Below, piece by piece: positions 1 to 64,000 of a stretch of 64,000 nt of DNA. The position numbers were made by a program, and so were the translations under genes. The DNA is from a virus. The notes beneath the pieces are model-generated. The model had not been told where the DNA came from. It ran no database searches and worked only from the letters and a program-made list of their open reading frames with translations. Location of the stretch: the IMG/VR virus record IMGVR_UViG_3300009285_003054, positions 24,726 to 88,725 of that record. One strand, given 5' to 3'. How positions within the stretch are numbered: the first letter of the stretch is position 1; every line of letters starts with the position of its first letter.

Positions 1-127
1 ACAATGACAGAGGCAAGCCGGAAATCATTAGATCTATTGCTTGATCAAGCCCAAATTTGATCCCGCTGTACCAAGGGACAACGTCACGAAACCACGACAA
101 AGGTTGATCTGTCATCTGAAATGCCAT
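1..127 (-). CDS. 5' part of a gene running off the left edge (MAFQMTDQPLSWFRDVVPW...)
   Basis: ATG at 127 directly follows the TAA (128-130) of the upstream gene, and the frame stays open to base 1. This implies the queC operon continues beyond the window. Confidence 0.55.
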   Translation of the reverse strand, partial: MAFQMTDQPLSWFRDVVPWYSGIKFGLDQAIDLMISGLPLSL

Positions 128-1189
128 TTACACAACTCCTTTCATACGGAGACCCGGGACATCAACCACTCGAGGGCGAAATGCCATTTTGTACTTGTCC
201 AATCTCGTGTCGAAACTGGTCCCTAATGCCACGGCGGGCATATGCAGTTTCCAGAAGACATACTCAAACATCCGAAGAAAGAGCATTGGAACCAAGCCAA
301 AGCTCCGGTACTTTTCTGATTTATTGGTCACCACCAGTTCGGTGGCAACGATACCCGGTCTATATTCTGATCCGTTATCTGTGTAAACGTTGTAACACCG
401 TGCTGCTCTGGCGTACCTACACATGAGCATACCAACAGGATTACGCCCGTCACTGTACCTTACAGCAAAGGCACACCCCCGTGTTAGCTCTGGCAGAAAC
501 GAGTGGTAAAAGTAAAGTTTGGGGTAAGTAGCGTCGGCAAAAAGAGACTCTCCTGACACAGCTTGTGGTAATCCGTCATCTATTCCTACAAGCGACGAGC
601 TATTGGCTTTTTGACACCAGTATGATGTTAGGCTCGGAAGGAGTTGGTAGAATGTCTCCACTACTACTTCAGGTTTAGTGACCACATCCCACTGTAGCTC
701 ATTGGATCGACACCCATACACGCGGGATCGATAGTTCCCTCGGATGTGCTTGCTGACCCATTCGCAAAATGTGATTTCTTGTCTTTCAGTTGGATTGTCT
801 ACTACAAGTTGTCGCCACCCAGTTGGGGTATACTCCAGCCCAAACTGGTCCCAGGGTATGTCCGGACGAACAAACCATTCAAGGATGCTGTCATATGTCC
901 CCTCGAAGTAGATCAGGCGCACTACCGGGATTATCTGCGCTCTTCCGGTGGTGTACATTTGTCCAATCTCTACTGTAGTGAAGATTGGACAAAACCATGA
1001 CTCATCCGGGTTGAAAAGGTAGTATTTCTCCATGCCCGGATCCAACGGTTGCGTTTCCAGTCCGTACGCTATATCATACACCAGTTTAGTCTGCAGAAAC
1101 TCACCCATCTCGACGGTTTTGTCAAGTAGGCATTTTGAGAACCACGGGAGTGCCGATTCTGTTTTCTGAAACATACTTTTACCTGTCAT
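128..1189 (-). CDS. Tandem-GNAT / FemABX-DUF2156-like acyl- or aminoacyl-transferase
   Basis: C-terminal 'KYRSFGLVPMLFLRMFEY...VALGTSFDTRLDKYKMAFRP' resembles GNAT motif A plus the G..L..(Y/F)K..F.P tail of FemABX/MprF-type folds. ATG 1189 overlaps the upstream stop (ATGA); the ORF track extends to 1222. Confidence 0.5.
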   Translation of the reverse strand: MTGKSMFQKTESALPWFSKCLLDKTVEMGEFLQTKLVYDIAYGLETQPLDPGMEKYYLFNPDESWFCPIFTTVEIGQMYTTGRAQIIPVVRLIYFEGTYDSILEWFVRPDIPWDQFGLEYTPTGWRQLVVDNPTERQEITFCEWVSKHIRGNYRSRVYGCRSNELQWDVVTKPEVVVETFYQLLPSLTSYWCQKANSSSLVGIDDGLPQAVSGESLFADATYPKLYFYHSFLPELTRGCAFAVRYSDGRNPVGMLMCRYARAARCYNVYTDNGSEYRPGIVATELVVTNKSEKYRSFGLVPMLFLRMFEYVFWKLHMPAVALGTSFDTRLDKYKMAFRPRVVDVPGLRMKGVV

Positions 1190-1959
1190 AGACAAACTCG
1201 AGTAAAATGGTAGAATGTCCAAAGTGACTCCGTGTCTACTAATACATCACCCCCTTTAAGCCACGTGCTATTCAGCAGCCGCACTGCCTCGGTGACTGTG
1301 TCCTTCCCTTGGATGCCAGCATACCCGACCTGTGCACAGAATATCCCATCCGATTTTAGAAGTAAAGCTACATCGTTGAAAAACTCCTTACTGAAGACTG
1401 CACACGGGTCACCGTCTGGCTCTGATAGGTCATATACAATTCCTGAGAAGCGCGTTGGTGTTAGGTAGATGTTTTTGACTACTTCTCGAACGTCACCATT
1501 AATCAGATTCACCCTCTTGGGGATTGCATCATCTGTGAAGACACCACCGGTTTCACCCTCGTCACCATCAGGTTGGTTCTGATATGTCCACCATTCCGGC
1601 ATGTGATCTTTGGCCAACTTTTGAACATGTGGATCGATATCCACACCTGTTACATGACCCCACCCTGCATCCAGCAGTATCCGTATTGCTGCCCCGGGAC
1701 CTGTGCCTAGAACTAATACGTGCTTCTCAGCCCGGTCAACCACACATAGTAGCGGCTTTACCAATGCCGAGTGGTAAGCATCTATTACCCTAGAGTTACT
1801 CTGCTCCCTTCCGTTGATCACCAACACTTTGTCACCACCTGTGGTGACAAAGATACCCACCTCGTTATGTACATCAGTGCTCCCATAGGAAAGCACTTGT
1901 TTCACGTCGAAGTGATGTCCCTGTCCGTCAGGGAACTCTACTGTGTATCGCAGCCCCAT
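1186..1959 (-). CDS. speE: Spermidine-synthase (aminopropyltransferase)-fold SAM/dcSAM-dependent enzyme, non-canonical
   Basis: SpeE-like motifs in the expected order: INGREQS (LDG..Q), AYHSALV (YHE.LVH), VLVLGTGPG (GGGDG), VDIDP, NGDV, YDLSEP (D.SDP), FSKEFF..V...L..DGIFCAQ. Confidence 0.85.
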   Translation of the reverse strand: MGLRYTVEFPDGQGHHFDVKQVLSYGSTDVHNEVGIFVTTGGDKVLVINGREQSNSRVIDAYHSALVKPLLCVVDRAEKHVLVLGTGPGAAIRILLDAGWGHVTGVDIDPHVQKLAKDHMPEWWTYQNQPDGDEGETGGVFTDDAIPKRVNLINGDVREVVKNIYLTPTRFSGIVYDLSEPDGDPCAVFSKEFFNDVALLLKSDGIFCAQVGYAGIQGKDTVTEAVRLLNSTWLKGGDVLVDTESLWTFYHFTRVCL

Positions 1960-1971
1960 AAATCCTCCTTG

Positions 1972-2463
1972 TTATCGCAATAACATGCGATCTTCGGCTT
2001 GTGCGCAGGCCAAAAACGTTTTGGCCATGGCCATGATCACATGCCGCATTTCTGGCGGTGCTTCAATATACGCATTCACATATACGTGATACGACTCTCT
2101 GGGGCAGTCGACTATATACTGCTGCTTACCCACGACTATGTGGTAAGCAGCTCGGAGGATCTCTGTTTTCTGCTTGAGGAACTCCGGAGTTACCTCGGGA
2201 TAGCAAAATCGTTGTGCGAGCCCCTCCAGTAATTGGTGAGTACGAGAGTCTTGTTCTGCCAGAGTGCAACCACACGACCGGCAATGTTGACAGATGTACC
2301 ACAGGCAAGTCTGACACTGTTCGATCGCTCGAAAGAGTTTCGAGCACGACCAACAGGTATGAAACTCTTCACAGAAGTTATGCCCAGCACGCTCCCGTCG
2401 ACATGTAGTGTTGGGTGTATCTATGGTGGCTTCGTGATCCAATAACCTTTCGAGGTAATGCAT
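1972..2463 (-). CDS. Cys/His-rich putative zinc-finger protein inside the queC operon
   Basis: CxxC pairs (CWSC, CQTC, CQHC, CGC) in the N-terminal half. Tightly spaced between queC and the speE-like gene. Confidence 0.65.
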   Translation of the reverse strand: MHYLERLLDHEATIDTPNTTCRRERAGHNFCEEFHTCWSCSKLFRAIEQCQTCLWYICQHCRSCGCTLAEQDSRTHQLLEGLAQRFCYPEVTPEFLKQKTEILRAAYHIVVGKQQYIVDCPRESYHVYVNAYIEAPPEMRHVIMAMAKTFLACAQAEDRMLLR

Positions 2464-2469
2464 CCTTGG

Positions 2470-3501
2470 TTATTCTCCCTTTTTTTCTGGTTTGAACATT
2501 TTATATACTCCGCTAGCGTATACTGCAAGGGGATGAGTAGTATGCGAAAGCTGCTGTACTAGCTCCCTTGCTAGACGATTGGTGTACTCGCTAAGAGGAT
2601 CAATAGTGCAAAGAAGAAGAGGATCTTCAATGCCAGCAGCGTGGAATCCCTTCTCCCGAAGTACTGTGGCAGGGTTGTCAGCAATGGGTGGCCATGCTCC
2701 GTTGTAGTCGGTGTGGGTGTACCGGAGCATTTGGAAGTAGTAGTCACCCATGTCGTGCAGTGCTATGACTTCCTCCGCCTTGGTCATGTGCATGAGCGGA
2801 GTAACGATACGAATGCGTCCGCCATGGAAAACCTCACGCCCAGGCTCCGCAGATTGGCTGTCATAATAGGAATCCACAAATCCGATATGCTTGTCACCTC
2901 CGAGAGCAACACTGGCCGCCAACTCGAATGACCGGATGAAACCCTCCCGACAATCTGGATACCCGCTGTAGTCGGCTTCGCAGACTCCGGTCCAGATCTC
3001 AGAACACCCGAGGTTGGCGGCCAGTGCCACCGCTGCTGAGAGGAAAATCAGGTTGCGTCCCGGTACGAAGCTGTCTGGGAGACTGGGATCAAAATGGCTG
3101 GGGGCATTTCCGACTGTGTTACCCCGGTGTTTCTTTCTGACGGGAAAAGTAGCGTACCCTCCCAGCAAGTGGTATTGTGGTTTCCTGTCGAAGTGGGTAT
3201 TATGTGTGGTATCGATCAGTGTCGAAGTAGTGGTGATCTGTCCGAGGAAGCTCATGTCGAGTAGATACCAGCGCTTTTCGGCAGCCAAGACATGTGCCAT
3301 TTTAGCGCCATTGGCGATGACTTGCGTCACGTACTCATCGGTTAACAGCTGTGCTAGTAACACCTCACGCAAATGCTTTTGCCCGTAATAGACCGACATG
3401 CAATAAATGTTCTCGGGTCCGTATTTCTTTAGGGCCATGGCTAGACAGGTAGTCGAGTCCTGACCGCCAGACAGACATACAAGCGCTTTCGTTTTTCCCA
3501 T
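2470..3501 (-). CDS. queC: 7-cyano-7-deazaguanine (preQ0) synthase
   Basis: LSGGQDSTT PP-loop, YGQKH, FVPGRNLIFL, GVCEADYSGYPDCR and TPLMHMTKAE motifs. GAGG RBS upstream. Confidence 0.95.
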   Translation of the reverse strand: MGKTKALVCLSGGQDSTTCLAMALKKYGPENIYCMSVYYGQKHLREVLLAQLLTDEYVTQVIANGAKMAHVLAAEKRWYLLDMSFLGQITTTSTLIDTTHNTHFDRKPQYHLLGGYATFPVRKKHRGNTVGNAPSHFDPSLPDSFVPGRNLIFLSAAVALAANLGCSEIWTGVCEADYSGYPDCREGFIRSFELAASVALGGDKHIGFVDSYYDSQSAEPGREVFHGGRIRIVTPLMHMTKAEEVIALHDMGDYYFQMLRYTHTDYNGAWPPIADNPATVLREKGFHAAGIEDPLLLCTIDPLSEYTNRLARELVQQLSHTTHPLAVYASGVYKMFKPEKKGE

Positions 3502-3510
3502 GTTTACCTC

Positions 3511-3867
3511 TTGTTTGGAGTCTTTCTACAGTTACTTCTGCTTTACCCTTCCCTACCACAGACCATACCAGGGGAGGTAGTCCATGCGGGTCGGGTGATG
3601 CTTGACAGTATCTATCCTGACTGGAGCGTAACTGACACTATTGATCGTCTTCAGAATGAGTTCACCCATGAGGAATGGGAAAGTGTCCCCCTCGAGCAGG
3701 GTCCGGGGTGGTACCTGGGGAAGCATTATACCGTACTGTTGATGCCAGCCGGGGGCACTGTGTCCCATGTGCCGATCCACACTATGCATGTGTGGAACAA
3801 CCACCTCATAGGCGAGACGTTCAACTGGGCTGTCAATGCCCCCACCAGAATGGACCTTCGAGAGTAG
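3511..3867 (+). CDS. Hypothetical protein (start uncertain, possibly 3598)
   Basis: Fills the gap between divergent queC and the next plus-strand gene. No recognisable motif. Confidence 0.4.
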   Translation: MFGVFLQLLLLYPSLPQTIPGEVVHAGRVMLDSIYPDWSVTDTIDRLQNEFTHEEWESVPLEQGPGWYLGKHYTVLLMPAGGTVSHVPIHTMHVWNNHLIGETFNWAVNAPTRMDLRE

Positions 3868-3873
3868 CCACTC

Positions 3874-3909
3874 CCCCATCCACAACACAAGCCCCATCCA
3901 CAACACAAG
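3874..3909 (+). repeat. Perfect 18-bp tandem duplication CCCCATCCACAACACAAG x2
   Basis: Read directly. The second copy runs into the AAGGAG RBS of the 3919 gene. Confidence 0.9.
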
Positions 3910-3918
3910 GAGACTACC

Positions 3919-4308
3919 ATGACGAAGAAGAAACCCCAGAAACAGAAAGTGTCTGAGAATTCCCTTGTTACCCTGAGCGAGGTACTCGCTCAGGTCCATG
4001 CAGACCAGCGGGTCAAAAGGGGCTACAGCCAAGGGCTACTCTTGGCTGTAGATACTCGAATTCCGAGAGGGGATACTTTGGCGCAGCTAGCCAACATTAT
4101 ACATCACCACAATCGGTTGGTAGCCCAACTAGGCGGTTGGTCGGGGATGCCTCTCACTAATGACGAAGCGGATGCGTGTGTTAAGTTGGTAGAACACATG
4201 CGGAAAGATCTGAATAAATTGCTATCCCCTATTCAAAAGGAGATCCAATCCCTGGCCGAGAATATTCAAAAGGAGATCCACTCCATTGCCAAGAAGATGG
4301 CCATGTAG
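3919..4308 (+). CDS. Hypothetical helical protein
   Basis: AAGGAG RBS. C-terminal internal repeat IQKEIQSL/IQKEIHSI. Confidence 0.75.
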   Translation: MTKKKPQKQKVSENSLVTLSEVLAQVHADQRVKRGYSQGLLLAVDTRIPRGDTLAQLANIIHHHNRLVAQLGGWSGMPLTNDEADACVKLVEHMRKDLNKLLSPIQKEIQSLAENIQKEIHSIAKKMAM

Positions 4309-4358
4309 GTAGAGAATCGGATACAACACGAGCAATTTCCCTTCCTGTGTACATCCCA

Positions 4359-4691
4359 CTATCCACTCCTATCCACCTGTCGAAGCAACTCCAGCTCTAC
4401 CACAGTAGAAATCCCCGGGCATTCCCTATTATATTCAAACTCAGTCACCATTTTAGTGGTGTACCCACGCGCTCTCGATTCAAAGTATGCTGCTGCCGCA
4501 CCAACCCCTAGAAAGGGTAGCGGATCTAAATCCCGCTGGATGTTTCTAACAAATTCATCTGTTTCAGGGGTGGATGTATAAACAGCTTCCACCCGAGTGG
4601 TTACCCTGATCATCACCCCAGATGGTTCGTACAGTGGGTTACTTTTCTTTGCCGTGGATGGAAGCAACCGAAGGCGTCTTGACTGATTCAT
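4359..4691 (-). CDS. Hypothetical protein
   Basis: ATG overlaps the stop of the dpdA-like gene (ATGA). Confidence 0.65.
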   Translation of the reverse strand: MNQSRRLRLLPSTAKKSNPLYEPSGVMIRVTTRVEAVYTSTPETDEFVRNIQRDLDPLPFLGVGAAAAYFESRARGYTTKMVTEFEYNRECPGISTVVELELLRQVDRSG

Positions 4692-6658
4692 TTCCGACCG
4701 CCTTTCTTAACTGATCTCTTCAATCTCTTCCGCTTATACCGAGAACCCTGCCTCTTGTGCTTGAGGATGTTTTTTGCTTCCATCTCAGCATCAGTTACCA
4801 GGACTACCTCACCTATTCGTTCCCTCTTAGGCAGTGCTACACCATGCTGGACACAGAACAACCTTCGGGACTTGTTGTCTTTCAACTTGGCTAAGTCATC
4901 TCGTAAATCAGATGAGGCGTCTGTACCGGCACCGTCTGCTTCCCAGGACGTGCAGTATTGCTCTACCGCACGTCGATAATCTACCTTTCCTAGGGAACGG
5001 TATTTGTACCGTTTCCTGGCCTTCTTGCGTTCCAACATTCTCTTCCGACCTTTAGTCGGTGGGTAGCATGTGAGCCCTAGCTCCAGAATCTCCTCGGGAG
5101 CTAGGTAGTTCGGGAGGGTGGTCTTCAGTAGACTAGGGAAGCTCTCTCCATTCATGAAGATGTTAGTGGCCCCGATCTGCGAGAGAGGGTCATCCGCTTT
5201 CTCACCCTTCTTTCCGGGAAGGATGCTGTGAATCTGCCCCCCATTCCCCTGCTTCTCATAAACGAACAACATCTTGTGTTGTTCGAGAGCTGCGTCCATG
5301 TCTCCGTGAATACACTGTTCAATGAAGTCAATGATGAAATGTGCCCCGGAGTTGGTGGCATACGCCGCCTCATCCCGATACTGTTCCTCTGACATTGTGG
5401 CTGCGTTAGCTGCCCACATCTCAGTCATGCGGAGAGTTATCCAGATGTTGTGCCACCCTAGAAGTGTGTATAGTCTATAGCGTGACGGAAGTGTGAAGAT
5501 ATCCCATGTGGGAATACACCGGCATACCGGGCAGGAACATGGTAGAGGTGCCCCGATCACTGGAGCGACCTTACGGTTTATGTACTCCTGTTTGTTGCGC
5601 TCCCTTCCCATCGGGAAGGTGATCAGTTCACCTGACGGGAGTAGCGTCAGGTAACGATTATAACGGATACCCTGCATCCACTGTGTGGAATCCACTGTAA
5701 ATCGATCAATGTATCGCCCCAACCAAGCAAATGCCGGGATACGATGGGCCCCGGACATTGCAAAGAGATGCAGATGTTGGTATGCTCGTTTGTAGCGTAC
5801 ATCCCCAGATCCGGTTCGTACCTTCCGGGTCTTCAACCAGGATGCGTTGGTAGTAGCATCTGCTTTGGTGGCATAGGATTTCTCTGGCCACGGTGCTTCT
5901 TTCAATGTCAAGATGCAATTTCGGAGGAGACTCAACTCCATCCAGTTTCCAGAGCCAATGCCCCACCCGTCCCAGTGGTTAAACTTCCCATCTCCTGATA
6001 CCACTTTGAGAAAATTTCGAGCCTGTGCTATGTCAAATCCGTGAATCACGTTGAACAGCTTGACATCTGGCCCTCGAAGCTGTTCAAACACATCATTGTT
6101 GTGCGCTTGTGCAAGCGCACAAGCGTGGACTATCTTGTTCGATGCCTGGTCTACCTCCCGTGGTGGGATGTCTAGTGCCATTCCTATGTGAGCCCCTTTG
6201 TTGAAGTAACGAATGACATCTTCTGGTGGAATGTATGTAGTCTTTCCGGTATAAAGCTGTGCCCCACCAGAATCCCCGATGACCTCTAACCCAGACTTGT
6301 TCCATGTGATCATATCTTGGATTTGGATGCCTGGTCGGGCGCGTTCCATATCCCTTAACGACGCTTTGTCATTGACGTTGTGTGCCGATACCAACACACT
6401 ATTAAGCATTTTCCTCCCTACGGTGTCATCTTCGTAGGGAGAGAGATCTACCACCTCGTCCCACTCAGACATCTTCGGATAATCTTTGGGTTCCCAGACT
6501 ATCAGGATTTCACGATCAGGAAAACGTGCAAATGTCACTTCTTTGCGGGGGATCTCGGCTTCCCATCCGTAGAGTAACCCGGTACGTTTCCAGCGGATAT
6601 AAATCCGCATGGTAGTGATAGATCTTGGCCAACCGGCACTAGGTACCCACTCCAACAT
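4688..6658 (-). CDS. dpdA: TGT-family transglycosylase, probably DpdA-type (7-deazaguanine insertion into DNA)
   Basis: TGT motifs in order: DSGGAQ, ALDIPP, NVIHG, GWGIG, HLHLFA, VDST, and the zinc site CSCPVC-x23-HN. Lies about 1.2 kb from queC. A DNA rather than tRNA target is inferred from phage precedent. Confidence 0.8.
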   Translation of the reverse strand: MLEWVPSAGWPRSITTMRIYIRWKRTGLLYGWEAEIPRKEVTFARFPDREILIVWEPKDYPKMSEWDEVVDLSPYEDDTVGRKMLNSVLVSAHNVNDKASLRDMERARPGIQIQDMITWNKSGLEVIGDSGGAQLYTGKTTYIPPEDVIRYFNKGAHIGMALDIPPREVDQASNKIVHACALAQAHNNDVFEQLRGPDVKLFNVIHGFDIAQARNFLKVVSGDGKFNHWDGWGIGSGNWMELSLLRNCILTLKEAPWPEKSYATKADATTNASWLKTRKVRTGSGDVRYKRAYQHLHLFAMSGAHRIPAFAWLGRYIDRFTVDSTQWMQGIRYNRYLTLLPSGELITFPMGRERNKQEYINRKVAPVIGAPLPCSCPVCRCIPTWDIFTLPSRYRLYTLLGWHNIWITLRMTEMWAANAATMSEEQYRDEAAYATNSGAHFIIDFIEQCIHGDMDAALEQHKMLFVYEKQGNGGQIHSILPGKKGEKADDPLSQIGATNIFMNGESFPSLLKTTLPNYLAPEEILELGLTCYPPTKGRKRMLERKKARKRYKYRSLGKVDYRRAVEQYCTSWEADGAGTDASSDLRDDLAKLKDNKSRRLFCVQHGVALPKRERIGEVVLVTDAEMEAKNILKHKRQGSRYKRKRLKRSVKKGGRK

Positions 6659-7608
6659 TACGACCTCTTTCCTTGCAGTTTGGCTACAATTTCATCCCGG
6701 GATGGGGAGAAACATACCTCGACCCATGGACACCAACGCCAGTATTCATCGCAAGCATCCGCTCGGACATTACAGTGGCCTGGGGGTAGTATCCCTTTAC
6801 TTATCCTTCGCATAGTATTTGGTACGGTTTTCTCTAATCGGGCTAACCCACCGCGCTTAATCTTGCGGAAAAATGGGGTCCAATTCCTGATCCGGGGATT
6901 GTCACGTGGGATATATATCATCATCACACCCGCACACTCTCCCGGAGGAAGCACTGCGGGTTTATCCCAGAGAATTCTCCCACGATGGTGTTTCAGTGTG
7001 GACTTCCCCCGTTTACGTACCGCACAGTACCCACAATTGAAAAACTCTCCATATACGGATACCTGGTCCAGATGTTCCTCGAATGGCCCATCCTTTACAA
7101 CCCGGGTTTGCCTCCCTAACGACACCGATTTTATCTCCAATGCAAGGTAGTCGTACCCCCAGGGTGTAGGTATGATTCCATCGCAATGTCCATACTCCCC
7201 ACCATCAATCCCGATCAGTGGGTTGGGATGGACCAGGCTATACTCAATATATTCCGGCATCTGCCCACAGCATACCCGTGGACTTAGACAATTGAGCCAT
7301 ATTTTTTTGCAATCCTTGCACTCCCAGGAACCGTATAGTAAACCATGGTACCCAAGGAAGGCTTGGACCGTTGCATGTGCGGCAGTGCCCATATTGGTGT
7401 AAAGTAAAGATTCGAGTCGCCACTCTTCAGTCGGCGGCGAATGCGACTTACTTACCCACGTGGTCAACGCTATGTCCCGGGGGCAGATACCCCCGGATGA
7501 CGCGCGAAACTCAGCGCGATGGTGCATTGGCCAACCCTTCCCGCGTTCGTCCATTTCGAGGAACGCTGTTGACACTACTTTCCGAATACGGGCGATGCCA
7601 CTACTCAT
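6658..7608 (-). CDS. Cas4-like PD-(D/E)XK exonuclease
   Basis: RASS..ICPR, GTAAH, GHCDG..LEIKS, H..QV..Y and C-terminal C...C..CPW..VC (Fe-S-type Cys pattern). TAATG overlap with the dpdA-like gene. Confidence 0.8.
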   Translation of the reverse strand: MSSGIARIRKVVSTAFLEMDERGKGWPMHHRAEFRASSGGICPRDIALTTWVSKSHSPPTEEWRLESLLYTNMGTAAHATVQAFLGYHGLLYGSWECKDCKKIWLNCLSPRVCCGQMPEYIEYSLVHPNPLIGIDGGEYGHCDGIIPTPWGYDYLALEIKSVSLGRQTRVVKDGPFEEHLDQVSVYGEFFNCGYCAVRKRGKSTLKHHRGRILWDKPAVLPPGECAGVMMIYIPRDNPRIRNWTPFFRKIKRGGLARLEKTVPNTMRRISKGILPPGHCNVRADACDEYWRWCPWVEVCFSPSRDEIVAKLQGKRS

Positions 7609-7650
7609 ACAGAAACCCTTCCGAGGACTAAAGGTCTACCACTGCTAGAG

Positions 7651-8661
7651 ATGTCAGGAGTTCAAATGATGCCTTCCCATCTGTATGATCCCGAAGTACC
7701 CGCTGCAATGTTGCGGGTGCTGAAAGCCAACGGGATCAAGTATCGCGAGAAGACTGATTTTATCTACGTGCAGTGCCCCTTCCACAAGGGCGAGAGCCTC
7801 GGGTATTGGTTGTCCAAAAGTGGAAAGATTGGGAAGTGTTGGAAGTGTGAACATCATGCGGGTTGGAATGATTATGCCAAGGCCGCCGGGTTGTGCAAAG
7901 CAAGAATCCCGAAGATTGAGAAAGATACCGAAGATGACTATTCCCTGGGGTATCTGTACCAAGCTTTAGATGGGGCGCACGGATCAGATAATGTGGATCT
8001 TCCGGAGATGGAACTACCCCATGGTATAACCAAGTGGAGTCAACCTTGGCGACATTTGCGTCGTCGGTTCCTTCTGGAGATCGGTGTGTTCCGGTGGTAC
8101 GATGACGCCAGTCGTTACTATCGCATACTGTTCCCCATCACCATGGGCGGAGTTTTGGTTGGGTACCAAGCTGGGCGTGGCGACTACACACAGAGATACC
8201 CAAAGCATGACCCAAAGTATCGGGCGTCACTCAAACTCCCTAGCCCTAAGGGATTCTTCGGAATGGATCAAGTTCATGCAGAAAAACTTCAGGTACTGGT
8301 ACTAGTAGAGGGTGTGTATGACTGTCTACGGCTGTGGCAGCATCATATCCCGGCTATTGCCAATCTGGGATCGGATTCTGTGTGGAACCCCAGCAAAGCA
8401 CAGATGCTGATTGGTTTGCCCGAGCTACGGTGTCTAGTGTCGGCACTAGACTGGGATTCCGCCGGAGAAAAGGCCCATGCACGGGTAATAGAGGATCTTA
8501 GGGAAAGTGACATTCGTGTGGTACGTGCTGCTCTACCAAAGAAGAAAGATGGGTATCACGATGTTGGAAGTGCACCATACGGTTGGGTACGCTCATTTCG
8601 AGAGGATCTTAAAGGACTCGGTCTCGCTAATGGGTGGACCCCAGATCCATTCACAGTATGA
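7651..8661 (+). CDS. DNA primase (CHC2-type zinc finger + TOPRIM)
   Basis: CPFH...CWKC zinc finger, LVLVEGVYD and LDWDSAG TOPRIM motifs. Confidence 0.9.
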   Translation: MSGVQMMPSHLYDPEVPAAMLRVLKANGIKYREKTDFIYVQCPFHKGESLGYWLSKSGKIGKCWKCEHHAGWNDYAKAAGLCKARIPKIEKDTEDDYSLGYLYQALDGAHGSDNVDLPEMELPHGITKWSQPWRHLRRRFLLEIGVFRWYDDASRYYRILFPITMGGVLVGYQAGRGDYTQRYPKHDPKYRASLKLPSPKGFFGMDQVHAEKLQVLVLVEGVYDCLRLWQHHIPAIANLGSDSVWNPSKAQMLIGLPELRCLVSALDWDSAGEKAHARVIEDLRESDIRVVRAALPKKKDGYHDVGSAPYGWVRSFREDLKGLGLANGWTPDPFTV

Positions 8662-8967
8662 ATGGCAACTTTATGTGTGACTAATGATTGTCGATTCCCT
8701 AAGAAGTAGCGGCTGATTAGATTACGGAGTCTAGGTATATATTACCTGGACAGATGAGCAGAGTTCGGTTTGAGTAGTAGTGTGTGGGATTATAACCGTG
8801 TATGATTCCAGTTACGAATACACCACACCGAGATCCCGTGAAGTGTTAGTCGTCTGTTAATTCTTCGTCCTGCTCCAGGCTTGTAATCTAGTAGTATCTT
8901 ACAGATGTTTTATAGTGGTCTGCGTGAGCTGGTCTGGATATAATCCGGAGAAGACTGGAGGTGTCAA

Positions 8968-9348
8968 ATGGATGTAACTTCTGTGGAGGTGTTCGAGTGG
9001 CTACCCAAAATCGGGTCATTAGCTTTGGTCATTCCGATGCTGCTCTGGGCAAAGGGGATGATCGAATCACTGATAAAAGAAGATCGGGCTGGAAAACAAC
9101 AATTAAGCGATCGGCTACTGGAGATGATTCAGAACTCAGTCGAGGGAGTACGCTCCGATGTCAACGGCGCAATTTCGTCATTACGTCAAGATATCGAACA
9201 AATAGAGGAGAAGCAACATGCGTCAGAGCGCAAGGTGTCTGGGCATCTGATCGAAGTCAACCACCGAATGGACCTACTGGATACCAAGCTAGGCCCAATC
9301 CTAGACAGCGGGGATGTGCGGAACAGACGGCTTGGGAAACCCGAGTAG
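8968..9348 (+). CDS. Single-TM plus coiled-coil membrane protein (holin-like, unproven)
   Basis: GGAGGTG RBS. Hydrophobic segment IGSLALVIPMLLW followed by a heptad-rich helix. Confidence 0.7.
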   Translation: MDVTSVEVFEWLPKIGSLALVIPMLLWAKGMIESLIKEDRAGKQQLSDRLLEMIQNSVEGVRSDVNGAISSLRQDIEQIEEKQHASERKVSGHLIEVNHRMDLLDTKLGPILDSGDVRNRRLGKPE

Positions 9349-9350
9349 TC

Positions 9351-9449
9351 ATGCTAGTAATGACTGCTGGGGCGGCCACTAGACTGGCTTCGTTAGTGTG
9401 GTATGTGACTACTGTATTGTCTGTGTTCCTACTGTTCTGGTGGGTGTAG
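9351..9449 (+). CDS. Possible 32-aa hydrophobic peptide (MLVMTAGAATRLASLVWYVTTVLSVFLLFWWV)
   Basis: Starts 2 nt after the previous stop and is strongly hydrophobic. RBS is weak. Confidence 0.3.
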   Translation: MLVMTAGAATRLASLVWYVTTVLSVFLLFWWV

Positions 9450-9454
9450 AGCAT

Positions 9455-9949
9455 CTATTTCAGGGGATGGGCGTATTGCACCACACTAAACCCATTTACT
9501 ACTGCTCGTATAGCATTTCTGATACGGCGCCCCACAACACTGGGATCTCTCCTACAGATTCCATCCGAAAACACCAAGCATAGCACACCAACCCTAGCAT
9601 ACTCCCGCTTTAAGTAGAGTGCCTCGGGTATAGTATGATACTTCCCAAACCCAAACACCTCAACTACTAGGAGTGGTAAGCCAAAATCTTCCCAACCATA
9701 GGCGAAATCAGGATGTTTTCGCCACGGTCGTTTAGGATCAGGAAGTTTGTATTCCATATACCGCTTGCGGAACCTCCCCCCGCAGGGATGGAATAGGGGG
9801 ACGTAGAGATCTCGTCTTCCCACCAAGCAAACCAACCCGGGAATTGCTAGATCTACCACAGCTTGCTCACTTTTATTAGGGAGCCCGTGTCGGTTATACC
9901 AGCGTGCGCCTCGATGATACCTGCGTCTTTTGTGTCTAGGTGCTGTCAT
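9455..9949 (-). CDS. Vsr/DUF559-like PD-(D/E)XK endonuclease
   Basis: PNKSE...HPDFAY...LLVVEVFGFGKYHT...EYARVG. Clear paralogue of the C-terminus of 44156..45142. Start uncertain (ORF track gives 9994). Confidence 0.7.
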   Translation of the reverse strand: MTAPRHKRRRYHRGARWYNRHGLPNKSEQAVVDLAIPGLVCLVGRRDLYVPLFHPCGGRFRKRYMEYKLPDPKRPWRKHPDFAYGWEDFGLPLLVVEVFGFGKYHTIPEALYLKREYARVGVLCLVFSDGICRRDPSVVGRRIRNAIRAVVNGFSVVQYAHPLK

Positions 9950-10454
9950 GTCCACACTTCGAGTACTCTCTATTGACCCCGGAAAGTCTAACACGTGGTA
10001 TACCTGCTGGGAAGGGAGGAAGTTAGTTCATTCGGGGAGGTTTGAGACTCCGAGTACCCTCCGTGAGATATCCTCGCTGTGCTTTCATCAGGAGGTAAAA
10101 GTGTTGTTTTCTCGAATGAAGATGCAGTCCGAGGACCATCTTGTGTTAGAGAGGTACATGCACCGAGCGGGTAGTGGTGGGAATGTATCCGAGATTATGG
10201 GGGCTATCATTTGGACGCTGGCCACACTGGCTATTTCCGCAGGTATAGCGGTGTACATGTACACCGCTTCAGCCCATAAGAACTCCTACAGGCGGTTTCA
10301 TACAGCTCTGTACCCCCAAGGGATCCTAAAGAGAATAGGGCAGATACATGGGACATTTCACCCCCGGTTGGGTCGGACAGATCCCTGTGAGCACGTAATT
10401 GACGCCGGGACTTTGGGTGTGTATCACATCCTCAAGCATTCCGAGAAGATTTAG
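9948..10454 (+). CDS. RuvC-like Holliday junction resolvase
   Basis: VLSIDPG, LVLERY and HVIDA acidic motifs with RuvC spacing. Confidence 0.8.
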   Translation: MSTLRVLSIDPGKSNTWYTCWEGRKLVHSGRFETPSTLREISSLCFHQEVKVLFSRMKMQSEDHLVLERYMHRAGSGGNVSEIMGAIIWTLATLAISAGIAVYMYTASAHKNSYRRFHTALYPQGILKRIGQIHGTFHPRLGRTDPCEHVIDAGTLGVYHILKHSEKI

Positions 10455-10463
10455 GAGTATAGA

Positions 10464-11120
10464 ATGGTAGATCAGGTCACTCGGGCGACACATACTTCTT
10501 TGCGGAAGGTCTTTAAGGTAGAACTTGTAGACGTAGGTACACTCTCCAAGGTCATCCACACGTGGGATAATGAGGTACCTGGGTATACCCGTGTCGGCAT
10601 ACTGGACCTAAAGCGAGGGGATCTGTTTCGTGTAGTGGATAATGATTGCACTCCTGAGTGTGGGGGTCGTCTCCACGAGTTACATGAAAATGGTATGTTT
10701 ATCTATCGAGCAGACAGTGATGGGGTGGCCATGCCACCCCCTGCCGAATCCGTGGTGCAGCTCACACCTGTCTTCTTTGTGAGTCCGCCATACACACCAG
10801 ACAACGGGAAATTGTTCGAGGTGTTCCCATATGCAGCTGACAAATCTTGGTTTGGGTTACTGTTACCAAGTTTCGATATCAGAGCTACCATCAATGTTTC
10901 TTTAGAAGATATTCAACAAATCCGACCTATGTGCTGCGATCGTGCTAAAAGTGGTGTGGTAGTCTATCGGCATTTATTCACTGTGGGACTACGTCTCCCC
11001 GGATGGTGCATAAATGTCAATCAGTCCGGAATCCCTGCCGGAATCCCTGGTGGGGAACTAGAGGGAGTTCAATACTGTCCATACTGTGGGGAAAAACTCC
11101 CAGATGTGGAGTGTGGCTAG
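10464..11120 (+). CDS. Hypothetical protein with C-terminal zinc ribbon
   Basis: AGGAG RBS. Ends in WC...YCPYCGEKL. Confidence 0.7.
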   Translation: MVDQVTRATHTSLRKVFKVELVDVGTLSKVIHTWDNEVPGYTRVGILDLKRGDLFRVVDNDCTPECGGRLHELHENGMFIYRADSDGVAMPPPAESVVQLTPVFFVSPPYTPDNGKLFEVFPYAADKSWFGLLLPSFDIRATINVSLEDIQQIRPMCCDRAKSGVVVYRHLFTVGLRLPGWCINVNQSGIPAGIPGGELEGVQYCPYCGEKLPDVECG

Positions 11121-11874
11121 CCGAATGACACATATCATTAATCGTAACCTGCTACCTGCTGCGCGTGCAGCAGGTACTCGTGTATTACAGCGCTACCAGT
11201 TGCAGTTAAGGAGTCAATCCCTAGAAACCGATTTGGAATCACTCATCGGGGTATATTTTACAGCCCCTGTAGATTTCCGTAGGATCATCGAGAAGGTTTT
11301 TGAGATTCTGGGTTTGGTAGAAGTAATTAGTGCACTCAAGACATCCACACATATAATGGGCCTTACACATGCTTGTGGTGTGCTACACACCGTAGTAGTT
11401 TCTCCATGTGCAGATAAGGGTTGTCGCTTCCACAAGCATAACCAAAAAGAGAGTCTTAACTGCCTATTGGTATACTCAAGGGGGAATCCGTTGGGTGTTA
11501 ATCAGATTGCAGAGTTTCTGGGGGAGCCCAATGTAAAAGAGATTATCAAAGCCGCAGTTCAAAAGATGCGGCATGCGTCGATCAACGCAGCCAAGACCAT
11601 AGCGGAGCTGAATGAGGATTTTGTGTTCCTTCACAACCTACGAGTATGTGGAAAGTGTGAGAGAAGGATAAAATCTAAACCGTATAAAGTGATCGACGGG
11701 GTGGCTTTTTGCTCCGAGCACTGTACTACTGTTTCCCCACCTGAGCATACACTACTAGAGGCCCGTACCGGAATATGTGCAGCTACCCTGCTGCAGTGGG
11801 TGCGAGAAAACTATACAACAACTGCTGCCGCAGCGCAAGCCATGGGTGTCCCCGAGGCGATTCTGCGAGCATAA
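11086..11874 (+). CDS. Putative DNA-binding protein (sigma region-4-like HTH plus Cys/His clusters)
   Basis: LGVNQIAEFLG...IKEIIKAAVQKMR-type HTH (NVKEIIKAAVQKMR), plus CxxC and C...HC motifs. Likely start 11125. Confidence 0.55.
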   Translation: MGKNSQMWSVASRMTHIINRNLLPAARAAGTRVLQRYQLQLRSQSLETDLESLIGVYFTAPVDFRRIIEKVFEILGLVEVISALKTSTHIMGLTHACGVLHTVVVSPCADKGCRFHKHNQKESLNCLLVYSRGNPLGVNQIAEFLGEPNVKEIIKAAVQKMRHASINAAKTIAELNEDFVFLHNLRVCGKCERRIKSKPYKVIDGVAFCSEHCTTVSPPEHTLLEARTGICAATLLQWVRENYTTTAAAAQAMGVPEAILRA

Positions 11875-11896
11875 GGGATCACAAAAGGAGTAAAAC

Positions 11897-12976
11897 ATGG
11901 AAGAACGTACACAGATGGGTATTGCTGGACGAATCCACCGCATGACCACTGTAAGTGATCGGATCGGAGAGCGGCTGCAGGCAAAGATGAACGATCGTGT
12001 CGGAGCCCGCCCTGACCTGTACTTGGGAGACTACCGAATGGCAGGTGCCAATCTGGCCACCGTCGCCATTGGCTACAACCACGCGGATTACGGAACCCCC
12101 ACTACATCGGAACTCTCAGAGTTTGTGATCAAAGCCAGTCTTGGAAGGCTCCGACCCCACGAGGCCACCCGCAGAGACAACTCAGGACGGAACACCATCA
12201 CCCTCAACGTGGTGCACCAACGACCCTTCTCCCCCTTCTCCGAGATGCAGAGTCAACTTGCCCCCCTTGGAGGCAAACGGTATCTGCATGCGCAGACTAA
12301 CGATGTCTGGGAGCTGGAAGATCAGGGTGGGTCCCCTATCGTCTACCGGGTTGCTGAAGAGAATCTCTCGGAAGTGCTCAGCCAGATGACCGGGCAGCTC
12401 ATTCACCCCAGCACCACCCGGGTGGCATACACCGACAACGAAGGGACCCCTTACCCCTCCGCTGGAACACAAGTGAAGTTCTTTGGGATCGATGGACATG
12501 CCAGGTTGGCTACTGTAATGTCCGAGCCGGATCGCGAAGGCAACATGCACATCACAGGGGAGCAGTGTCCCCCACGAATCCATGTCAACTCCGTAACTGA
12601 GGTATTCCGCACCGCCGAGTTGGATGGGGTGGTGCAGGACAAGCTGGAGAAGTACTTTGCAGAGATGTTCGGAGACGCGCAGTACGCCAAGGATCTCGTC
12701 CGCCAAGCATCACCACAACCCCAGGTGGGTACCGGTGAGCAGTTGGTAGCGTTTCTGACTGACGGGGGGCTGTACGATGTCAACGCAGCTACCATCGCGT
12801 TGGACAACATGAAGCGTACCCCCGGACAAGTCCACAGGCTGGGTCCGCAGAACGCATCGAGTATGGTGTTGGCGGCATACAACGGAAACGGCTTCGAGTG
12901 GGAAGTGGATACCGACGAAGCCGTGAAGGCATTGCAGGGTGGCAAGCAGACAAACAACCCTTTCGTACAGCAGTAG
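11897..12976 (+). CDS. Probable virion/head protein
   Basis: AAGGAG RBS, long clean ORF, carries the FRTA motif shared with head proteins. Confidence 0.6.
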   Translation: MEERTQMGIAGRIHRMTTVSDRIGERLQAKMNDRVGARPDLYLGDYRMAGANLATVAIGYNHADYGTPTTSELSEFVIKASLGRLRPHEATRRDNSGRNTITLNVVHQRPFSPFSEMQSQLAPLGGKRYLHAQTNDVWELEDQGGSPIVYRVAEENLSEVLSQMTGQLIHPSTTRVAYTDNEGTPYPSAGTQVKFFGIDGHARLATVMSEPDREGNMHITGEQCPPRIHVNSVTEVFRTAELDGVVQDKLEKYFAEMFGDAQYAKDLVRQASPQPQVGTGEQLVAFLTDGGLYDVNAATIALDNMKRTPGQVHRLGPQNASSMVLAAYNGNGFEWEVDTDEAVKALQGGKQTNNPFVQQ

Positions 12977-13254
12977 CTCGGAAGAAAACCGAGCCAATCC
13001 CGGTACCCTGGGTAGAATACGGGCATAAGTTCCATGTGTACAGTGACCCAGAGATACCTCCGAACACCATGCAGAGAATCGTGAAGAAGGTATACGATGT
13101 GGTTCAAGATGACTGTGAAATCAGAGTAGAGACCGATCGGAGTGGTATGGCCTACGTCGACGTTGTTGCCAATGGCCGCAAATACTCCGGGGACTTCCAC
13201 CTTCGATCAGATAAGCAAGCCAAATACTTCCAACTCACTCCCGCCAAATCGTAA
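12898..13254 (+). CDS. Hypothetical protein (start uncertain)
   Basis: Fills the space before the 13277 promoter and overlaps the upstream gene end. Confidence 0.45.
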   Translation: MGSGYRRSREGIAGWQADKQPFRTAVARKKTEPIPVPWVEYGHKFHVYSDPEIPPNTMQRIVKKVYDVVQDDCEIRVETDRSGMAYVDVVANGRKYSGDFHLRSDKQAKYFQLTPAKS

Positions 13255-13276
13255 CCCAGCACCCCTTCTTTTTTGC

Positions 13277-13305
13277 TTGACATCCTGTTGCCTTCATGCT
13301 ATACT
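13277..13305 (+). promoter_or_regulatory. sigma70 promoter TTGACA-17-TATACT with extended -10 TG
   Basis: Read directly. Lies 46 nt upstream of ATG 13352. Confidence 0.85.
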
Positions 13306-13351
13306 GACCTGGACAGTGCGCAAAAGTAAACCTCTAAAGAAAGGGACGAGG

Positions 13352-13981
13352 ATGAAGAGCAAGACCATGGCATCCACAAAGGCAAAGGTAGACGCAGAAG
13401 TTGAGACGTTCGTGGAGGAAAACTATGAGACCATTGTGAGGCTTTTGGCCAAAAAACAGGCTAAACACCAGCGAGCACTCGCACGCCCATCTCTACGTCT
13501 GTTACTGGCTGAGCGGTTTGCGAAGTACTACATAGGCGCAGAGGATTATGTCGCGTGGGATGCAGAGGGTGGTGTAGGGGGTTGGATTCATCGTCCTTCC
13601 GCCAGAGCAGCACGCGCAAATGGAGCTACTCGAGTACATGCCACCCGGTACCGAAGCCCCTCTGATGGAGAGTCCTACCCCATCCTTACTAAAGAGGATG
13701 CGTTGAGAGCGCGTGCTACCTTGTCTTTTGGATGCGACGAGAGACCTGTTAGGGTGTGCAAGTCCATGGGGGCTATCCACATGTTGACGACCATTTCCAA
13801 TGCTACCCCCCAGACAGTGGACGCCCTCGAGGATTGGTGGCACACCTGTGAGGGAACACCCTGGGCGGACATGGGAGTATCTGTGGATGTGAAGTCAGAC
13901 AACATGATAGAGACTGGCGAGATCGAAATCTCTATCTCCTACATTGCGAAAGAGAGTGTCCTCACGCCTGACCAGCTCTAA
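13352..13981 (+). CDS. Hypothetical early protein
   Basis: First gene after the promoter. Start reassigned from 13142 because the promoter lies inside the longer ORF. Confidence 0.7.
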   Translation: MKSKTMASTKAKVDAEVETFVEENYETIVRLLAKKQAKHQRALARPSLRLLLAERFAKYYIGAEDYVAWDAEGGVGGWIHRPSARAARANGATRVHATRYRSPSDGESYPILTKEDALRARATLSFGCDERPVRVCKSMGAIHMLTTISNATPQTVDALEDWWHTCEGTPWADMGVSVDVKSDNMIETGEIEISISYIAKESVLTPDQL

Positions 13982-14075
13982 TCCCCCATCCTCCAACAAC
14001 ACGCTAGTCATCTCCTCAACAGTTATACTTTGCTTGTTTTCTCACCATCTCTACCCACATAATGGTTACTATTTC

Positions 14076-14558
14076 ATGGACCCCCGAGACTTGTTCCACG
14101 CCAGTGGTCAGCAACGTCTATCCGGCACTACCCGCGCGTTGCTGTTGGTAGCCGCCACGTCCCTAGAGAGCCATATTCTCTTTCGTAAGCTACCCCCTGC
14201 TGTGCAGACGCATGTGGGGCGCAGAGTCCAGCGGATGGCATTAGATGGTCAAGCTGTCACATTGTTTGATACCGAGCTGGTGGTACAAAATCCACCCCCT
14301 CCAGAGGTTACTAATCCTTGGAAATGGCGTGCTACTAGACCAGTCCTACGCACACTACGGGTCCCACGTTTCGCACTGGAGTGCGACTTAGTCTGGGTAG
14401 CGTATACCACCCGGGATCTCTCTTTGGTGGATGTATGTGACTTGGTACGCACATTGCGAGTGTACGCCGGGGTAGATAACCTAATCAGCTTTGTAGGGGA
14501 AAAAGGGGTAGACGCTCTTTCAGCAATCATCCAGAACACCCTTCCGAGGATATCATGA
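14076..14558 (+). CDS. Hypothetical protein
   Basis: Stop overlaps the next ATG (ATGA). Start reassigned from 13944. Confidence 0.6.
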   Translation: MDPRDLFHASGQQRLSGTTRALLLVAATSLESHILFRKLPPAVQTHVGRRVQRMALDGQAVTLFDTELVVQNPPPPEVTNPWKWRATRPVLRTLRVPRFALECDLVWVAYTTRDLSLVDVCDLVRTLRVYAGVDNLISFVGEKGVDALSAIIQNTLPRIS

Positions 14559-14980
14559 AAACAAAGGTAACCATGAGTCGTATTAGCCGAATAATCAATA
14601 AATACAGGTTACAAGCAGATTTCGTAGGCCCACAAGGGAAAGCGTATCACAAGCAACTATTGGATGGTGTCTTTCGGATTCCTGTCAAACGTGTACGGGA
14701 GTGGATCCAAACCCAGAACGACGGAGATCCCAGCCGTGGATACAAGCTGCTCATGGACGGCACGGAGTTAGAAGATACTGATAGTGTCCCAGTAGGAAGT
14801 CGGCTCGTAGAATGGTCGGTAGACAAGGGTAGACGATTCAGTTATCAGGTTTTAGTGGGGAGGAAAGGGGTCAAGTATCTGGGGGGGAGAAAAGGGTTGT
14901 ATCGGGATAGTACTGCACATAAGCCTATTGCGATGTGGATCGACAGGCATCCTGGGGGAGTTCACCGTTCCCGCGAATGA
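14555..14980 (+). CDS. Hypothetical protein
   Basis: GAGGA RBS, operon-like coupling. Confidence 0.7.
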   Translation: MKTKVTMSRISRIINKYRLQADFVGPQGKAYHKQLLDGVFRIPVKRVREWIQTQNDGDPSRGYKLLMDGTELEDTDSVPVGSRLVEWSVDKGRRFSYQVLVGRKGVKYLGGRKGLYRDSTAHKPIAMWIDRHPGGVHRSRE

Positions 14981-15004
14981 AGGTTCCTACAACGGAGGAT
15001 ACCC

Positions 15005-16306
15005 ATGCTGCCGATAGAAACAGTTAAAATCAGACGCCTTTTCCGAAATATGCTTAGGGATCTAGGTACTGCATTAGAAAGGTCATCAGAGGACTATGCG
15101 ACACTTCTGAACATACAACATGTGGTAGAGGTAGTAGGCGGGATACTAAATGTCGAAGTGCCAGCTAGTCTCTTAACCCCACCAGAACGAGTGTCCGATC
15201 GCACACTGTCGCTAAAGACAGCTACATTTAATGAGATGGTAGCAGATGCTGTCGCTTGGCACTACTTGCAGTTGCGGATGTCGGAAGATCTAGAGAACGA
15301 CAAAGCACTATCGTTCAAACACTCAAAAACTTCAACAAAAACCGAGTTAGATCGTTGGCTGATGCGGCGCTTCAACCTGGAACACTATGAGGCCCGATCA
15401 GTAAGTAATAGCGCAGGGGAAGAACGTGCGTGCGATGCTGGGAGTGATGGTATCCGCTGGTTGAAACGTACACCTGCACCACGATTCTCTGATTATCCTG
15501 ATCTGGAGCAGATGCGTAACGATTGGTTGGCTAAACTAGAAGCAGCTGGGAAAGGAGATAATCCGGGGAAGGCACCGGTAGACAAACCGAAACCCAAGGA
15601 TACTACCCCGGAGCAATCCGAACTGATAACCACATATGTGCTGACCCTTCGACCGCTGATGTCAGCTGCGCTCCCTCCTGGATTCATAACCACCGGGAAT
15701 CGCACAGGGTACCCATTCGGAACCGTCACTTACCCCGATTCATTACCCCGTAAAACCGCCAAGGATCTGGGGTTGCTGCAAGTGATATCCTCCGAGGATC
15801 TAAGGGCGTATATAGAGTTCTACCTCGAGGAAAAGGTCCCATCGGAGTATCTCCAGACGTATGTCGACGAGGCTGATACCCTACCCACGCTACTCCAAAA
15901 TGTTCGAGACTACTTGCGGGATCACTGGGCCTTGCTTACTGATGATATCACATTGAGTATGGTATACAAGATAGCCAGAGATATGGTGAGTGGAAAGTCC
16001 GCAAAAACACTCCCTGTAAAGTCACCGCCTCTACCACTAGCTCAACTCAAGATGGCACCTGGTGTAAGGTTGGTTGTAGTAACTCCTTTCCATATTCGGC
16101 CAAGAGTGAATGATCCTGGTGCCTACGTCTATGTTCCGCACAAATTTGTCAAGCAAGACAGAGATACTCGGATTGCACCGGGAATCGAGGCTACATACTT
16201 GGGGTGGGACCCCCTCTCCACACGGTTTCAACTCCAAATAGATGGGATCGACAGTATGGTTCGGCTCCCAGGTAGTGTACGGGTATTTCGACTGAGTGAG
16301 GAGTAG
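15005..16306 (+). CDS. Protein with DarA C-terminal-like (defence against restriction / polyvalent protein) domain
   Basis: GGAGG RBS. Central YVLTLRPLMSAALPPGF...YPFGTVTYPDSLP...KDLGL matches the recalled Y.l..RP...a.P.g....G.v.Y...L DarA_C pattern. Confidence 0.55.
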   Translation: MLPIETVKIRRLFRNMLRDLGTALERSSEDYATLLNIQHVVEVVGGILNVEVPASLLTPPERVSDRTLSLKTATFNEMVADAVAWHYLQLRMSEDLENDKALSFKHSKTSTKTELDRWLMRRFNLEHYEARSVSNSAGEERACDAGSDGIRWLKRTPAPRFSDYPDLEQMRNDWLAKLEAAGKGDNPGKAPVDKPKPKDTTPEQSELITTYVLTLRPLMSAALPPGFITTGNRTGYPFGTVTYPDSLPRKTAKDLGLLQVISSEDLRAYIEFYLEEKVPSEYLQTYVDEADTLPTLLQNVRDYLRDHWALLTDDITLSMVYKIARDMVSGKSAKTLPVKSPPLPLAQLKMAPGVRLVVVTPFHIRPRVNDPGAYVYVPHKFVKQDRDTRIAPGIEATYLGWDPLSTRFQLQIDGIDSMVRLPGSVRVFRLSEE

Positions 16307-17395
16307 ATGCAGAAAGTACCACCAGAACAAAGTGTAGCTCAGACGCTCTTCATCGACCTCTTAAAGTCCCCAAGTATGGCGGCATTTGACAGCCCCAAAG
16401 ATGTGTGGGGAGTAGAGAGATTACAAGCCATGCGTTCGGTGGAGGCATTACATACTCTGCTGCAACCTCCTGTACGGATTGTCATCCCCCCAGCCTCCGA
16501 AGAACTGCATCATCTGGCGGGTTTGCAAGGGAAATTCGATGTGCTATGGAAAGGACACTTCAAACTCTACTACCGCAAGGTATATTCTTGGATAACGATC
16601 GAGGAGCACCTGAGCAAACTGATGGGGATCTTGACTCAATGTGAGCAACGTTGTGTCGACGTAGGTGTACGCTTCCGAAACACCATTCCTTGTTATGTGC
16701 AACTCCAAATCAAGGGCGGACACGCCGGAGTACTGGCGCATTACATTTATATGCAAGGATATGGCGCACTTGTTTTCTCGTTGAAATCGCTGGATCGTGC
16801 GGATACCTTGAACACAGTAATCCACGAAACGGCACATTACATCCATCACAACTGGATTCCGGGAGGTTATAACAACCCCGTAATCGTAGAAGGGTATGAA
16901 AATCATAAGTTGGATGAGGATACTGGAGGATCTCGCACCAAACGCTCGATTGATATGTTGGAGAAAATCAAGGCGGATTATCTACTAGCTGTTAAACAGT
17001 GGTTCAAACACCACGACCCTGGTGGGATGTTGGTTCGTAGTAAACATGGTAGTAAGACATTTTTCCCGGATTTTGTGTACATCCCTAGTGGTGGTAGGGA
17101 TCAACTTCCTGCGATAGGTTATATGACAGCGTTCAGTGACGGTGGGCGTATTCTACTCGAGTTCCAGCGTAGAATCGATGACTACAACAAGGATGCAATC
17201 CAGCTGCAGAGGGGTGAAGATGTCACGTATCTTCGTGATTGGCTGAGCACTTGGGTACCATCAGACTATGCGAAGACCAACGTGATGGAGTGGTTTGCGG
17301 AGGTGTTTACTGCGTGCGCGTTACACCCGCAGACTGTTGATTCGAAAGTGTTAGCGTGGCTGGAGAAAGTGTTGAAGCAGGTACCCACCAAGTGA
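16307..17395 (+). CDS. Zincin metallopeptidase (anthrax-LF-like/MPTase type)
   Basis: VIHETAHYIH (HExxH) and distal SDYAKTNVMEWFAEVF third-ligand motif. Confidence 0.75.
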   Translation: MQKVPPEQSVAQTLFIDLLKSPSMAAFDSPKDVWGVERLQAMRSVEALHTLLQPPVRIVIPPASEELHHLAGLQGKFDVLWKGHFKLYYRKVYSWITIEEHLSKLMGILTQCEQRCVDVGVRFRNTIPCYVQLQIKGGHAGVLAHYIYMQGYGALVFSLKSLDRADTLNTVIHETAHYIHHNWIPGGYNNPVIVEGYENHKLDEDTGGSRTKRSIDMLEKIKADYLLAVKQWFKHHDPGGMLVRSKHGSKTFFPDFVYIPSGGRDQLPAIGYMTAFSDGGRILLEFQRRIDDYNKDAIQLQRGEDVTYLRDWLSTWVPSDYAKTNVMEWFAEVFTACALHPQTVDSKVLAWLEKVLKQVPTK

Positions 17396-17416
17396 GAGTA
17401 TAAACCCCCGATACCA

Positions 17417-17617
17417 TCAGATCTTCGTAAGCTTCTTCCCATCCCACTTGATCCCCATTTGCGCAAGGATTTTACCCGGATCACTACTCGACAGGTCAAT
17501 GGCTTCTTTCATCGCCATCTTCTGGTAGTCCGGCTTCCACTTGAGCATGGCCAGACCGACTTGTTTGGCCACCGGACCCCGGTGACACAGGGAATACCCG
17601 TAGGTTGCGTGGGGCAC
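17417..17617 (-). CDS. Small hypothetical protein
   Basis: Short ORF. An in-frame upstream RBS+ATG (17656) is cut off by a TAA (see findings). Confidence 0.45.
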   Translation of the reverse strand: MPHATYGYSLCHRGPVAKQVGLAMLKWKPDYQKMAMKEAIDLSSSDPGKILAQMGIKWDGKKLTKI

Positions 17618-17683
17618 AATGATGCCAAGCGGTTATAAATAGCTGAATGGTTGCATGTTTCCTCTGGGTAGGTATTTGGGGGA

Positions 17684-18118
17684 TTACGGGGTGGGGGTGA
17701 CCAAGGGGTGCCTAAACTCGGCCCCCAAGTCCTGCAGATCTGCCAGGAAGCCTTCCCGGTACTGCGGCAGGATAGCCACCAGAGCAGGCTTCATATCGAT
17801 AGGGTATGGCTGATTGAAGAAGTCGATGCATTCCTTCAACCCCAACCCCCAACGCACTATACCTACCTTCTTATCCTCTTCTGGCTGATGAGAGTGAGAG
17901 GAATACATCCGAAGGAGTTTGATCGCTTTGACCGGCTTGGTAAGCAGCCGACCATCATCATCGTATCCCAGAGGGATACTTAGCAATGTCGGGTACTTAG
18001 CCTTAACCAACAGGCCCAACCGAATGAACACCAGCTCATTGAAGGTAACGTTCTCAACCCTGGCATCCTGTAGCATAGCTGCTACAACCGAATCTGCTAT
18101 CTCTACGGTCACTCTCAT
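17684..18118 (-). CDS. Ribbon-helix-helix-like N-terminus fused to a ribosomal bL12 (L7/L12) C-terminal-like domain
   Basis: MRVTVEIADSVVAAMLQDAR..NVTFNELV is RHH-like. KPVKAIKLLR...GLGLKE...LADLQDLGAEF aligns with the bL12 CTD KVAVIKAVR..GLGLKE...LKKALEEAGAEV. AAGGAG RBS. Confidence 0.65.
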   Translation of the reverse strand: MRVTVEIADSVVAAMLQDARVENVTFNELVFIRLGLLVKAKYPTLLSIPLGYDDDGRLLTKPVKAIKLLRMYSSHSHQPEEDKKVGIVRWGLGLKECIDFFNQPYPIDMKPALVAILPQYREGFLADLQDLGAEFRHPLVTPTP

Positions 18119-18156
18119 TCCTTCTCCTTTGTGCAGCCTCTTCTTGATTTCCGAAG

Positions 18157-18186
18157 ATTGCCATATTGCCACACCGTATTGCCACA
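18157..18186. repeat. Three ATTGCCA direct repeats (two as TATTGCCACA), possible operator
   Basis: Read directly. Lies 39-68 nt upstream of the RHH-like gene start. Confidence 0.6.
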
Positions 18187-18200
18187 TTTGATCCGGGGAT

Positions 18201-18434
18201 TTAGGGAATTAGCTGTGTGCCACAAAGCTGGCACCATAGCTGATAATCCATCCCGCGCTGCGACCCGTATTCTACAGTATCCGTGTGCAAGCACTCCCCT
18301 GGACTTGGAAACTGTGCCGGAATCTTTACACCACAGATCTGACATTGAAGATCCTCTAGACCTCCGGGGTACTGCTGTAGTACCACGGTGTTAGTGTGTT
18401 GACAATTATCATTGCACTGGCCCATCTTGGTCAT
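18201..18434 (-). CDS. Small protein with two C-x-H-T...CxxCG zinc modules
   Basis: CQHTNTV...CQICG and CLHTDTV...CQLCG internal duplication. First gene after the 18521 promoter. Confidence 0.7.
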   Translation of the reverse strand: MTKMGQCNDNCQHTNTVVLQQYPGGLEDLQCQICGVKIPAQFPSPGECLHTDTVEYGSQRGMDYQLWCQLCGTQLIP

Positions 18435-18492
18435 CCTTTACTTTTACTTTTTGTTCCAAAAAAAAAACAGTCTACGTTGCTTTAGAGTTTCA

Positions 18493-18521
18493 AGTGTAGC
18501 ACGGATTCAGTTTCCTGTCAA
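18493..18521 (-). promoter_or_regulatory. sigma70 promoter TTGACA-17-TACACT (extended -10 TG)
   Basis: Read directly on the minus strand, with an A-rich tract upstream. Confidence 0.8.
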
Positions 18522-18538
18522 GGGTAATTTTTTTAGGG

Positions 18539-19351
18539 ATGTTAACTATGCAGAAAACCAGTACTAAGGTCAAGACTTACTCCAGTATCCGAGGAAACAA
18601 AGGAAGGCCATCCCCGCAAGAAGAGCTAGTCAGAAAAGAACGGATGTTCCGACAAGATCCTACCAATATGTCGATGGTAGACAAGTTACGTCTTGCTCGG
18701 AAATTGGCTGCCGAAGGGAAATCATCCAAGTTCATAGTCAGAAAGACCACCCTTATCTTAGAGGAAGCAAAGGCCATTCGCGCGGCGGTACGTGGGGTTG
18801 AACTCCGCTCGAATCACATTCAGATCCTCAGGAGGAGTCTGCAGAAGATCACACAAGATCTTATTCCTCTAGCGGAGGCAGCCTACCAGGACTCACCTAC
18901 TGGGTATAATGCCTCGGCTATTACCTCATTGTCTTCCGAGGCACGCTGTACTATTTCGGATATAGAGAATCTACAGCAACCCGAAACAACTGCACTAGAG
19001 ATCATCCAGAACATCTTCCAACCGTTCTTAGCCGCAGTCATGAGAGAAACGGTTATGGAGGCTCGGAAAGCCAGAACCGATAGTAGAGCTGTCTGCCCTT
19101 CGAGAGCCGCAGAGATAGCGGTTGACAGTGCTTTCAAAAAGATGAATTTGAGTCTTGGGGTAGCGTACAAGGGGCTCTATGCAGAATTCACAGAGAAACT
19201 CGGGATAGTCCTCAAATGCGACTTGCAGGAACTGCGTAACATGGCTACCAATGGGCGTAAAGTGGCTATGGATAACAGTGATTCTGTGGACTCAGGCTCT
19301 AATGAACGGAGACCCTGGGAGGATGACAAGAGTTTTGAGTACGATACCTAA
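18539..19351 (+). CDS. Helical hypothetical protein (terminase small subunit is one possibility)
   Basis: Long alpha-helical ORF about 3 kb from the terminase. Function not demonstrable from sequence. Confidence 0.6.
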   Translation: MLTMQKTSTKVKTYSSIRGNKGRPSPQEELVRKERMFRQDPTNMSMVDKLRLARKLAAEGKSSKFIVRKTTLILEEAKAIRAAVRGVELRSNHIQILRRSLQKITQDLIPLAEAAYQDSPTGYNASAITSLSSEARCTISDIENLQQPETTALEIIQNIFQPFLAAVMRETVMEARKARTDSRAVCPSRAAEIAVDSAFKKMNLSLGVAYKGLYAEFTEKLGIVLKCDLQELRNMATNGRKVAMDNSDSVDSGSNERRPWEDDKSFEYDT

Positions 19352-20195
19352 GCTATCCCCTATCCGAAAGATCTACTGGGAATTTGTCCGGGAGCGCAAT
19401 CGAATCTTCGAGAAGAGAAGACAAGGGTGTACCTGGCCCTGGACATCTGACAGAGTATTGCAACAATATCGATTCACCAATACTTATCGTTGGCTAGACC
19501 GTACAAGCCAGTACTTACTGCTTTTGCAAGAAAAAGCCCCACCCCGCGCCAAGATCCATGTAACTCTGTTATTCAAGCTTTTCAACTCGATAGACACCTG
19601 GGCAAATGTCTTGCGGGAGTTTCGCGATCCCCGCGACTACGACCCAGAGAGATGCGCCAACGCACTGGATAGTTATGCACACTCCGGAAGGTGCATCTTC
19701 AGTGGGGCATATCTTATCCCGCCTATCCCATCCCTGGTCAAACCCGGAGAATCCAAAGCACGGGCTTACTGCCGCTTGGTACCCCTGTTGTCAGATGTGG
19801 TCAATCAGCACACCGTATCACACTGTGACATTTCGGTGATGTACCAAGCACTGCGTGAGCAACCTGGGATGGGGGATTTCATGGCTATGCAATTGGCCAC
19901 CGATCTTTCCTATGGGGTACCCGAGAAGATCTTGGATATGGGGGAGTTTGTAGTACCCGGTCCAGGTGCTATTCGTGGTGCGTACAAACTAGTGAGAAAG
20001 ACAGTGTCGTCCGAGGGTACTGCGGATTTGATTCTGGAGCTATTTGAACAACAACTGCAACTTTGGCCACGGGGGTATGCTACCAACTATCCTTTGAATC
20101 TCTTCGGTATCCCGCTCTACGCCATGGACATCCAGAATACACTCTGTGAATTCGATAAGTACTGTCGGGTAGCCAGACACGAGCTAAGTGGGTGA
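19323..20195 (+). CDS. aGPT-Pplase1 / 5-hmdU DNA kinase helical-domain family protein
   Basis: Family signature F..ER..I...R...WPWTSDRVLQQYRFTNTYRWLDR.SQY, followed by LFKLFN..DTW, IFSGAY, GMGDFMAMQ..DL.Y, PGPGAIRG and IQNTLCEFDKY.R. ORF track start is 19251. Confidence 0.85.
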   Translation: MTRVLSTIPKLSPIRKIYWEFVRERNRIFEKRRQGCTWPWTSDRVLQQYRFTNTYRWLDRTSQYLLLLQEKAPPRAKIHVTLLFKLFNSIDTWANVLREFRDPRDYDPERCANALDSYAHSGRCIFSGAYLIPPIPSLVKPGESKARAYCRLVPLLSDVVNQHTVSHCDISVMYQALREQPGMGDFMAMQLATDLSYGVPEKILDMGEFVVPGPGAIRGAYKLVRKTVSSEGTADLILELFEQQLQLWPRGYATNYPLNLFGIPLYAMDIQNTLCEFDKYCRVARHELSG

Positions 20196-20210
20196 GATAG
20201 CAGAACAAGG

Positions 20211-20315
20211 ATGAAGCGAAAATACCCAAATCCTGGGAGTATTATAGGAAGTCGAAAACTTCCAGGGGTAAGGTTTCCTAAGTATCTTCTAGACAGAAAG
20301 GAAATTTATGGCTAA
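20211..20315 (+). CDS. Possible 34-aa basic peptide (MKRKYPNPGSIIGSRKLPGVRFPKYLLDRKEIYG)
   Basis: Exactly bridges the gap and overlaps the next ATG. Below the ORF-track cutoff. Confidence 0.4.
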   Translation: MKRKYPNPGSIIGSRKLPGVRFPKYLLDRKEIYG

Positions 20316-20895
20316 GCGAATAACAATGGAGTACTTTGAGAAATACGCGCAAGGGATGCACTATTGTGAGGGTGGTGCAGAGCTGTATTTTGGCCCACAG
20401 GATGCTATCGCGATCCGGGACATCTGTGAGACTGTCTTCGGACTGCACATAATACGTATCCTGGACGCGGGAAGTGCCAATGGGTTCTCCACACACCTAC
20501 TACGAAATCTAGGAATGGACGCAGTTGGGATTGAAATATGCCCCGAGATGCATGCTCAAACCCTGGAGTGTGTTCGACCCTACAACATTCTCGGGTCCAT
20601 CACCAAGCTACCATTTGCACCCAATTCTTTCGATGTAGTGTGGACATCGGCACTCACATATCTCCCTACCCGAAAACAGGTTCAGCAAGCACTCAAGGAG
20701 TTTGCTCGAGTGGGTGATTATCTGATTGCTTGGTTATTGACTGAGGACGAGGCACAGAAACGTAATGTCTACGATGCATATGCCAACATCCGAATGACGT
20801 GTAGTGGGTGGGTTGCTGAGATTGAGAGATCAGGGCTTTGGGTGGAGGATGTAGCAAACCGAAAGTATGGGATGGTATTCCGGAGGAAAGCGTAG
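20308..20895 (+). CDS. Class I SAM-dependent methyltransferase
   Basis: ILDAGSANG, VGIEIC, GSITKLPF..NSFDVV and ALKEFARVG motifs. AAGGA RBS. Confidence 0.85.
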   Translation: MAKRITMEYFEKYAQGMHYCEGGAELYFGPQDAIAIRDICETVFGLHIIRILDAGSANGFSTHLLRNLGMDAVGIEICPEMHAQTLECVRPYNILGSITKLPFAPNSFDVVWTSALTYLPTRKQVQQALKEFARVGDYLIAWLLTEDEAQKRNVYDAYANIRMTCSGWVAEIERSGLWVEDVANRKYGMVFRRKA

Positions 20896-21010
20896 ATGCT
20901 TATTTGGACATGCGGATTTGGTCAGGCGGGTGTGTTCTTGCGAATCCGAAGTACACGTGCCGCTCGGTAATACATTTGACTTCATCTTGTCCTCCGAAGC
21001 TATATACCTG

Positions 21011-21295
21011 TCAGTGGGGGAGGGTAACCGCGACGCATCTTTTCCATCCGGCATTAGCCAGTGTGTTGTTGTCAACCAGCCAGTGTACGTCGGTACGTGA
21101 TACCTGCCCCAGAACACTCTGCGCGAAACGCATGATATCCAGAGGCTCATGCAGTCCCCAGTGCAGATGGGTATTAAGCTCCAATAGATCCTGCCTTCCC
21201 GCTCTGGTACCTTTGGTAATGATCGTTTCAAAGACGGCCTTGACACTCTTCACCGCACGTTTCTGCGCTGCGGTGAGGGGAAGTACGTTACTCAT
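21011..21295 (-). CDS. Small early hypothetical protein
   Basis: AAGGAG RBS, directly behind a perfect sigma70 promoter. Confidence 0.7.
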   Translation of the reverse strand: MSNVLPLTAAQKRAVKSVKAVFETIITKGTRAGRQDLLELNTHLHWGLHEPLDIMRFAQSVLGQVSRTDVHWLVDNNTLANAGWKRCVAVTLPH

Positions 21296-21337
21296 GATTT
21301 TCTCCTTTCGGGTTCTTAAAGCAAAGGGTACCTCTTT

Positions 21338-21366
21338 ATTATAGCACATTAGAAGCCAGATGTCAA
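21338..21366 (-). promoter_or_regulatory. Perfect-consensus sigma70 promoter TTGACA-17-TATAAT (extended -10 TG)
   Basis: Read directly on the minus strand. Confidence 0.9.
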
Positions 21367-21559
21367 GCGAAAAATTAACCACATGCACACAGGAGACAAG
21401 AATGCCGGTAACAGGATATTCTCAAACAGTCTCTATGGACCTCTAAATGCAATGGCGACAGGAGTTCATAGAACATGTGTGAGGGGTAATAGGTACACAC
21501 GATCCACGACTGGCTACAACCCCGGATTGGGCGTGTGCTCTTGCTGATCCAAGCTGTTC

Positions 21560-22180
21560 TCAACGTACTTGGAACAGTCTAGTACGCTGACCTGGTCGTA
21601 TGATATCAGTCACTAAGATAGCCACTCCTGGGTTGGCTGCGTGTACTGCATCAATAATGCGGCCATCTTGTGGCACCAGGATTGCCGTACTGTAGCATGC
21701 GGGAACCTGGATGGATCCATCAGGTAGTCTAATAGCTTGCACATCGATAGATACGGGATGCAAGCTCGGGCCATCGAGGACATCGACCACAAACGGACCC
21801 GGGATCGCCCGCTGGATCGAAAGCAAGCGTGAATCTGCAAGTTCTACAAAATCTACAAAACCAGCGGAGCGCCACGCGGGCCAGCCTGCGTCGTCACCAT
21901 CTGGCGCAGTAGGAACTTTGAGGAAGTCTACCTCGAGCCCATCTGGGGCTCGATCGAGGTCATCGCAGATGAAGCCCCCGTCTGGTTGACGCATACCCGA
22001 AAGGGGGACACAAAATGGAACAAGACTGGCAGAACGTGCCCACCCAACAGCTGCGGCAAACCGCAGGACAATTACTCCCAGAGTATTCGGTGTGTGTCCT
22101 TTCGGGCAGTCTCGATCGTCATCACCGTAATCAACGCTTTTATTCAGAGTATAAATTGCGTCCCAGTTGTGAAACCCCAA
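21560..22180 (-). CDS. Hypothetical protein (start uncertain)
   Basis: Longest ORF in the interval. Competes with plus-strand ORF 22015..22290. Confidence 0.4.
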   Translation of the reverse strand: MGFHNWDAIYTLNKSVDYGDDDRDCPKGHTPNTLGVIVLRFAAAVGWARSASLVPFCVPLSGMRQPDGGFICDDLDRAPDGLEVDFLKVPTAPDGDDAGWPAWRSAGFVDFVELADSRLLSIQRAIPGPFVVDVLDGPSLHPVSIDVQAIRLPDGSIQVPACYSTAILVPQDGRIIDAVHAANPGVAILVTDIIRPGQRTRLFQVR

Positions 22181-22245
22181 AAGAACCGGGAACGCAGGGT
22201 GGCTCCCCTGGCTTTATCTCCGGGGTGAAGACGAGCGGGTGTATG

Positions 22246-22277
22246 GCTGTTGCGGGGTATGTAACCCCCGCAACAGC
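22246..22277. other. Perfect 12-bp GC-rich stem-loop (GCTGTTGCGGGG-8 nt-CCCCGCAACAGC)
   Basis: Read directly. No U-tract on either side. Confidence 0.8.
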
Positions 22278-22314
22278 GACAGCGAAATGACAAAGATTAA
22301 TCATTTGACACCCT

Positions 22315-22500
22315 CTAAGTTTTTTTGATAAGTTCAGGTTTCACTAACTCGAGCCACTTCTTACGAACCTCCGCCAGAACATCGAATCGCGCTTTCGTCT
22401 CGGCGATAAAGATTCCTGAGTTTTCATTGTTCAGCTTACATACCGCCAATCGTGACCGATTAAGCTGATCCTCAAACCATAAGAGGAATTCATTCATCAC
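22315..22500 (-). CDS. Small hypothetical protein
   Basis: GGAGGTG RBS. Confidence 0.65.
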   Translation of the reverse strand: MMNEFLLWFEDQLNRSRLAVCKLNNENSGIFIAETKARFDVLAEVRKKWLELVKPELIKKT

Positions 22501-22630
22501 CCACCTCCATTTTACCCGTCTGTGTTGTTAGGCGAAAAAGTCTGTATCTATCATCTGTACTTGTCTTTAGTGTTTCTTTGAAAGGGTAGCTTATACTTAC
22601 TAAATCCAACAAATATTCTGGATCTACTAG

Positions 22631-25189
22631 ATGAACTCACCGTGTGTCCTACCTACCGATGTTGATCCAAAGCGTATACTCCATGTAGTATACAATTCCT
22701 TGAGTATCAACGAGTTACAGCAGCTCTACGATCGATGTGGGAGATCTACCAAAGCCATGCGTATTTGCTTGGGAATTCGGGGGGTAGTCTCAAGCAAAAA
22801 GCTCAGTAGGGACCTCTATGACAAAGGGGTCCTGCTCCATCCCGATGATATGCTTGACCAGAGGCTAGGGGTGGCGGGTAAGACTCGATTGGAACTGAGC
22901 AAATACGCTGTATTCGATTTGGGGGATGGCTTTGACCCTGAGTCGATGATGGAAGATGCCATCGATTCTGATCTTGATCCATCCGTGTTCTCTGACATGG
23001 ACATCCGAGAACTAGACAACCCCCCTAATTTCTTCGAGTACGTCACCGGAAGGAAATACCTCAACACCACGATCTTCCCGAGACAGTTCCAGATTCAGCT
23101 TGGATTTTTTGAAGAATTTTGTCCGTGGTGTAGTGACAAAGAATTTGTCAAAGACATCCATCTATCACCCTATCCTTCAGAGGATGGTATACATCGGAGA
23201 CCATGGACTAACGATGAAATCCTTAGCAAAGTAACCCTCTACCAACACGGCAAGTGTCCAAAGTGTAAGCGTACATACATTGACGCTTTCAATGACCCTA
23301 GACAACCTCATCGTTTCCCCAAGGAAGTGGACGCTTGCATTGGGCAGCGGGGTGGAAAAACCCGCATGACCGAACACATGATGTCGTACAACGAGACACG
23401 CTTCCACCTGCTTTCCCCCTCGCCACAGCAATTCTTCGGAGAAGACGCCACCCAGAAGTTCTCAGCTATCTATACCGCCCTGGAGATGACACAAGCGCAA
23501 GACACTCTTTGGGGGGCATACCATCTTCGGGTATTGGCTGCTCCGTGGTGGCACAACTACCACAAATGGTTGGATCATCATGGCAAACGACTAGGAGTAG
23601 AACTCTATCGTATCAAAGAGACATACCATTTCTATGCGAACACATTGCTCCATAGTGTCCTACGTCCCCCATTTGCGAAGAAGATGCGAGGCCGAACATC
23701 CTTTGATGGTGGCATAGATGAGATTGGTATGTTCGCAAAAAGGGAGGGGAGCATCGTTGCAAATGCCGACGAAGTCCACAAATCTATCGGCAACAGCTTG
23801 ATGACACTCCGGGGGAAAGCGGATCAGCTTCTCCGGAGAGGGGTATTGGGTGTTCCCGCACCCGCACTCTTCTGCATTTCATCTCCGTGGGAACTCCTTG
23901 ATAAGATTATGACACTGGTACGGACAGTTGACAAAGATCCTACCCGAGTAGCATACCACTATCCCACTTGGGATTTCAACCCAAATCTTCATCGAGATGA
24001 TCCACAGATGGAAGCCGAGTTTCTCAACGATCCGGTGGCAGCAGAGAGAGACTTCGGAGCTATCCCCCCTTTTGCGAAAGATCCGTTCCACCCAGTTCCC
24101 GATGCAATTGATTACCTGGAGGTTCCCGCACTCCACCAAGTGTTCATCCAGCAGATTAAGTATTGCACCACAAAGAGCGGAAAGCGTTTGGTTTATGCCG
24201 TGCCTCTGCGTATGCAATCCGATCATGTTACACCCAGATTGCTATGCTTGGACGCTGGTGAGTCCGATAACTCATTTGCATTGACTCTCTGGAGATTGGT
24301 GGATTTACCTGCTCCACCGGCAGACACCATGGCTGAGTCAGACGACGATGACGACGATGACGAGGATATCCGGGTGGTAATGGCGGCGATAGCAGCAGAG
24401 AAACACACGAAAGTACCTGGTGATGAGCATCGTGGCAGAGTTACTTACATGCAGCTCGACGGGGCTATTGAGGTACAACCCTTTGTAAACGAAAGTGGAT
24501 ACCAGTATAGGGTGTCTTTCTCAAAGATGTGGAAGTACTGTATTGAACCCATCATTCGGGCATTCAATCTGGTGGGGGTTATTGGGGACCGGTGGAACAT
24601 CACACAGATTATGAACTCAATTGAAGAGTTAGGGGTATACACCGAACAATACAGCTTGGTGTGGTCGGATTTCCTTGCATTCAAAGAGAAGACCAGTGCC
24701 CGCGAACTCCGACTCCCATCCCCCGAACGACCATTTACGGATGTCTACACAGACTACGACAAAGCTGTCCGTGGAGCACCGATTCTACATTTAGTCGTAC
24801 AGTACAAGACTGTACGCCAAGTAGGGCGTACAGTTACCAAACCACCCAGCGGTACGGATGATCTTTACCGTACTATGGTATTAGCACATCGGTTTGCCTT
24901 CAGTGAGAAGGCAGTCAAAGAGATTGACGGGAGGGAAATAAGCTTTTTCGAGCTGCTCCATCGTGAAGGAAAGATGGAGCGAGTAAACCGCGCAGTTTCA
25001 GTTATCATGTTGCATGGTGGGAGTGGTAGCTCATCCCCAATGGCACAGGTGGGTGGTGGATTTACCCGGCTAGGTGGGTACGTTTCGAGGGGTGGTGCAG
25101 CTGGGGGGGTTACCGGTGGGAACTCATACTCTAACGTTGCCACCCACGGTGGGAAGGGTGGGGACAGTCCTAGTACGCGGAGACAATGA
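22631..25189 (+). CDS. terL: Terminase large subunit
   Basis: Walker A GQRGGKT, Walker B GGIDEIG, ISSP coupling motif, WDFNP/RDFGA, RNase-H-like nuclease LDAGESDNSF...DRWN...DDL. Upstream of the portal gene. Confidence 0.9.
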   Translation: MNSPCVLPTDVDPKRILHVVYNSLSINELQQLYDRCGRSTKAMRICLGIRGVVSSKKLSRDLYDKGVLLHPDDMLDQRLGVAGKTRLELSKYAVFDLGDGFDPESMMEDAIDSDLDPSVFSDMDIRELDNPPNFFEYVTGRKYLNTTIFPRQFQIQLGFFEEFCPWCSDKEFVKDIHLSPYPSEDGIHRRPWTNDEILSKVTLYQHGKCPKCKRTYIDAFNDPRQPHRFPKEVDACIGQRGGKTRMTEHMMSYNETRFHLLSPSPQQFFGEDATQKFSAIYTALEMTQAQDTLWGAYHLRVLAAPWWHNYHKWLDHHGKRLGVELYRIKETYHFYANTLLHSVLRPPFAKKMRGRTSFDGGIDEIGMFAKREGSIVANADEVHKSIGNSLMTLRGKADQLLRRGVLGVPAPALFCISSPWELLDKIMTLVRTVDKDPTRVAYHYPTWDFNPNLHRDDPQMEAEFLNDPVAAERDFGAIPPFAKDPFHPVPDAIDYLEVPALHQVFIQQIKYCTTKSGKRLVYAVPLRMQSDHVTPRLLCLDAGESDNSFALTLWRLVDLPAPPADTMAESDDDDDDDEDIRVVMAAIAAEKHTKVPGDEHRGRVTYMQLDGAIEVQPFVNESGYQYRVSFSKMWKYCIEPIIRAFNLVGVIGDRWNITQIMNSIEELGVYTEQYSLVWSDFLAFKEKTSARELRLPSPERPFTDVYTDYDKAVRGAPILHLVVQYKTVRQVGRTVTKPPSGTDDLYRTMVLAHRFAFSEKAVKEIDGREISFFELLHREGKMERVNRAVSVIMLHGGSGSSSPMAQVGGGFTRLGGYVSRGGAAGGVTGGNSYSNVATHGGKGGDSPSTRRQ

Positions 25190-25530
25190 TGAACCTTCGA
25201 CGAACGCAGCAACTCTTGACCCAATCTGAACAGCTAATCTCTCCCATTGGGAATGCCCTAGCCTCGGGAGGTATGCGTTTAGCTGGTGTGGATATCCAAG
25301 GGGGGTTGGCTGATCGCTTCATGGCGCATAACAGCGTACTCGGGGTAGGGGCAATTCTCCAGCCATCTGGAATGGGGGTCCCTGGGGAAATTCGAGCACA
25401 TACCTGCCCCCGTTGTAAACGTCCGTCTTCGTTAGTCCGTCTGGCAAGCGGGGCTAATGTACGCTACTGTGAAAACGGATGTCGTTATGCCATCCCCCTC
25501 CCGGGGGTGGATTTGATCAAAAACAACTAG
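25186..25530 (+). CDS. Small zinc-ribbon protein
   Basis: CPRC...YCENGC. ATGA overlap with terL. Confidence 0.7.
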   Translation: MMNLRRTQQLLTQSEQLISPIGNALASGGMRLAGVDIQGGLADRFMAHNSVLGVGAILQPSGMGVPGEIRAHTCPRCKRPSSLVRLASGANVRYCENGCRYAIPLPGVDLIKNN

Positions 25531-25545
25531 TAGGATTGGTGTACT

Positions 25546-25890
25546 ATGCACATTAAAGCAACAATTCAACGTTATCGTAGGATCCTTGCGGCCGCATCTA
25601 CGTGGGTAGGTATCAAACAGATTATCGGAGATACCAAGAAGCAGTATCCACCAGAACTCGTCCGTGCGTGTAAAAGAGTCAAAAGCATCGCACCCAATGC
25701 TCTTGTGAAGATGCAGAAGAATGGCGTACAGTTAGCCATCCCCAAAACGAATGAAGACCCCGATGGGGAAGAAGCCGCCGCAGCGTTCATGATGAACAAG
25801 GGAAAATTAGTGTATGAAGGTGTGGCAGCAAGTGACGAGAAAATCAATGGGACTACATTCGTAGTCCATATGATGATCTCGCAGTATTAA
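25546..25890 (+). CDS. Hypothetical protein
   Basis: Clean ORF within the head operon. Confidence 0.7.
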   Translation: MHIKATIQRYRRILAAASTWVGIKQIIGDTKKQYPPELVRACKRVKSIAPNALVKMQKNGVQLAIPKTNEDPDGEEAAAAFMMNKGKLVYEGVAASDEKINGTTFVVHMMISQY

Positions 25891-25947
25891 TTAGCACCCT
25901 ACTTACACCACTCGCCTATACTATACCCACCATAATCTCGGTGATCT

Positions 25948-28500
25948 ATGTTCAAGACATACGACCAGGACAAATCCGGGCAACCCCTAGCTGGTCAGCC
26001 AGTGTCTGGTCTAGTGCGTACTGGAATTGTACATCATCGTGACTCCACACCTGCGTCCAGACCACCCACATCCCGTACACCATCTATCCGAACTGCTTCT
26101 ACATCATCCTCCAGTAGCAGTGGGGGTGGTGGGTACGGGGTAGAGCGCTATAACCCCGCATTTGATCGTCTGGATGAGGGGAGTGTAGTAGAAGACTGGA
26201 TTCCCCGCGATCAACCAGGGATTAACAAGATGCTCCGGATGATCTACCTACGGGATGAGGTAGGTGGTCCGATGGTAGACATCTACAAAGAGATGGCATG
26301 GTCGGACTACGATCTGTTGGGGATGGAAGACAAAGAAATGCTCAGACCGTATGAGGATACGGCACGGTCGATGGACTTCCTCTCAGTCCTCCCAGAGGTA
26401 TCTTCCGAGGATCTGGTAATCGGACGGAGCATCAGCTCACTCCTTTGGGATGATACCAAAGGGATCTTTGTGGGAATGGTGCCCCACGACCCTGATTTTT
26501 GTCGAATAACACCCATGCCTATCTTTGGGCATGACCCAATGGTTGACTTACGGGCGTCCCCAGGGTGGAAAGCGTTTGCTGACTCTGATGATGAGCGAGT
26601 AGTAGACGTAAGATCCACGCTGCCTCCCCGGATTATGGAGACCCTCTCTAATTCCGGATTCATCCCGTTGGATCCGATTAACACTGCCTTCATTCGGCGC
26701 CGTTGTGGTAGTTACGATCATGTAGGGACCTCAATTTACTCCCGCCTAGTGAACTTCATAGCCATCCAGAAAGCGTTGTTAGACACTACAGTAGTAAGTC
26801 TCAGACGGCGTGCAGCCGGAGTACTCCACATCATTGCCGGAGATGAGAGATGGGAGCCAACGCAAGAAGAACTCTCTGCTCTAGCAGGGATGTGGATGCA
26901 GGCCGAAGAGGACCAGGGTGGTGGGATTGTCGCTACCCGAAGTGGGGTTCAAGCAGATCGGGGGGCATCGGCTCAAGGGGATGCCTGGAAACTTTCGGAC
27001 GAGTGGGCTTTTCTCTCCGAGGGGAAGATGCGGGCATTAGGAGTGTCAGACGCATTCTTAAGCGGAGAGAGCACGTTCTGCGTGGTTGGAAGTACACTGA
27101 TTCTGACGAAGGATGGGCTGAAACGGATTGATTCCTTGGCTGATCGATCAAACGGGGATCACCAACACCTAAGAGTTCAAGTACAATCTCGGGATGGGCT
27201 TGGCTGGACGAGCCAATGGCACTACAACGGAGAAAAGCCTACTCTGATCTTGCATTTGGATAATGGCGCATCAATCGAATGCACCTACAATCACAAAATC
27301 CTAACAGCATCTCTGGAGTATGTTGAAGCGGGCGAACTGCTTCCAGGGGACAGCGTACGAACATTTGATGGTGGGTATGGTTACGCCGTTATTACCCAGG
27401 TCATGGACAACGGGATCAAACCGGTTTACGATCTGACCATGGAAAAAGGATTTGAACCTGCGTTTGTGGCCAACGGGTTGGTCATCCATAACTCGAATAT
27501 GGAAATGGCTTTGTCAGTTTTTCTGGAACGACTCCGTGGATTCCGTGAACACCTCACCAACCAGTTCATCTACCGTAGAATCTTTCACACCATCGCGAGG
27601 GCACATGGGTTCGTCCGTCCGGAAAAGAATACGCCCCACGGTAGAAGACAAGCTGCACTAATGCCCACCCGAGAGGCCATGAAAATCGATCCTACTCGGT
27701 TGATCGTTCCGGAGTTGCGGTGGCATAAGAGTTTGCACCCGGTGGGGGATGAGTCATACCTTACCATCCTTGATCGTATGAAAGAGGCTGGCTTACCGGT
27801 TACCCTGGAGCATTACGCATCAGCGGGAGGATTCAACCTTCGCCGGGCGATGACCATGCTGGACACTGATGTTAAGATGCGTGAGAAGCTCAAAGATTGG
27901 GTATCCGCCACCGGTGGGGGTGGGATGGGGATGGGTGGCTCCGAAGGAGGATCTGAGGGGGAAGATAGTGACGAAGGGGGAGGTGGCCCATCCATCTTCG
28001 GGAAAGTCCGATACCCATTGTCAGGGATCACCAAACGAAGTGAATTACGCACGGCTGCTCCCAGAGTGGTAGGAGAAATCCCCATCTGGGATCGCACCAA
28101 CAAGTTCTGTGGTCTGTCGAAGCGGGAAGCGCAACAGGCGATGGAGAAGGTTATCCCCTGTATCCTCCGGGATGGGGGGAGACCCCCTACCAAGCAATTA
28201 CTACTCGCATCTGGTTTGACGGGGCGGAAGGCGTCAGCTTTCCATTACTTACTTACCCGGACAGGACTCACACCTGAGTATGCAATGCCAGAAAAAGTGC
28301 AGATTAGTATTACAGAACACTTGGCCACCCGGACTAATAGGAAGACTGCACTTCAGGAGGTTCAAGCGTTGGCTAGATGTGCAAAAGCACAATCAACCTC
28401 CTCCCGGAAGAGCGACTCATTGGGCAGTCGAATCAGAGGACCTGAATTAACCCAACGTGAGTTTCTCACTGGACACATTGAGAAAGAGATTCCGAAATGA
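25948..28500 (+). CDS. Portal protein (intein-containing)
   Basis: Position between terL and the protease, size, helical core. The RALGVSDAFLSGEST/F..SNMEMALSVFLERLR region flanks an intein. Confidence 0.8.
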   Translation: MFKTYDQDKSGQPLAGQPVSGLVRTGIVHHRDSTPASRPPTSRTPSIRTASTSSSSSSGGGGYGVERYNPAFDRLDEGSVVEDWIPRDQPGINKMLRMIYLRDEVGGPMVDIYKEMAWSDYDLLGMEDKEMLRPYEDTARSMDFLSVLPEVSSEDLVIGRSISSLLWDDTKGIFVGMVPHDPDFCRITPMPIFGHDPMVDLRASPGWKAFADSDDERVVDVRSTLPPRIMETLSNSGFIPLDPINTAFIRRRCGSYDHVGTSIYSRLVNFIAIQKALLDTTVVSLRRRAAGVLHIIAGDERWEPTQEELSALAGMWMQAEEDQGGGIVATRSGVQADRGASAQGDAWKLSDEWAFLSEGKMRALGVSDAFLSGESTFCVVGSTLILTKDGLKRIDSLADRSNGDHQHLRVQVQSRDGLGWTSQWHYNGEKPTLILHLDNGASIECTYNHKILTASLEYVEAGELLPGDSVRTFDGGYGYAVITQVMDNGIKPVYDLTMEKGFEPAFVANGLVIHNSNMEMALSVFLERLRGFREHLTNQFIYRRIFHTIARAHGFVRPEKNTPHGRRQAALMPTREAMKIDPTRLIVPELRWHKSLHPVGDESYLTILDRMKEAGLPVTLEHYASAGGFNLRRAMTMLDTDVKMREKLKDWVSATGGGGMGMGGSEGGSEGEDSDEGGGGPSIFGKVRYPLSGITKRSELRTAAPRVVGEIPIWDRTNKFCGLSKREAQQAMEKVIPCILRDGGRPPTKQLLLASGLTGRKASAFHYLLTRTGLTPEYAMPEKVQISITEHLATRTNRKTALQEVQALARCAKAQSTSSRKSDSLGSRIRGPELTQREFLTGHIEKEIPK
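27079..27492 (+). mobile_element. Mini-intein (138 aa, no endonuclease) in the portal protein
   Basis: Block A CVVGSTLILT, block B CTYNHKILT, block F VYDLTM, block G FVANGLVIHN followed by Ser+1. Coordinates counted from codons. Confidence 0.92.
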
Positions 28501-28533
28501 GTAACCCACTCGATATCGCATACCGAGGAACAC

Positions 28534-29547
28534 ATGATTAGCAAGAGACAGCCACTACAACACCACCAACTCCGAAGTGCAGTGGCCCAGCGCCTATCCG
28601 ACGAAACCGGTATATCTGCCGTATCCTCACTCCGATTCCTGGACCAGATGAGTCCTTTCCAGCCGGACTCGCGGTTTCGGAATACCAATTTGCATCTATT
28701 AACCAAAGACTTGGCGCAGTGGTATCGAACAGCCAAGAAAGATCCGGATGAGAAAGACGATGCCCCAAAGGAGAAACCTCCGAAGATTGAGGGTAAGGAT
28801 ATTGACAAACTGCTGGATGAGTCCAGTGGTGGCACGGAGGAAAAGAATCCCCCAGAGTTCCTGAAAGAACGGGAAACTGACCGACATCCGGAGGAGGTGG
28901 AGGGTATCTCCCGTGCAATCGACAAGCTCCGGGCTGCCATCCGCACTACAGACAGGTCAATGTACCTCAAGCTCCACTCTGTATTCGGAAGATTGGAGAA
29001 GGATCTCTTCCAGTTGGCTGAAGCTTTGAAGGAATCTCCCCACCCCCGTCCTTCGGGGCAGGTAGAGGCAGCACTGCAACAGAACGTTCGGGACGTTCTA
29101 GGGAGAATCACATCCAACGTGGGAGTGCTCCGACAGGCTCTGGCAGAGTATCCGGATGTTGCAGGAGAAGTAACACATGTCGTGGACGCGGTCGGACTTT
29201 CCGACAACGCTACAGATGATGTCATACCTAAGCAAGATGGGGTATCCGGTAAGTTCAACAACCGGATGCTGGTGCATCTCAAGAGCCTCTGGCCCGATGG
29301 ATCGCAAGCAGAAGATCTTGCTGCCGTTCTGGGAGTAAGCAAGGAGAATGCCATTCAGGCCCTAAGTACCTTCGAGCAGAAGGGGATGATCCTCTACGTC
29401 CCTGATGGCCGCTACTGTCTGTCCCCACGGGGATACACCATGATGCAACGCTTCAATGTAATCGCTCGGATGTGTATTCAAGCAGAATCGAATAGAAGGA
29501 CCAGTGCCGTTGGGTCATTGAAATCCCGAACGTTCAAAAGGACGTGA
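28534..29547 (+). CDS. Head-cluster protein with C-terminal winged-HTH-like domain
   Basis: GAGGA RBS. AEDLAAVLGVSKENAIQALSTFEQKGMILY..DGRYCL resembles a wHTH. Confidence 0.65.
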   Translation: MISKRQPLQHHQLRSAVAQRLSDETGISAVSSLRFLDQMSPFQPDSRFRNTNLHLLTKDLAQWYRTAKKDPDEKDDAPKEKPPKIEGKDIDKLLDESSGGTEEKNPPEFLKERETDRHPEEVEGISRAIDKLRAAIRTTDRSMYLKLHSVFGRLEKDLFQLAEALKESPHPRPSGQVEAALQQNVRDVLGRITSNVGVLRQALAEYPDVAGEVTHVVDAVGLSDNATDDVIPKQDGVSGKFNNRMLVHLKSLWPDGSQAEDLAAVLGVSKENAIQALSTFEQKGMILYVPDGRYCLSPRGYTMMQRFNVIARMCIQAESNRRTSAVGSLKSRTFKRT

Positions 29548-29550
29548 GCT

Positions 29551-30483
29551 ATGTCTCTCATAGTCAGAACCAACTATCTCCGCACTGGTGAAGTTCTCTC
29601 CCTTAACCACCGTGGGAGGACCTTAGACTCCGAGCGGATGTTCATCACCGCCCGTGCGGAGCCTACTCCCTGGGATCCCGGTGTCATCCTCCAAGGGCAT
29701 AAAACCGTGGAGAGTTACCTCTCTACTCCGGGTGCATTGGAGCGGACTGCATCTTCGATGGGGAAGAAGAGTGGATTCACCCCGCACATGATTCTTGCTA
29801 CTCGGTCGATCAGGGGTGGTATTGATCGACAGAAGATTGATCTCTCTTTCCTCCCCGATGCGGCACGGGCGTATCAGATCTCTGCGGATCCACGGGACTA
29901 CGTCTTTGTCTCACTCCCTATTGTGACTGCGGGGATTCCGAATCGCAATATGGATTCGTTCACCCACAAAGAGCTGACTCGTTTCTCTCCGATTCTGGGG
30001 CGGGTGGTGTACAAGAGTTTTTTAGCAAAACCGTGCCACAAGGATCATCAGAATTCCGATCCGACCAAAGCCAAAGGTATCCATCTGGACGCTACCTTCC
30101 GAAAGTATCACGTCCAACCGGGAGCTCTAGGGTACGACGCTCAAACCGATCCGGTAGATCTCTGGAAGGTCCGCATTCTCACAGGGTGGTGTCGGCAGAA
30201 GGATCCTCAACTGGTGCAGGCTATCATTCGGAGAGAGCGTACTGGCTATTCGATGGGTGCGTTAATCGACTACGCGCTCTGTTCAATTTGTGGGAATGTA
30301 ACCACCCCGAAGCCTTGCAGTCATGTAGCCGCCGGAAAGGGTAAGGTGCTCCGTGGAGCACTGGTGTATGACCGGGTATACGGTGTCAATTACGTCGAAA
30401 CATCTAACTTAGGCGAGGAGCCGGCTGACCCAGATGCTTGGGAAGAGGATGCTATCTGGTCGGTAGGAAGGGAAGCAGCATGA
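29551..30483 (+). CDS. Prohead maturation protease
   Basis: IPNRNMDSF, PCHKDH (His), GYSMG (Ser), CSICG and VETS..EEPADPDA motifs. Lies between portal and scaffold. Confidence 0.75.
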   Translation: MSLIVRTNYLRTGEVLSLNHRGRTLDSERMFITARAEPTPWDPGVILQGHKTVESYLSTPGALERTASSMGKKSGFTPHMILATRSIRGGIDRQKIDLSFLPDAARAYQISADPRDYVFVSLPIVTAGIPNRNMDSFTHKELTRFSPILGRVVYKSFLAKPCHKDHQNSDPTKAKGIHLDATFRKYHVQPGALGYDAQTDPVDLWKVRILTGWCRQKDPQLVQAIIRRERTGYSMGALIDYALCSICGNVTTPKPCSHVAAGKGKVLRGALVYDRVYGVNYVETSNLGEEPADPDAWEEDAIWSVGREAA

Positions 30484-31043
30484 ACATCATCGCACAGACA
30501 GTACTTCGATTGGCTGCAGCTGCAGCTTCATCCCACGGAAATAAAAAACCTAAAAAGAGCCCCTTTGACAAGTCAATCGAAGGGAAGAAGTTCAAGAATC
30601 CCAAGTCCGGTAGGATGGTGAAGTTTGAGTCTCTTCCCTCAGAAGAGCAGAAGAAGATTCGAGCCGTATACTCAAAGCATTACAAAGCTTCGGGTGGATC
30701 TCACCCGATTGCGAAGAAGTTGTTCGATGGTTGGCACAACCAAGACCCGGTGCAACAACATCCCAAAGTAGGTGCGTGGCCGGTAACAAAGGGGGGTAAG
30801 TATGATGACGACGGGTTTGGTAACACACTTAGAACATTCTCAACTAGCCGTGGTATGTACAGCATCGTCCAAGGGACTGGACATGAACTTTTCTTTCACC
30901 CCAAAGGTGCTGAGACTAGGATGTTTCTTAGCACAATCAATGGTATGAATCACGCCCGTAAGCTTGCAGGCAAACATTACGATATGTTAGAGAAACAAAA
31001 GAATAGATATATGTTAGATGACCAAAAAAAGAAACCCGATTGA
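30480..31043 (+). CDS. Basic hypothetical head-cluster protein
   Basis: ATGA overlap with the protease gene. Contains a KFKNPKSGRMVK element. Confidence 0.6.
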   Translation: MNIIAQTVLRLAAAAASSHGNKKPKKSPFDKSIEGKKFKNPKSGRMVKFESLPSEEQKKIRAVYSKHYKASGGSHPIAKKLFDGWHNQDPVQQHPKVGAWPVTKGGKYDDDGFGNTLRTFSTSRGMYSIVQGTGHELFFHPKGAETRMFLSTINGMNHARKLAGKHYDMLEKQKNRYMLDDQKKKPD

Positions 31044-31148
31044 GTCTTATTAACTCCTCGGGCCGTGCATCAGTCTCTCATCTAGCCTCTCGTAATCGAT
31101 TCTGCATGGCTACATCAGCCTCTCGAACACTAACTTATAGGAACCGTT

Positions 31149-33650
31149 ATGGCAAAGACTCAAGTCGGAAAGAAAACCCTGAAGGAACGTCTAGCAGAAC
31201 AGGAACGACGCAATACCAATCTCCGAACCGCAGATGTCGATCCGGATACCACAGAGGATGATCCATCAACGGATGACGATGATGACGAAGACGAGGGAGG
31301 TACCACCACAGGAGAGGGCTTCGACGACAGCGCCCCTCTAGATGACCCCGGAGACGAATCCCCAGATGATGATGATGACGAGGGTGAAGATCTGGATGCC
31401 TTCGACCTGGATGACATGGGTGGCGCAAACACCGATGACGGGTCGGATGATGATGAGGGTGATGACGCAGACGCATCCGATCTGGAGATCACCCACGACG
31501 ATGACTCCGGAGACATGGACATCCACCACGAAGGTGGCGATGATGATGACGAAGAGGGTGATGATACCTCGGCGGATCTCAATGATGACGATGACCTCCC
31601 TGGCGGAGATGACGATCTTGACGAAGAGTGCGACGACACAGACGCATCCGATCTGGAAATCACGCATGATGAAGAGACCGGAGATATGGACATCCACCAC
31701 GAAGGGGATGATGACGAGGGTGATGACGCCAAAGCCTGGGTGGACACCAACATTGTGGCCGGTATGCTGACAGCTCATCTTCGTGACAATACCCCGAAGA
31801 CCCAGGAAGCGGCAGTAACAGTCCTGCGGGAAGCCCACCTTCCGGGTGGAGCCGAGGTGGTGAAGTCTCTCTCCACCCGGCAGTTTGCAAAGTTGGACTC
31901 CCTGCTGGCGCCTGTGTACTCTTCCGGCAGTCAGGCACTGCGGGATGTCCGAGCGGCGCAGTCCAGGATGAAGACTATTCAGCAGCGGGCTGCTGCTGCT
32001 GGAGACCCTGACCGGGCGGCCAAGATCGAGAAGCAGTTCCAAACGGCGATCCAGGCCGATCTGGAAGAGGTGGATTATCGCTTTGATGCACCATCCTGGC
32101 TGACCTTCCGTGCAGCCGCATGGGTTCAAGCAGAGATGGAGATCCAGGCCGATGGGGAAGGCGACGATACAGGGGTCAATGACGGCTCTGGGGATGACCT
32201 TGACGATGACGATGATGACGATGATGACGACGACATGCCACCGGATGCAGGAGTGGATACCACCGCTTCCAGCAGTGCCATTCTGGCCAGTGTCACCGAT
32301 CAGTTGGTACAGAGCAAGTTCACCAGGAAAGCAGCCAAGATCCTGGTGAATGCATCGACGGCAGATGCCCTGGAGGCGGCTCGCGTGGTAAGTCGATTGG
32401 TCCGCTCCGGAAAAGCTGGCATAGCTGCACAGATGGTGGCTGAGCTACGGCAGGCCGGGTACAACGTTGACCCGGATGTCAAGCCTACAGTCATGGATCC
32501 CTCCCAGCCCATTACCCCCGGAGCACCCAACCGCATGATGGGGCCTCCGCCGGATTCCGGATCTTCCTACGGCATGAGCGAAGAGGATGCCAACAAGGTC
32601 TGCACCACCCTGGGGTGTTCAAAGGAAGCCTTGGCATGGGTAGCCAAGCCACCGAAGAACATGACTAGTCCCAACGCCCGATGGTCATGCTATACTGAGA
32701 TGTGTGGTGAGGGACCCACCAAGGATATGTCAGTGGACGAGGTGAAAGCCTACCTGTCCAAGAAGGCTATCGCCGTGCATGCGGTGTACTTGGCTGACTT
32801 GGACGCCCTCCGCCAGGCCAATGTTGGGAAAGATGATATCTCGATGGAGCTTTGGGATGCCCAGGGGCAGGATCCTTACTGGAACATCACGGTGGGTGGA
32901 GATCCAGTTGGGCGAATCCGCCTGTCCCGTCAAGCCAATCCTGATATCATCCGCAACGTCTTCACATCAGAGACTTACGCAGATGGCTTCCGGCAAGCTT
33001 GCGCTGACTACGGACCCATTCCTGCGCTTGAGACAGTGCGGGCTGATGTGTTCGCAACCACATTCAATGAATCCGATGTGGCCATGCGCGCACAGGAACG
33101 GGTTGCCGGGGTGGCTGACAAGATGATGGATGAGCGGGTCAACCGCAGGGTCCATGATCTCATCGACCTGGCATTGCTGGCCAACACAGAGTTTGAGCGC
33201 AATATCTCGAAGGTACCCAACCCCCTGAAGTGGTCGTTACATGAGCGACTGGCTGCAGCAGGGGTAGTCAATCCGATCGCCGTGTACGAGGACGCACTGT
33301 CATTCCAGATCGAAGCAGGTGTGAATGACAAAGACGAGCCGGTCTACGAACCAGTCCTGGGCACATACCTCAAGCTGGTATTTGCTCGCGCCGAAGAGCT
33401 GTCCAAGATGCCACCGGAGGCACTTCAGTTCATTGCTCGAGAAATCATTCAGCACCCTGTGGAAATACGCACAGCGTCTATACTTCCGGAATCATCTGAA
33501 ACCCTCCGGGAACGACTGGCCAGAGTAAGTATCCCTGTCGTCGGAATGGGCTTCGGGGAAGATCCAGGGGTACATCCCAGCAACTCGGGAGTGAACGCAG
33601 ATGTCCTGCGCGAAGCTCTACGGCATGCCCGAACCCGTAACCGTGGATAA
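31149..33650 (+). CDS. Capsid scaffold / internal head protein with very acidic repeats
   Basis: Asp-rich N-terminal third with a duplicated DASDLEITHD..GDMDIHHEG unit. Lies between protease and capsid genes. Confidence 0.7.
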   Translation: MAKTQVGKKTLKERLAEQERRNTNLRTADVDPDTTEDDPSTDDDDDEDEGGTTTGEGFDDSAPLDDPGDESPDDDDDEGEDLDAFDLDDMGGANTDDGSDDDEGDDADASDLEITHDDDSGDMDIHHEGGDDDDEEGDDTSADLNDDDDLPGGDDDLDEECDDTDASDLEITHDEETGDMDIHHEGDDDEGDDAKAWVDTNIVAGMLTAHLRDNTPKTQEAAVTVLREAHLPGGAEVVKSLSTRQFAKLDSLLAPVYSSGSQALRDVRAAQSRMKTIQQRAAAAGDPDRAAKIEKQFQTAIQADLEEVDYRFDAPSWLTFRAAAWVQAEMEIQADGEGDDTGVNDGSGDDLDDDDDDDDDDDMPPDAGVDTTASSSAILASVTDQLVQSKFTRKAAKILVNASTADALEAARVVSRLVRSGKAGIAAQMVAELRQAGYNVDPDVKPTVMDPSQPITPGAPNRMMGPPPDSGSSYGMSEEDANKVCTTLGCSKEALAWVAKPPKNMTSPNARWSCYTEMCGEGPTKDMSVDEVKAYLSKKAIAVHAVYLADLDALRQANVGKDDISMELWDAQGQDPYWNITVGGDPVGRIRLSRQANPDIIRNVFTSETYADGFRQACADYGPIPALETVRADVFATTFNESDVAMRAQERVAGVADKMMDERVNRRVHDLIDLALLANTEFERNISKVPNPLKWSLHERLAAAGVVNPIAVYEDALSFQIEAGVNDKDEPVYEPVLGTYLKLVFARAEELSKMPPEALQFIAREIIQHPVEIRTASILPESSETLRERLARVSIPVVGMGFGEDPGVHPSNSGVNADVLREALRHARTRNRG

Positions 33651-33683
33651 TCTCTAGCTTTGGTAGTTTTTGCTTGCTAACAC

Positions 33684-33717
33684 AGCCTGATGACTGACTA
33701 ACGCCAGTCATCAGGCT
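33684..33717 (+). other. Perfect 13-bp stem-loop (AGCCTGATGACTG-8 nt-CAGTCATCAGGCT) before the decoration gene
   Basis: Read directly. Followed only by TTAC, so a weak terminator or processing/stabilising hairpin. Confidence 0.75.
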
Positions 33718-33756
33718 TTACACAGATGCTTCACACAGAAAGAAGAGGGAAACGAT

Positions 33757-34509
33757 ATGGCTATTGACACCAAGTATACGATGGGCTCGTATGAGTACGA
33801 ACGACCCCGTGCATCCACCGCATCTTTCACCGAGGAGGGGATGTTGGCGGTGCGCTCGATGAACGCTATCACAGGAGAAGAGGAAGCCACCCACTGCACC
33901 GTGGCTGGCAGCTTGATTCCTCTCGGATTCACCAAGCTGGACACAATCTCCCCGGCGGCTGTGGAAGTGATTCAGGAAGATGGTCTCGAAGTCCCGGCGT
34001 CCGCCGATTCTGACGGAGATTACCACGTCACACTGAACTACGATGCGGTGACCAGTGCATTGAACGCCAATGGTGACGTAGCTGTGTACAACGTTACCGG
34101 GAGCGCGTGGCTGACACTGGGGGCCGCCATTGCAGACGGCACGTTCACTCTCAGTGACGGTGCCAACGGTATCCTGGAGTTCCACAGCGCCCAAGCGGGC
34201 ATTGTGATCAACGTTGTCTACCGCCGAACACTGTCAGCCCATGATCGGGACATGAAGTATCAGCAACGCCATGTCAATGCCGGGGCCCAAGACCTCCTGG
34301 ATGTGGTGGGGATCATCGCAGGTGAAGGACAGATCTACACCGATCAGTACGATGTTCACGTCGGAAACTGGACCACAGGAACTCTCACCACTGGACCACT
34401 CGGAACCCTGACCATGGGTGGTGGTGGAACCGATGTGTCTTCCTGGATGCGCGTGATCAAGACCCCAAGCGCCGACAACCCCAAGTTGGGCATCGCTTTC
34501 CGCCTCTGA
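33757..34509 (+). CDS. Capsid decoration / minor head protein
   Basis: GAGGA RBS. EEG...YD....W...LT.GP.G.LT.GG.G...IK.P pattern recalled from the pre-MCP protein of Y3/JA11-like phages. Confidence 0.65.
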   Translation: MAIDTKYTMGSYEYERPRASTASFTEEGMLAVRSMNAITGEEEATHCTVAGSLIPLGFTKLDTISPAAVEVIQEDGLEVPASADSDGDYHVTLNYDAVTSALNANGDVAVYNVTGSAWLTLGAAIADGTFTLSDGANGILEFHSAQAGIVINVVYRRTLSAHDRDMKYQQRHVNAGAQDLLDVVGIIAGEGQIYTDQYDVHVGNWTTGTLTTGPLGTLTMGGGGTDVSSWMRVIKTPSADNPKLGIAFRL

Positions 34510-34578
34510 TAACCGCTGCTAGAGCAGATAATCAGAGGAAGCATTACTAACCCACCCCAACCATGGGGAAGGCAACAC

Positions 34579-35100
34579 ATGAGTCTCTCCGGTATTGTAG
34601 GCATTCTGATCACAGCACAACGCAGTCTCTTGCGTGAAGGTCGGAACCAAGATGCAACACATCTTGGTTCCACCGTAGCGCACTTGCTGGATCACGCCCT
34701 GGAACATCCAGAGGTGGCATCTCTGCCGGGGGAGAATCCCGATCCAACAGTAGCCAGCGTGTACGAGTTGGCGCAACACCCTGCAGTCTCTCTTGCCGTG
34801 CGGACGGCAGGGTCGGGTAATCGCCCGACCAAAGCCCAATGGAGGCAAATCCGCCGTGAGATCAATATGCACCCACCACGAATGAAGCGGTGGCTCTGCT
34901 GCTCCAAACCTGAGAAGCGGAAAACACGGAAAGGTACGGTAGTCTGGGGTGCGGTATGCAAATATCGAACATCCAGCGGCAAAGCCAAAGGCACATTGAT
35001 GGGGTCGTGGGTGACACTCTCCCGTAATGGAAATGTGAAACCCCGTGAGGTTAGCATCAATGGGAAGCGTATGAAGTTTTGTACCGGGGCCATGAAGTAA
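34579..35100 (+). CDS. Hypothetical basic head-cluster protein
   Basis: Between the decoration and MCP genes. Contains the VRTA motif. Confidence 0.6.
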   Translation: MSLSGIVGILITAQRSLLREGRNQDATHLGSTVAHLLDHALEHPEVASLPGENPDPTVASVYELAQHPAVSLAVRTAGSGNRPTKAQWRQIRREINMHPPRMKRWLCCSKPEKRKTRKGTVVWGAVCKYRTSSGKAKGTLMGSWVTLSRNGNVKPREVSINGKRMKFCTGAMK

Positions 35101-35140
35101 GACCTTCTCGAGAAATCACCGACAAAAAAGAGAGGTATGT

Positions 35141-36361
35141 ATGGGATACGCACAAACCAACCCCCACGGGGCATTCACAGGAAAGAAAAGCCATCTGGTG
35201 CTGTCCGGTCGTCCGGACTCTCCAGTCCTATCAGAAGCACGTAACTGGGGACGTACTCGAACTGGATCCGTTCAGATGTCAGGATCTGGTAAACGACCCT
35301 CTGCCATCGAACTGGATCGCGGCAGAGGCGAACGACTGTTCGGGCAGAACGGGGAGATCAATGCCAGTAACAAAGTCGAGCTGTTGGCCAAGATCCGAGA
35401 TCTGGTCAATGGCAATCAGCCCAGCAAGGGTGGTGCAGATCGGCTGTTCGAGCGTCGCACCACCACCGAGTACGATCAGCATCTCAAGACCAAGTACGAA
35501 GATGCCCTAAGGATTGCTCGCAGTGACCGAACCGGTCAGGGTTTCATGGTCCTCGGTGAGGTGCTCGGCGACGAAGTCTATGAGACACTGGGGAGGGAGG
35601 GCTTCGCTCGCAACTGCCTCATGGTCCGTGACCTCGGCGACAAGGAAATCGGACGTGTCCGGGTCCGCAAAAAGGATGTCGTGGCGCAGATCTCCACAAC
35701 CAATATCAACACCAATCGGGTCATGGTCCGACAATACTGGGTTTATCCCAGTGAGTACTATATCACAGCATACATTTCCCTTGAGGAAAAAGAAATTGCC
35801 CAGGCTGGAACCGAACTGTTGGACGACAAGTATCAGGATGCGCTCGAACAGGTCATGGTCCGGGAAGATCAACATATACGGAATGAATTCGATTCAACCG
35901 TCGGTGTGTTCAACCCGCTCCTGACATTCAATGCGTTCACACCGCTGTTCTTCTCCCAGGGGAAGATCAACGTCGACCACTGGGGAATCCCATGTACCCG
36001 TGCGATCCTGGCGTGGGATATCTGGAATGACATCAGCGCCGAGCCAGAGTTTGCAAACTGGTTTGATCCCGTGACCAAACATGAACTGATCCTGGATGGG
36101 AAAATCGGTTCATTGATGGATGTTCAGCTCATCACTGACGGTCTGAGATACGACACATTGCGCGTGCTGCAGGATGGTGAGATCTACTTCCTGGGCCCGC
36201 AGATTGCAGTGGGTACCATCACCCAGCGCCGACCATTGCAGGCAGAACCAACCAACCGCTACAACTTTGGTCAGCCCGAACGCGGTTGGTATATGTTCCA
36301 GATCCAGGGGAATGCGGTATTTCCTCGGGCCGTGTCCAAGGCAGTCAGAATCTCGTCATGA
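35141..36361 (+). CDS. Major capsid protein
   Basis: GEINASNK..LL, VREDQ, WNDI...F...DPV.K.ELI..G..G.L.D..LITDG.R...RVL..GEIY and RGW motifs match the recalled Y3/JA11/PaBG-type MCP. Position after scaffold and decoration genes. Confidence 0.85.
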   Translation: MGYAQTNPHGAFTGKKSHLVLSGRPDSPVLSEARNWGRTRTGSVQMSGSGKRPSAIELDRGRGERLFGQNGEINASNKVELLAKIRDLVNGNQPSKGGADRLFERRTTTEYDQHLKTKYEDALRIARSDRTGQGFMVLGEVLGDEVYETLGREGFARNCLMVRDLGDKEIGRVRVRKKDVVAQISTTNINTNRVMVRQYWVYPSEYYITAYISLEEKEIAQAGTELLDDKYQDALEQVMVREDQHIRNEFDSTVGVFNPLLTFNAFTPLFFSQGKINVDHWGIPCTRAILAWDIWNDISAEPEFANWFDPVTKHELILDGKIGSLMDVQLITDGLRYDTLRVLQDGEIYFLGPQIAVGTITQRRPLQAEPTNRYNFGQPERGWYMFQIQGNAVFPRAVSKAVRISS

Positions 36362-36422
36362 GAGTTCTTCGGGTGATTGAGTTGAGCTGACAAGAGCGGT
36401 TCACCCAACCTCTTGATCGAGT

Positions 36423-36857
36423 ATGGGATGTCTTCTCCCAGGGGACATCCCATTTTTATTTCCAAAGTGGAGATACACACACGTGACCATAGCAACTCTC
36501 GGCATTTCTGCCGTCTATCATGAAACCGGTGATTTCATTGAAGTGATAACCACGTTATACGATACTGACGGTGAGCCAGTAGACCCTACAGAGATTCAAT
36601 CATGCGATGTGTCTCTTCGCAAAGGGGGTGCTACTATTGCAGATGTCACAGGGTTGGATCGATTTTGTGCCGATGAGAATCTGGCGTTCACTGTAGTGTT
36701 CAATCGCCCCCTGGTCAATCGAGGATTACGTGCGCGTGCTGTATTTGTAGACACCACCGATAGGCAATGGGTTAAGAGTGTAGCAGTTACGACGGGAACA
36801 TACTCCAACTCCGAAGGTGACTTGGGAGACAATCGTCCTAACATCCTGGAAACCTAA
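36423..36857 (+). CDS. Hypothetical beta-rich virion-like protein
   Basis: Follows MCP; stop overlaps the next start (TAATG). Confidence 0.6.
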   Translation: MGCLLPGDIPFLFPKWRYTHVTIATLGISAVYHETGDFIEVITTLYDTDGEPVDPTEIQSCDVSLRKGGATIADVTGLDRFCADENLAFTVVFNRPLVNRGLRARAVFVDTTDRQWVKSVAVTTGTYSNSEGDLGDNRPNILET

Positions 36858-38056
36858 TGGAAAATCCACCAATATCTCCGAACGATATACAGCCACAACC
36901 TGTTGCTATCGAGGCGTCCCCATATCATACCGGATTGCAGTGGCTCACCGAGCTGATCTTCCCATCTTTCTTAGGTGGCATCATCGGACGTTGGTTACTA
37001 GCCAAGCTGTTCGACAAACTCAAAGGTTTAGGACTACTCCCCCCTAAGTTTTTCAAGTGGCTGTATCGAAGGATGCCCCCCGAAGATGTGATGAAAAACA
37101 CACAGAAGCATACCCACTCTATTCGAGCCTGTTTTGCACGGAATTCCGTGCAACTGGGGGTAACCTCTGCTATTGAGAGAATCCCACTCACGTCACCCGA
37201 AGATATGGAAGCACTGGGGTACTTACGAAGGTTTTTCACCGGTATACCCCGGCTCCCTACCCGGGTGGCCTTAGCGTCTGTTGAGGATGCTGAGATCTTC
37301 GAGAAGGTGGAGTCTACCCGGGAGGCAGCAGGTAGACTCAGTGGTCCGCTAGGAGGGAAAAAACTTCCACGCGGCATCTCGGAAGATGGCAAACCAATAT
37401 GGTCCGAGGTAATATCTGAGTACGCTCCGCAAATTACCGGCCTTGGGGGTGGGGACAGATTTCGTGAGTGGGCAACAGCTATCCTTATTTACCAGCAGAC
37501 TTGCTTCGAACAGAGTATATCCCCTTGGAATCCAGGGGTTGCGTCGTTATCTCCTTCTCCAGGAGAAGGAGAAAGCAAACGAGCACGTCTAGTGAAGACA
37601 CTAAATCTAGCAACCAAGTTAGGGCTAGCCAAAGCGAGGAGGATATGTGGGAGTCTCCGTAATGACTATGGACTGAACTTTCCTACGAAGGCTAGTGTGC
37701 ATACCGCAAAATACATCCCAGGACATGACATTCTCTGGATTTCGGCTGTTTATCAAACCTCTTTGCCACCAGGTAGCAAAGAGAGGTCGAACATTAATAG
37801 TGCATTATTGGGGAAATGGGGTTTCGTAAAAGGCGGCGGATCCTCTAAAAAGATCCTCCTCTCAGGGGGCAAGTCTGGGTATCTCGTTGATTTTTGGTCC
37901 GAGAAAGGACAGACTTTCCTCCGCTTGGTCATCCCTATTACCCGGGCCAATGCATTCCTTCTAATCCAGGATCGAATTCAGGACATTCCCGAACTAGAGC
38001 GGCGACTCCAATCCGTGGTGAAACGCTGGTGGCGGGGTGGGTATGAATTCAAATAG
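36857..38056 (+). CDS. Hypothetical protein with N-terminal hydrophobic segment
   Basis: Long ORF containing LIFPSFLGGIIGRWLL. Confidence 0.7.
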   Translation: MENPPISPNDIQPQPVAIEASPYHTGLQWLTELIFPSFLGGIIGRWLLAKLFDKLKGLGLLPPKFFKWLYRRMPPEDVMKNTQKHTHSIRACFARNSVQLGVTSAIERIPLTSPEDMEALGYLRRFFTGIPRLPTRVALASVEDAEIFEKVESTREAAGRLSGPLGGKKLPRGISEDGKPIWSEVISEYAPQITGLGGGDRFREWATAILIYQQTCFEQSISPWNPGVASLSPSPGEGESKRARLVKTLNLATKLGLAKARRICGSLRNDYGLNFPTKASVHTAKYIPGHDILWISAVYQTSLPPGSKERSNINSALLGKWGFVKGGGSSKKILLSGGKSGYLVDFWSEKGQTFLRLVIPITRANAFLLIQDRIQDIPELERRLQSVVKRWWRGGYEFK

Positions 38057-38080
38057 AAATAGGTCTTTCCCAAAGGAGCT

Positions 38081-38521
38081 GTGATGTTGGCAGCATATAA
38101 CGGTAGGATATCTTTTCTGATCCCCGAAGACACTGCTCTGGATCCGTTAGGAATCGAGGACAATCTGGAATCGGTATTGGAAGTACTGGAGCCACGTCTG
38201 ATTTTCATCAACTTTGGGTCCGAGACCGTCGAATTGACCATCACCCGCACGGTCAACTTAGGTGTATCCGCAGACCCAGAGGACACTGGCAGTGTCACAG
38301 AAACGTTAGTGGATGGGCATGCTTTGGCATCGGGGGATTCCTATACATACACTCCGAATTTTCACTCACTGGTCGTATCCGAAACAACCCCATCCATCAC
38401 ACATTACGCTGCATTTGATGGCACGGGGACCACAACAGACAACGTGGTCCAGCTGTTTGTTTCGGGATGGGTGGAGGAAACCACCCGCAGTAACCTTCTC
38501 AATTACACCCGGCCTGCGTAG
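38081..38521 (+). CDS. Hypothetical, probably structural
   Basis: AAGGAG RBS; Thr/Val/acidic-rich composition. Confidence 0.65.
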   Translation: MMLAAYNGRISFLIPEDTALDPLGIEDNLESVLEVLEPRLIFINFGSETVELTITRTVNLGVSADPEDTGSVTETLVDGHALASGDSYTYTPNFHSLVVSETTPSITHYAAFDGTGTTTDNVVQLFVSGWVEETTRSNLLNYTRPA

Positions 38522-38530
38522 GAGAATTCC

Positions 38531-40633
38531 ATGATAACCGAGAAGCAACAATCACCAGATCTTTCACCACCCCTGTTCCTCCGGAAACTCGCATTGACGG
38601 GTGTAGCCGCTTTAGATAGTATGAATCCCGAGGATCACCCGACTCTGCGATCGGCTGTGGCACTACACTGGGTAGACACATATGACGCTGCGATGCAGCG
38701 GGTGGCGTTGGTGACACTAGATGGAAAACACGGGAAGATTACTCCCGAATATCAAAAGGAGCAGATCTCACTACAGCGCCGACTCCAAGCGCAAGTGACT
38801 GCATTGGCACATTGTGCAGTGGCGCTCCGTACATTCCGAGGATACAATGTCGGCGATCTCCCTGGGTACCTGGATGCGTGTTCCGGGGAGGTCAACAACA
38901 TACTGGATCGAATGGACCTCGCAGTGGGGCATACTTCCGCCAGCGCAGTAGAAATCCGAACTGCTGCGTCTGCTGGGGAAGGTACCCTCCGCGACGTGCT
39001 CACAGACATCCTAGAAAGTGCACACAAGCAACGTAGTAACTTTGCGAAGGTGTATACAATCCCTGCAGCGTTCCGGGGAGCATTGCGGCATGATGCTGGT
39101 GTCAAAGAGTTACAGGGGATTGTACCGCCAATCAGTGGGCCTCAGAAGCGTGCGGCCCAACGAGTATTCGACTCGGAGGGACTGGACGCATTTATGCCGA
39201 CTATTCAGTCTAAGGATCTGACTGCGGTATATCTCCGTGCAATTGAGACATACCGAAACAACCTCAAGAATGGCACCCTTAGGGGTGGTGGGTATGGTGA
39301 GACAGTATTCAAAGTCAAGTGTCGTGCGAAACATACTGTCGAGTATGTGTTATTGTCCCACGAAGATTCGTCAGTGCAGTGGACGTTGGCATTTAAGACC
39401 ACCGCGTTCACTACCTGTGGGCTGATCTTCCGCTTTGTACTCAAATCCGATGGGATAGCTAGGGTGCTCAACTCTTGGGTACAGGGTGCTATGGCCGCAA
39501 TGCAAGATGCAACGGAAGATCCCGAAGCTGAACTGAATTATCAAGTCGAGATGATTGGACATGCAATACGGGATGGTGAAGATCACATTCTCCGATCATG
39601 GGCGGGGGACAAGGTTCACAGTGAAGTATCTCTGGGAGAGACACCCGACACATGTGTGATCAAGTTGGAGTTGCTCCGAGCAACGGAATTGACGTTCGAC
39701 ACCGACCCGAATACCAAAAGAAAACAGTTCTTGAGGTTCCATGCTTACAATCGGACACTGATGGGTGGCAGACACTCGGCAGAAGAAAAAGCCAAAGAGG
39801 CGATCCATAAGCTAGGTGGGGATGTTCAAGGTGTACAAGAGATTAAAGATCATTCCGCAGATCTGCGGACCAACGGCTTTCGTTTCTTTTTGACTACCCC
39901 GCTCGCAGTTGATCGAACAAAACTGGTAAAGTCGTTGGCTGACTTGGCATGGTCCCTGGGGAAGGGTAAACGCGACGACTCCGATGATGCTGAGACGATC
40001 AAAACGTTCGAGGCGCAACACGGTGTAAGCACCAGCAAAGCGCAGTCCCTCAAGCGTACCCGTGCAGCAGAACAAGGAAAACTGCTCCAGAAAATTACCG
40101 AAATACTCAACTCATCTGAGATTATGCTCTCAGACAAAATGCGTAAGCAGCTAGAACGGTTGGAATGGGGGATGCAGAACAAAGCAGTGACCGATCTCAA
40201 CTCGCTTATGATCACCATTCCCGCACGGCTAGAGATGATAGAAGAGCGGTTCACACGAACAAGAAAAGCATCCGTGGGAAGTAGGTCGGTTATGGATCTA
40301 CAGAAACTCCATGGGTTCCTCCAACGTCAATGCCGCATACCTTATACACTCTCCACCCGTCTACAAGAGCACGGGGTTACCAAAGAAGCTATCCCTACAT
40401 CAGCAAAATTGACGCAGATGTTGGTAGCACAAGCCCAGAATGACATCCACCGTACAGGGGTTGGGCCAGATCGAATGATCCTTCGCATTCCCCATGGGGT
40501 AGTGGCAGAGTCTAAGGAATGCTTATCACAAGTAGTGACTGCTGGGATGACCCTGCGCTTCGGGAATGAGAGAGACGTGCTCGTAGTGGATGCGCAATTG
40601 CACCCACTGACTATTCAACAAATGAGTCTGTAA
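38531..40633 (+). CDS. Large hypothetical protein, probably internal head
   Basis: AGGAG RBS, 700 aa, contains the IRTAA motif. Confidence 0.7.
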   Translation: MITEKQQSPDLSPPLFLRKLALTGVAALDSMNPEDHPTLRSAVALHWVDTYDAAMQRVALVTLDGKHGKITPEYQKEQISLQRRLQAQVTALAHCAVALRTFRGYNVGDLPGYLDACSGEVNNILDRMDLAVGHTSASAVEIRTAASAGEGTLRDVLTDILESAHKQRSNFAKVYTIPAAFRGALRHDAGVKELQGIVPPISGPQKRAAQRVFDSEGLDAFMPTIQSKDLTAVYLRAIETYRNNLKNGTLRGGGYGETVFKVKCRAKHTVEYVLLSHEDSSVQWTLAFKTTAFTTCGLIFRFVLKSDGIARVLNSWVQGAMAAMQDATEDPEAELNYQVEMIGHAIRDGEDHILRSWAGDKVHSEVSLGETPDTCVIKLELLRATELTFDTDPNTKRKQFLRFHAYNRTLMGGRHSAEEKAKEAIHKLGGDVQGVQEIKDHSADLRTNGFRFFLTTPLAVDRTKLVKSLADLAWSLGKGKRDDSDDAETIKTFEAQHGVSTSKAQSLKRTRAAEQGKLLQKITEILNSSEIMLSDKMRKQLERLEWGMQNKAVTDLNSLMITIPARLEMIEERFTRTRKASVGSRSVMDLQKLHGFLQRQCRIPYTLSTRLQEHGVTKEAIPTSAKLTQMLVAQAQNDIHRTGVGPDRMILRIPHGVVAESKECLSQVVTAGMTLRFGNERDVLVVDAQLHPLTIQQMSL

Positions 40634-40653
40634 TCTGTAAAGAGAGAATGTAC

Positions 40654-41064
40654 GGGGGTGACTTGGTTTCGACGGGGAGACTCTAGGTACACACAGAAGT
40701 CGAGGTAAGGATCACCTTACGATCCAAAAAAATCAGGTGCGAACAACACCAAACACTACGCATCCGAACCCGCAAGGATGGTTGCGTAGTCCAGGGATCT
40801 TGAATCTCTGGTGCTCTGTAGAGACTAGCCGAATCTTCGGGGTATAATTTAGGCTACACGACCCCTATCAGGATTACTAGTTCAATGGGTTGATAGTGGG
40901 AGTGTATTGGTGATTACCCACAGAACTCGAGGGGGAAAACACCCTTCCCTTATTCATGGGTGGTGCCCGCTTACCAGCACCAGTGGCAGTAAACGGTAAG
41001 CAAGTTGACTAACGTTGTGTGTACCGAATCTTTTCGGACGGGGGTTCGATTCCCCCCACCTCCA
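40654..41064 (+). ncRNA. ssrA: tmRNA; tag ORF 40739..40789 = ANNTKHYASEPARMVA*
   Basis: 5' GGGGGTG...TTCGAC; 3' GGGGG-TTCGATT-CCCCC T-arm; acceptor CACCTCC-A with G3.U alanine pair; helix GGTACACACAG/TTGTGTGTACC; pk1-type pseudoknot GAGGT/ACCTT + GGATC/GATCC before the GCG AAC resume codons. CCA is not encoded. Confidence 0.95.
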
Positions 41065-41101
41065 CTTTTAGAAACGATAAAAAATGAAAGGATGAAATGA
41101 C

Positions 41102-41290
41102 ATGATGATGACACTGGAAGAATGTGCAACAATTACAGATGTTTGTGAGCTATTGGAAGCTACTTACGAAGACGCTGCTAGCGAAGACGCCCGCGCTAAG
41201 CACCATAAGCGCTATCTTACTGTGATCGATGCTTATCAAGATAGCTTCGATCTTAGTAGAAAACTTGGGGTCAAGGACTACCTGTTTTGA
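41102..41290 (+). CDS. Small hypothetical protein
   Basis: AAGGA RBS, directly after the tmRNA. Confidence 0.55.
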   Translation: MMMTLEECATITDVCELLEATYEDAASEDARAKHHKRYLTVIDAYQDSFDLSRKLGVKDYLF

Positions 41291-41419
41291 TATAGAAGCA
41301 ATAGTTGACCGCCTTCTTCAAGTGAATGCGACGTAAGTCCCGTGGGTATTATGTATGTGGCGACTGCGGCAAGAGTTGAAACTCGTTATAGAATGACGAG
41401 GAGTAGCAAGCAGCCGTGG

Positions 41420-41453
41420 AAAAGGTAGGGAGAAATCCCTACCTTTTTCTTTT
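41420..41453 (+). terminator. Rho-independent terminator
   Basis: AAAAGGTAGGGA-GAAA-TCCCTACCTTTT followed by TCTTTT. Confidence 0.9.
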
Positions 41454-41600
41454 GGGTAATCTGAAAATCTCTAAAGCTTAGAGAAGAGGATATACGTATG
41501 GAATGGTAGTAAAATACTAACCGCCAGGATTCACAACAGAAGCACGTAAGTGGTTTCGGCTAGGGGATCACACCCATCCTGGGTTCACTAGAGGTGATGT

Positions 41601-41813
41601 ATGAATGGTAAGATTGGAGACCTGGTTCGGATTGCCGTCCCGCATCCAGGCCCACACACGATTGACTCCATTCGTCAATATGTGGATGGAAAACTTTGTG
41701 ATATGTATTGGGGTGTAGTAGTCGGATCTTATCACGAAGGCACGACAGAGATAAAATTGACTCAAGGGATGGGGTGGCGCGAGGATGTGACGCACGGATT
41801 CGGAGACGACTGA
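41601..41813 (+). CDS. Small hypothetical protein (SH3/KOW-like start KIGDLVRI)
   Basis: GAGGTG RBS. Confidence 0.6.
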   Translation: MNGKIGDLVRIAVPHPGPHTIDSIRQYVDGKLCDMYWGVVVGSYHEGTTEIKLTQGMGWREDVTHGFGDD

Positions 41814-41912
41814 ATCACGATTATATCATGAGGATTGACCATACTGTTTCGGCCCAGGTCATTTCGACTGTGGGTGATCAACGGCCCGGATGTCCGGGCA
41901 TTAATGAGGTGA

Positions 41913-42263
41913 ATGATGAAGTACGTGATGTTGTTCTTGTTCTTGGTACTGTTGCCATTCAATGTGATCGCCGAGGTCGCAGTGCAGCCGCAGATTCCTC
42001 CATTCTGGGATGAGGTTGATTGCACAGATGACCTCGGGGAGCTGTCCGATGCCAATGTGTGCCATCATTTCAATACTGGTAGTTTCGAGTGGGACCTGAT
42101 GGATGTCGAGTCATACGTCTGCTATCAGAGCCCTATTGTCGCCCCGCTTAGCTATGTCTGCTTCGTGTCGTTCACATACCCGCCCGATTTGGAATGTTCC
42201 GCTACTTTTGGGCAAGTGTGGGGAGACCAAGTGGGGGACGGTATTACATGCCCCTTGGAGTGA
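41913..42263 (+). CDS. Secreted Cys-rich acidic protein
   Basis: GAGGTG RBS. Signal peptide MKYVMLFLFLVLLPFNVIA; six Cys in the mature part. Confidence 0.7.
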   Translation: MMKYVMLFLFLVLLPFNVIAEVAVQPQIPPFWDEVDCTDDLGELSDANVCHHFNTGSFEWDLMDVESYVCYQSPIVAPLSYVCFVSFTYPPDLECSATFGQVWGDQVGDGITCPLE

Positions 42264-42389
42264 TTGTTCCTACCCAATACCCACTATAATCCAGGGTGGC
42301 ATCAACCCTGGAACCCACCCGACAGCTTAACCCCAATTCAGCAACCCACGTGATATCAATTTTCTCCAAGCACCGGTGCCGGAGGGTTG

Positions 42390-43226
42390 TTATGCCAAAG
42401 AAGCATAACTATCGGAGCTAATTATCGGTTCCCCAGCAAGCTTCGGGATTTCCAGATCTCTCCTCCGGGAAACTTGCTGGCCAAAGGTAGTAGAGAGATA
42501 TTCCGCTTGTAGTGCGGCATGGTTTGTTATGCGTGGTGTGATTCTTCTAGCGGATACTGTAAAGGAGTAGCCCCGAATTTCAAGTGGCTCACCTGCATCC
42601 AGGTTTAACCCATTGATCCCCCCGGGATCAAGCTTCCCCTCAATAGTAAGTGACGGGTAAACAACAGATGTCTGAATGATAATGAGATCATTAGATCGAC
42701 CATCCGGTAATATTCGGGGATCTTCGAGGAGCAGTTCGGTTAGTGCGTAGAGAGTATCCAACCCACCAGGGATTCTAATCTCACCGTCCCAACCGATCCG
42801 TACCGGAATACAATTTCCGGTGTTTAGTGTGTAGCTGAATGGCACTTCATCTAGGTATGCGCCCAAGCGATCAGCCCGCTCTGCACTGGATTGAAACGAG
42901 TGCAGCACCTCGCCACCACCACATTTCTCCAGAACCTCCCGAGTCTTCAGAATAAAACCATACTGCGATGGGTTTAACTCGGCGTAGATGACTGAGAAAT
43001 CCGCGCCACCGGAAGGGGTATAGATCCCTTCCTTCCGTCCGATTCGGGTGAACATAAAGGGTGCGCGGATCAATCCTGTAGTAGCTTCAATTGAGTGTGC
43101 GCGGGACTTCAAGACACTGGTGAGTTCCGGAATTGCCTTGAATCCCGCACTCGATGCAGCAGTTTCCACATCGGATTGTGTGGATGGTTGGGTAGTTATC
43201 TCGGTGACGGTTAATATATCCGACAT
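42390..43226 (-). CDS. Probable tail/baseplate structural protein
   Basis: Last gene of the minus-strand structural run. No catalytic motifs. Confidence 0.55.
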   Translation of the reverse strand: MSDILTVTEITTQPSTQSDVETAASSAGFKAIPELTSVLKSRAHSIEATTGLIRAPFMFTRIGRKEGIYTPSGGADFSVIYAELNPSQYGFILKTREVLEKCGGGEVLHSFQSSAERADRLGAYLDEVPFSYTLNTGNCIPVRIGWDGEIRIPGGLDTLYALTELLLEDPRILPDGRSNDLIIIQTSVVYPSLTIEGKLDPGGINGLNLDAGEPLEIRGYSFTVSARRITPRITNHAALQAEYLSTTFGQQVSRRRDLEIPKLAGEPIISSDSYASLA

Positions 43227-43239
43227 AATGGATTAGATC

Positions 43240-44064
43240 CTAGCCCTTTTGGGTGCGACCCGTCCCTTTGATCTTCGTCTGTTTATTGAGCATCGCATCT
43301 ACCGCTAGTGTAGGGTCAACACACCCCTTCTTGGCAGACTTCGCCTGTGCTCTACCCACCAGTGTATCCGATGCCCAGTCGATAACAGAGTTGTCAAATA
43401 GTGTACGTCCATCAAGGTTCTCACCTTGACATCGGGCGTTGCCCATGATATAACCGAGGTCTTCCTGTGTCAAGCGCAGGTTCTTGAATTCCGCGATGGC
43501 TGCGCGGGGCTTTAATTGACCCGCCTCTACTCTACCGCAGATAGCCATCACCCTATTCTGCACCACCGGGGGGCGATCATCCTCCACAGGCTTTCCGCCA
43601 CGATCATCGGGGTGCTGTGAGTCAAACCGGGTCTGTCCGGATGGCATTACACCACCCTCTCTTCGCATTTTGTCTCCATCGGATTCGCGGATCCCTTTGG
43701 AACGTGTGGTGAGCCTTTCTCTCTCTTCTTTGGCGTCGTCCGTGGCCAGGATCATCTGTGCCTTTTTTGCCGCTATTGGGCGCAGCAACCCGTGGTTGAT
43801 ATACGCCCAGAGATCTGCTGACTCTAGGAGTACATCGTGGGGCACTGTGTCCGTAATGCGGATGGGGAGAAATGAGTCTGGGAAGTTGACGTGGATGGTC
43901 TTCCCTCGAGAATCTGTGAACGCCAAAAAGTGGACTGCTCGGGTCCCATATGCTTCATCCGACGTGTTGGTAAGCCATAGCGCCTTTTTGGCATCTAGTA
44001 GCTCGCGAGCATGTTCCGCGTGGCGCGATGATTTGGTGCCTAATGTGGGAAGTAGTACTCTCAT
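43240..44064 (-). CDS. Probable virion structural protein
   Basis: AGGAGG RBS supports ATG 44064 (ORF track gives 44118). P.S.LPI.IT..VP...L..S.DL pattern recalled from Y3-like virion proteins. Confidence 0.6.
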   Translation of the reverse strand: MRVLLPTLGTKSSRHAEHARELLDAKKALWLTNTSDEAYGTRAVHFLAFTDSRGKTIHVNFPDSFLPIRITDTVPHDVLLESADLWAYINHGLLRPIAAKKAQMILATDDAKEERERLTTRSKGIRESDGDKMRREGGVMPSGQTRFDSQHPDDRGGKPVEDDRPPVVQNRVMAICGRVEAGQLKPRAAIAEFKNLRLTQEDLGYIMGNARCQGENLDGRTLFDNSVIDWASDTLVGRAQAKSAKKGCVDPTLAVDAMLNKQTKIKGTGRTQKG

Positions 44065-44155
44065 GCGATTCCTCCTTGTATTATCCGAAGAGATCCTGAT
44101 CCACTCGGTCAGGACCAAATACGTTTAATATCTAAGGGTCCTGTAAGATACTATA

Positions 44156-45142
44156 TTAGACACTAAGTTTCTGTATTTCTCTCCGAATGAGTTTTTCATA
44201 CCTATCGGGGTTTTTGCGTAGGGCATAGTCCTCTAGTACAATACAGCGTATACCGCGCCTAGCGTATTCGTTAGCCATGTGATCGACCTCTTCCTTGGTG
44301 TGCCAAGGACCATACCCTATAACCTCTACTACCAGTAGAGGTTTTCCATTCTCCACCGGCCCGCGCCAACAGTAAGAGAAATCGGGATTTTTATGCCATC
44401 TCTTACCATTAGGTCTTCTTAGCCTTACCCGGTATGTCATATTTGTGAGCGTTGGAATTAGACCATCTATCGCTCTGGAAACCAAAACCCACTCGGTTTT
44501 GTTGGGTATTCCAATTTTCCCAGAGGAGCACAGGACATTCCTGGTTTCAAACGACCTAGCATAGCACTTTGATAGATCCTCTGGAGATCGATTTTTCCAC
44601 CAGCGCTTGTGGTTTTCTACTTGAAACTCCCGGGAGGCATAACCACACTTACTCCGTTTTACATAGATAGATGGTTTGGATCTCACATAACCGTGACTCT
44701 GAAGTAGTCTCTGTGTCTCCGGGATAGACATCTTCCTTCTGAATGCTACTTTGAGCAGTGTGATCTCCTCTTTTTCGTATTGGTATTTGTGTCTTTTCTC
44801 TGAGGATATTCCCAACTCCGATCTCTTCCCTGCAACCTGACTGGCCAGCCTATGAAATCCGTGAACACCCAGTATTGTCGATGTCTTCTTAGCAGTCCAA
44901 TGCAATTGATTGGCCTTATGGAGTATCCGGAGTTCCTCTTCCGACCAGAAATGTCTTGATTTAGTCGGTAGACACCCAAGATGGATTCGCCTCTGTGTAA
45001 CCGCGCTGTATGTCCGAATATACCCCTTCTTCCTGAGCATACGGACAGCTTGTGGCACGGAGTTATAATCCTGTCGCAGGAGAATGTCGTCTTCCTCCTG
45101 TACCCATGCTCTGTATTTGTGCATTATATAGATAAACCCCAC
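44156..45142 (-). mobile_element. Free-standing homing-endonuclease-like gene (Myb-like W..EE..IL repeats + Vsr-type nuclease)
   Basis: N-terminal repeats WVQEEDDIL / WSEEELRIL / YEKEEITLL. C-terminal PNKTE..NPDFSY..LLVVEVIGYGPWHT. Inserted between two structural genes. Confidence 0.65.
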
Positions 45143-45164
45143 TGTGTTGTATAGGGTTTATCTA
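45129..45164. promoter_or_regulatory. Perfect 11-bp inverted repeat TAGATAAACCC-14 nt-GGGTTTATCTA over the endonuclease translation start
   Basis: Read directly. Confidence 0.7.
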
Positions 45165-45165
45165 A

Positions 45166-46410
45166 TCACAATAGACCCAAGGAGTTCAAGAATTGGATCA
45201 TCGTGGTGGAGGATTGTGATGACACTTTGAATACGGTGTTGTACAGGTGCCTCGCTCGTGTTGGTCGCGTGGCAACTACCCCTACTGGGCGGATGTGCCG
45301 TAAGAAGTCAGTCTTCACCGCAGTCAACTGATCCCGGAGTTCTGCCCGGTACCTCTCCAGCATAGACTCAATCCCGCCCGTCTGGTCTTGGTCCAACACT
45401 GTCTGCTGCCCGGAGAAGTTGAATGCTAGATCAACCGCGAGTCCTAGCTGCCCGCAATATACCCAGTACGCTGCCCCCAGGACTACGAATACACCCATTT
45501 GTTCGGGGCAGTTGACCACAGACCATGACGTAGTAGGAAAGGTCATATTGACCAGTTGAAGACCACGGAGAATACCGGAGAATACATCAGTATCTCGGAT
45601 AGCCTGTTTAGAGGAAGCACGTTTCTCTAGCTTGTCAACAATGAAACGGACATCCGGGACAAAGTTCAACGCTGATCGGCTAAGTACCTTGATGAACTGG
45701 TAGACTAGATCTCCGGGTTCACTGGCGGATTCCTGAATTGTCCAGAATACTTGCCAATCACCTTCGGTGAGATTGACCGTGGTGAACCCGGTGACTTTGC
45801 TATAGGGAATGTCGAGGTAGTAGATGTAGACACCATCCCCTGCCTGAGATTGCTTGATGTCGTAAGGTCCCGACCCCCCCCTGACCGTAGGCATGAGATA
45901 AGTGTCTTCTGCCGTCCCCAGAGGGATCTCTACCTCTACGTTGTAGAGTTCTACCAAGGATCGATACATGATACGCACACCCTTTCCCGAGATTACCACA
46001 TAGTAGCGTTCGGAATTGGTGGCTTTCACTACAGTCGGGTCGTGGACAGAAAACGTAGTCCTATAGACCTCGTGTCTGCCAGCAGCAGTGAGTATCTCCG
46101 CAGCAAACTGCCAAAACTCCCCAATACCAGTTAAGTCAGCGTCAATGGGTGTGGAAAATCGATAGACCCAGTATCCGGGGTTTTGACTGCTTTGCACCGC
46201 GGGAGGTGTGGCAGTTAGGTAGACTTCTCCGTCAGGATCATAAATTTGAATTCTGGGATAAATCGCAGAGTTCCCGGGAATGACTGGGACCAACCGAGCG
46301 TCATCCTGCCAGAAGCCAAATTCAAAGGCTTTCTCTACCCCTCGATACGCTACTTCCTGCGCATGGGATACATTGGTTTCTGTGCGGGGTTGGCTGGTGT
46401 TATTGGGCAT
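45166..46410 (-). CDS. Head-completion / neck protein
   Basis: C-terminal DLAFNFSGQQTVLDQDQTGGIESML resembles recalled jumbo-phage neck proteins. Structural context. Confidence 0.6.
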   Translation of the reverse strand: MPNNTSQPRTETNVSHAQEVAYRGVEKAFEFGFWQDDARLVPVIPGNSAIYPRIQIYDPDGEVYLTATPPAVQSSQNPGYWVYRFSTPIDADLTGIGEFWQFAAEILTAAGRHEVYRTTFSVHDPTVVKATNSERYYVVISGKGVRIMYRSLVELYNVEVEIPLGTAEDTYLMPTVRGGSGPYDIKQSQAGDGVYIYYLDIPYSKVTGFTTVNLTEGDWQVFWTIQESASEPGDLVYQFIKVLSRSALNFVPDVRFIVDKLEKRASSKQAIRDTDVFSGILRGLQLVNMTFPTTSWSVVNCPEQMGVFVVLGAAYWVYCGQLGLAVDLAFNFSGQQTVLDQDQTGGIESMLERYRAELRDQLTAVKTDFLRHIRPVGVVATRPTRARHLYNTVFKVSSQSSTTMIQFLNSLGLL

Positions 46411-46416
46411 AAGGAA

Positions 46417-47454
46417 TTACCTTCGGCTTCGGGTGTTGACTCTTTTGGTAGGAAAGTACTTTCGGACAAACTTCATGGTTTCTGGGCTGATCTCGATAGT
46501 AACCTCCTGATCATTCGGTGGGTGGAGGATCACCCCCGCATTGTGTAAGCTTGCCCGGAGTTGATCCCATATTCGATAGTCTTCAGTGTTCTTGTCTTGA
46601 CTGGATAGTAGTGGTATATCCCCAAACCCACTGTCATTTCCGCAGCCCCACACCAATAGGTCCCCGGCCATACCGCGCCGCGCATGGAACCGTACACTAT
46701 ACATCTTTTTCTTTGTCTTGTCGGTGCTGGTCTCTGGTACTGACATTGCAGGTAGCGACTGTAGGAACTGTATAACCTCGGGCGGTACAGTTGTCCACAC
46801 CAATGGCTGTTCTTCATTGGGTATATTTGTGTTGTATGGGAAGTATCGTGACCACTCTCGCGTGATGTCTTGTGGCCTTACCAATCGATAATTGGTGTCA
46901 GACAGGAGTTTCCAACTAATCTCGGATGCTGACTCGACAGCGTGATATTGATACTCAACGGTGGTGGGCTGTATCATTGATCTATATACGTTACGAATAA
47001 GTTGTGTCGGCACTGCAACTGTTCCGCTGTGATAAGTCACACCATTGAATACCTTCTCACTAAGAGTAGCCGCCTGTACTAGGCCCATAAACTCCGGGAT
47101 AACCATGTATCTGGGAATGATTAGCTTTCGGTGATTTGACCCTTTGTGGCGTTCGATTACAATCAGCGTATCTGGCCCTAGTGACACCCATACACGACTG
47201 TTGAATGCTTTTGGTAGTAGGTTGTCAGGATTGACTGGGTTTAGTTGCAACGGCGGCGGTTCAACTGGATGAAATTGACCGTCCAGCCGATCTGGATACT
47301 GCATACCCAACTCGTTACATAATGCACGCAGTACTGCCCGGACGCGACAAATAAGAGGTGCTACGTCCATTGTAGTACTCGATACACAAAGTACCCCAGA
47401 CTGCATCTGATCGAGTAATACCTGAAGCTGGGTTTTAGCTGTGTCTCTAGACAT
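46417..47454 (-). CDS. Hypothetical protein
   Basis: TAATG coupling with the SNF2 gene. Confidence 0.7.
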   Translation of the reverse strand: MSRDTAKTQLQVLLDQMQSGVLCVSSTTMDVAPLICRVRAVLRALCNELGMQYPDRLDGQFHPVEPPPLQLNPVNPDNLLPKAFNSRVWVSLGPDTLIVIERHKGSNHRKLIIPRYMVIPEFMGLVQAATLSEKVFNGVTYHSGTVAVPTQLIRNVYRSMIQPTTVEYQYHAVESASEISWKLLSDTNYRLVRPQDITREWSRYFPYNTNIPNEEQPLVWTTVPPEVIQFLQSLPAMSVPETSTDKTKKKMYSVRFHARRGMAGDLLVWGCGNDSGFGDIPLLSSQDKNTEDYRIWDQLRASLHNAGVILHPPNDQEVTIEISPETMKFVRKYFPTKRVNTRSRR

Positions 47455-50400
47455 TATGCTACCTCATCTGCATCCAACGAGTTGTAAATCTCTCGAAGCT
47501 TATCTATCACATTAGCAAGGGGGTCTTCCGGATTAGTTACTTTTGGGAGCGGTGGTAGTTTTGGACCTTTTTTTCCAGAAGTTGCTACCGGTTCCACAGG
47601 TGGTGGGGTTGTTTCTGGTTGTTTAATTACCCCCTTTGCGCCCCTCGCGTTTGCTAAGTACGCATCAACATCGGCCTTTGGTACACCCCGTTCACCCAAC
47701 TGCCACATTATCCCCGAGATGGCACTTACGCTCTCATGAGTTCCCGGTAGAGAGCGTGAGTATATGTCGATTTGTGTTCGGAGCAAAGCTGCATCCGCCT
47801 TGGGCATGTATATTGTTGTAGTGCCAATTTGAACTTTCTCGGTTTCTGGCTTACTATCAGGCTTTTCACTTGGTATCGGTTTGTCGATGCCTCTCACTGG
47901 CGCTGCCGAAGGAGTTGGGTGGGTAACCGGAGTTTTCTGTGGGCGCATTTTGAGACTCAAGTCAAAAGCGGGAACAAGTGAGAACGCTGTATCCAGCTCA
48001 GTTTTGAACTCGTCCCAATTCTGGACCTGATACCCACCGTCAGCCAACCTCTTGATAATCTTGCTAGCAGCATCCCGGTTCAAGCACTGCGCCCAGTAGG
48101 CCGAGTGCTGGACTTTGAATCTCGCACTTGGGCAAGCTTGGAGTACAGCATTGGATTCCATTTTCCTAATGGCTGCATATGTGTCCGAACCAATCTGGAG
48201 AACGTGGAGGATAGGCTTGACTTTCCCTGAACGTTTCTTGAGAATCCTCATCTCCCCTAATTGTTCTCTGGCCCGGGTAGCGTGAGATTTGAGTTTCATG
48301 TCTTTAAGGACACGCCGAATCTCACCATCCCAGGAATCGGGATTCTTGGGGACAATCCCGTGTGTCCCCAAGTCTTTGAGGATGCGCTTTGCGTCGGTGA
48401 TGTTCGCGAGTTTGCGCATCACTAATGCGTTGAAGAAACGGAATCCAAACCGGCGGAGTTTGACTCGGTCATCTTCATCACTTCCAACAGCTAGATAAGT
48501 GATTCCGTTGAACGTAACCACATGCAAGTTCTCTATCACTGTATCTGGATAGGAAGTTTCATCTTCGGGGGAGGGGGTAGTTGGAGATTCCTCTGGACTT
48601 GGCTCCGGTGGCACAGCGTCTACTGGGGTACTTGCAGAGTCCATCATCAATTCCGACTGATGGGCTTGCTTCCAGTTCCAAGAGTAGTCATCGGGCATTT
48701 CCTCATCAAAGGAATGAGATATCTCCTGGAATCTCGTTAAGACACTCTCGGGAATAGCCAATTCAGGAAGGATGTCCTTGTTACTCCGGATGGTCTTGAT
48801 CTCAAGCCCCTCGTCATCCACATTCCTAATATCCCCAAGCAGTGTTTCCTTTGAGTCCTGATCGAAATGGTATCGCAGCGTATACTCAAACTTAGGTCGT
48901 CCCTTAGCATCACCCAAGTTTCGCCGATATATAACATATGCCTCGTGGCGCCCACCGTCGTATTCGGAGTTGTATCCACAATCATGCACTGCCACTAGCT
49001 CCCATGGCTCTTTGACTTTCTCAGTCCGTGGTGGATCAGTCGGCGTTTCTTGCTGTGGTGTAGGTTCTGGCTTTTGCTCTGGGGTAACCGGAGCAGACTT
49101 GGGTATCGGAGGTGCAGTTGTCACTGGCTTTGTGGCTTCTGGAGTAGTAGGTACGTTAGGAGTTCCCGCTGGAACCAAAAAATTTGGATCTGAACCAGTA
49201 GGGATAGCCTGTTCCAACTCGCCATCCTTTCCATATACTCCTGAATGGTACGCCTTTCCGTCTTTGAACTTGGTCATTTCAAAGTGTGAGTACCCGGTTT
49301 CGTGAACCAAGGCAATCCATTCCGCCAGTCGGCTTGGGGCTTTACGAGTGAAGTATGTGTCACCATCTGAATCCACATACTTGAGACCCAATGACCTAGC
49401 GTCACCATCATTTTGGATGACCTCCATGAGCCAGTCGTCATCAACCACAATGTACGGTGGCGGACCATTCCTCTTGGCACTCTCATAGAACTTGCATCGG
49501 AATGGTGCCGTAATATCCTCTTGTGCGTACTCGGGGAGGTACCCCAAGATCTTCCGAGACCCGGGCACTGGGCTTCCAGCACGTTGTAGCATCTCGTGAC
49601 CCAGTTCGACCGACAAGCGTTTACTGTCTTCCATGTCGTAATCATATTGAGCGTCATATCTCTCAATGTACGACCCGATCTGATTCAACTCAAGGATAGC
49701 TGCGGGGTTGACTTCTGGATGCCCCAGATCATTGATCGAAGCAGGGGAGAGTACTTCAGGGGTCATGATAATAGGATCCAGCTCCACATCATCACTGAAA
49801 TCCGAGTTGACCTTCCGCATATAGTGGTACTTGCACAATAATCTGCCATATTTGGCCACCTCGCCTGTACCCTCTGTTACGATTGCGTGAATGAATACCT
49901 TGGTTGCTTTGGAACCTGGGCGAAAAACCCGCCCGTACACCTGCTCTGTTGGCCCCGGGGACCAAAGAATGTCAGCCCTAATAACGCAATTAGCAAACTG
50001 TAGATTGTGCCCCTCTCGCAAGGACTTGTCCACAGCGCACAGCACCTTGACGCTAGGATCATGTCGGAATGCATCCAGGGATGCCTGCATCCCTGCCTCG
50101 TAGTACACGAGATTCGTGGCGCCAATGGTGGTACTGAACTTGGGAAGCCACTGTTTGAAGTGTTCAGCGCTCTCGCGGTGCTGAACAAAGAGGATGACCT
50201 TCCCGATACTTCCGTCGGACATCTTACTGTCTTCGGAACTGAAATGCTCATCGATTATCTCGGCAGCTTTCCTAACCTTGGGACTTACGGCATCCTCTGG
50301 TTTCATCTTGGAAATGATTTTCCTGATTCTCAGAAACTCTGTGGGTATTTTACTCAATCTCGATACGGACTCCATTTCTCCGGTTGTCTTGTTCCTTTCC

Positions 50401-53015
50401 CGTCCTTCCAACTGCCCACCAATGGTGGCAGTAGGACATGTAAGGTACTGATCGAGGACCAAGATCTTCAACAGCAACGCTGCTTCCCCTGACCCCTCTT
50501 CTGCTTCGTCCAGCTCGTCGGTAGCCCCCTGTGAGCTGTTCCATACGGCAGCTATCTTAGCGTCATAGAACGGATTATCTGGGTTCTGTAGCTGGTCCAG
50601 GATCTCCTTCCAGATCGCGTTGTAGAACTTTTGGAGAGTGGGGGAGAGTCGAACAGCATGTCTACGTTCAATCCGCTCAGGCAGCATGTACATCCAGTAC
50701 TGGCGTCGCATGGAGATCATGCCCAAATCACGGATAAGATCTCCTCGGATGTTTTTCAACGATTCAGTGGAATAGGCTATTACACTACCACCTTCAGTTT
50801 CGAGATCATATCGAGAGCAGAAGTCTTCCCATGTCCCGAAGAATGTGGGATCCAGAAATTTCAGTTGCCCAAAAATATCCCCGGGAGTATTCGGGAACAC
50901 TGTCCCTGAGCCAATACGCCGCACGGCAGCGCTGGACATTGCGCAACATGCGGAGTTGACATCACTGTCGGGATTCTTTATCCGATGGCTCTCGTCCAGA
51001 GTCACCATGTCTACTCCGCACTCTTCTACCAACCAGGTCCCCTTCCAAAACACTTTTTCAAACTTTGGTTGACCCGCTTTTTTTCCCCGAGTATAGACCT
51101 TTCCTGTGTCGATCAATATGGGTTTGTACGCCAACCATGAGTATGAAATCAAGATGATCGTATTTGGTGGGGCTGCGGTAATGATATCACGAACGGTATC
51201 TTTGACATCATCTTCCCCGTTGTCCCATGCTTTCCATGACTGCGAGGTAATTGCAATCACGTTGATGTCGCTGCCGAACTTATGGAGGATCTCATCCACT
51301 TGCTGAGCAATGGTGTTCCCGGGCATAATCACAGCGGGGCGTTTAGCTCCCCCAGCTTGCACCATCAACATGGCGTCTATGATACAGTTCAGCACCGTCT
51401 TCCCACCGCCCATATCCATATCAATAATGGCAACATCGGGGGAATTTGCAAGATGTGCAGCCGCAAGGGCTTGGTGCGGGAACAATTCGACGCCTTTCCC
51501 CAAATGAGGGATAGGTGGGCAATCTTCTGGTTTTAGACCAGAATGTTTTCTGATAAGATCATCCCGCTCATATTTGAACTGCTCGTACTTATGTCCCTCT
51601 GATACCGCTAGCCGAGCGGCTACGTAGAAGTCATCTGACCAGAAAGCGGAAGCAATGAATGCGTCCCCTCGATTCTCACGATGCGAGTCTCCACCCGAGA
51701 AGTGGTCATCTTGAGTTTCGGTGGCCACCTGAAGGCCATCTTTGAAATGGGGGATGCTCGCAGCTTCTCTAGCAGGGAGCCACGGTGGGATCTTCTTTGT
51801 TATATGGGTCTTTGCGTCAAATTCCTGTGTGAGTTGGGTAGGAAGAGTTCTCCCTGCCAATATATTGTCGCCGTTCTCTACACCATCTCCAGCATAATAC
51901 CCATGATCAGCACAGTACTTAACTCGAGCACGATATTGATCGGCTATGCGCAGTAACTCTTGTCTCTCCACTACCCTGTTTTCCACCCATTTCTGAGCCT
52001 CTGGGCTTAACGGTTGTGTTCCAGTCATTTCTCCTTCAATTTGATTCAATTCCCGTACTCTATCAGTATCCCCGCTGTTCTGAGCATTACTTTTCATTGC
52101 CCAGACATCCCCTTCCCCGGGGATGCCGTAGACATCTTGAAGGAAGATGTCTCGATCAATGATGGGGATTTCTGGCTTTCTACGAAATCCCCACTTATCG
52201 GAAGTAGATACCTGAGTTTGGAAGCTCTGGTACACTTGGGTGGTATAGTCTGGATAGCCCACACCATTTCCGCCAGCTACTAGATCTGCAACGTCGTCGG
52301 GGATAGTGCATGCACGATCGAGCAGCTTGATCTTGTCTATCGTGCGTATTGGTTGGATTGATTCAAGAATTAGTTTACTACGCTTTCCATCGGTGTTGTA
52401 GTATTCAATCAACCGATCGGCAAGGCTGATCCGGAAGATTCGATTGGCAAATGTGTGAATTGGGTTCTTTGGTGGTTCATACCTCTGCTCCGTAGGTTTC
52501 CCCATCTTCTCGAAAAGCTTCTGTCTTTCCGCATCAATGATCTTTCTCCACTTCGATTTAACCGCATCTCTCTCAGCCCAGCCCAAATTACCTTGTTGTA
52601 TTTCTCTTTCCTGGTCCTTCCGTCTGTCGCGCTCGAGTGTAGACAATGCTTCGTTATAATCCTGCCACAACCTCAACTTGGTCAAATAATCCGGTGTATT
52701 GTACGCACCTGGATATGTGTAATCTCCTCGATCACGCATAGCAATCCATTTTTCGTACTGATGATCAGCCTCGTCAGCTTCATGGGTTATGTCGAATTCT
52801 CGTTCGATATAGATGTATCGTGGATTCTTCCCGTGTGCAAACTTGAAGTACCCAGGTAGGCTACGGGCCAGCACACTGGCTAGGAGTACGCTCACAGAAG
52901 GATTGCGCAGTTCTATTGTCGGGTAAGTGTTCTTCAATACCGATGAAGCCATGATTTGCTCCGAGTTGAAATTAGCTGAGTCAGCTACTTTAGAGGTTTC
53001 CTTTGTCGGGTTCAA
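47454..53015 (-). CDS. Giant SNF2-family (SF2) helicase
   Basis: LFPHQ, DMGGGKT, LDESHRIKN, SGTVFPN, KVILFVQ and EGHNLQ...W.PG..EQVYGRVFR motifs, with long N- and C-terminal extensions. Annotated start is TTG. Confidence 0.9.
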   Translation of the reverse strand: MNPTKETSKVADSANFNSEQIMASSVLKNTYPTIELRNPSVSVLLASVLARSLPGYFKFAHGKNPRYIYIEREFDITHEADEADHQYEKWIAMRDRGDYTYPGAYNTPDYLTKLRLWQDYNEALSTLERDRRKDQEREIQQGNLGWAERDAVKSKWRKIIDAERQKLFEKMGKPTEQRYEPPKNPIHTFANRIFRISLADRLIEYYNTDGKRSKLILESIQPIRTIDKIKLLDRACTIPDDVADLVAGGNGVGYPDYTTQVYQSFQTQVSTSDKWGFRRKPEIPIIDRDIFLQDVYGIPGEGDVWAMKSNAQNSGDTDRVRELNQIEGEMTGTQPLSPEAQKWVENRVVERQELLRIADQYRARVKYCADHGYYAGDGVENGDNILAGRTLPTQLTQEFDAKTHITKKIPPWLPAREAASIPHFKDGLQVATETQDDHFSGGDSHRENRGDAFIASAFWSDDFYVAARLAVSEGHKYEQFKYERDDLIRKHSGLKPEDCPPIPHLGKGVELFPHQALAAAHLANSPDVAIIDMDMGGGKTVLNCIIDAMLMVQAGGAKRPAVIMPGNTIAQQVDEILHKFGSDINVIAITSQSWKAWDNGEDDVKDTVRDIITAAPPNTIILISYSWLAYKPILIDTGKVYTRGKKAGQPKFEKVFWKGTWLVEECGVDMVTLDESHRIKNPDSDVNSACCAMSSAAVRRIGSGTVFPNTPGDIFGQLKFLDPTFFGTWEDFCSRYDLETEGGSVIAYSTESLKNIRGDLIRDLGMISMRRQYWMYMLPERIERRHAVRLSPTLQKFYNAIWKEILDQLQNPDNPFYDAKIAAVWNSSQGATDELDEAEEGSGEAALLLKILVLDQYLTCPTATIGGQLEGRERNKTTGEMESVSRLSKIPTEFLRIRKIISKMKPEDAVSPKVRKAAEIIDEHFSSEDSKMSDGSIGKVILFVQHRESAEHFKQWLPKFSTTIGATNLVYYEAGMQASLDAFRHDPSVKVLCAVDKSLREGHNLQFANCVIRADILWSPGPTEQVYGRVFRPGSKATKVFIHAIVTEGTGEVAKYGRLLCKYHYMRKVNSDFSDDVELDPIIMTPEVLSPASINDLGHPEVNPAAILELNQIGSYIERYDAQYDYDMEDSKRLSVELGHEMLQRAGSPVPGSRKILGYLPEYAQEDITAPFRCKFYESAKRNGPPPYIVVDDDWLMEVIQNDGDARSLGLKYVDSDGDTYFTRKAPSRLAEWIALVHETGYSHFEMTKFKDGKAYHSGVYGKDGELEQAIPTGSDPNFLVPAGTPNVPTTPEATKPVTTAPPIPKSAPVTPEQKPEPTPQQETPTDPPRTEKVKEPWELVAVHDCGYNSEYDGGRHEAYVIYRRNLGDAKGRPKFEYTLRYHFDQDSKETLLGDIRNVDDEGLEIKTIRSNKDILPELAIPESVLTRFQEISHSFDEEMPDDYSWNWKQAHQSELMMDSASTPVDAVPPEPSPEESPTTPSPEDETSYPDTVIENLHVVTFNGITYLAVGSDEDDRVKLRRFGFRFFNALVMRKLANITDAKRILKDLGTHGIVPKNPDSWDGEIRRVLKDMKLKSHATRAREQLGEMRILKKRSGKVKPILHVLQIGSDTYAAIRKMESNAVLQACPSARFKVQHSAYWAQCLNRDAASKIIKRLADGGYQVQNWDEFKTELDTAFSLVPAFDLSLKMRPQKTPVTHPTPSAAPVRGIDKPIPSEKPDSKPETEKVQIGTTTIYMPKADAALLRTQIDIYSRSLPGTHESVSAISGIMWQLGERGVPKADVDAYLANARGAKGVIKQPETTPPPVEPVATSGKKGPKLPPLPKVTNPEDPLANVIDKLREIYNSLDADEVA

Positions 53016-53325
53016 TAGCGCATGTGGGGTGTGTGTCTACGGTATCCTCATCTCCTCCCAGGATATCATCCCCCATTCCGAATGCATCTTTCGCACGTTC
53101 GGAATAGTATTCAGGACGAGATACTATATCATTCCAGAAAGGTGGCATAGTTAGATTGAATTCGCTACCTTTCTGGATCAATAGTGTAACTACAGTTTGT
53201 CTGTCAGTTTCACTCAAGCGGAGCAATTCTGGTAGGGTCCAACGAACCATCTCAGAAATGACATGGTTTCGATCAGTAAGAATCAGTGCGGACGAGATGT
53301 CTTTTATATGTGACTTGGGTTTCAT
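52990..53325 (-). CDS. Hypothetical protein
   Basis: AGGAG RBS. Confidence 0.65.
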   Translation of the reverse strand: MKPKSHIKDISSALILTDRNHVISEMVRWTLPELLRLSETDRQTVVTLLIQKGSEFNLTMPPFWNDIVSRPEYYSERAKDAFGMGDDILGGDEDTVDTHPTCAIEPDKGNL

Positions 53326-53339
53326 CTTTTTCTCCTGTG

Positions 53340-54104
53340 CTACACACCACTCCGACCAAAATTGGCACCCAGATGCACACGGAGAGTATCACCCGCAATG
53401 CCTGTTACCACCGGATGAATCCACGCCGAGCTTGGTAACATTTCAATTCTCCTACCCACTACATTGGCTTCGGTTGAATCGAGGTAAACTGCTGAAGTAA
53501 TGGGATTGAATGCGTAGAGACTCAACCCAATCACCGATGCACCTACGCTCCTGGATACCTCAATTACCAAGGTATTCAACCCCGAGAGACCTCCTTGCTG
53601 TGGGATGTAGATGAATCGATCTGAGTCTGCAGCAGGTAATGCTGGGTCGGCAATGATATCCTTGTATAGTATTCGTGGTTCAATGCAGAACCTTGTGATC
53701 TCTGACCCTGTAAGGACAAAACCGTCTGCGTAGCCCCAAGCTGCTGGGTCGTTCGAGGGTATCCCTGCGATTTCGGAGAGTTCTCTTCCAGCATTCACTA
53801 CCTTGGCTGTCATTGCTCCGACATTTACATACTCAGAGAGCTCCCTTCGTGTACGCTCCCCTAACAACCAGAGTTGTTCCAATGGAACCGTGAGACCCCC
53901 ACGTCCGACCCAGAGAGATTTGGAATCCCGCACGAGCCCCATTCGGCGTTGTGACCTGACTGCACCCTCCACGTACACTCCAGCCGCGGTCTCGTCTTTT
54001 CCAATACCAAGAGCTAACGACCGTCGGGCTTGTGCGCTTAGTGCCACGAATTGAGCATACGCATAATTTATTTCGAGTTTGATATACGAGGTTTCCAGTG
54101 CCAT
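53340..54104 (-). CDS. Probable structural protein
   Basis: GAGGAG RBS; structural context. Confidence 0.6.
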   Translation of the reverse strand: MALETSYIKLEINYAYAQFVALSAQARRSLALGIGKDETAAGVYVEGAVRSQRRMGLVRDSKSLWVGRGGLTVPLEQLWLLGERTRRELSEYVNVGAMTAKVVNAGRELSEIAGIPSNDPAAWGYADGFVLTGSEITRFCIEPRILYKDIIADPALPAADSDRFIYIPQQGGLSGLNTLVIEVSRSVGASVIGLSLYAFNPITSAVYLDSTEANVVGRRIEMLPSSAWIHPVVTGIAGDTLRVHLGANFGRSGV

Positions 54105-54115
54105 GCATCTCTCCT

Positions 54116-55072
54116 CTAGGGGACCTTTGTATATGGTTCATAAGGCTGTACCAGCCGAGAAGTGCCATCATACCCTACCAGATGGCCCGCTGGTTTGAAA
54201 GGCTCTAGCGTGGTAAGTTTCCACCGTGTAGCATCTCGCACACGCACAAAGAAATCTTTGACACCAAGGTCCCGAAGTTTGGTGCCAAAAACCATCTGCA
54301 ACGTTTGCCACGAGTCATAAAGGCCCATGTCGCCGAGGGTGATGGATTGACTATCCTTAGGGATGTCAACTGGTACAGTGATTTCTGTACGTGTACGATA
54401 GCGCACATGAAAGAATGTCACCTTCGGATTCTTTCCCTTAGGGGATCTCCCCATGAGTATCCGAAAAACTAAGGTGGTTGGGAGACCGGATGAATCAAGT
54501 AACCTACTCTCCACTGCGTCTTTTCCCACTACCTCCGTAAAGGTAGACTCGGTGCTCTTCCGAACATAGAGAGTGATACGAGTTCCGACGGGTTGGTACG
54601 CACCAAGCTTCATCATGTCAATCAGCCCGATATTGGGTTGAATTTGTACCGTCCAGTCTATCCACCCTCGGACGGCATTGTTGATCAGGGTGAAGCTCTG
54701 TGGGCGTGTCTGTGCGTCAAAATCGGGGGCAACGTTCACGGTATTGCATGTGGTGCTGCAGTCTAAGCAATCCCAAACACACCCGTATTTCTTATACCCA
54801 GTAGGGATGCCCACACCATAACATACCGGACAGTCAAAGTCTTGTTCGGACTCTACCTCGGTCCAACATGTGCACACTCGACCGAACTTTATGCGACTAA
54901 AGTACAGAAAATCCACTGGATCGGTAGCTACTGAGATTCGGTGGTGTTCTGATACCCGAGGAATGAGATCTTCGCGAATGTGTGTAGTTACCACGTCTTC
55001 CAGGTGGTCAATACGTGTAGAGGTACGTCGCTCAATGCTTATCTCATCACGTCCTCCGAATATGGTAGCCAT
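54116..55072 (-). CDS. Probable head-tail joining protein with zinc motif
   Basis: CTCW...CPVCYGVG...GY.KYG pattern recalled from jumbo-phage neck/stopper proteins. Confidence 0.55.
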   Translation of the reverse strand: MATIFGGRDEISIERRTSTRIDHLEDVVTTHIREDLIPRVSEHHRISVATDPVDFLYFSRIKFGRVCTCWTEVESEQDFDCPVCYGVGIPTGYKKYGCVWDCLDCSTTCNTVNVAPDFDAQTRPQSFTLINNAVRGWIDWTVQIQPNIGLIDMMKLGAYQPVGTRITLYVRKSTESTFTEVVGKDAVESRLLDSSGLPTTLVFRILMGRSPKGKNPKVTFFHVRYRTRTEITVPVDIPKDSQSITLGDMGLYDSWQTLQMVFGTKLRDLGVKDFFVRVRDATRWKLTTLEPFKPAGHLVGYDGTSRLVQPYEPYTKVP

Positions 55073-55109
55073 ACCATTCCGCCTTTTACTGGATGTTCAT
55101 AGAAAACCT

Positions 55110-55133
55110 AGTAGAAAACCTAGACTCGGTATG
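55110..55133. repeat. 12-bp tandem direct repeat TAGAAAACCTAG x2
   Basis: Read directly; intergenic. Confidence 0.8.
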
Positions 55134-55153
55134 GCAGGAATGTACGGCTAATG

Positions 55154-56059
55154 TCACCGGATGTCAATTTCTACTGAAATCCCAATTTCTTGAAATCTCC
55201 GCAGTGTCGCGTTTCTAATCCGATGATCTCGCATACTTATGCGCTGTCTGTGTGATAAGTTTCCCGTGTATGGGAGGTTGTCTATAATCCTCCTCAATTC
55301 GGAGCGACTCATTGTTATCCCCAAGAGAGATGCAAGCATTTCTTGTATTTTTGGGAGTCTCCCGTCCGGTACAGGGGCTTCAGTACTCTGTATCCGGAAA
55401 CTGATGTGACTATCAGATACCGGGGGTCCTTCTGTTGGGACTGGGGTACTCGGGATGTCATCCCGAGTACCCACAGGAATTGTAGGTACATCATTCTTTT
55501 TGTGTACGAAAGTGTGTGACAGGTGGGTAATGGTGGTGTATGGGGTCGACATGGTATTTGGAATCTGGTGGCCCTTGCTCTTTCTGATATCGAACAGTAC
55601 AACCCCCCTATACTCACCATCAAATAATACAATAACCTCGTATGGGAGGTTAGGTTGGGTCTTTGCTGTCTCGGTAATAGCAAAGACATCGTCGTGCGTG
55701 AATGCCCCGTGCACTATCACAATGGAGTAGCCTTTGTGCAGAGCCGCTCTGACTTTGGTCAATGACCGCTCTAAGCGAGAGCGGTCATTGGCAAGTTGCT
55801 CATCAGCAGGTAGTGTTATTCTACCCATGCTGTCTTTCAGCTCATCCTCCGGGGAGATGACCACCACCGGAGTGTGCTCAGTGGCTACTGCGCCTACTAC
55901 AGATGCGTATGTTGAATCTAGATCTGTGGGTAGATCTTTCCGCTCCGACGTGCGTGTGGATAAGTAGGCGGCACCTCCAGCTAGCAACCCGACAATATCT
56001 TCCCTCCGGCCACCAATCGGCCCCGAGACAATGATAAGATACCTGTTTGCGAGGTTCAT
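55154..56059 (-). CDS. Hypothetical protein with degenerate P-loop-kinase-like N-terminus
   Basis: LIIVSGPIGGRRED has a kinase-like context but lacks GK(S/T). Confidence 0.55.
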   Translation of the reverse strand: MNLANRYLIIVSGPIGGRREDIVGLLAGGAAYLSTRTSERKDLPTDLDSTYASVVGAVATEHTPVVVISPEDELKDSMGRITLPADEQLANDRSRLERSLTKVRAALHKGYSIVIVHGAFTHDDVFAITETAKTQPNLPYEVIVLFDGEYRGVVLFDIRKSKGHQIPNTMSTPYTTITHLSHTFVHKKNDVPTIPVGTRDDIPSTPVPTEGPPVSDSHISFRIQSTEAPVPDGRLPKIQEMLASLLGITMSRSELRRIIDNLPYTGNLSHRQRISMRDHRIRNATLRRFQEIGISVEIDIR

Positions 56060-56060
56060 A

Positions 56061-57509
56061 TCATCCTGTCTGTAGCATGGGGACTACGGTCCCTTCTTCA
56101 ATGCTTAGGGAATCGAAATCCCCTATACCCTCTGTGTACTCCCTCACTCGTATCTTTCCACAAGCCTTGGCCATTGCACTTCCTTTCGGAAACTTATAGT
56201 ACCTGGCTAGGAAGTGCACCGCATAGCTAGGGGATCTGGCAAATACCAAGTCTTTATCCCCCTCTACCTCCACGATATATGCTTTTGGCTTGCTCAATAC
56301 TGTTCCAATGTTTTCTCGCATGCTATCCCAATCCACACCCATATACTCGCAAATTAGTACGCCTAGTACCCCTTCGTCTCGAGGGGCAGTAACACCCTTT
56401 TTCCGCATCCATTTGTCAAACTGATCGTCCCCTGAAAGGAGGATGTGCAGGAATGTCTGCTCCGTTTCCCCTAACTTCTTTGAGAGGATCTCGACATACT
56501 CATGATCGTATACTTGATCTTCCCCATGTCTCCCACCGTCGTCCTCTTCCGCAAGTACATCCTCAATACTACACCCACCATCTTCGGATGTTTGATGTAT
56601 AGACACTGTGGTGGGTGTGTAATCCCTATCAGTGTCTAAGTGGGTAAGCTTTACCACCCTATCCGAACATGCGCAGTACCCACAAAACAAGTCATCCAGG
56701 GAAAGCCCCTCAGGAGACAAAGGGAACTTCTTTAGCACATCGGGGATAGTGAGTACCCCCTTGTTTTTGCGGTGTTCCCACTCCCGTAGGCAATGGGGGC
56801 AACGCAGCTCAGGGACCTTGCGGATGGGCTTGCGCTGTTCTGCAAGACAGTACTCCCTGATTCTTTCAGCCTCGCGGGGGAGGCTGACTGCAATAGACCC
56901 CATAATCCTTTCCCGGCTGGGATAGGAACTGTAGTAGTTGGCAATCCGCACGGCTTCTACCATCAACTCTGCCTCCGGATCGAAACCCGAGTCATACTTT
57001 GAAAGGAAACGTAGCTTCAGATAAGCCAGACGCTTAGCTATCTTTTGCGACTCGGTGAGGACCCATGCGTAGTCCTCCTTCGAGATTCGATAAATGCTCC
57101 GAGTTTGAATTGTGGCCAATTCGGATGGGGTGAGGAGATCTAAGCAACGCTTGATGTCACCGGGGTGGGTTTTGTATACTCGGAGGATATCGGGAATGGC
57201 CGTTCCTGATGAGGCTAACACAATAGCCCTCCACATGTCACTCATGACGTACCAGGAGTATGTTATATTATCACGCAGAACTCGAATCTGCGCAGTGACC
57301 TCGGTATCATCTACACCTTTAAGGGCTTTTCTGACCCACAACCTCAAGGCATTGCTGAATGCCCTGCCATCGGAGAGACTAAGTGAGTATCGATAAATAG
57401 CACCACAGATAGCATCCAGTGTGGCATCTTCTGTCTCTCGACCAAGAACCCCGTCCACCATATCGGGGATGCTGGGGTGTTTAATCCCATACTTACTTCG
57501 CTTTTTCAT
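56061..57509 (-). CDS. Putative phage sigma-factor-like transcription protein with zinc-ribbon insertion
   Basis: Region-2-like AKRLAYLKLRFL...EAELMVEAVRIANYY, CPHC...CGYC insert, and region-4-like LGETEQTFL...ICEYMGV. Confidence 0.45.
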   Translation of the reverse strand: MKKRSKYGIKHPSIPDMVDGVLGRETEDATLDAICGAIYRYSLSLSDGRAFSNALRLWVRKALKGVDDTEVTAQIRVLRDNITYSWYVMSDMWRAIVLASSGTAIPDILRVYKTHPGDIKRCLDLLTPSELATIQTRSIYRISKEDYAWVLTESQKIAKRLAYLKLRFLSKYDSGFDPEAELMVEAVRIANYYSSYPSRERIMGSIAVSLPREAERIREYCLAEQRKPIRKVPELRCPHCLREWEHRKNKGVLTIPDVLKKFPLSPEGLSLDDLFCGYCACSDRVVKLTHLDTDRDYTPTTVSIHQTSEDGGCSIEDVLAEEDDGGRHGEDQVYDHEYVEILSKKLGETEQTFLHILLSGDDQFDKWMRKKGVTAPRDEGVLGVLICEYMGVDWDSMRENIGTVLSKPKAYIVEVEGDKDLVFARSPSYAVHFLARYYKFPKGSAMAKACGKIRVREYTEGIGDFDSLSIEEGTVVPMLQTG

Positions 57510-57530
57510 AGGTCGCGCTCCTATTTATTC

Positions 57531-59363
57531 TCAAAACCCACCAGTAACTGCCAATACACTACTCAACCCAATGTCGTCGATATCCTTCCATGTTGGGTTG
57601 AGCACTACCCTAACAGGGGTACTTCGAGTTTCTCGAAAGAGTGCTACCCCCTGCTCTGTGTAATCCCCCCACGCCAATTTGCGAACAGCTCGTGACATAA
57701 TTCTACCGGAGCTATCTCTAGTAAGATCCGTAAGCAAGATCAGCCCCGAAGTGACATCATCAACTACGAAGAAAGGATCCAAGAATATGATCTGCTGTAC
57801 TTTCGGATTCCCATCCTGTACTGTCAGGATTAGCACCCTGTTCCTATGTGAGTCTTTTTCGGGGAGAGTATCCCGCCCACGTGCATACTTGATCAGGATT
57901 GGGTAGAATCCCGATTGATAGTGAGTGAGATCATCAGCATCCCCACTCTGCGCCAGGAATGCCAAGTACGAACCGGCTATGACGTTTTTGTTATTCCAGA
58001 CGCTCAGGAATTTCCCTACGTCAGCTTCAACACAACAAACGGCATCTCCCCGACCCCGTGGTTTTTTCCCTCCTAGAATCAAAGCCAATTCTGAGAGGGA
58101 TGCACCATGGTGCGGGTTTTCCAATGCAAATGTTTTCAGTCGCCACCTCCGAACCAGAGTGTCCTTGACATCCCCCGGGATGGTGGTACACTGCCTAATA
58201 TGTGGCATCTCACTCTGGAATCCTCGGATAGATGCCAACGTGGTCATCTGATCCATAATGTTTAGTGTGTCAGATGCCCATCCTGCAGTGTCAAAGCCTA
58301 CTGCGGCACTACCGGTCACACCCTGTTTAACAATGTCCCCTAACCTAATATTACGAAATTTGCTACGTACAAACACAGGAGCCAGAATTTCCCCCATTCT
58401 GCTTAGAAAATTTCCCTCTATAATAACCCCAGAGCTTACACCCTGCCCCGACCAAGGGACAACCCCGTAAAACTGTGGGATAGTGGCGTGCACAACCCGA
58501 CCTAGAACATCAGGATTAAGGATGAAGTCATAATTCTTGTCGCGGATATAAAGGAGTACGAGGCGCTCACACATCCGGAGGATGTACTTGGCCTGTCTGA
58601 CAGAGAACGGCACTCGATACTCTTGTATCAGTACCTTTGCCACTTCTTGAATAGCTGTGGATACACTCTCGCGCGAGCATATCCCGGATGAATAGATTGC
58701 GTTGGTGTCTTTCTTGGCTACCCGGATAGCCACTCGGAGAGACCCCAATATATCCGCGTCATTTCTGTTCTCATCATCTACATTAGAGAACAGTGCCTCG
58801 TGGAAGAGATTGTTGCTATCATCAGCGGACACTCCCAATTCCTGAAACTCGGAAAGGGATGGTGCCCAAACATAGCAAAACCGCTGGGCCATGGGGGATG
58901 TGAGGTAGGTAGCAGTGACATCCAGATCGGGTGGGTTCATTGCACTCATGACCAACCTAGCTGCTGTTGGTCTTCCCAACAGCTTGCGTGTGCGAATGAA
59001 CTCTAACAAATAGTGTTGCAGGGATTGGGGCGCGCGGTTAGGCTCGTCCAATAGGACCGCTTCTTTATCCCAGATGGATAGGTCGTCGTGGATAAACTCA
59101 ACCTTGCGTTCTTTCTGCAGGGCGGGGATATCCAAGAATCCCATTAATGCGTCCCGATGAAGTTCGGGACAATGGTAGGCTTTGAAGTTTACTTCCCCGT
59201 AGAACGCCCGAGCTATTGCTCTCCCGGCTACAGTCTTTCCTGTACCCGGCGCACCCACTATCATAATGGGGATGTCTGCCATCACCGCGCCTATGATAAT
59301 CGGTTCGTAGACATCCCATCCTATGATGCCCATGCGTCTTATTCGGTTATCTTTGTCTGCCAT
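57531..59363 (-). CDS. MoxR-type AAA+ ATPase
   Basis: IMIVGAPGTGKT, LLDEPNRA, MSAMNPP and PMAQRF motifs. Start moved to 59363 because the promoter overlaps the ORF-track start (59411). Confidence 0.85.
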   Translation of the reverse strand: MADKDNRIRRMGIIGWDVYEPIIIGAVMADIPIMIVGAPGTGKTVAGRAIARAFYGEVNFKAYHCPELHRDALMGFLDIPALQKERKVEFIHDDLSIWDKEAVLLDEPNRAPQSLQHYLLEFIRTRKLLGRPTAARLVMSAMNPPDLDVTATYLTSPMAQRFCYVWAPSLSEFQELGVSADDSNNLFHEALFSNVDDENRNDADILGSLRVAIRVAKKDTNAIYSSGICSRESVSTAIQEVAKVLIQEYRVPFSVRQAKYILRMCERLVLLYIRDKNYDFILNPDVLGRVVHATIPQFYGVVPWSGQGVSSGVIIEGNFLSRMGEILAPVFVRSKFRNIRLGDIVKQGVTGSAAVGFDTAGWASDTLNIMDQMTTLASIRGFQSEMPHIRQCTTIPGDVKDTLVRRWRLKTFALENPHHGASLSELALILGGKKPRGRGDAVCCVEADVGKFLSVWNNKNVIAGSYLAFLAQSGDADDLTHYQSGFYPILIKYARGRDTLPEKDSHRNRVLILTVQDGNPKVQQIIFLDPFFVVDDVTSGLILLTDLTRDSSGRIMSRAVRKLAWGDYTEQGVALFRETRSTPVRVVLNPTWKDIDDIGLSSVLAVTGGF

Positions 59364-59409
59364 TTTTTCCTCGGAGCTTGAGGTGCATTGAACTACTGGC
59401 ACTAATGAC

Positions 59410-59439
59410 ATAATACCACTAAATGTGCCCGAGTGTCAA
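59410..59439 (-). promoter_or_regulatory. sigma70 promoter TTGACA-18-TATTAT
   Basis: Read directly. A-tract upstream, as at the 18521 promoter. Confidence 0.7.
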
Positions 59440-59507
59440 GGGATTTTTTTGAGACAAATTTGTGGTGATTTTACAAGAGGTTATGGTGGTGGGTCATCGG
59501 AGATGTA

Positions 59508-60359
59508 TTAGGACTGATCCGAGTTGGATGCAATCCCTGCGCGCTCGAAGTAGTTGACGTTCATACCGTAGTAATCAAAGACTGCTGTGGCGATTGCAGT
59601 CGAATCCACCGTTACCTCGACAAACACGGACTCCCCGTCGACCAGCCAGTCCACTACGGTCTGGGAGAAAGTGAATTCCATGGTGTGGTATGTGGCTGTC
59701 TTCCGTTCGGCTGCTGTATCGTGCGCGGTATCGTATGCACCGCTGGTGTGTAGTGCCGCACCGGCAGCCATCTGGGATCCTGTGGTAGGCTTGCTGTTCT
59801 TGTACACCACCAGGGTCACGTCGGCCACCGCAGCAACTGTGATACCATAGACCATCTCGAGACTGCGCAGTTTCACACCACCCTCGCCATTGCGGGTCAG
59901 CATTTCTGGTGGCAACTCCACTAGAAATTTCTCGACAGCAGCCCCGGCAGTTCTTCGTTGATACCTGCGGTGGTTGGTATCATCGTATGTGTCGGTCCAC
60001 ACGCCAGACACACTTACGAAATGGGTATGTGGAGTGAGGAACGCAGATCCCCTTCGCACGTATCCAGCAGGTTCTCCGTAGGCCATCAACTCACTGATGG
60101 ACGTGATTACCCGACCATCGATCTCAATGTTGATGGCGCCACCATTCCAGAGATTCTTGAGACAGGTGGCCAATCTCCCACGGTTCCGATGCAGCATTGC
60201 GGTCGGGATGTATGTGGACGTCGGGTATTGTGAGTTGGTTCCAATCATGTAGCTGGAAATCCCATCGCCTGCTGGCTGGGTCCCTGTCTTTGCGTCCAGG
60301 CCGTTGATCCCGACATGGGCTAGCCGTGCGGTTACTTTGATTCCACTTTGGAATGACAT
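59508..60359 (-). CDS. Probable virion protein (Thr/Ala/Gly-rich, beta-rich C-terminus)
   Basis: AAGGAG RBS; composition. Confidence 0.6.
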   Translation of the reverse strand: MSFQSGIKVTARLAHVGINGLDAKTGTQPAGDGISSYMIGTNSQYPTSTYIPTAMLHRNRGRLATCLKNLWNGGAINIEIDGRVITSISELMAYGEPAGYVRRGSAFLTPHTHFVSVSGVWTDTYDDTNHRRYQRRTAGAAVEKFLVELPPEMLTRNGEGGVKLRSLEMVYGITVAAVADVTLVVYKNSKPTTGSQMAAGAALHTSGAYDTAHDTAAERKTATYHTMEFTFSQTVVDWLVDGESVFVEVTVDSTAIATAVFDYYGMNVNYFERAGIASNSDQS

Positions 60360-60392
60360 ACAGTGTTCTCCTTCGTCTGTGCTATTTCCGGA

Positions 60393-60905
60393 TCAGAAAA
60401 AGTCCTTGACCCGGATGGTTTGCTGTGCTGGTGCCCCATCCGCAGAGGTCGATGAGTTATCAGTGTTGGGATGAAGCCTCCCTGCTGTTAGAGCTAACAG
60501 CGTGAGTTGTCGTTGGAGAAATGGGCGAAGTCCAGCCTTCGAGTGGTTCCACTCGAAGGCTAAGAGTTTGAGCTTCCCCACCACTGCCCGAGGAAGCTCA
60601 ATGGTAATGCGTACCGTCTCTGGTAGTGTGGCATCACCCTCCCGCATCTTTTGAAATTCGACGGCTACTCGATTGGCTAGCTCCAGGATTATGCGGGCCC
60701 CACGTTTGGTATAGAGCATATTCGCATAATCCTGAGCCTTAACCCCATTTCCGTGGAGAAGCATTTCTGCTAGACGATGCAGTGTGTGGTGACACCCCGG
60801 ACAAAGCATTACTGTCGGTCCTGCTGCACCCCCAGCCGCTTGGGGTGTCAGGTGATGCTCCTGCAGTAACTCATCTGGAAAGTCTTTTCGGCAGATGCAC
60901 TGCAT
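60393..60905 (-). CDS. HNH-motif protein
   Basis: EHHLTPQAAGG...MLCPGCHHTLH. Confidence 0.75.
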   Translation of the reverse strand: MQCICRKDFPDELLQEHHLTPQAAGGAAGPTVMLCPGCHHTLHRLAEMLLHGNGVKAQDYANMLYTKRGARIILELANRVAVEFQKMREGDATLPETVRITIELPRAVVGKLKLLAFEWNHSKAGLRPFLQRQLTLLALTAGRLHPNTDNSSTSADGAPAQQTIRVKDFF

Positions 60906-60908
60906 ATG

Positions 60909-61181
60909 TCACCACGTCTGAATGACACGGATAGGGTAGGACGCCACTGTTGACTGAAGGCCCTTTGGAAGCTGACAGGATGCTTGCAATTCGGGTATAC
61001 TGTACCTACGGGTCAAATCAATTTCCTTTCTAGGTTTGAGTGCTATGATTTCTGGGGAGTGGGTAGGTCGTTTACCCTTCCCTGGGGTGAAACGGACCAT
61101 TGTGCAATTCACCTCGACACCCCCATCATTGACCACGACAACCCGCCCTGCTTGGAGTGCCTGGGCTAACCTTTGTGACAT
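60909..61181 (-). CDS. Small hypothetical protein
   Basis: GGAGG RBS; tight coupling to neighbours. Confidence 0.65.
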   Translation of the reverse strand: MSQRLAQALQAGRVVVVNDGGVEVNCTMVRFTPGKGKRPTHSPEIIALKPRKEIDLTRRYSIPELQASCQLPKGLQSTVASYPIRVIQTW

Positions 61182-61182
61182 C

Positions 61183-63963
61183 TTATCCTCCGCGTGTACT
61201 CTTCAACCGGTCGTACTCAGCGGGAATGCTGAGTGCACCCTCGATCTCTAATTGCATAGGAACGGTAACCGTTGCCATTCCGTTCGAGTTTACTCCAGTG
61301 ACCTTGCCTACACCGCGCCCCCCGGTAATCGTTGATGTAAGATTCTGTCCAGATGCCCGATCTAGTGGGCGTGCAACTGAACTCCGGGTACTTTGATATG
61401 CCTCTATTGGCACGTCGGTTTTTGGTTGCTTGTCCAGTTTGATCATCTCCCGCCAAGCTGCTTCTGTGGTAGGATCCATCCCTCTACTTGAGAGAGAAGT
61501 GAGTAACTGTGTATGCCTAAACATTTCATCAGAAATGACATTCTGAGTATGGAGTTGTTTGGTAAGCCCCGGATCTTCCGCAAGATACTGGACAGCTCCA
61601 GAGTATTGCCCTTTTCCGAAATCTACTTCCGATAGGGGGTGCCCCAATAGTTGGGACAATTTGATCAGCCCCTTCTTCATCCCACCAGCCCTAGCCGCCA
61701 TCATAACAGGTGCGAGCATTGTACCTGCGGTTACCATACCTATAGCTGCAGGGGCTAATATTGCACCCGCCCCTGCAGCCCCCCCTACTGCACCAGTGCC
61801 CGCTGCACCTGACGCAGCTGCACCACCGCTTCCGCCACCGAAAATGCCGGACATAGCACCCAATGCACTCCCACCAAGCCCCACTGCTTTGGCGCCCAAC
61901 CCACCCAATGCCGCCTTACCTGGCATTCCTAGCATAGCCCAAATCATTGCTGCGCTCAGGCCCTTCCTTCCGATGCCTTTGGCCTTCTCCTTACCCGACT
62001 CCGGATCTGCTGCGCTATCCGGAGAGAGCATGTAGTCCCCTGCCATGTATGCCGCTAGCATTGTCAGCGGGTTGGTCATAGCTCTCCGGACTCGACCTGG
62101 GGACTTTGATGGTGGTGCATCTGTAGTGGCAGGAGGTGCCCCTACAACTGTAGGGGCGTGTGCTTTACTTTCTGGAGATGTTCCGGCTACGATTGGTGGA
62201 ACCTTTCCGGAGGTAGCTCCAGGCCCACCCATCCCAACGACACGCAGCGCTGTTCCAGCAGAGAATGGTGCCAGCGCTCGTTGCATACCAGATGTTACGG
62301 CTGGTACTACAGCCGTAGCAGGGGTGGCACCTTTACCTACTGCCCCGGGGGCTGCTGATGTGCGCATAGCTGCCGAATACTCGGCAGCACCCAACGCCAT
62401 CTGTTGAGTAGCCACTGCGGCAGCTTGGAGCTTTGGTAGCACACCAGACACTGCTCCCCGGATGCTTATAAATGTTTTGATGAACTGCCCAGCAGCTAGG
62501 ACACCGGCGACTAGTGCATATTTAGAGACATTTCCGAAATCTTCAAAGTGTGCGGAAATGTCACCTATTATCCGATCAATTGGGACCAATGCTCGATCCA
62601 GAATGGGGATGGTGGTGACTTTCCCACCTTCTGCGCGAATGAGTGCAGTCATCCCTTCAACGTTGTCGGTAATTTTTTGAGTTTCTTTTTGTTGACCTTC
62701 ATACTGCGCGGTGATTCCCCGCATTACTTCTTCTACGGAGGACGCATCTTTGAGCTGTCGAGCCAACTCAATTGCTTGGCCTCTGCTGAGATGCCTCATG
62801 TTCATAAGGATTGGTACGATATCTCCAGTAGACGATCCCAACTCCTTAGTAAGTTTTAGCAACTCTTCAATTCCCATCTTGGATGTTGCTAAAGTGTCAG
62901 CCAACTGAAGTCCCAGGTCACGAGCGTTGGTGGTTGCTACCATTCCGGCAACCTTCTGTAGTTCCGCCTGTTGTGTCTCTGTGAAATCCTGCAAGAATTC
63001 TTTGGCTAACTCCCCTCCGGGTTCAATAGCTGCTTTTAGACGGTCCAACATCCGCAGACCAACATTCATGGTCATGGCATCTTCATCACCCCCGGTGATG
63101 AACTGCCCCATGGCCTTTCCGGCTTCCAGTGTGGCGTTGTACGACTGCTTCGCTAGATTGGCTTGTTTAACTGAGTACGCCATCGCAGCCGATAGATTTC
63201 CCAGATTCTGCGTGAATCCGTGTGTTCTTGTGGATGCTTCCTCTACAATTCGAGCGAAGTCATCCCCCCAAAGCATTGCCTTGTCGGATCCCAAGCGCTG
63301 TAGCTCGGCGTTAACATTTCGAGCCGCACCGTACACATCCAAGAGACTTTTCATCGCATGGTCAGCTGATTCCCCATACTGGAACATCCGCGTTGATGCT
63401 TGTTTTACCAATTCTGTGCCATCTACCCCCATCACTTTGGCATAGCGGATTGTAGCGTCTGTGAGTCTTTTTATCTCACCTTGCTGTTTTCTGTTGATCC
63501 CCCCGAGGAATCGTTGGGTTTTCATCCATTCGTCTGACACCCGCCGAATGTTCTCGACCTCAATTCCGTACAGTCGAGCCATTCTTACGTCTTGCTGCAC
63601 TACCTTTTGGTACTCTCGAGCGCGTTTGGCCACTGACTCATAGGAAGTGGATGCGGTATTGATAGATTGAGTAGTCAGTAGGAACTGTTGGGTGGCCGAG
63701 GCAGATGACGTTGTGGCTATACGATAGGCACGGTGTGCTAGTGCGGCAGTAGTCAATGATGCTGCATACTTCTCAATGGTCCGTCTACCCCACTCGAACG
63801 CATCGTTGACTTTCTTTTGGACCCCCTCTAACCGGTCTTTTTGTTGGAGGAATTCGTGGTCACTTTGACCTGCCTCTTTCCGTAACTCTGCCTCTTTTTC
63901 GAGGAGCTTGATGCGTTCCTCTATAAGATTGTTGATGGCCTTGTGGATAGATGTTTCGGCCAT
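61183..63963 (-). CDS. Tape-measure-like protein
   Basis: N-terminal coiled coil, long Ala/Gly-rich helical body, hydrophobic Gly-rich C-terminal third. Confidence 0.65.
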   Translation of the reverse strand: MAETSIHKAINNLIEERIKLLEKEAELRKEAGQSDHEFLQQKDRLEGVQKKVNDAFEWGRRTIEKYAASLTTAALAHRAYRIATTSSASATQQFLLTTQSINTASTSYESVAKRAREYQKVVQQDVRMARLYGIEVENIRRVSDEWMKTQRFLGGINRKQQGEIKRLTDATIRYAKVMGVDGTELVKQASTRMFQYGESADHAMKSLLDVYGAARNVNAELQRLGSDKAMLWGDDFARIVEEASTRTHGFTQNLGNLSAAMAYSVKQANLAKQSYNATLEAGKAMGQFITGGDEDAMTMNVGLRMLDRLKAAIEPGGELAKEFLQDFTETQQAELQKVAGMVATTNARDLGLQLADTLATSKMGIEELLKLTKELGSSTGDIVPILMNMRHLSRGQAIELARQLKDASSVEEVMRGITAQYEGQQKETQKITDNVEGMTALIRAEGGKVTTIPILDRALVPIDRIIGDISAHFEDFGNVSKYALVAGVLAAGQFIKTFISIRGAVSGVLPKLQAAAVATQQMALGAAEYSAAMRTSAAPGAVGKGATPATAVVPAVTSGMQRALAPFSAGTALRVVGMGGPGATSGKVPPIVAGTSPESKAHAPTVVGAPPATTDAPPSKSPGRVRRAMTNPLTMLAAYMAGDYMLSPDSAADPESGKEKAKGIGRKGLSAAMIWAMLGMPGKAALGGLGAKAVGLGGSALGAMSGIFGGGSGGAAASGAAGTGAVGGAAGAGAILAPAAIGMVTAGTMLAPVMMAARAGGMKKGLIKLSQLLGHPLSEVDFGKGQYSGAVQYLAEDPGLTKQLHTQNVISDEMFRHTQLLTSLSSRGMDPTTEAAWREMIKLDKQPKTDVPIEAYQSTRSSVARPLDRASGQNLTSTITGGRGVGKVTGVNSNGMATVTVPMQLEIEGALSIPAEYDRLKSTRGG

Positions 63964-64000
63964 TACTTCTTACCTTTGGGTCGTGGGTACTGCTTCCCTA
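63963..64000 (-). CDS. 3' end of an upstream gene (...GKQYPRPKGKK*)
   Basis: TAATG overlap with the tape-measure-like start. Confidence 0.45.
   Translation of the reverse strand, partial: GKQYPRPKGKK

Follow-up and report, generated by a model that had tools for sequence, protein, structure and literature searches.

The locus discussed here raises the question whether an orphan phage protein, in which the motif GLGLKE of the ribosomal protein bL12 is preserved letter for letter, carries a diverged copy of the C-terminal (head) domain of bL12, or whether the motif occurs there by coincidence. An earlier note on this DNA had read the protein as a ribbon-helix-helix (RHH)-like domain fused to a bL12 C-terminal domain. 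The protein, P0001 (144 aa), is encoded on the minus strand at 17684..18118, stop included, within a window of 64,000 nucleotides, which is the whole stretch of DNA analysed. The IMG/VR virus record from which the window is taken comprises 176,803 bp at a CheckV completeness of 57%, and the stretch is present in four groundwater DNA runs of a single study, in all of them as identical contigs. The large terminase of the record is only about 28% identical to its counterparts in jumbo phages, PaBG and the P. putida vB_PpuM phages among them, and both a methyltransferase and a 5-hmdU DNA kinase are encoded near the gene of P0001.

The open reading frame is taken as a real gene because of its Shine-Dalgarno sequence, its codon usage and the available gene calls. 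The sequence AAGGAG is read at 18124..18129 (-) and is followed 5 nt later by the ATG at 18118, the frame of P0001 is the best of all six in codon usage (0.234 bits/codon) and is not surpassed by any of 16 other window genes (0.006-0.229 bits/codon), and the gene was called by two pipelines, in the 144-aa form on a Logan contig and in a longer-start form by JGI. The latter, a form of 167 aa (P0002), begins at an alternative upstream ATG at 18187 (-), and no comparable Shine-Dalgarno sequence is found in the sequence upstream of that codon.

P0001 stands alone in all collections that were searched. Comparisons with Pfam, PHROGs, NCBIfam, PADLOC and PDB sequences yielded no meaningful match at E<=10 (a hint of DUF717 is meaningless), and neither 5.8 billion protein clusters nor 1.84 billion representatives (full HMMER) contained any homologue apart from the protein itself, the sole other member of its cluster being the longer-start version. 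No relatives were detected by tblastn against phages or by pattern scans of IMG/VR and of JGI metagenomes, no usable match by feature searches of the ESM Atlas with the whole protein and with residues 52-144, and the route via synteny found no relatives of either the neighbouring zinc-ribbon protein described below or a neighbour of 362 aa. AF2 models computed without an alignment are all-helical but of such low confidence (pLDDT 38.8 for full-length P0001, 51.4 for its residues 52-144) that they carry no weight for or against a fold, and Foldseek found nothing at E<=0.001 with the low-confidence C-terminal model.

As the earlier note had observed, GLGLKE is present exactly, at residues 91-96 (17831..17848 (-)); in bL12 it forms the turn and the start of alpha5. 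About 0.0025 exact copies are expected by chance in the proteins of this window, which amounts to hundreds of chance cases over 250,000 windows, so that the motif alone proves little. A helix-hairpin-helix reading of its G-L-G part was rejected, as no HhH family of Pfam matched at E<=10. The flanking signatures named in the earlier note are recovered almost completely: L128...G132-A-E134 has the same spacing as L110...G114-A-E116 of bL12, and IKLLR at residues 66-70 matches IKAVR of bL12, except that the upstream K of the expected K..IK..R is shifted by one position and the segment reads K.IK..R. This alpha4-like segment comprises residues 61-72 (KPVKAIKLLRMY; 17903..17938 (-)), as delimited by HMMER domain 1 (hmm 18-29) and by hhalign. 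In the resulting alignment, V63, I66, K67 and R70 correspond to V66, I69, K70 and R73 of E. coli bL12, and L94, K95, E96 and D99 to L80, K81, E82 and D85; these helix 4 and helix 5 positions are thus either identical or conservatively replaced in P0001. W90 and I98 align to T76 and K84 of bL12. The direct BLASTP comparison with E. coli bL12 gives 20 bits (pairwise E 0.005, 28% identity over 58 residues) and offers an alternative in which KKVGIVRW, instead of KAIKLLR, is a shortened alpha4.

In helix 4 of bL12, the block K-[VI]-x-x-I-K-x-[VI]-R stands three residues ahead of the turn; in P0001 it is not found there, and the alpha4-like segment lies 20 residues before the turn. These 20 residues between R70 and G91, compared to 3 in bL12, agree with the insertion of roughly 17 aa pointed out in the earlier note, and the gap in the hhalign alignment falls in the same place. 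As placed by that gap, the insertion (17 aa net) is a His- and acid-rich sequence in the alpha4-alpha5 loop (SSHSHQPEEDKK...; residues 73-90, 17849..17902 (-)). None of 72 phage bL12-head domains and 0/31 bacterial ones contain any insertion at this site.

Whether these features add up to a bL12 head depends on the profiles used for comparison, since three were tried and a signal was obtained only from the most diverse one. At E<=10, the Pfam family of the domain, PF00542 (gathering score 25.9 bits), matched neither full-length P0001 nor its residues 52-144 or 84-140, and an HMM of 31 Pseudomonadota bL12 C-domains assigned only 3.6 bits to P0001. Six-frame searches of the virus record with PF00542 and with the diverse profile let no candidate past their first filter and are uninformative. 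hhalign against the narrow bacterial bL12 profile returned a probability of 6-9% with the motif alone aligned. When the motif was taken as given, the flanks of P0001 were equalled by 501/4000 and 384/4000 real segments with the narrow bacterial HMM and by about half of the controls with a mixed HMM. For comparison, the bacterial HMM assigns 36-63 bits to seven phage heads known already, and 14-23 bits to their alpha4 alone, versus -2.9 for that of P0001.

The diverse profile (A3; Neff ~8) was built from bL12 heads of IMG/VR that were collected by a loose motif pattern and confirmed by tblastn, 117 relatives being reduced to 80 loci and finally to 72 distinct sequences. A first scan of IMG/VR with N-terminal patterns had found nothing, and E. 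coli bL12 queries of a large protein database and of genome contigs returned Enterobacterales only. The A3 profile is specific in that it matched only bL12 chains in the PDB. Aligned to it by hhalign, P0001 reaches a probability of 92.7% (E 4.2e-7, score 36.0) over residues 90-135, the part that corresponds to helix 5, strand 2, helix 6 and strand 3, and with -mact 0.1 the alignment extends to alpha4 at residues 59-72, followed by the 17-aa gap and then residues 91-136, which reproduces the alignment of the earlier note. HMMER with the phage profile likewise reports two colinear domains (61-72 and 91-134); the score is 8.6 bits, which for a single sequence means E 9.4e-5.

Several controls bear on the question of how much of this likeness is due to the motif. 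With the motif kept and both flanks shuffled, the mean hhalign score is 22.9 and the maximum 32.7, and 0/400 reach the observed value, while GLGLKE planted in real 144-aa segments of this phage gives a mean of 23.7 and a maximum of 40.9, with 2/450 reaching the observed score. If the motif is masked by X, the flanks of P0001 still score 15.8, compared to a null mean of 9.6, and 5/420 real segments are as good; the masked alignment is colinear, with strand 1 at residues 43-50, helix 4 at 61-72, and then helix 5 and helix 6 plus the GA. The three hhalign nulls lie at about 0.2-1%, and the masked one does not depend on the motif by which the case had been picked. Once residues 73-90 are deleted in silico, the HMM score is 22.1 bits instead of 8.6, a value equalled by 1/300 controls in which the N-terminal flank was shuffled and the deletion chosen freely. 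Among 2,307 six-frame ORFs of the 176.8-kb record, that of P0001 ranks top for all three bL12 HMMs, but with an E of only 0.32.

Taken together, residues 43-137 (17708..17992 (-)) probably represent a much-diverged bL12 head whose alpha4-alpha5 loop is extended by the insertion, as judged from the hhalign comparison and its null controls and from the correct order of four elements. Of the earlier assignment to the bL12 C-terminal domain, the likeness is moderately supported (92.7%; nulls 0/400, 2/450 and 5/420), membership in PF00542 is not. Against the head count the failure of Pfam and of the bacterial profiles, the break between alpha4 and the turn, and W90 and I98 at the positions of T76 and K84. 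Since P0001 has no relatives, conservation and covariation provide no evidence for the head, and from the motif rate multiplied by the masked-flank rate we estimate that a handful of chance cases as strong as this one is to be expected across the whole scan.

The alternative that survives best is that the motif is coincidental and that P0001 adopts an unrelated, probably mostly helical fold, in which IK..R and L...GAE are ordinary features of amphipathic helices. The hundreds of chance copies of GLGLKE expected at the scale of the scan speak for it, as do the failure of curated libraries to see a bL12 domain, the non-significant flank scores with the bacterial and mixed profiles, the two planted-motif controls out of 450 that reach the observed score (maximum 40.9) and the all-helical AF2 models, which are of low confidence. 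It is nevertheless the less probable reading, although one to be taken seriously, because it leaves unexplained the hhalign probability of 92.7% against a bL12-specific profile, the colinear masked flanks that beat 415/420 real segments, and an alpha4-like segment that occurs on the correct side of the motif and in the expected order (1/300).

A comparison of the putative head with known systems shows what is shared and what is peculiar to P0001. From bacterial bL12 (L7/L12, rplL; PF00542; 1CTF), GLGLKE, IK..R and L...GAE recur in the same order and with similar spacing, whereas the N-terminal dimerisation and uL10-binding domain and the Ala/Gly hinge of the bacterial protein are missing and the insertion is added. 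Because it lacks anchor and hinge, is invisible to Pfam and to bacterial profiles and contains the insertion, P0001 is not regarded as a ribosomal protein.

Phages are known to encode bL12 domains, often within larger unrelated proteins, which have been acquired repeatedly (Mizuno 2019, Nat Commun 10:752, PMC6375957), and one phage bL12-domain protein showed weak ribosome association only (PMC6375957). Among the proteins of IMG/VR, 61 complete examples were examined, and these phage heads all pass PF00542; 11 of them are preceded by a bL12 N-domain and 50 are anchorless, with a recurrent N-domain of ~60 aa (MIPxEHK...FMRSITEAYG...) among the latter. A head joined to an unrelated N-terminus is thus the usual phage form and not a new architecture. 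The suggestion that the fusion was undescribed has to be narrowed accordingly: heads attached to unrelated sequence are known (PMC6375957; 50/61), and what is absent from those 61 proteins is the combination of a head with an RHH domain.

Like P0001 with its putative head, the proteins of the Mizuno type (ORF10 of Ralstonia phage RSB3, ORF7 of RSJ5, the N4-like 'rIIB' of Pectobacterium phage Nepra and many of IMG/VR) are phage-borne and present an anchorless head, and many of them are similarly small (120-160 aa) and end in the head. Unlike P0001, they retain the contiguous block K-[VI]-x-x-I-K-x-[VI]-R-x-x-T-GLGLKE-[AS]-K, score 36-63 bits and pass PF00542. P0001 reaches 3.6 bits, fails Pfam, has the 17-aa insertion within the block and W and I in place of T and K, and is without relatives. 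Provided that the head assignment is right, which as stated is probable, P0001 would belong with these anchorless bL12-head proteins of phages. A parallel in size and layout is a 136-aa protein of IMGVR_UViG_3300017987_000326 (L173:197-604, L217:1501-1908), which combines a strand-helix-helix-looking N-terminus (LRVTIP...) and a D-x-DGR linker with a C-terminal head; that head clearly belongs to PF00542 (56.6 bits) and is without the insertion, and the protein is encoded by a high-G+C phage in another gene context. Homology between the N-termini of the two proteins was rejected as not significant (406/3000 shuffles as good).

The N-terminal module of P0001 (residues 1-42, 17993..18118 (-)) is RHH-like by pattern only: its sequence suggests a brief alternating strand (RVTVEI), then a helix, a turn that reads N-V-T-x-N-E, and a second helix; the low-confidence AF2 monomer places helices at residues 5-17 and 26-41. 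The proposal that an RHH-like N-terminus replaces the dimerisation domain of bL12 holds in its second half, as PF16320 (the bL12 N-terminal dimerisation and uL10-binding domain) has no match in P0001 and an Ala/Gly hinge is likewise absent. A relation to the bL12 N-domain, which had been prompted by a shared VAAM, was also rejected (hhalign of residues 1-60 versus 43 N-domains, 9.0; 125/300 shuffles as good). The RHH half of the proposal found no support. With the RHH domains (RHH_1, PF01402, and its clan), the module shares a length of ~40 aa, the N-terminal position, a sequence pattern that would fit a strand plus two helices, and nearby direct repeats, but there is no statistical match: Pfam contained no RHH match at E<=10 for the whole of P0001 or for residues 1-48, and PF01402 matched nothing at E<=10 over the whole genome. 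An HMM of our own made from nine RHH_1 sequences gave -0.9 bits (1429/5000 shuffles as good), and hhalign against RHH_1 gave a probability of 1% in the expected register, with 16/300 shuffles as good. Homodimer prediction for residues 1-50 scored 0.17, compared to a mark of 0.32, which speaks neither for nor against a dimer. The RHH reading of residues 1-42 is therefore a pattern match and appears rather doubtful.

The surroundings of the gene are of interest in this respect. Upstream of P0001 and in the same direction lies the called gene of an orphan Cys-rich protein of 74 aa with two zinc-ribbon-like half repeats (18201..18425 (-)), for which no homologue was found and only a weak hint of a TraR-type zinc finger (E 0.62) was obtained. 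A consensus scan detected a sigma70-like promoter further upstream (TTGACA, 17 nt, TG-TACACT, 10/12 matches; 18493..18521 (-)), which likely marks the start of a small minus-strand operon. A possible third gene of this operon is an ORF of 66 aa with a GTG start (17417..17617 (-)), which has an in-frame codon-usage score of 0.279 bits/codon, was not called by the gene caller, has no family matches and lacks a clear Shine-Dalgarno sequence. The spacer of 82 nt between the zinc-ribbon gene and P0001 contains, just upstream of the Shine-Dalgarno sequence, a tandem direct repeat of 13 nt x 2 (TGTGGCAATAYGG), followed by a third TGGCAAT (18161..18186 (-); repeat search). This repeat is a candidate operator or mRNA element, but does not count as evidence for an RHH domain. 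It has no further copy in the window beyond chance, and its 9-mer core is not above control in the 176.8-kb record, for which reason a role as a genome-wide motif was rejected.

These elements would suit a protein that is mainly a DNA-binding autoregulator, in which an RHH dimer of the Arc/MetJ/CopG type binds the 13-nt repeats and the C-terminal part serves only for oligomerisation or effector binding. Residues 1-41 do fit the order of strand, helix A, turn and helix B in register with RHH_1, the tandem repeats lie 32-57 nt upstream of the start codon, and the gene appears to be part of a small operon with a sigma70-like promoter. On the other side, the negative RHH searches of Pfam and of the genome at E<=10 and the poor HMM and hhalign values (-0.9 bits, 1%) argue against such a dimer, and the repeat is found nowhere else and is located between two genes inside the operon rather than at the scanned promoter, which renders this explanation improbable. 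Still less probable is a combination of both ideas, with an RHH dimer on the 13-nt repeats displaying two altered mimics of the stalk head from DNA. To our knowledge, no DNA-bound architecture of RHH plus stalk head has been described; if it were true, DNA-displayed head mimics would link a transcriptional operator to the translational GTPases or to another partner that docks on bL12. Finally, the idea that the ORF is a chance open frame between plus-strand genes may be dismissed as very improbable, since the missing homologues, the lack of an RNA run among those listed with the stretch and the overlapping plus-strand ORFs of 90-91 aa are outweighed by the top codon-usage score, the strong and correctly spaced Shine-Dalgarno sequence, the calls of two pipelines and the 1.1 kb that would otherwise be left empty in a densely coded phage.

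The explanation that we favor, by a modest degree of confidence when taken as a whole, is that P0001 is an orphan protein in which a diverged bL12 head is attached to an unrelated N-terminal module, acting as a soluble mimic off the ribosome. The analysis shows a gene that looks real, the motifs, a similarity to phage bL12 heads at the profile-profile level and the lack of the anchor, whereas the fold, any partner, a dimer, contact of the N-terminal module with DNA at the 13-nt repeats and the time of expression are inferred. The head would be expected to run in the order beta1, alpha4, GLGLKE turn, alpha5, beta2, alpha6 and beta3, and the uL10-binding anchor and the hinge would have been replaced by the unrelated strand-helix-helix module of ~42 residues. 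With the anchor missing, P0001 could not sit on the stalk and would most likely occur as a soluble stalk-head mimic, perhaps as a dimer. Expression would probably start from the host-type promoter, together with that of the zinc-ribbon orphan. The N-terminal module may serve for self-association or have a second binding role, for which the repeats, as DNA or as RNA, would be a possible target.

In bL12, helices 4 and 5 of the head form the region of factor contact (PMC3299993). A literature search by residue names for residue-level contacts of bL12 returned nothing relevant. The roles of bL12 residues in factor contact have reportedly been treated by Kothe in 2004 and by Helgstrand in 2007. 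The corresponding alpha4/alpha5 face of P0001 would be bound either by one of the usual docking partners of bL12 (EF-G, EF-Tu, IF2 or RF3) or by a partner specific to the phage, and the His- and acid-rich insertion, which would be located on this docking face, suggests a changed specificity. Because the isolated bL12 head binds factors only weakly, a protein acting simply as a decoy would have to be multivalent or strongly expressed.

Phages repeatedly capture the stalk head and attach other modules to it, and no function is known for any of the resulting proteins. Within this group, the head of P0001 would be more diverged than all others encountered in this analysis, and its insertion would lie on the face that contacts EF-G, EF-Tu, IF2 and RF3. 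P0001 stands out by how far it has diverged, by the loop insertion on its putative docking face and by the complete isolation of its sequence. For the present, the practical value of the finding is modest. If the head assignment is right, P0001 would show how far the domain can drift while the turn motif is kept, and would hint at a retargeting of the head to another partner. As the putative head was missed by curated libraries and bacterial profiles and was found by a diverse phage profile, the orphan proteins of phages may include further cryptic heads of this kind.

A cleaner candidate than P0001, the 144-aa orphan protein encoded at 17684-18118 on the minus strand, for a fusion of an RHH-like domain with the factor-docking C-terminal domain (head) of bL12 is a protein of 136 aa encoded by a high-G+C phage (IMGVR_UViG_3300017987_000326; L173:197-604, identical to L217:1501-1908). 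This protein carries a true PF00542 head, scoring 56.6 bits, and the N-terminus ahead of it looks strand-helix-helix (LRVTIP...). Anchorless bL12 heads, which are devoid of the uL10-binding N-terminal domain, also occur in a recurrent phage family of proteins of about 125-145 aa, represented by the IMG/VR loci L178, L183, L185, L194, L196, L198-L200, L202, L205, L208, L211, L213 and L214. Here, the head, whose C-terminal half is variant, is fused to a conserved, roughly 60-aa N-domain with the consensus MIPxEHK..I.xGIxFMRSITEAYGxEEGMKLWD..LDP..KG.IFFAMLTG, which corresponds to no Pfam family. In several cultivated phages, namely Ralstonia phages RSJ5 and RSB3, Streptomyces phage Bmoc and Pseudomonas phage UNO-G1W1 (L120, L121, L122 and L125), bL12 is recognizable only from helix 4 through the turn to helix 5; helix 4 scores 14-22 bits, whereas the C-flanks reach about 0 bits. 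Unrelated sequence, Cys-rich in UNO-G1W1, takes the place of the remainder of the head.

Directly upstream of P0001, an orphan gene on the minus strand (18201-18425) codes for a 74-aa product containing the pattern C-x-H-T-[ND]-T-V ... C-Q-[IL]-C-G-x-x-[IL]-P twice and looks like an internally duplicated zinc-ribbon half. No homologues of it were found in 5.8 billion clusters, and a weak TraR-type zinc finger match is the sole family hint. Between a sigma70-like promoter and this gene lies a run of 10 T (18465-18456, minus strand), which, together with an A-run at a distance of 62 nt, makes up an imperfect inverted repeat (regions 18440-18480 and 18528-18539), located in the divergent region shared with a plus-strand gene starting at 18539. 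Further along the plus strand, the true start of the 5-hmdU DNA kinase is uncertain, because the ORF from the first ATG (19251-20195) runs over roughly the last 100 nt of the 270-aa gene before it and the gene caller chose a later start, yielding a product of 290 aa.

Downstream of P0001, a 66-aa ORF (17417-17617, minus strand) may be a small gene missed in a 288-nt gap; its in-frame codon-usage score is positive (0.279 bits/codon), while it is absent from the gene caller's output and no clear SD was found for it. Separating P0001 from the zinc-ribbon gene is a spacer with two 13-nt direct repeats in exact register (TGTGGCAATAYGG; 18161-18186, minus strand), followed by a third TGGCAAT, and no further copy of the repeats is present across the 176.8-kb record. 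If P0001 starts at the ATG at 18187, which gives its longer, 167-aa form, these repeats would fall within the coding sequence.
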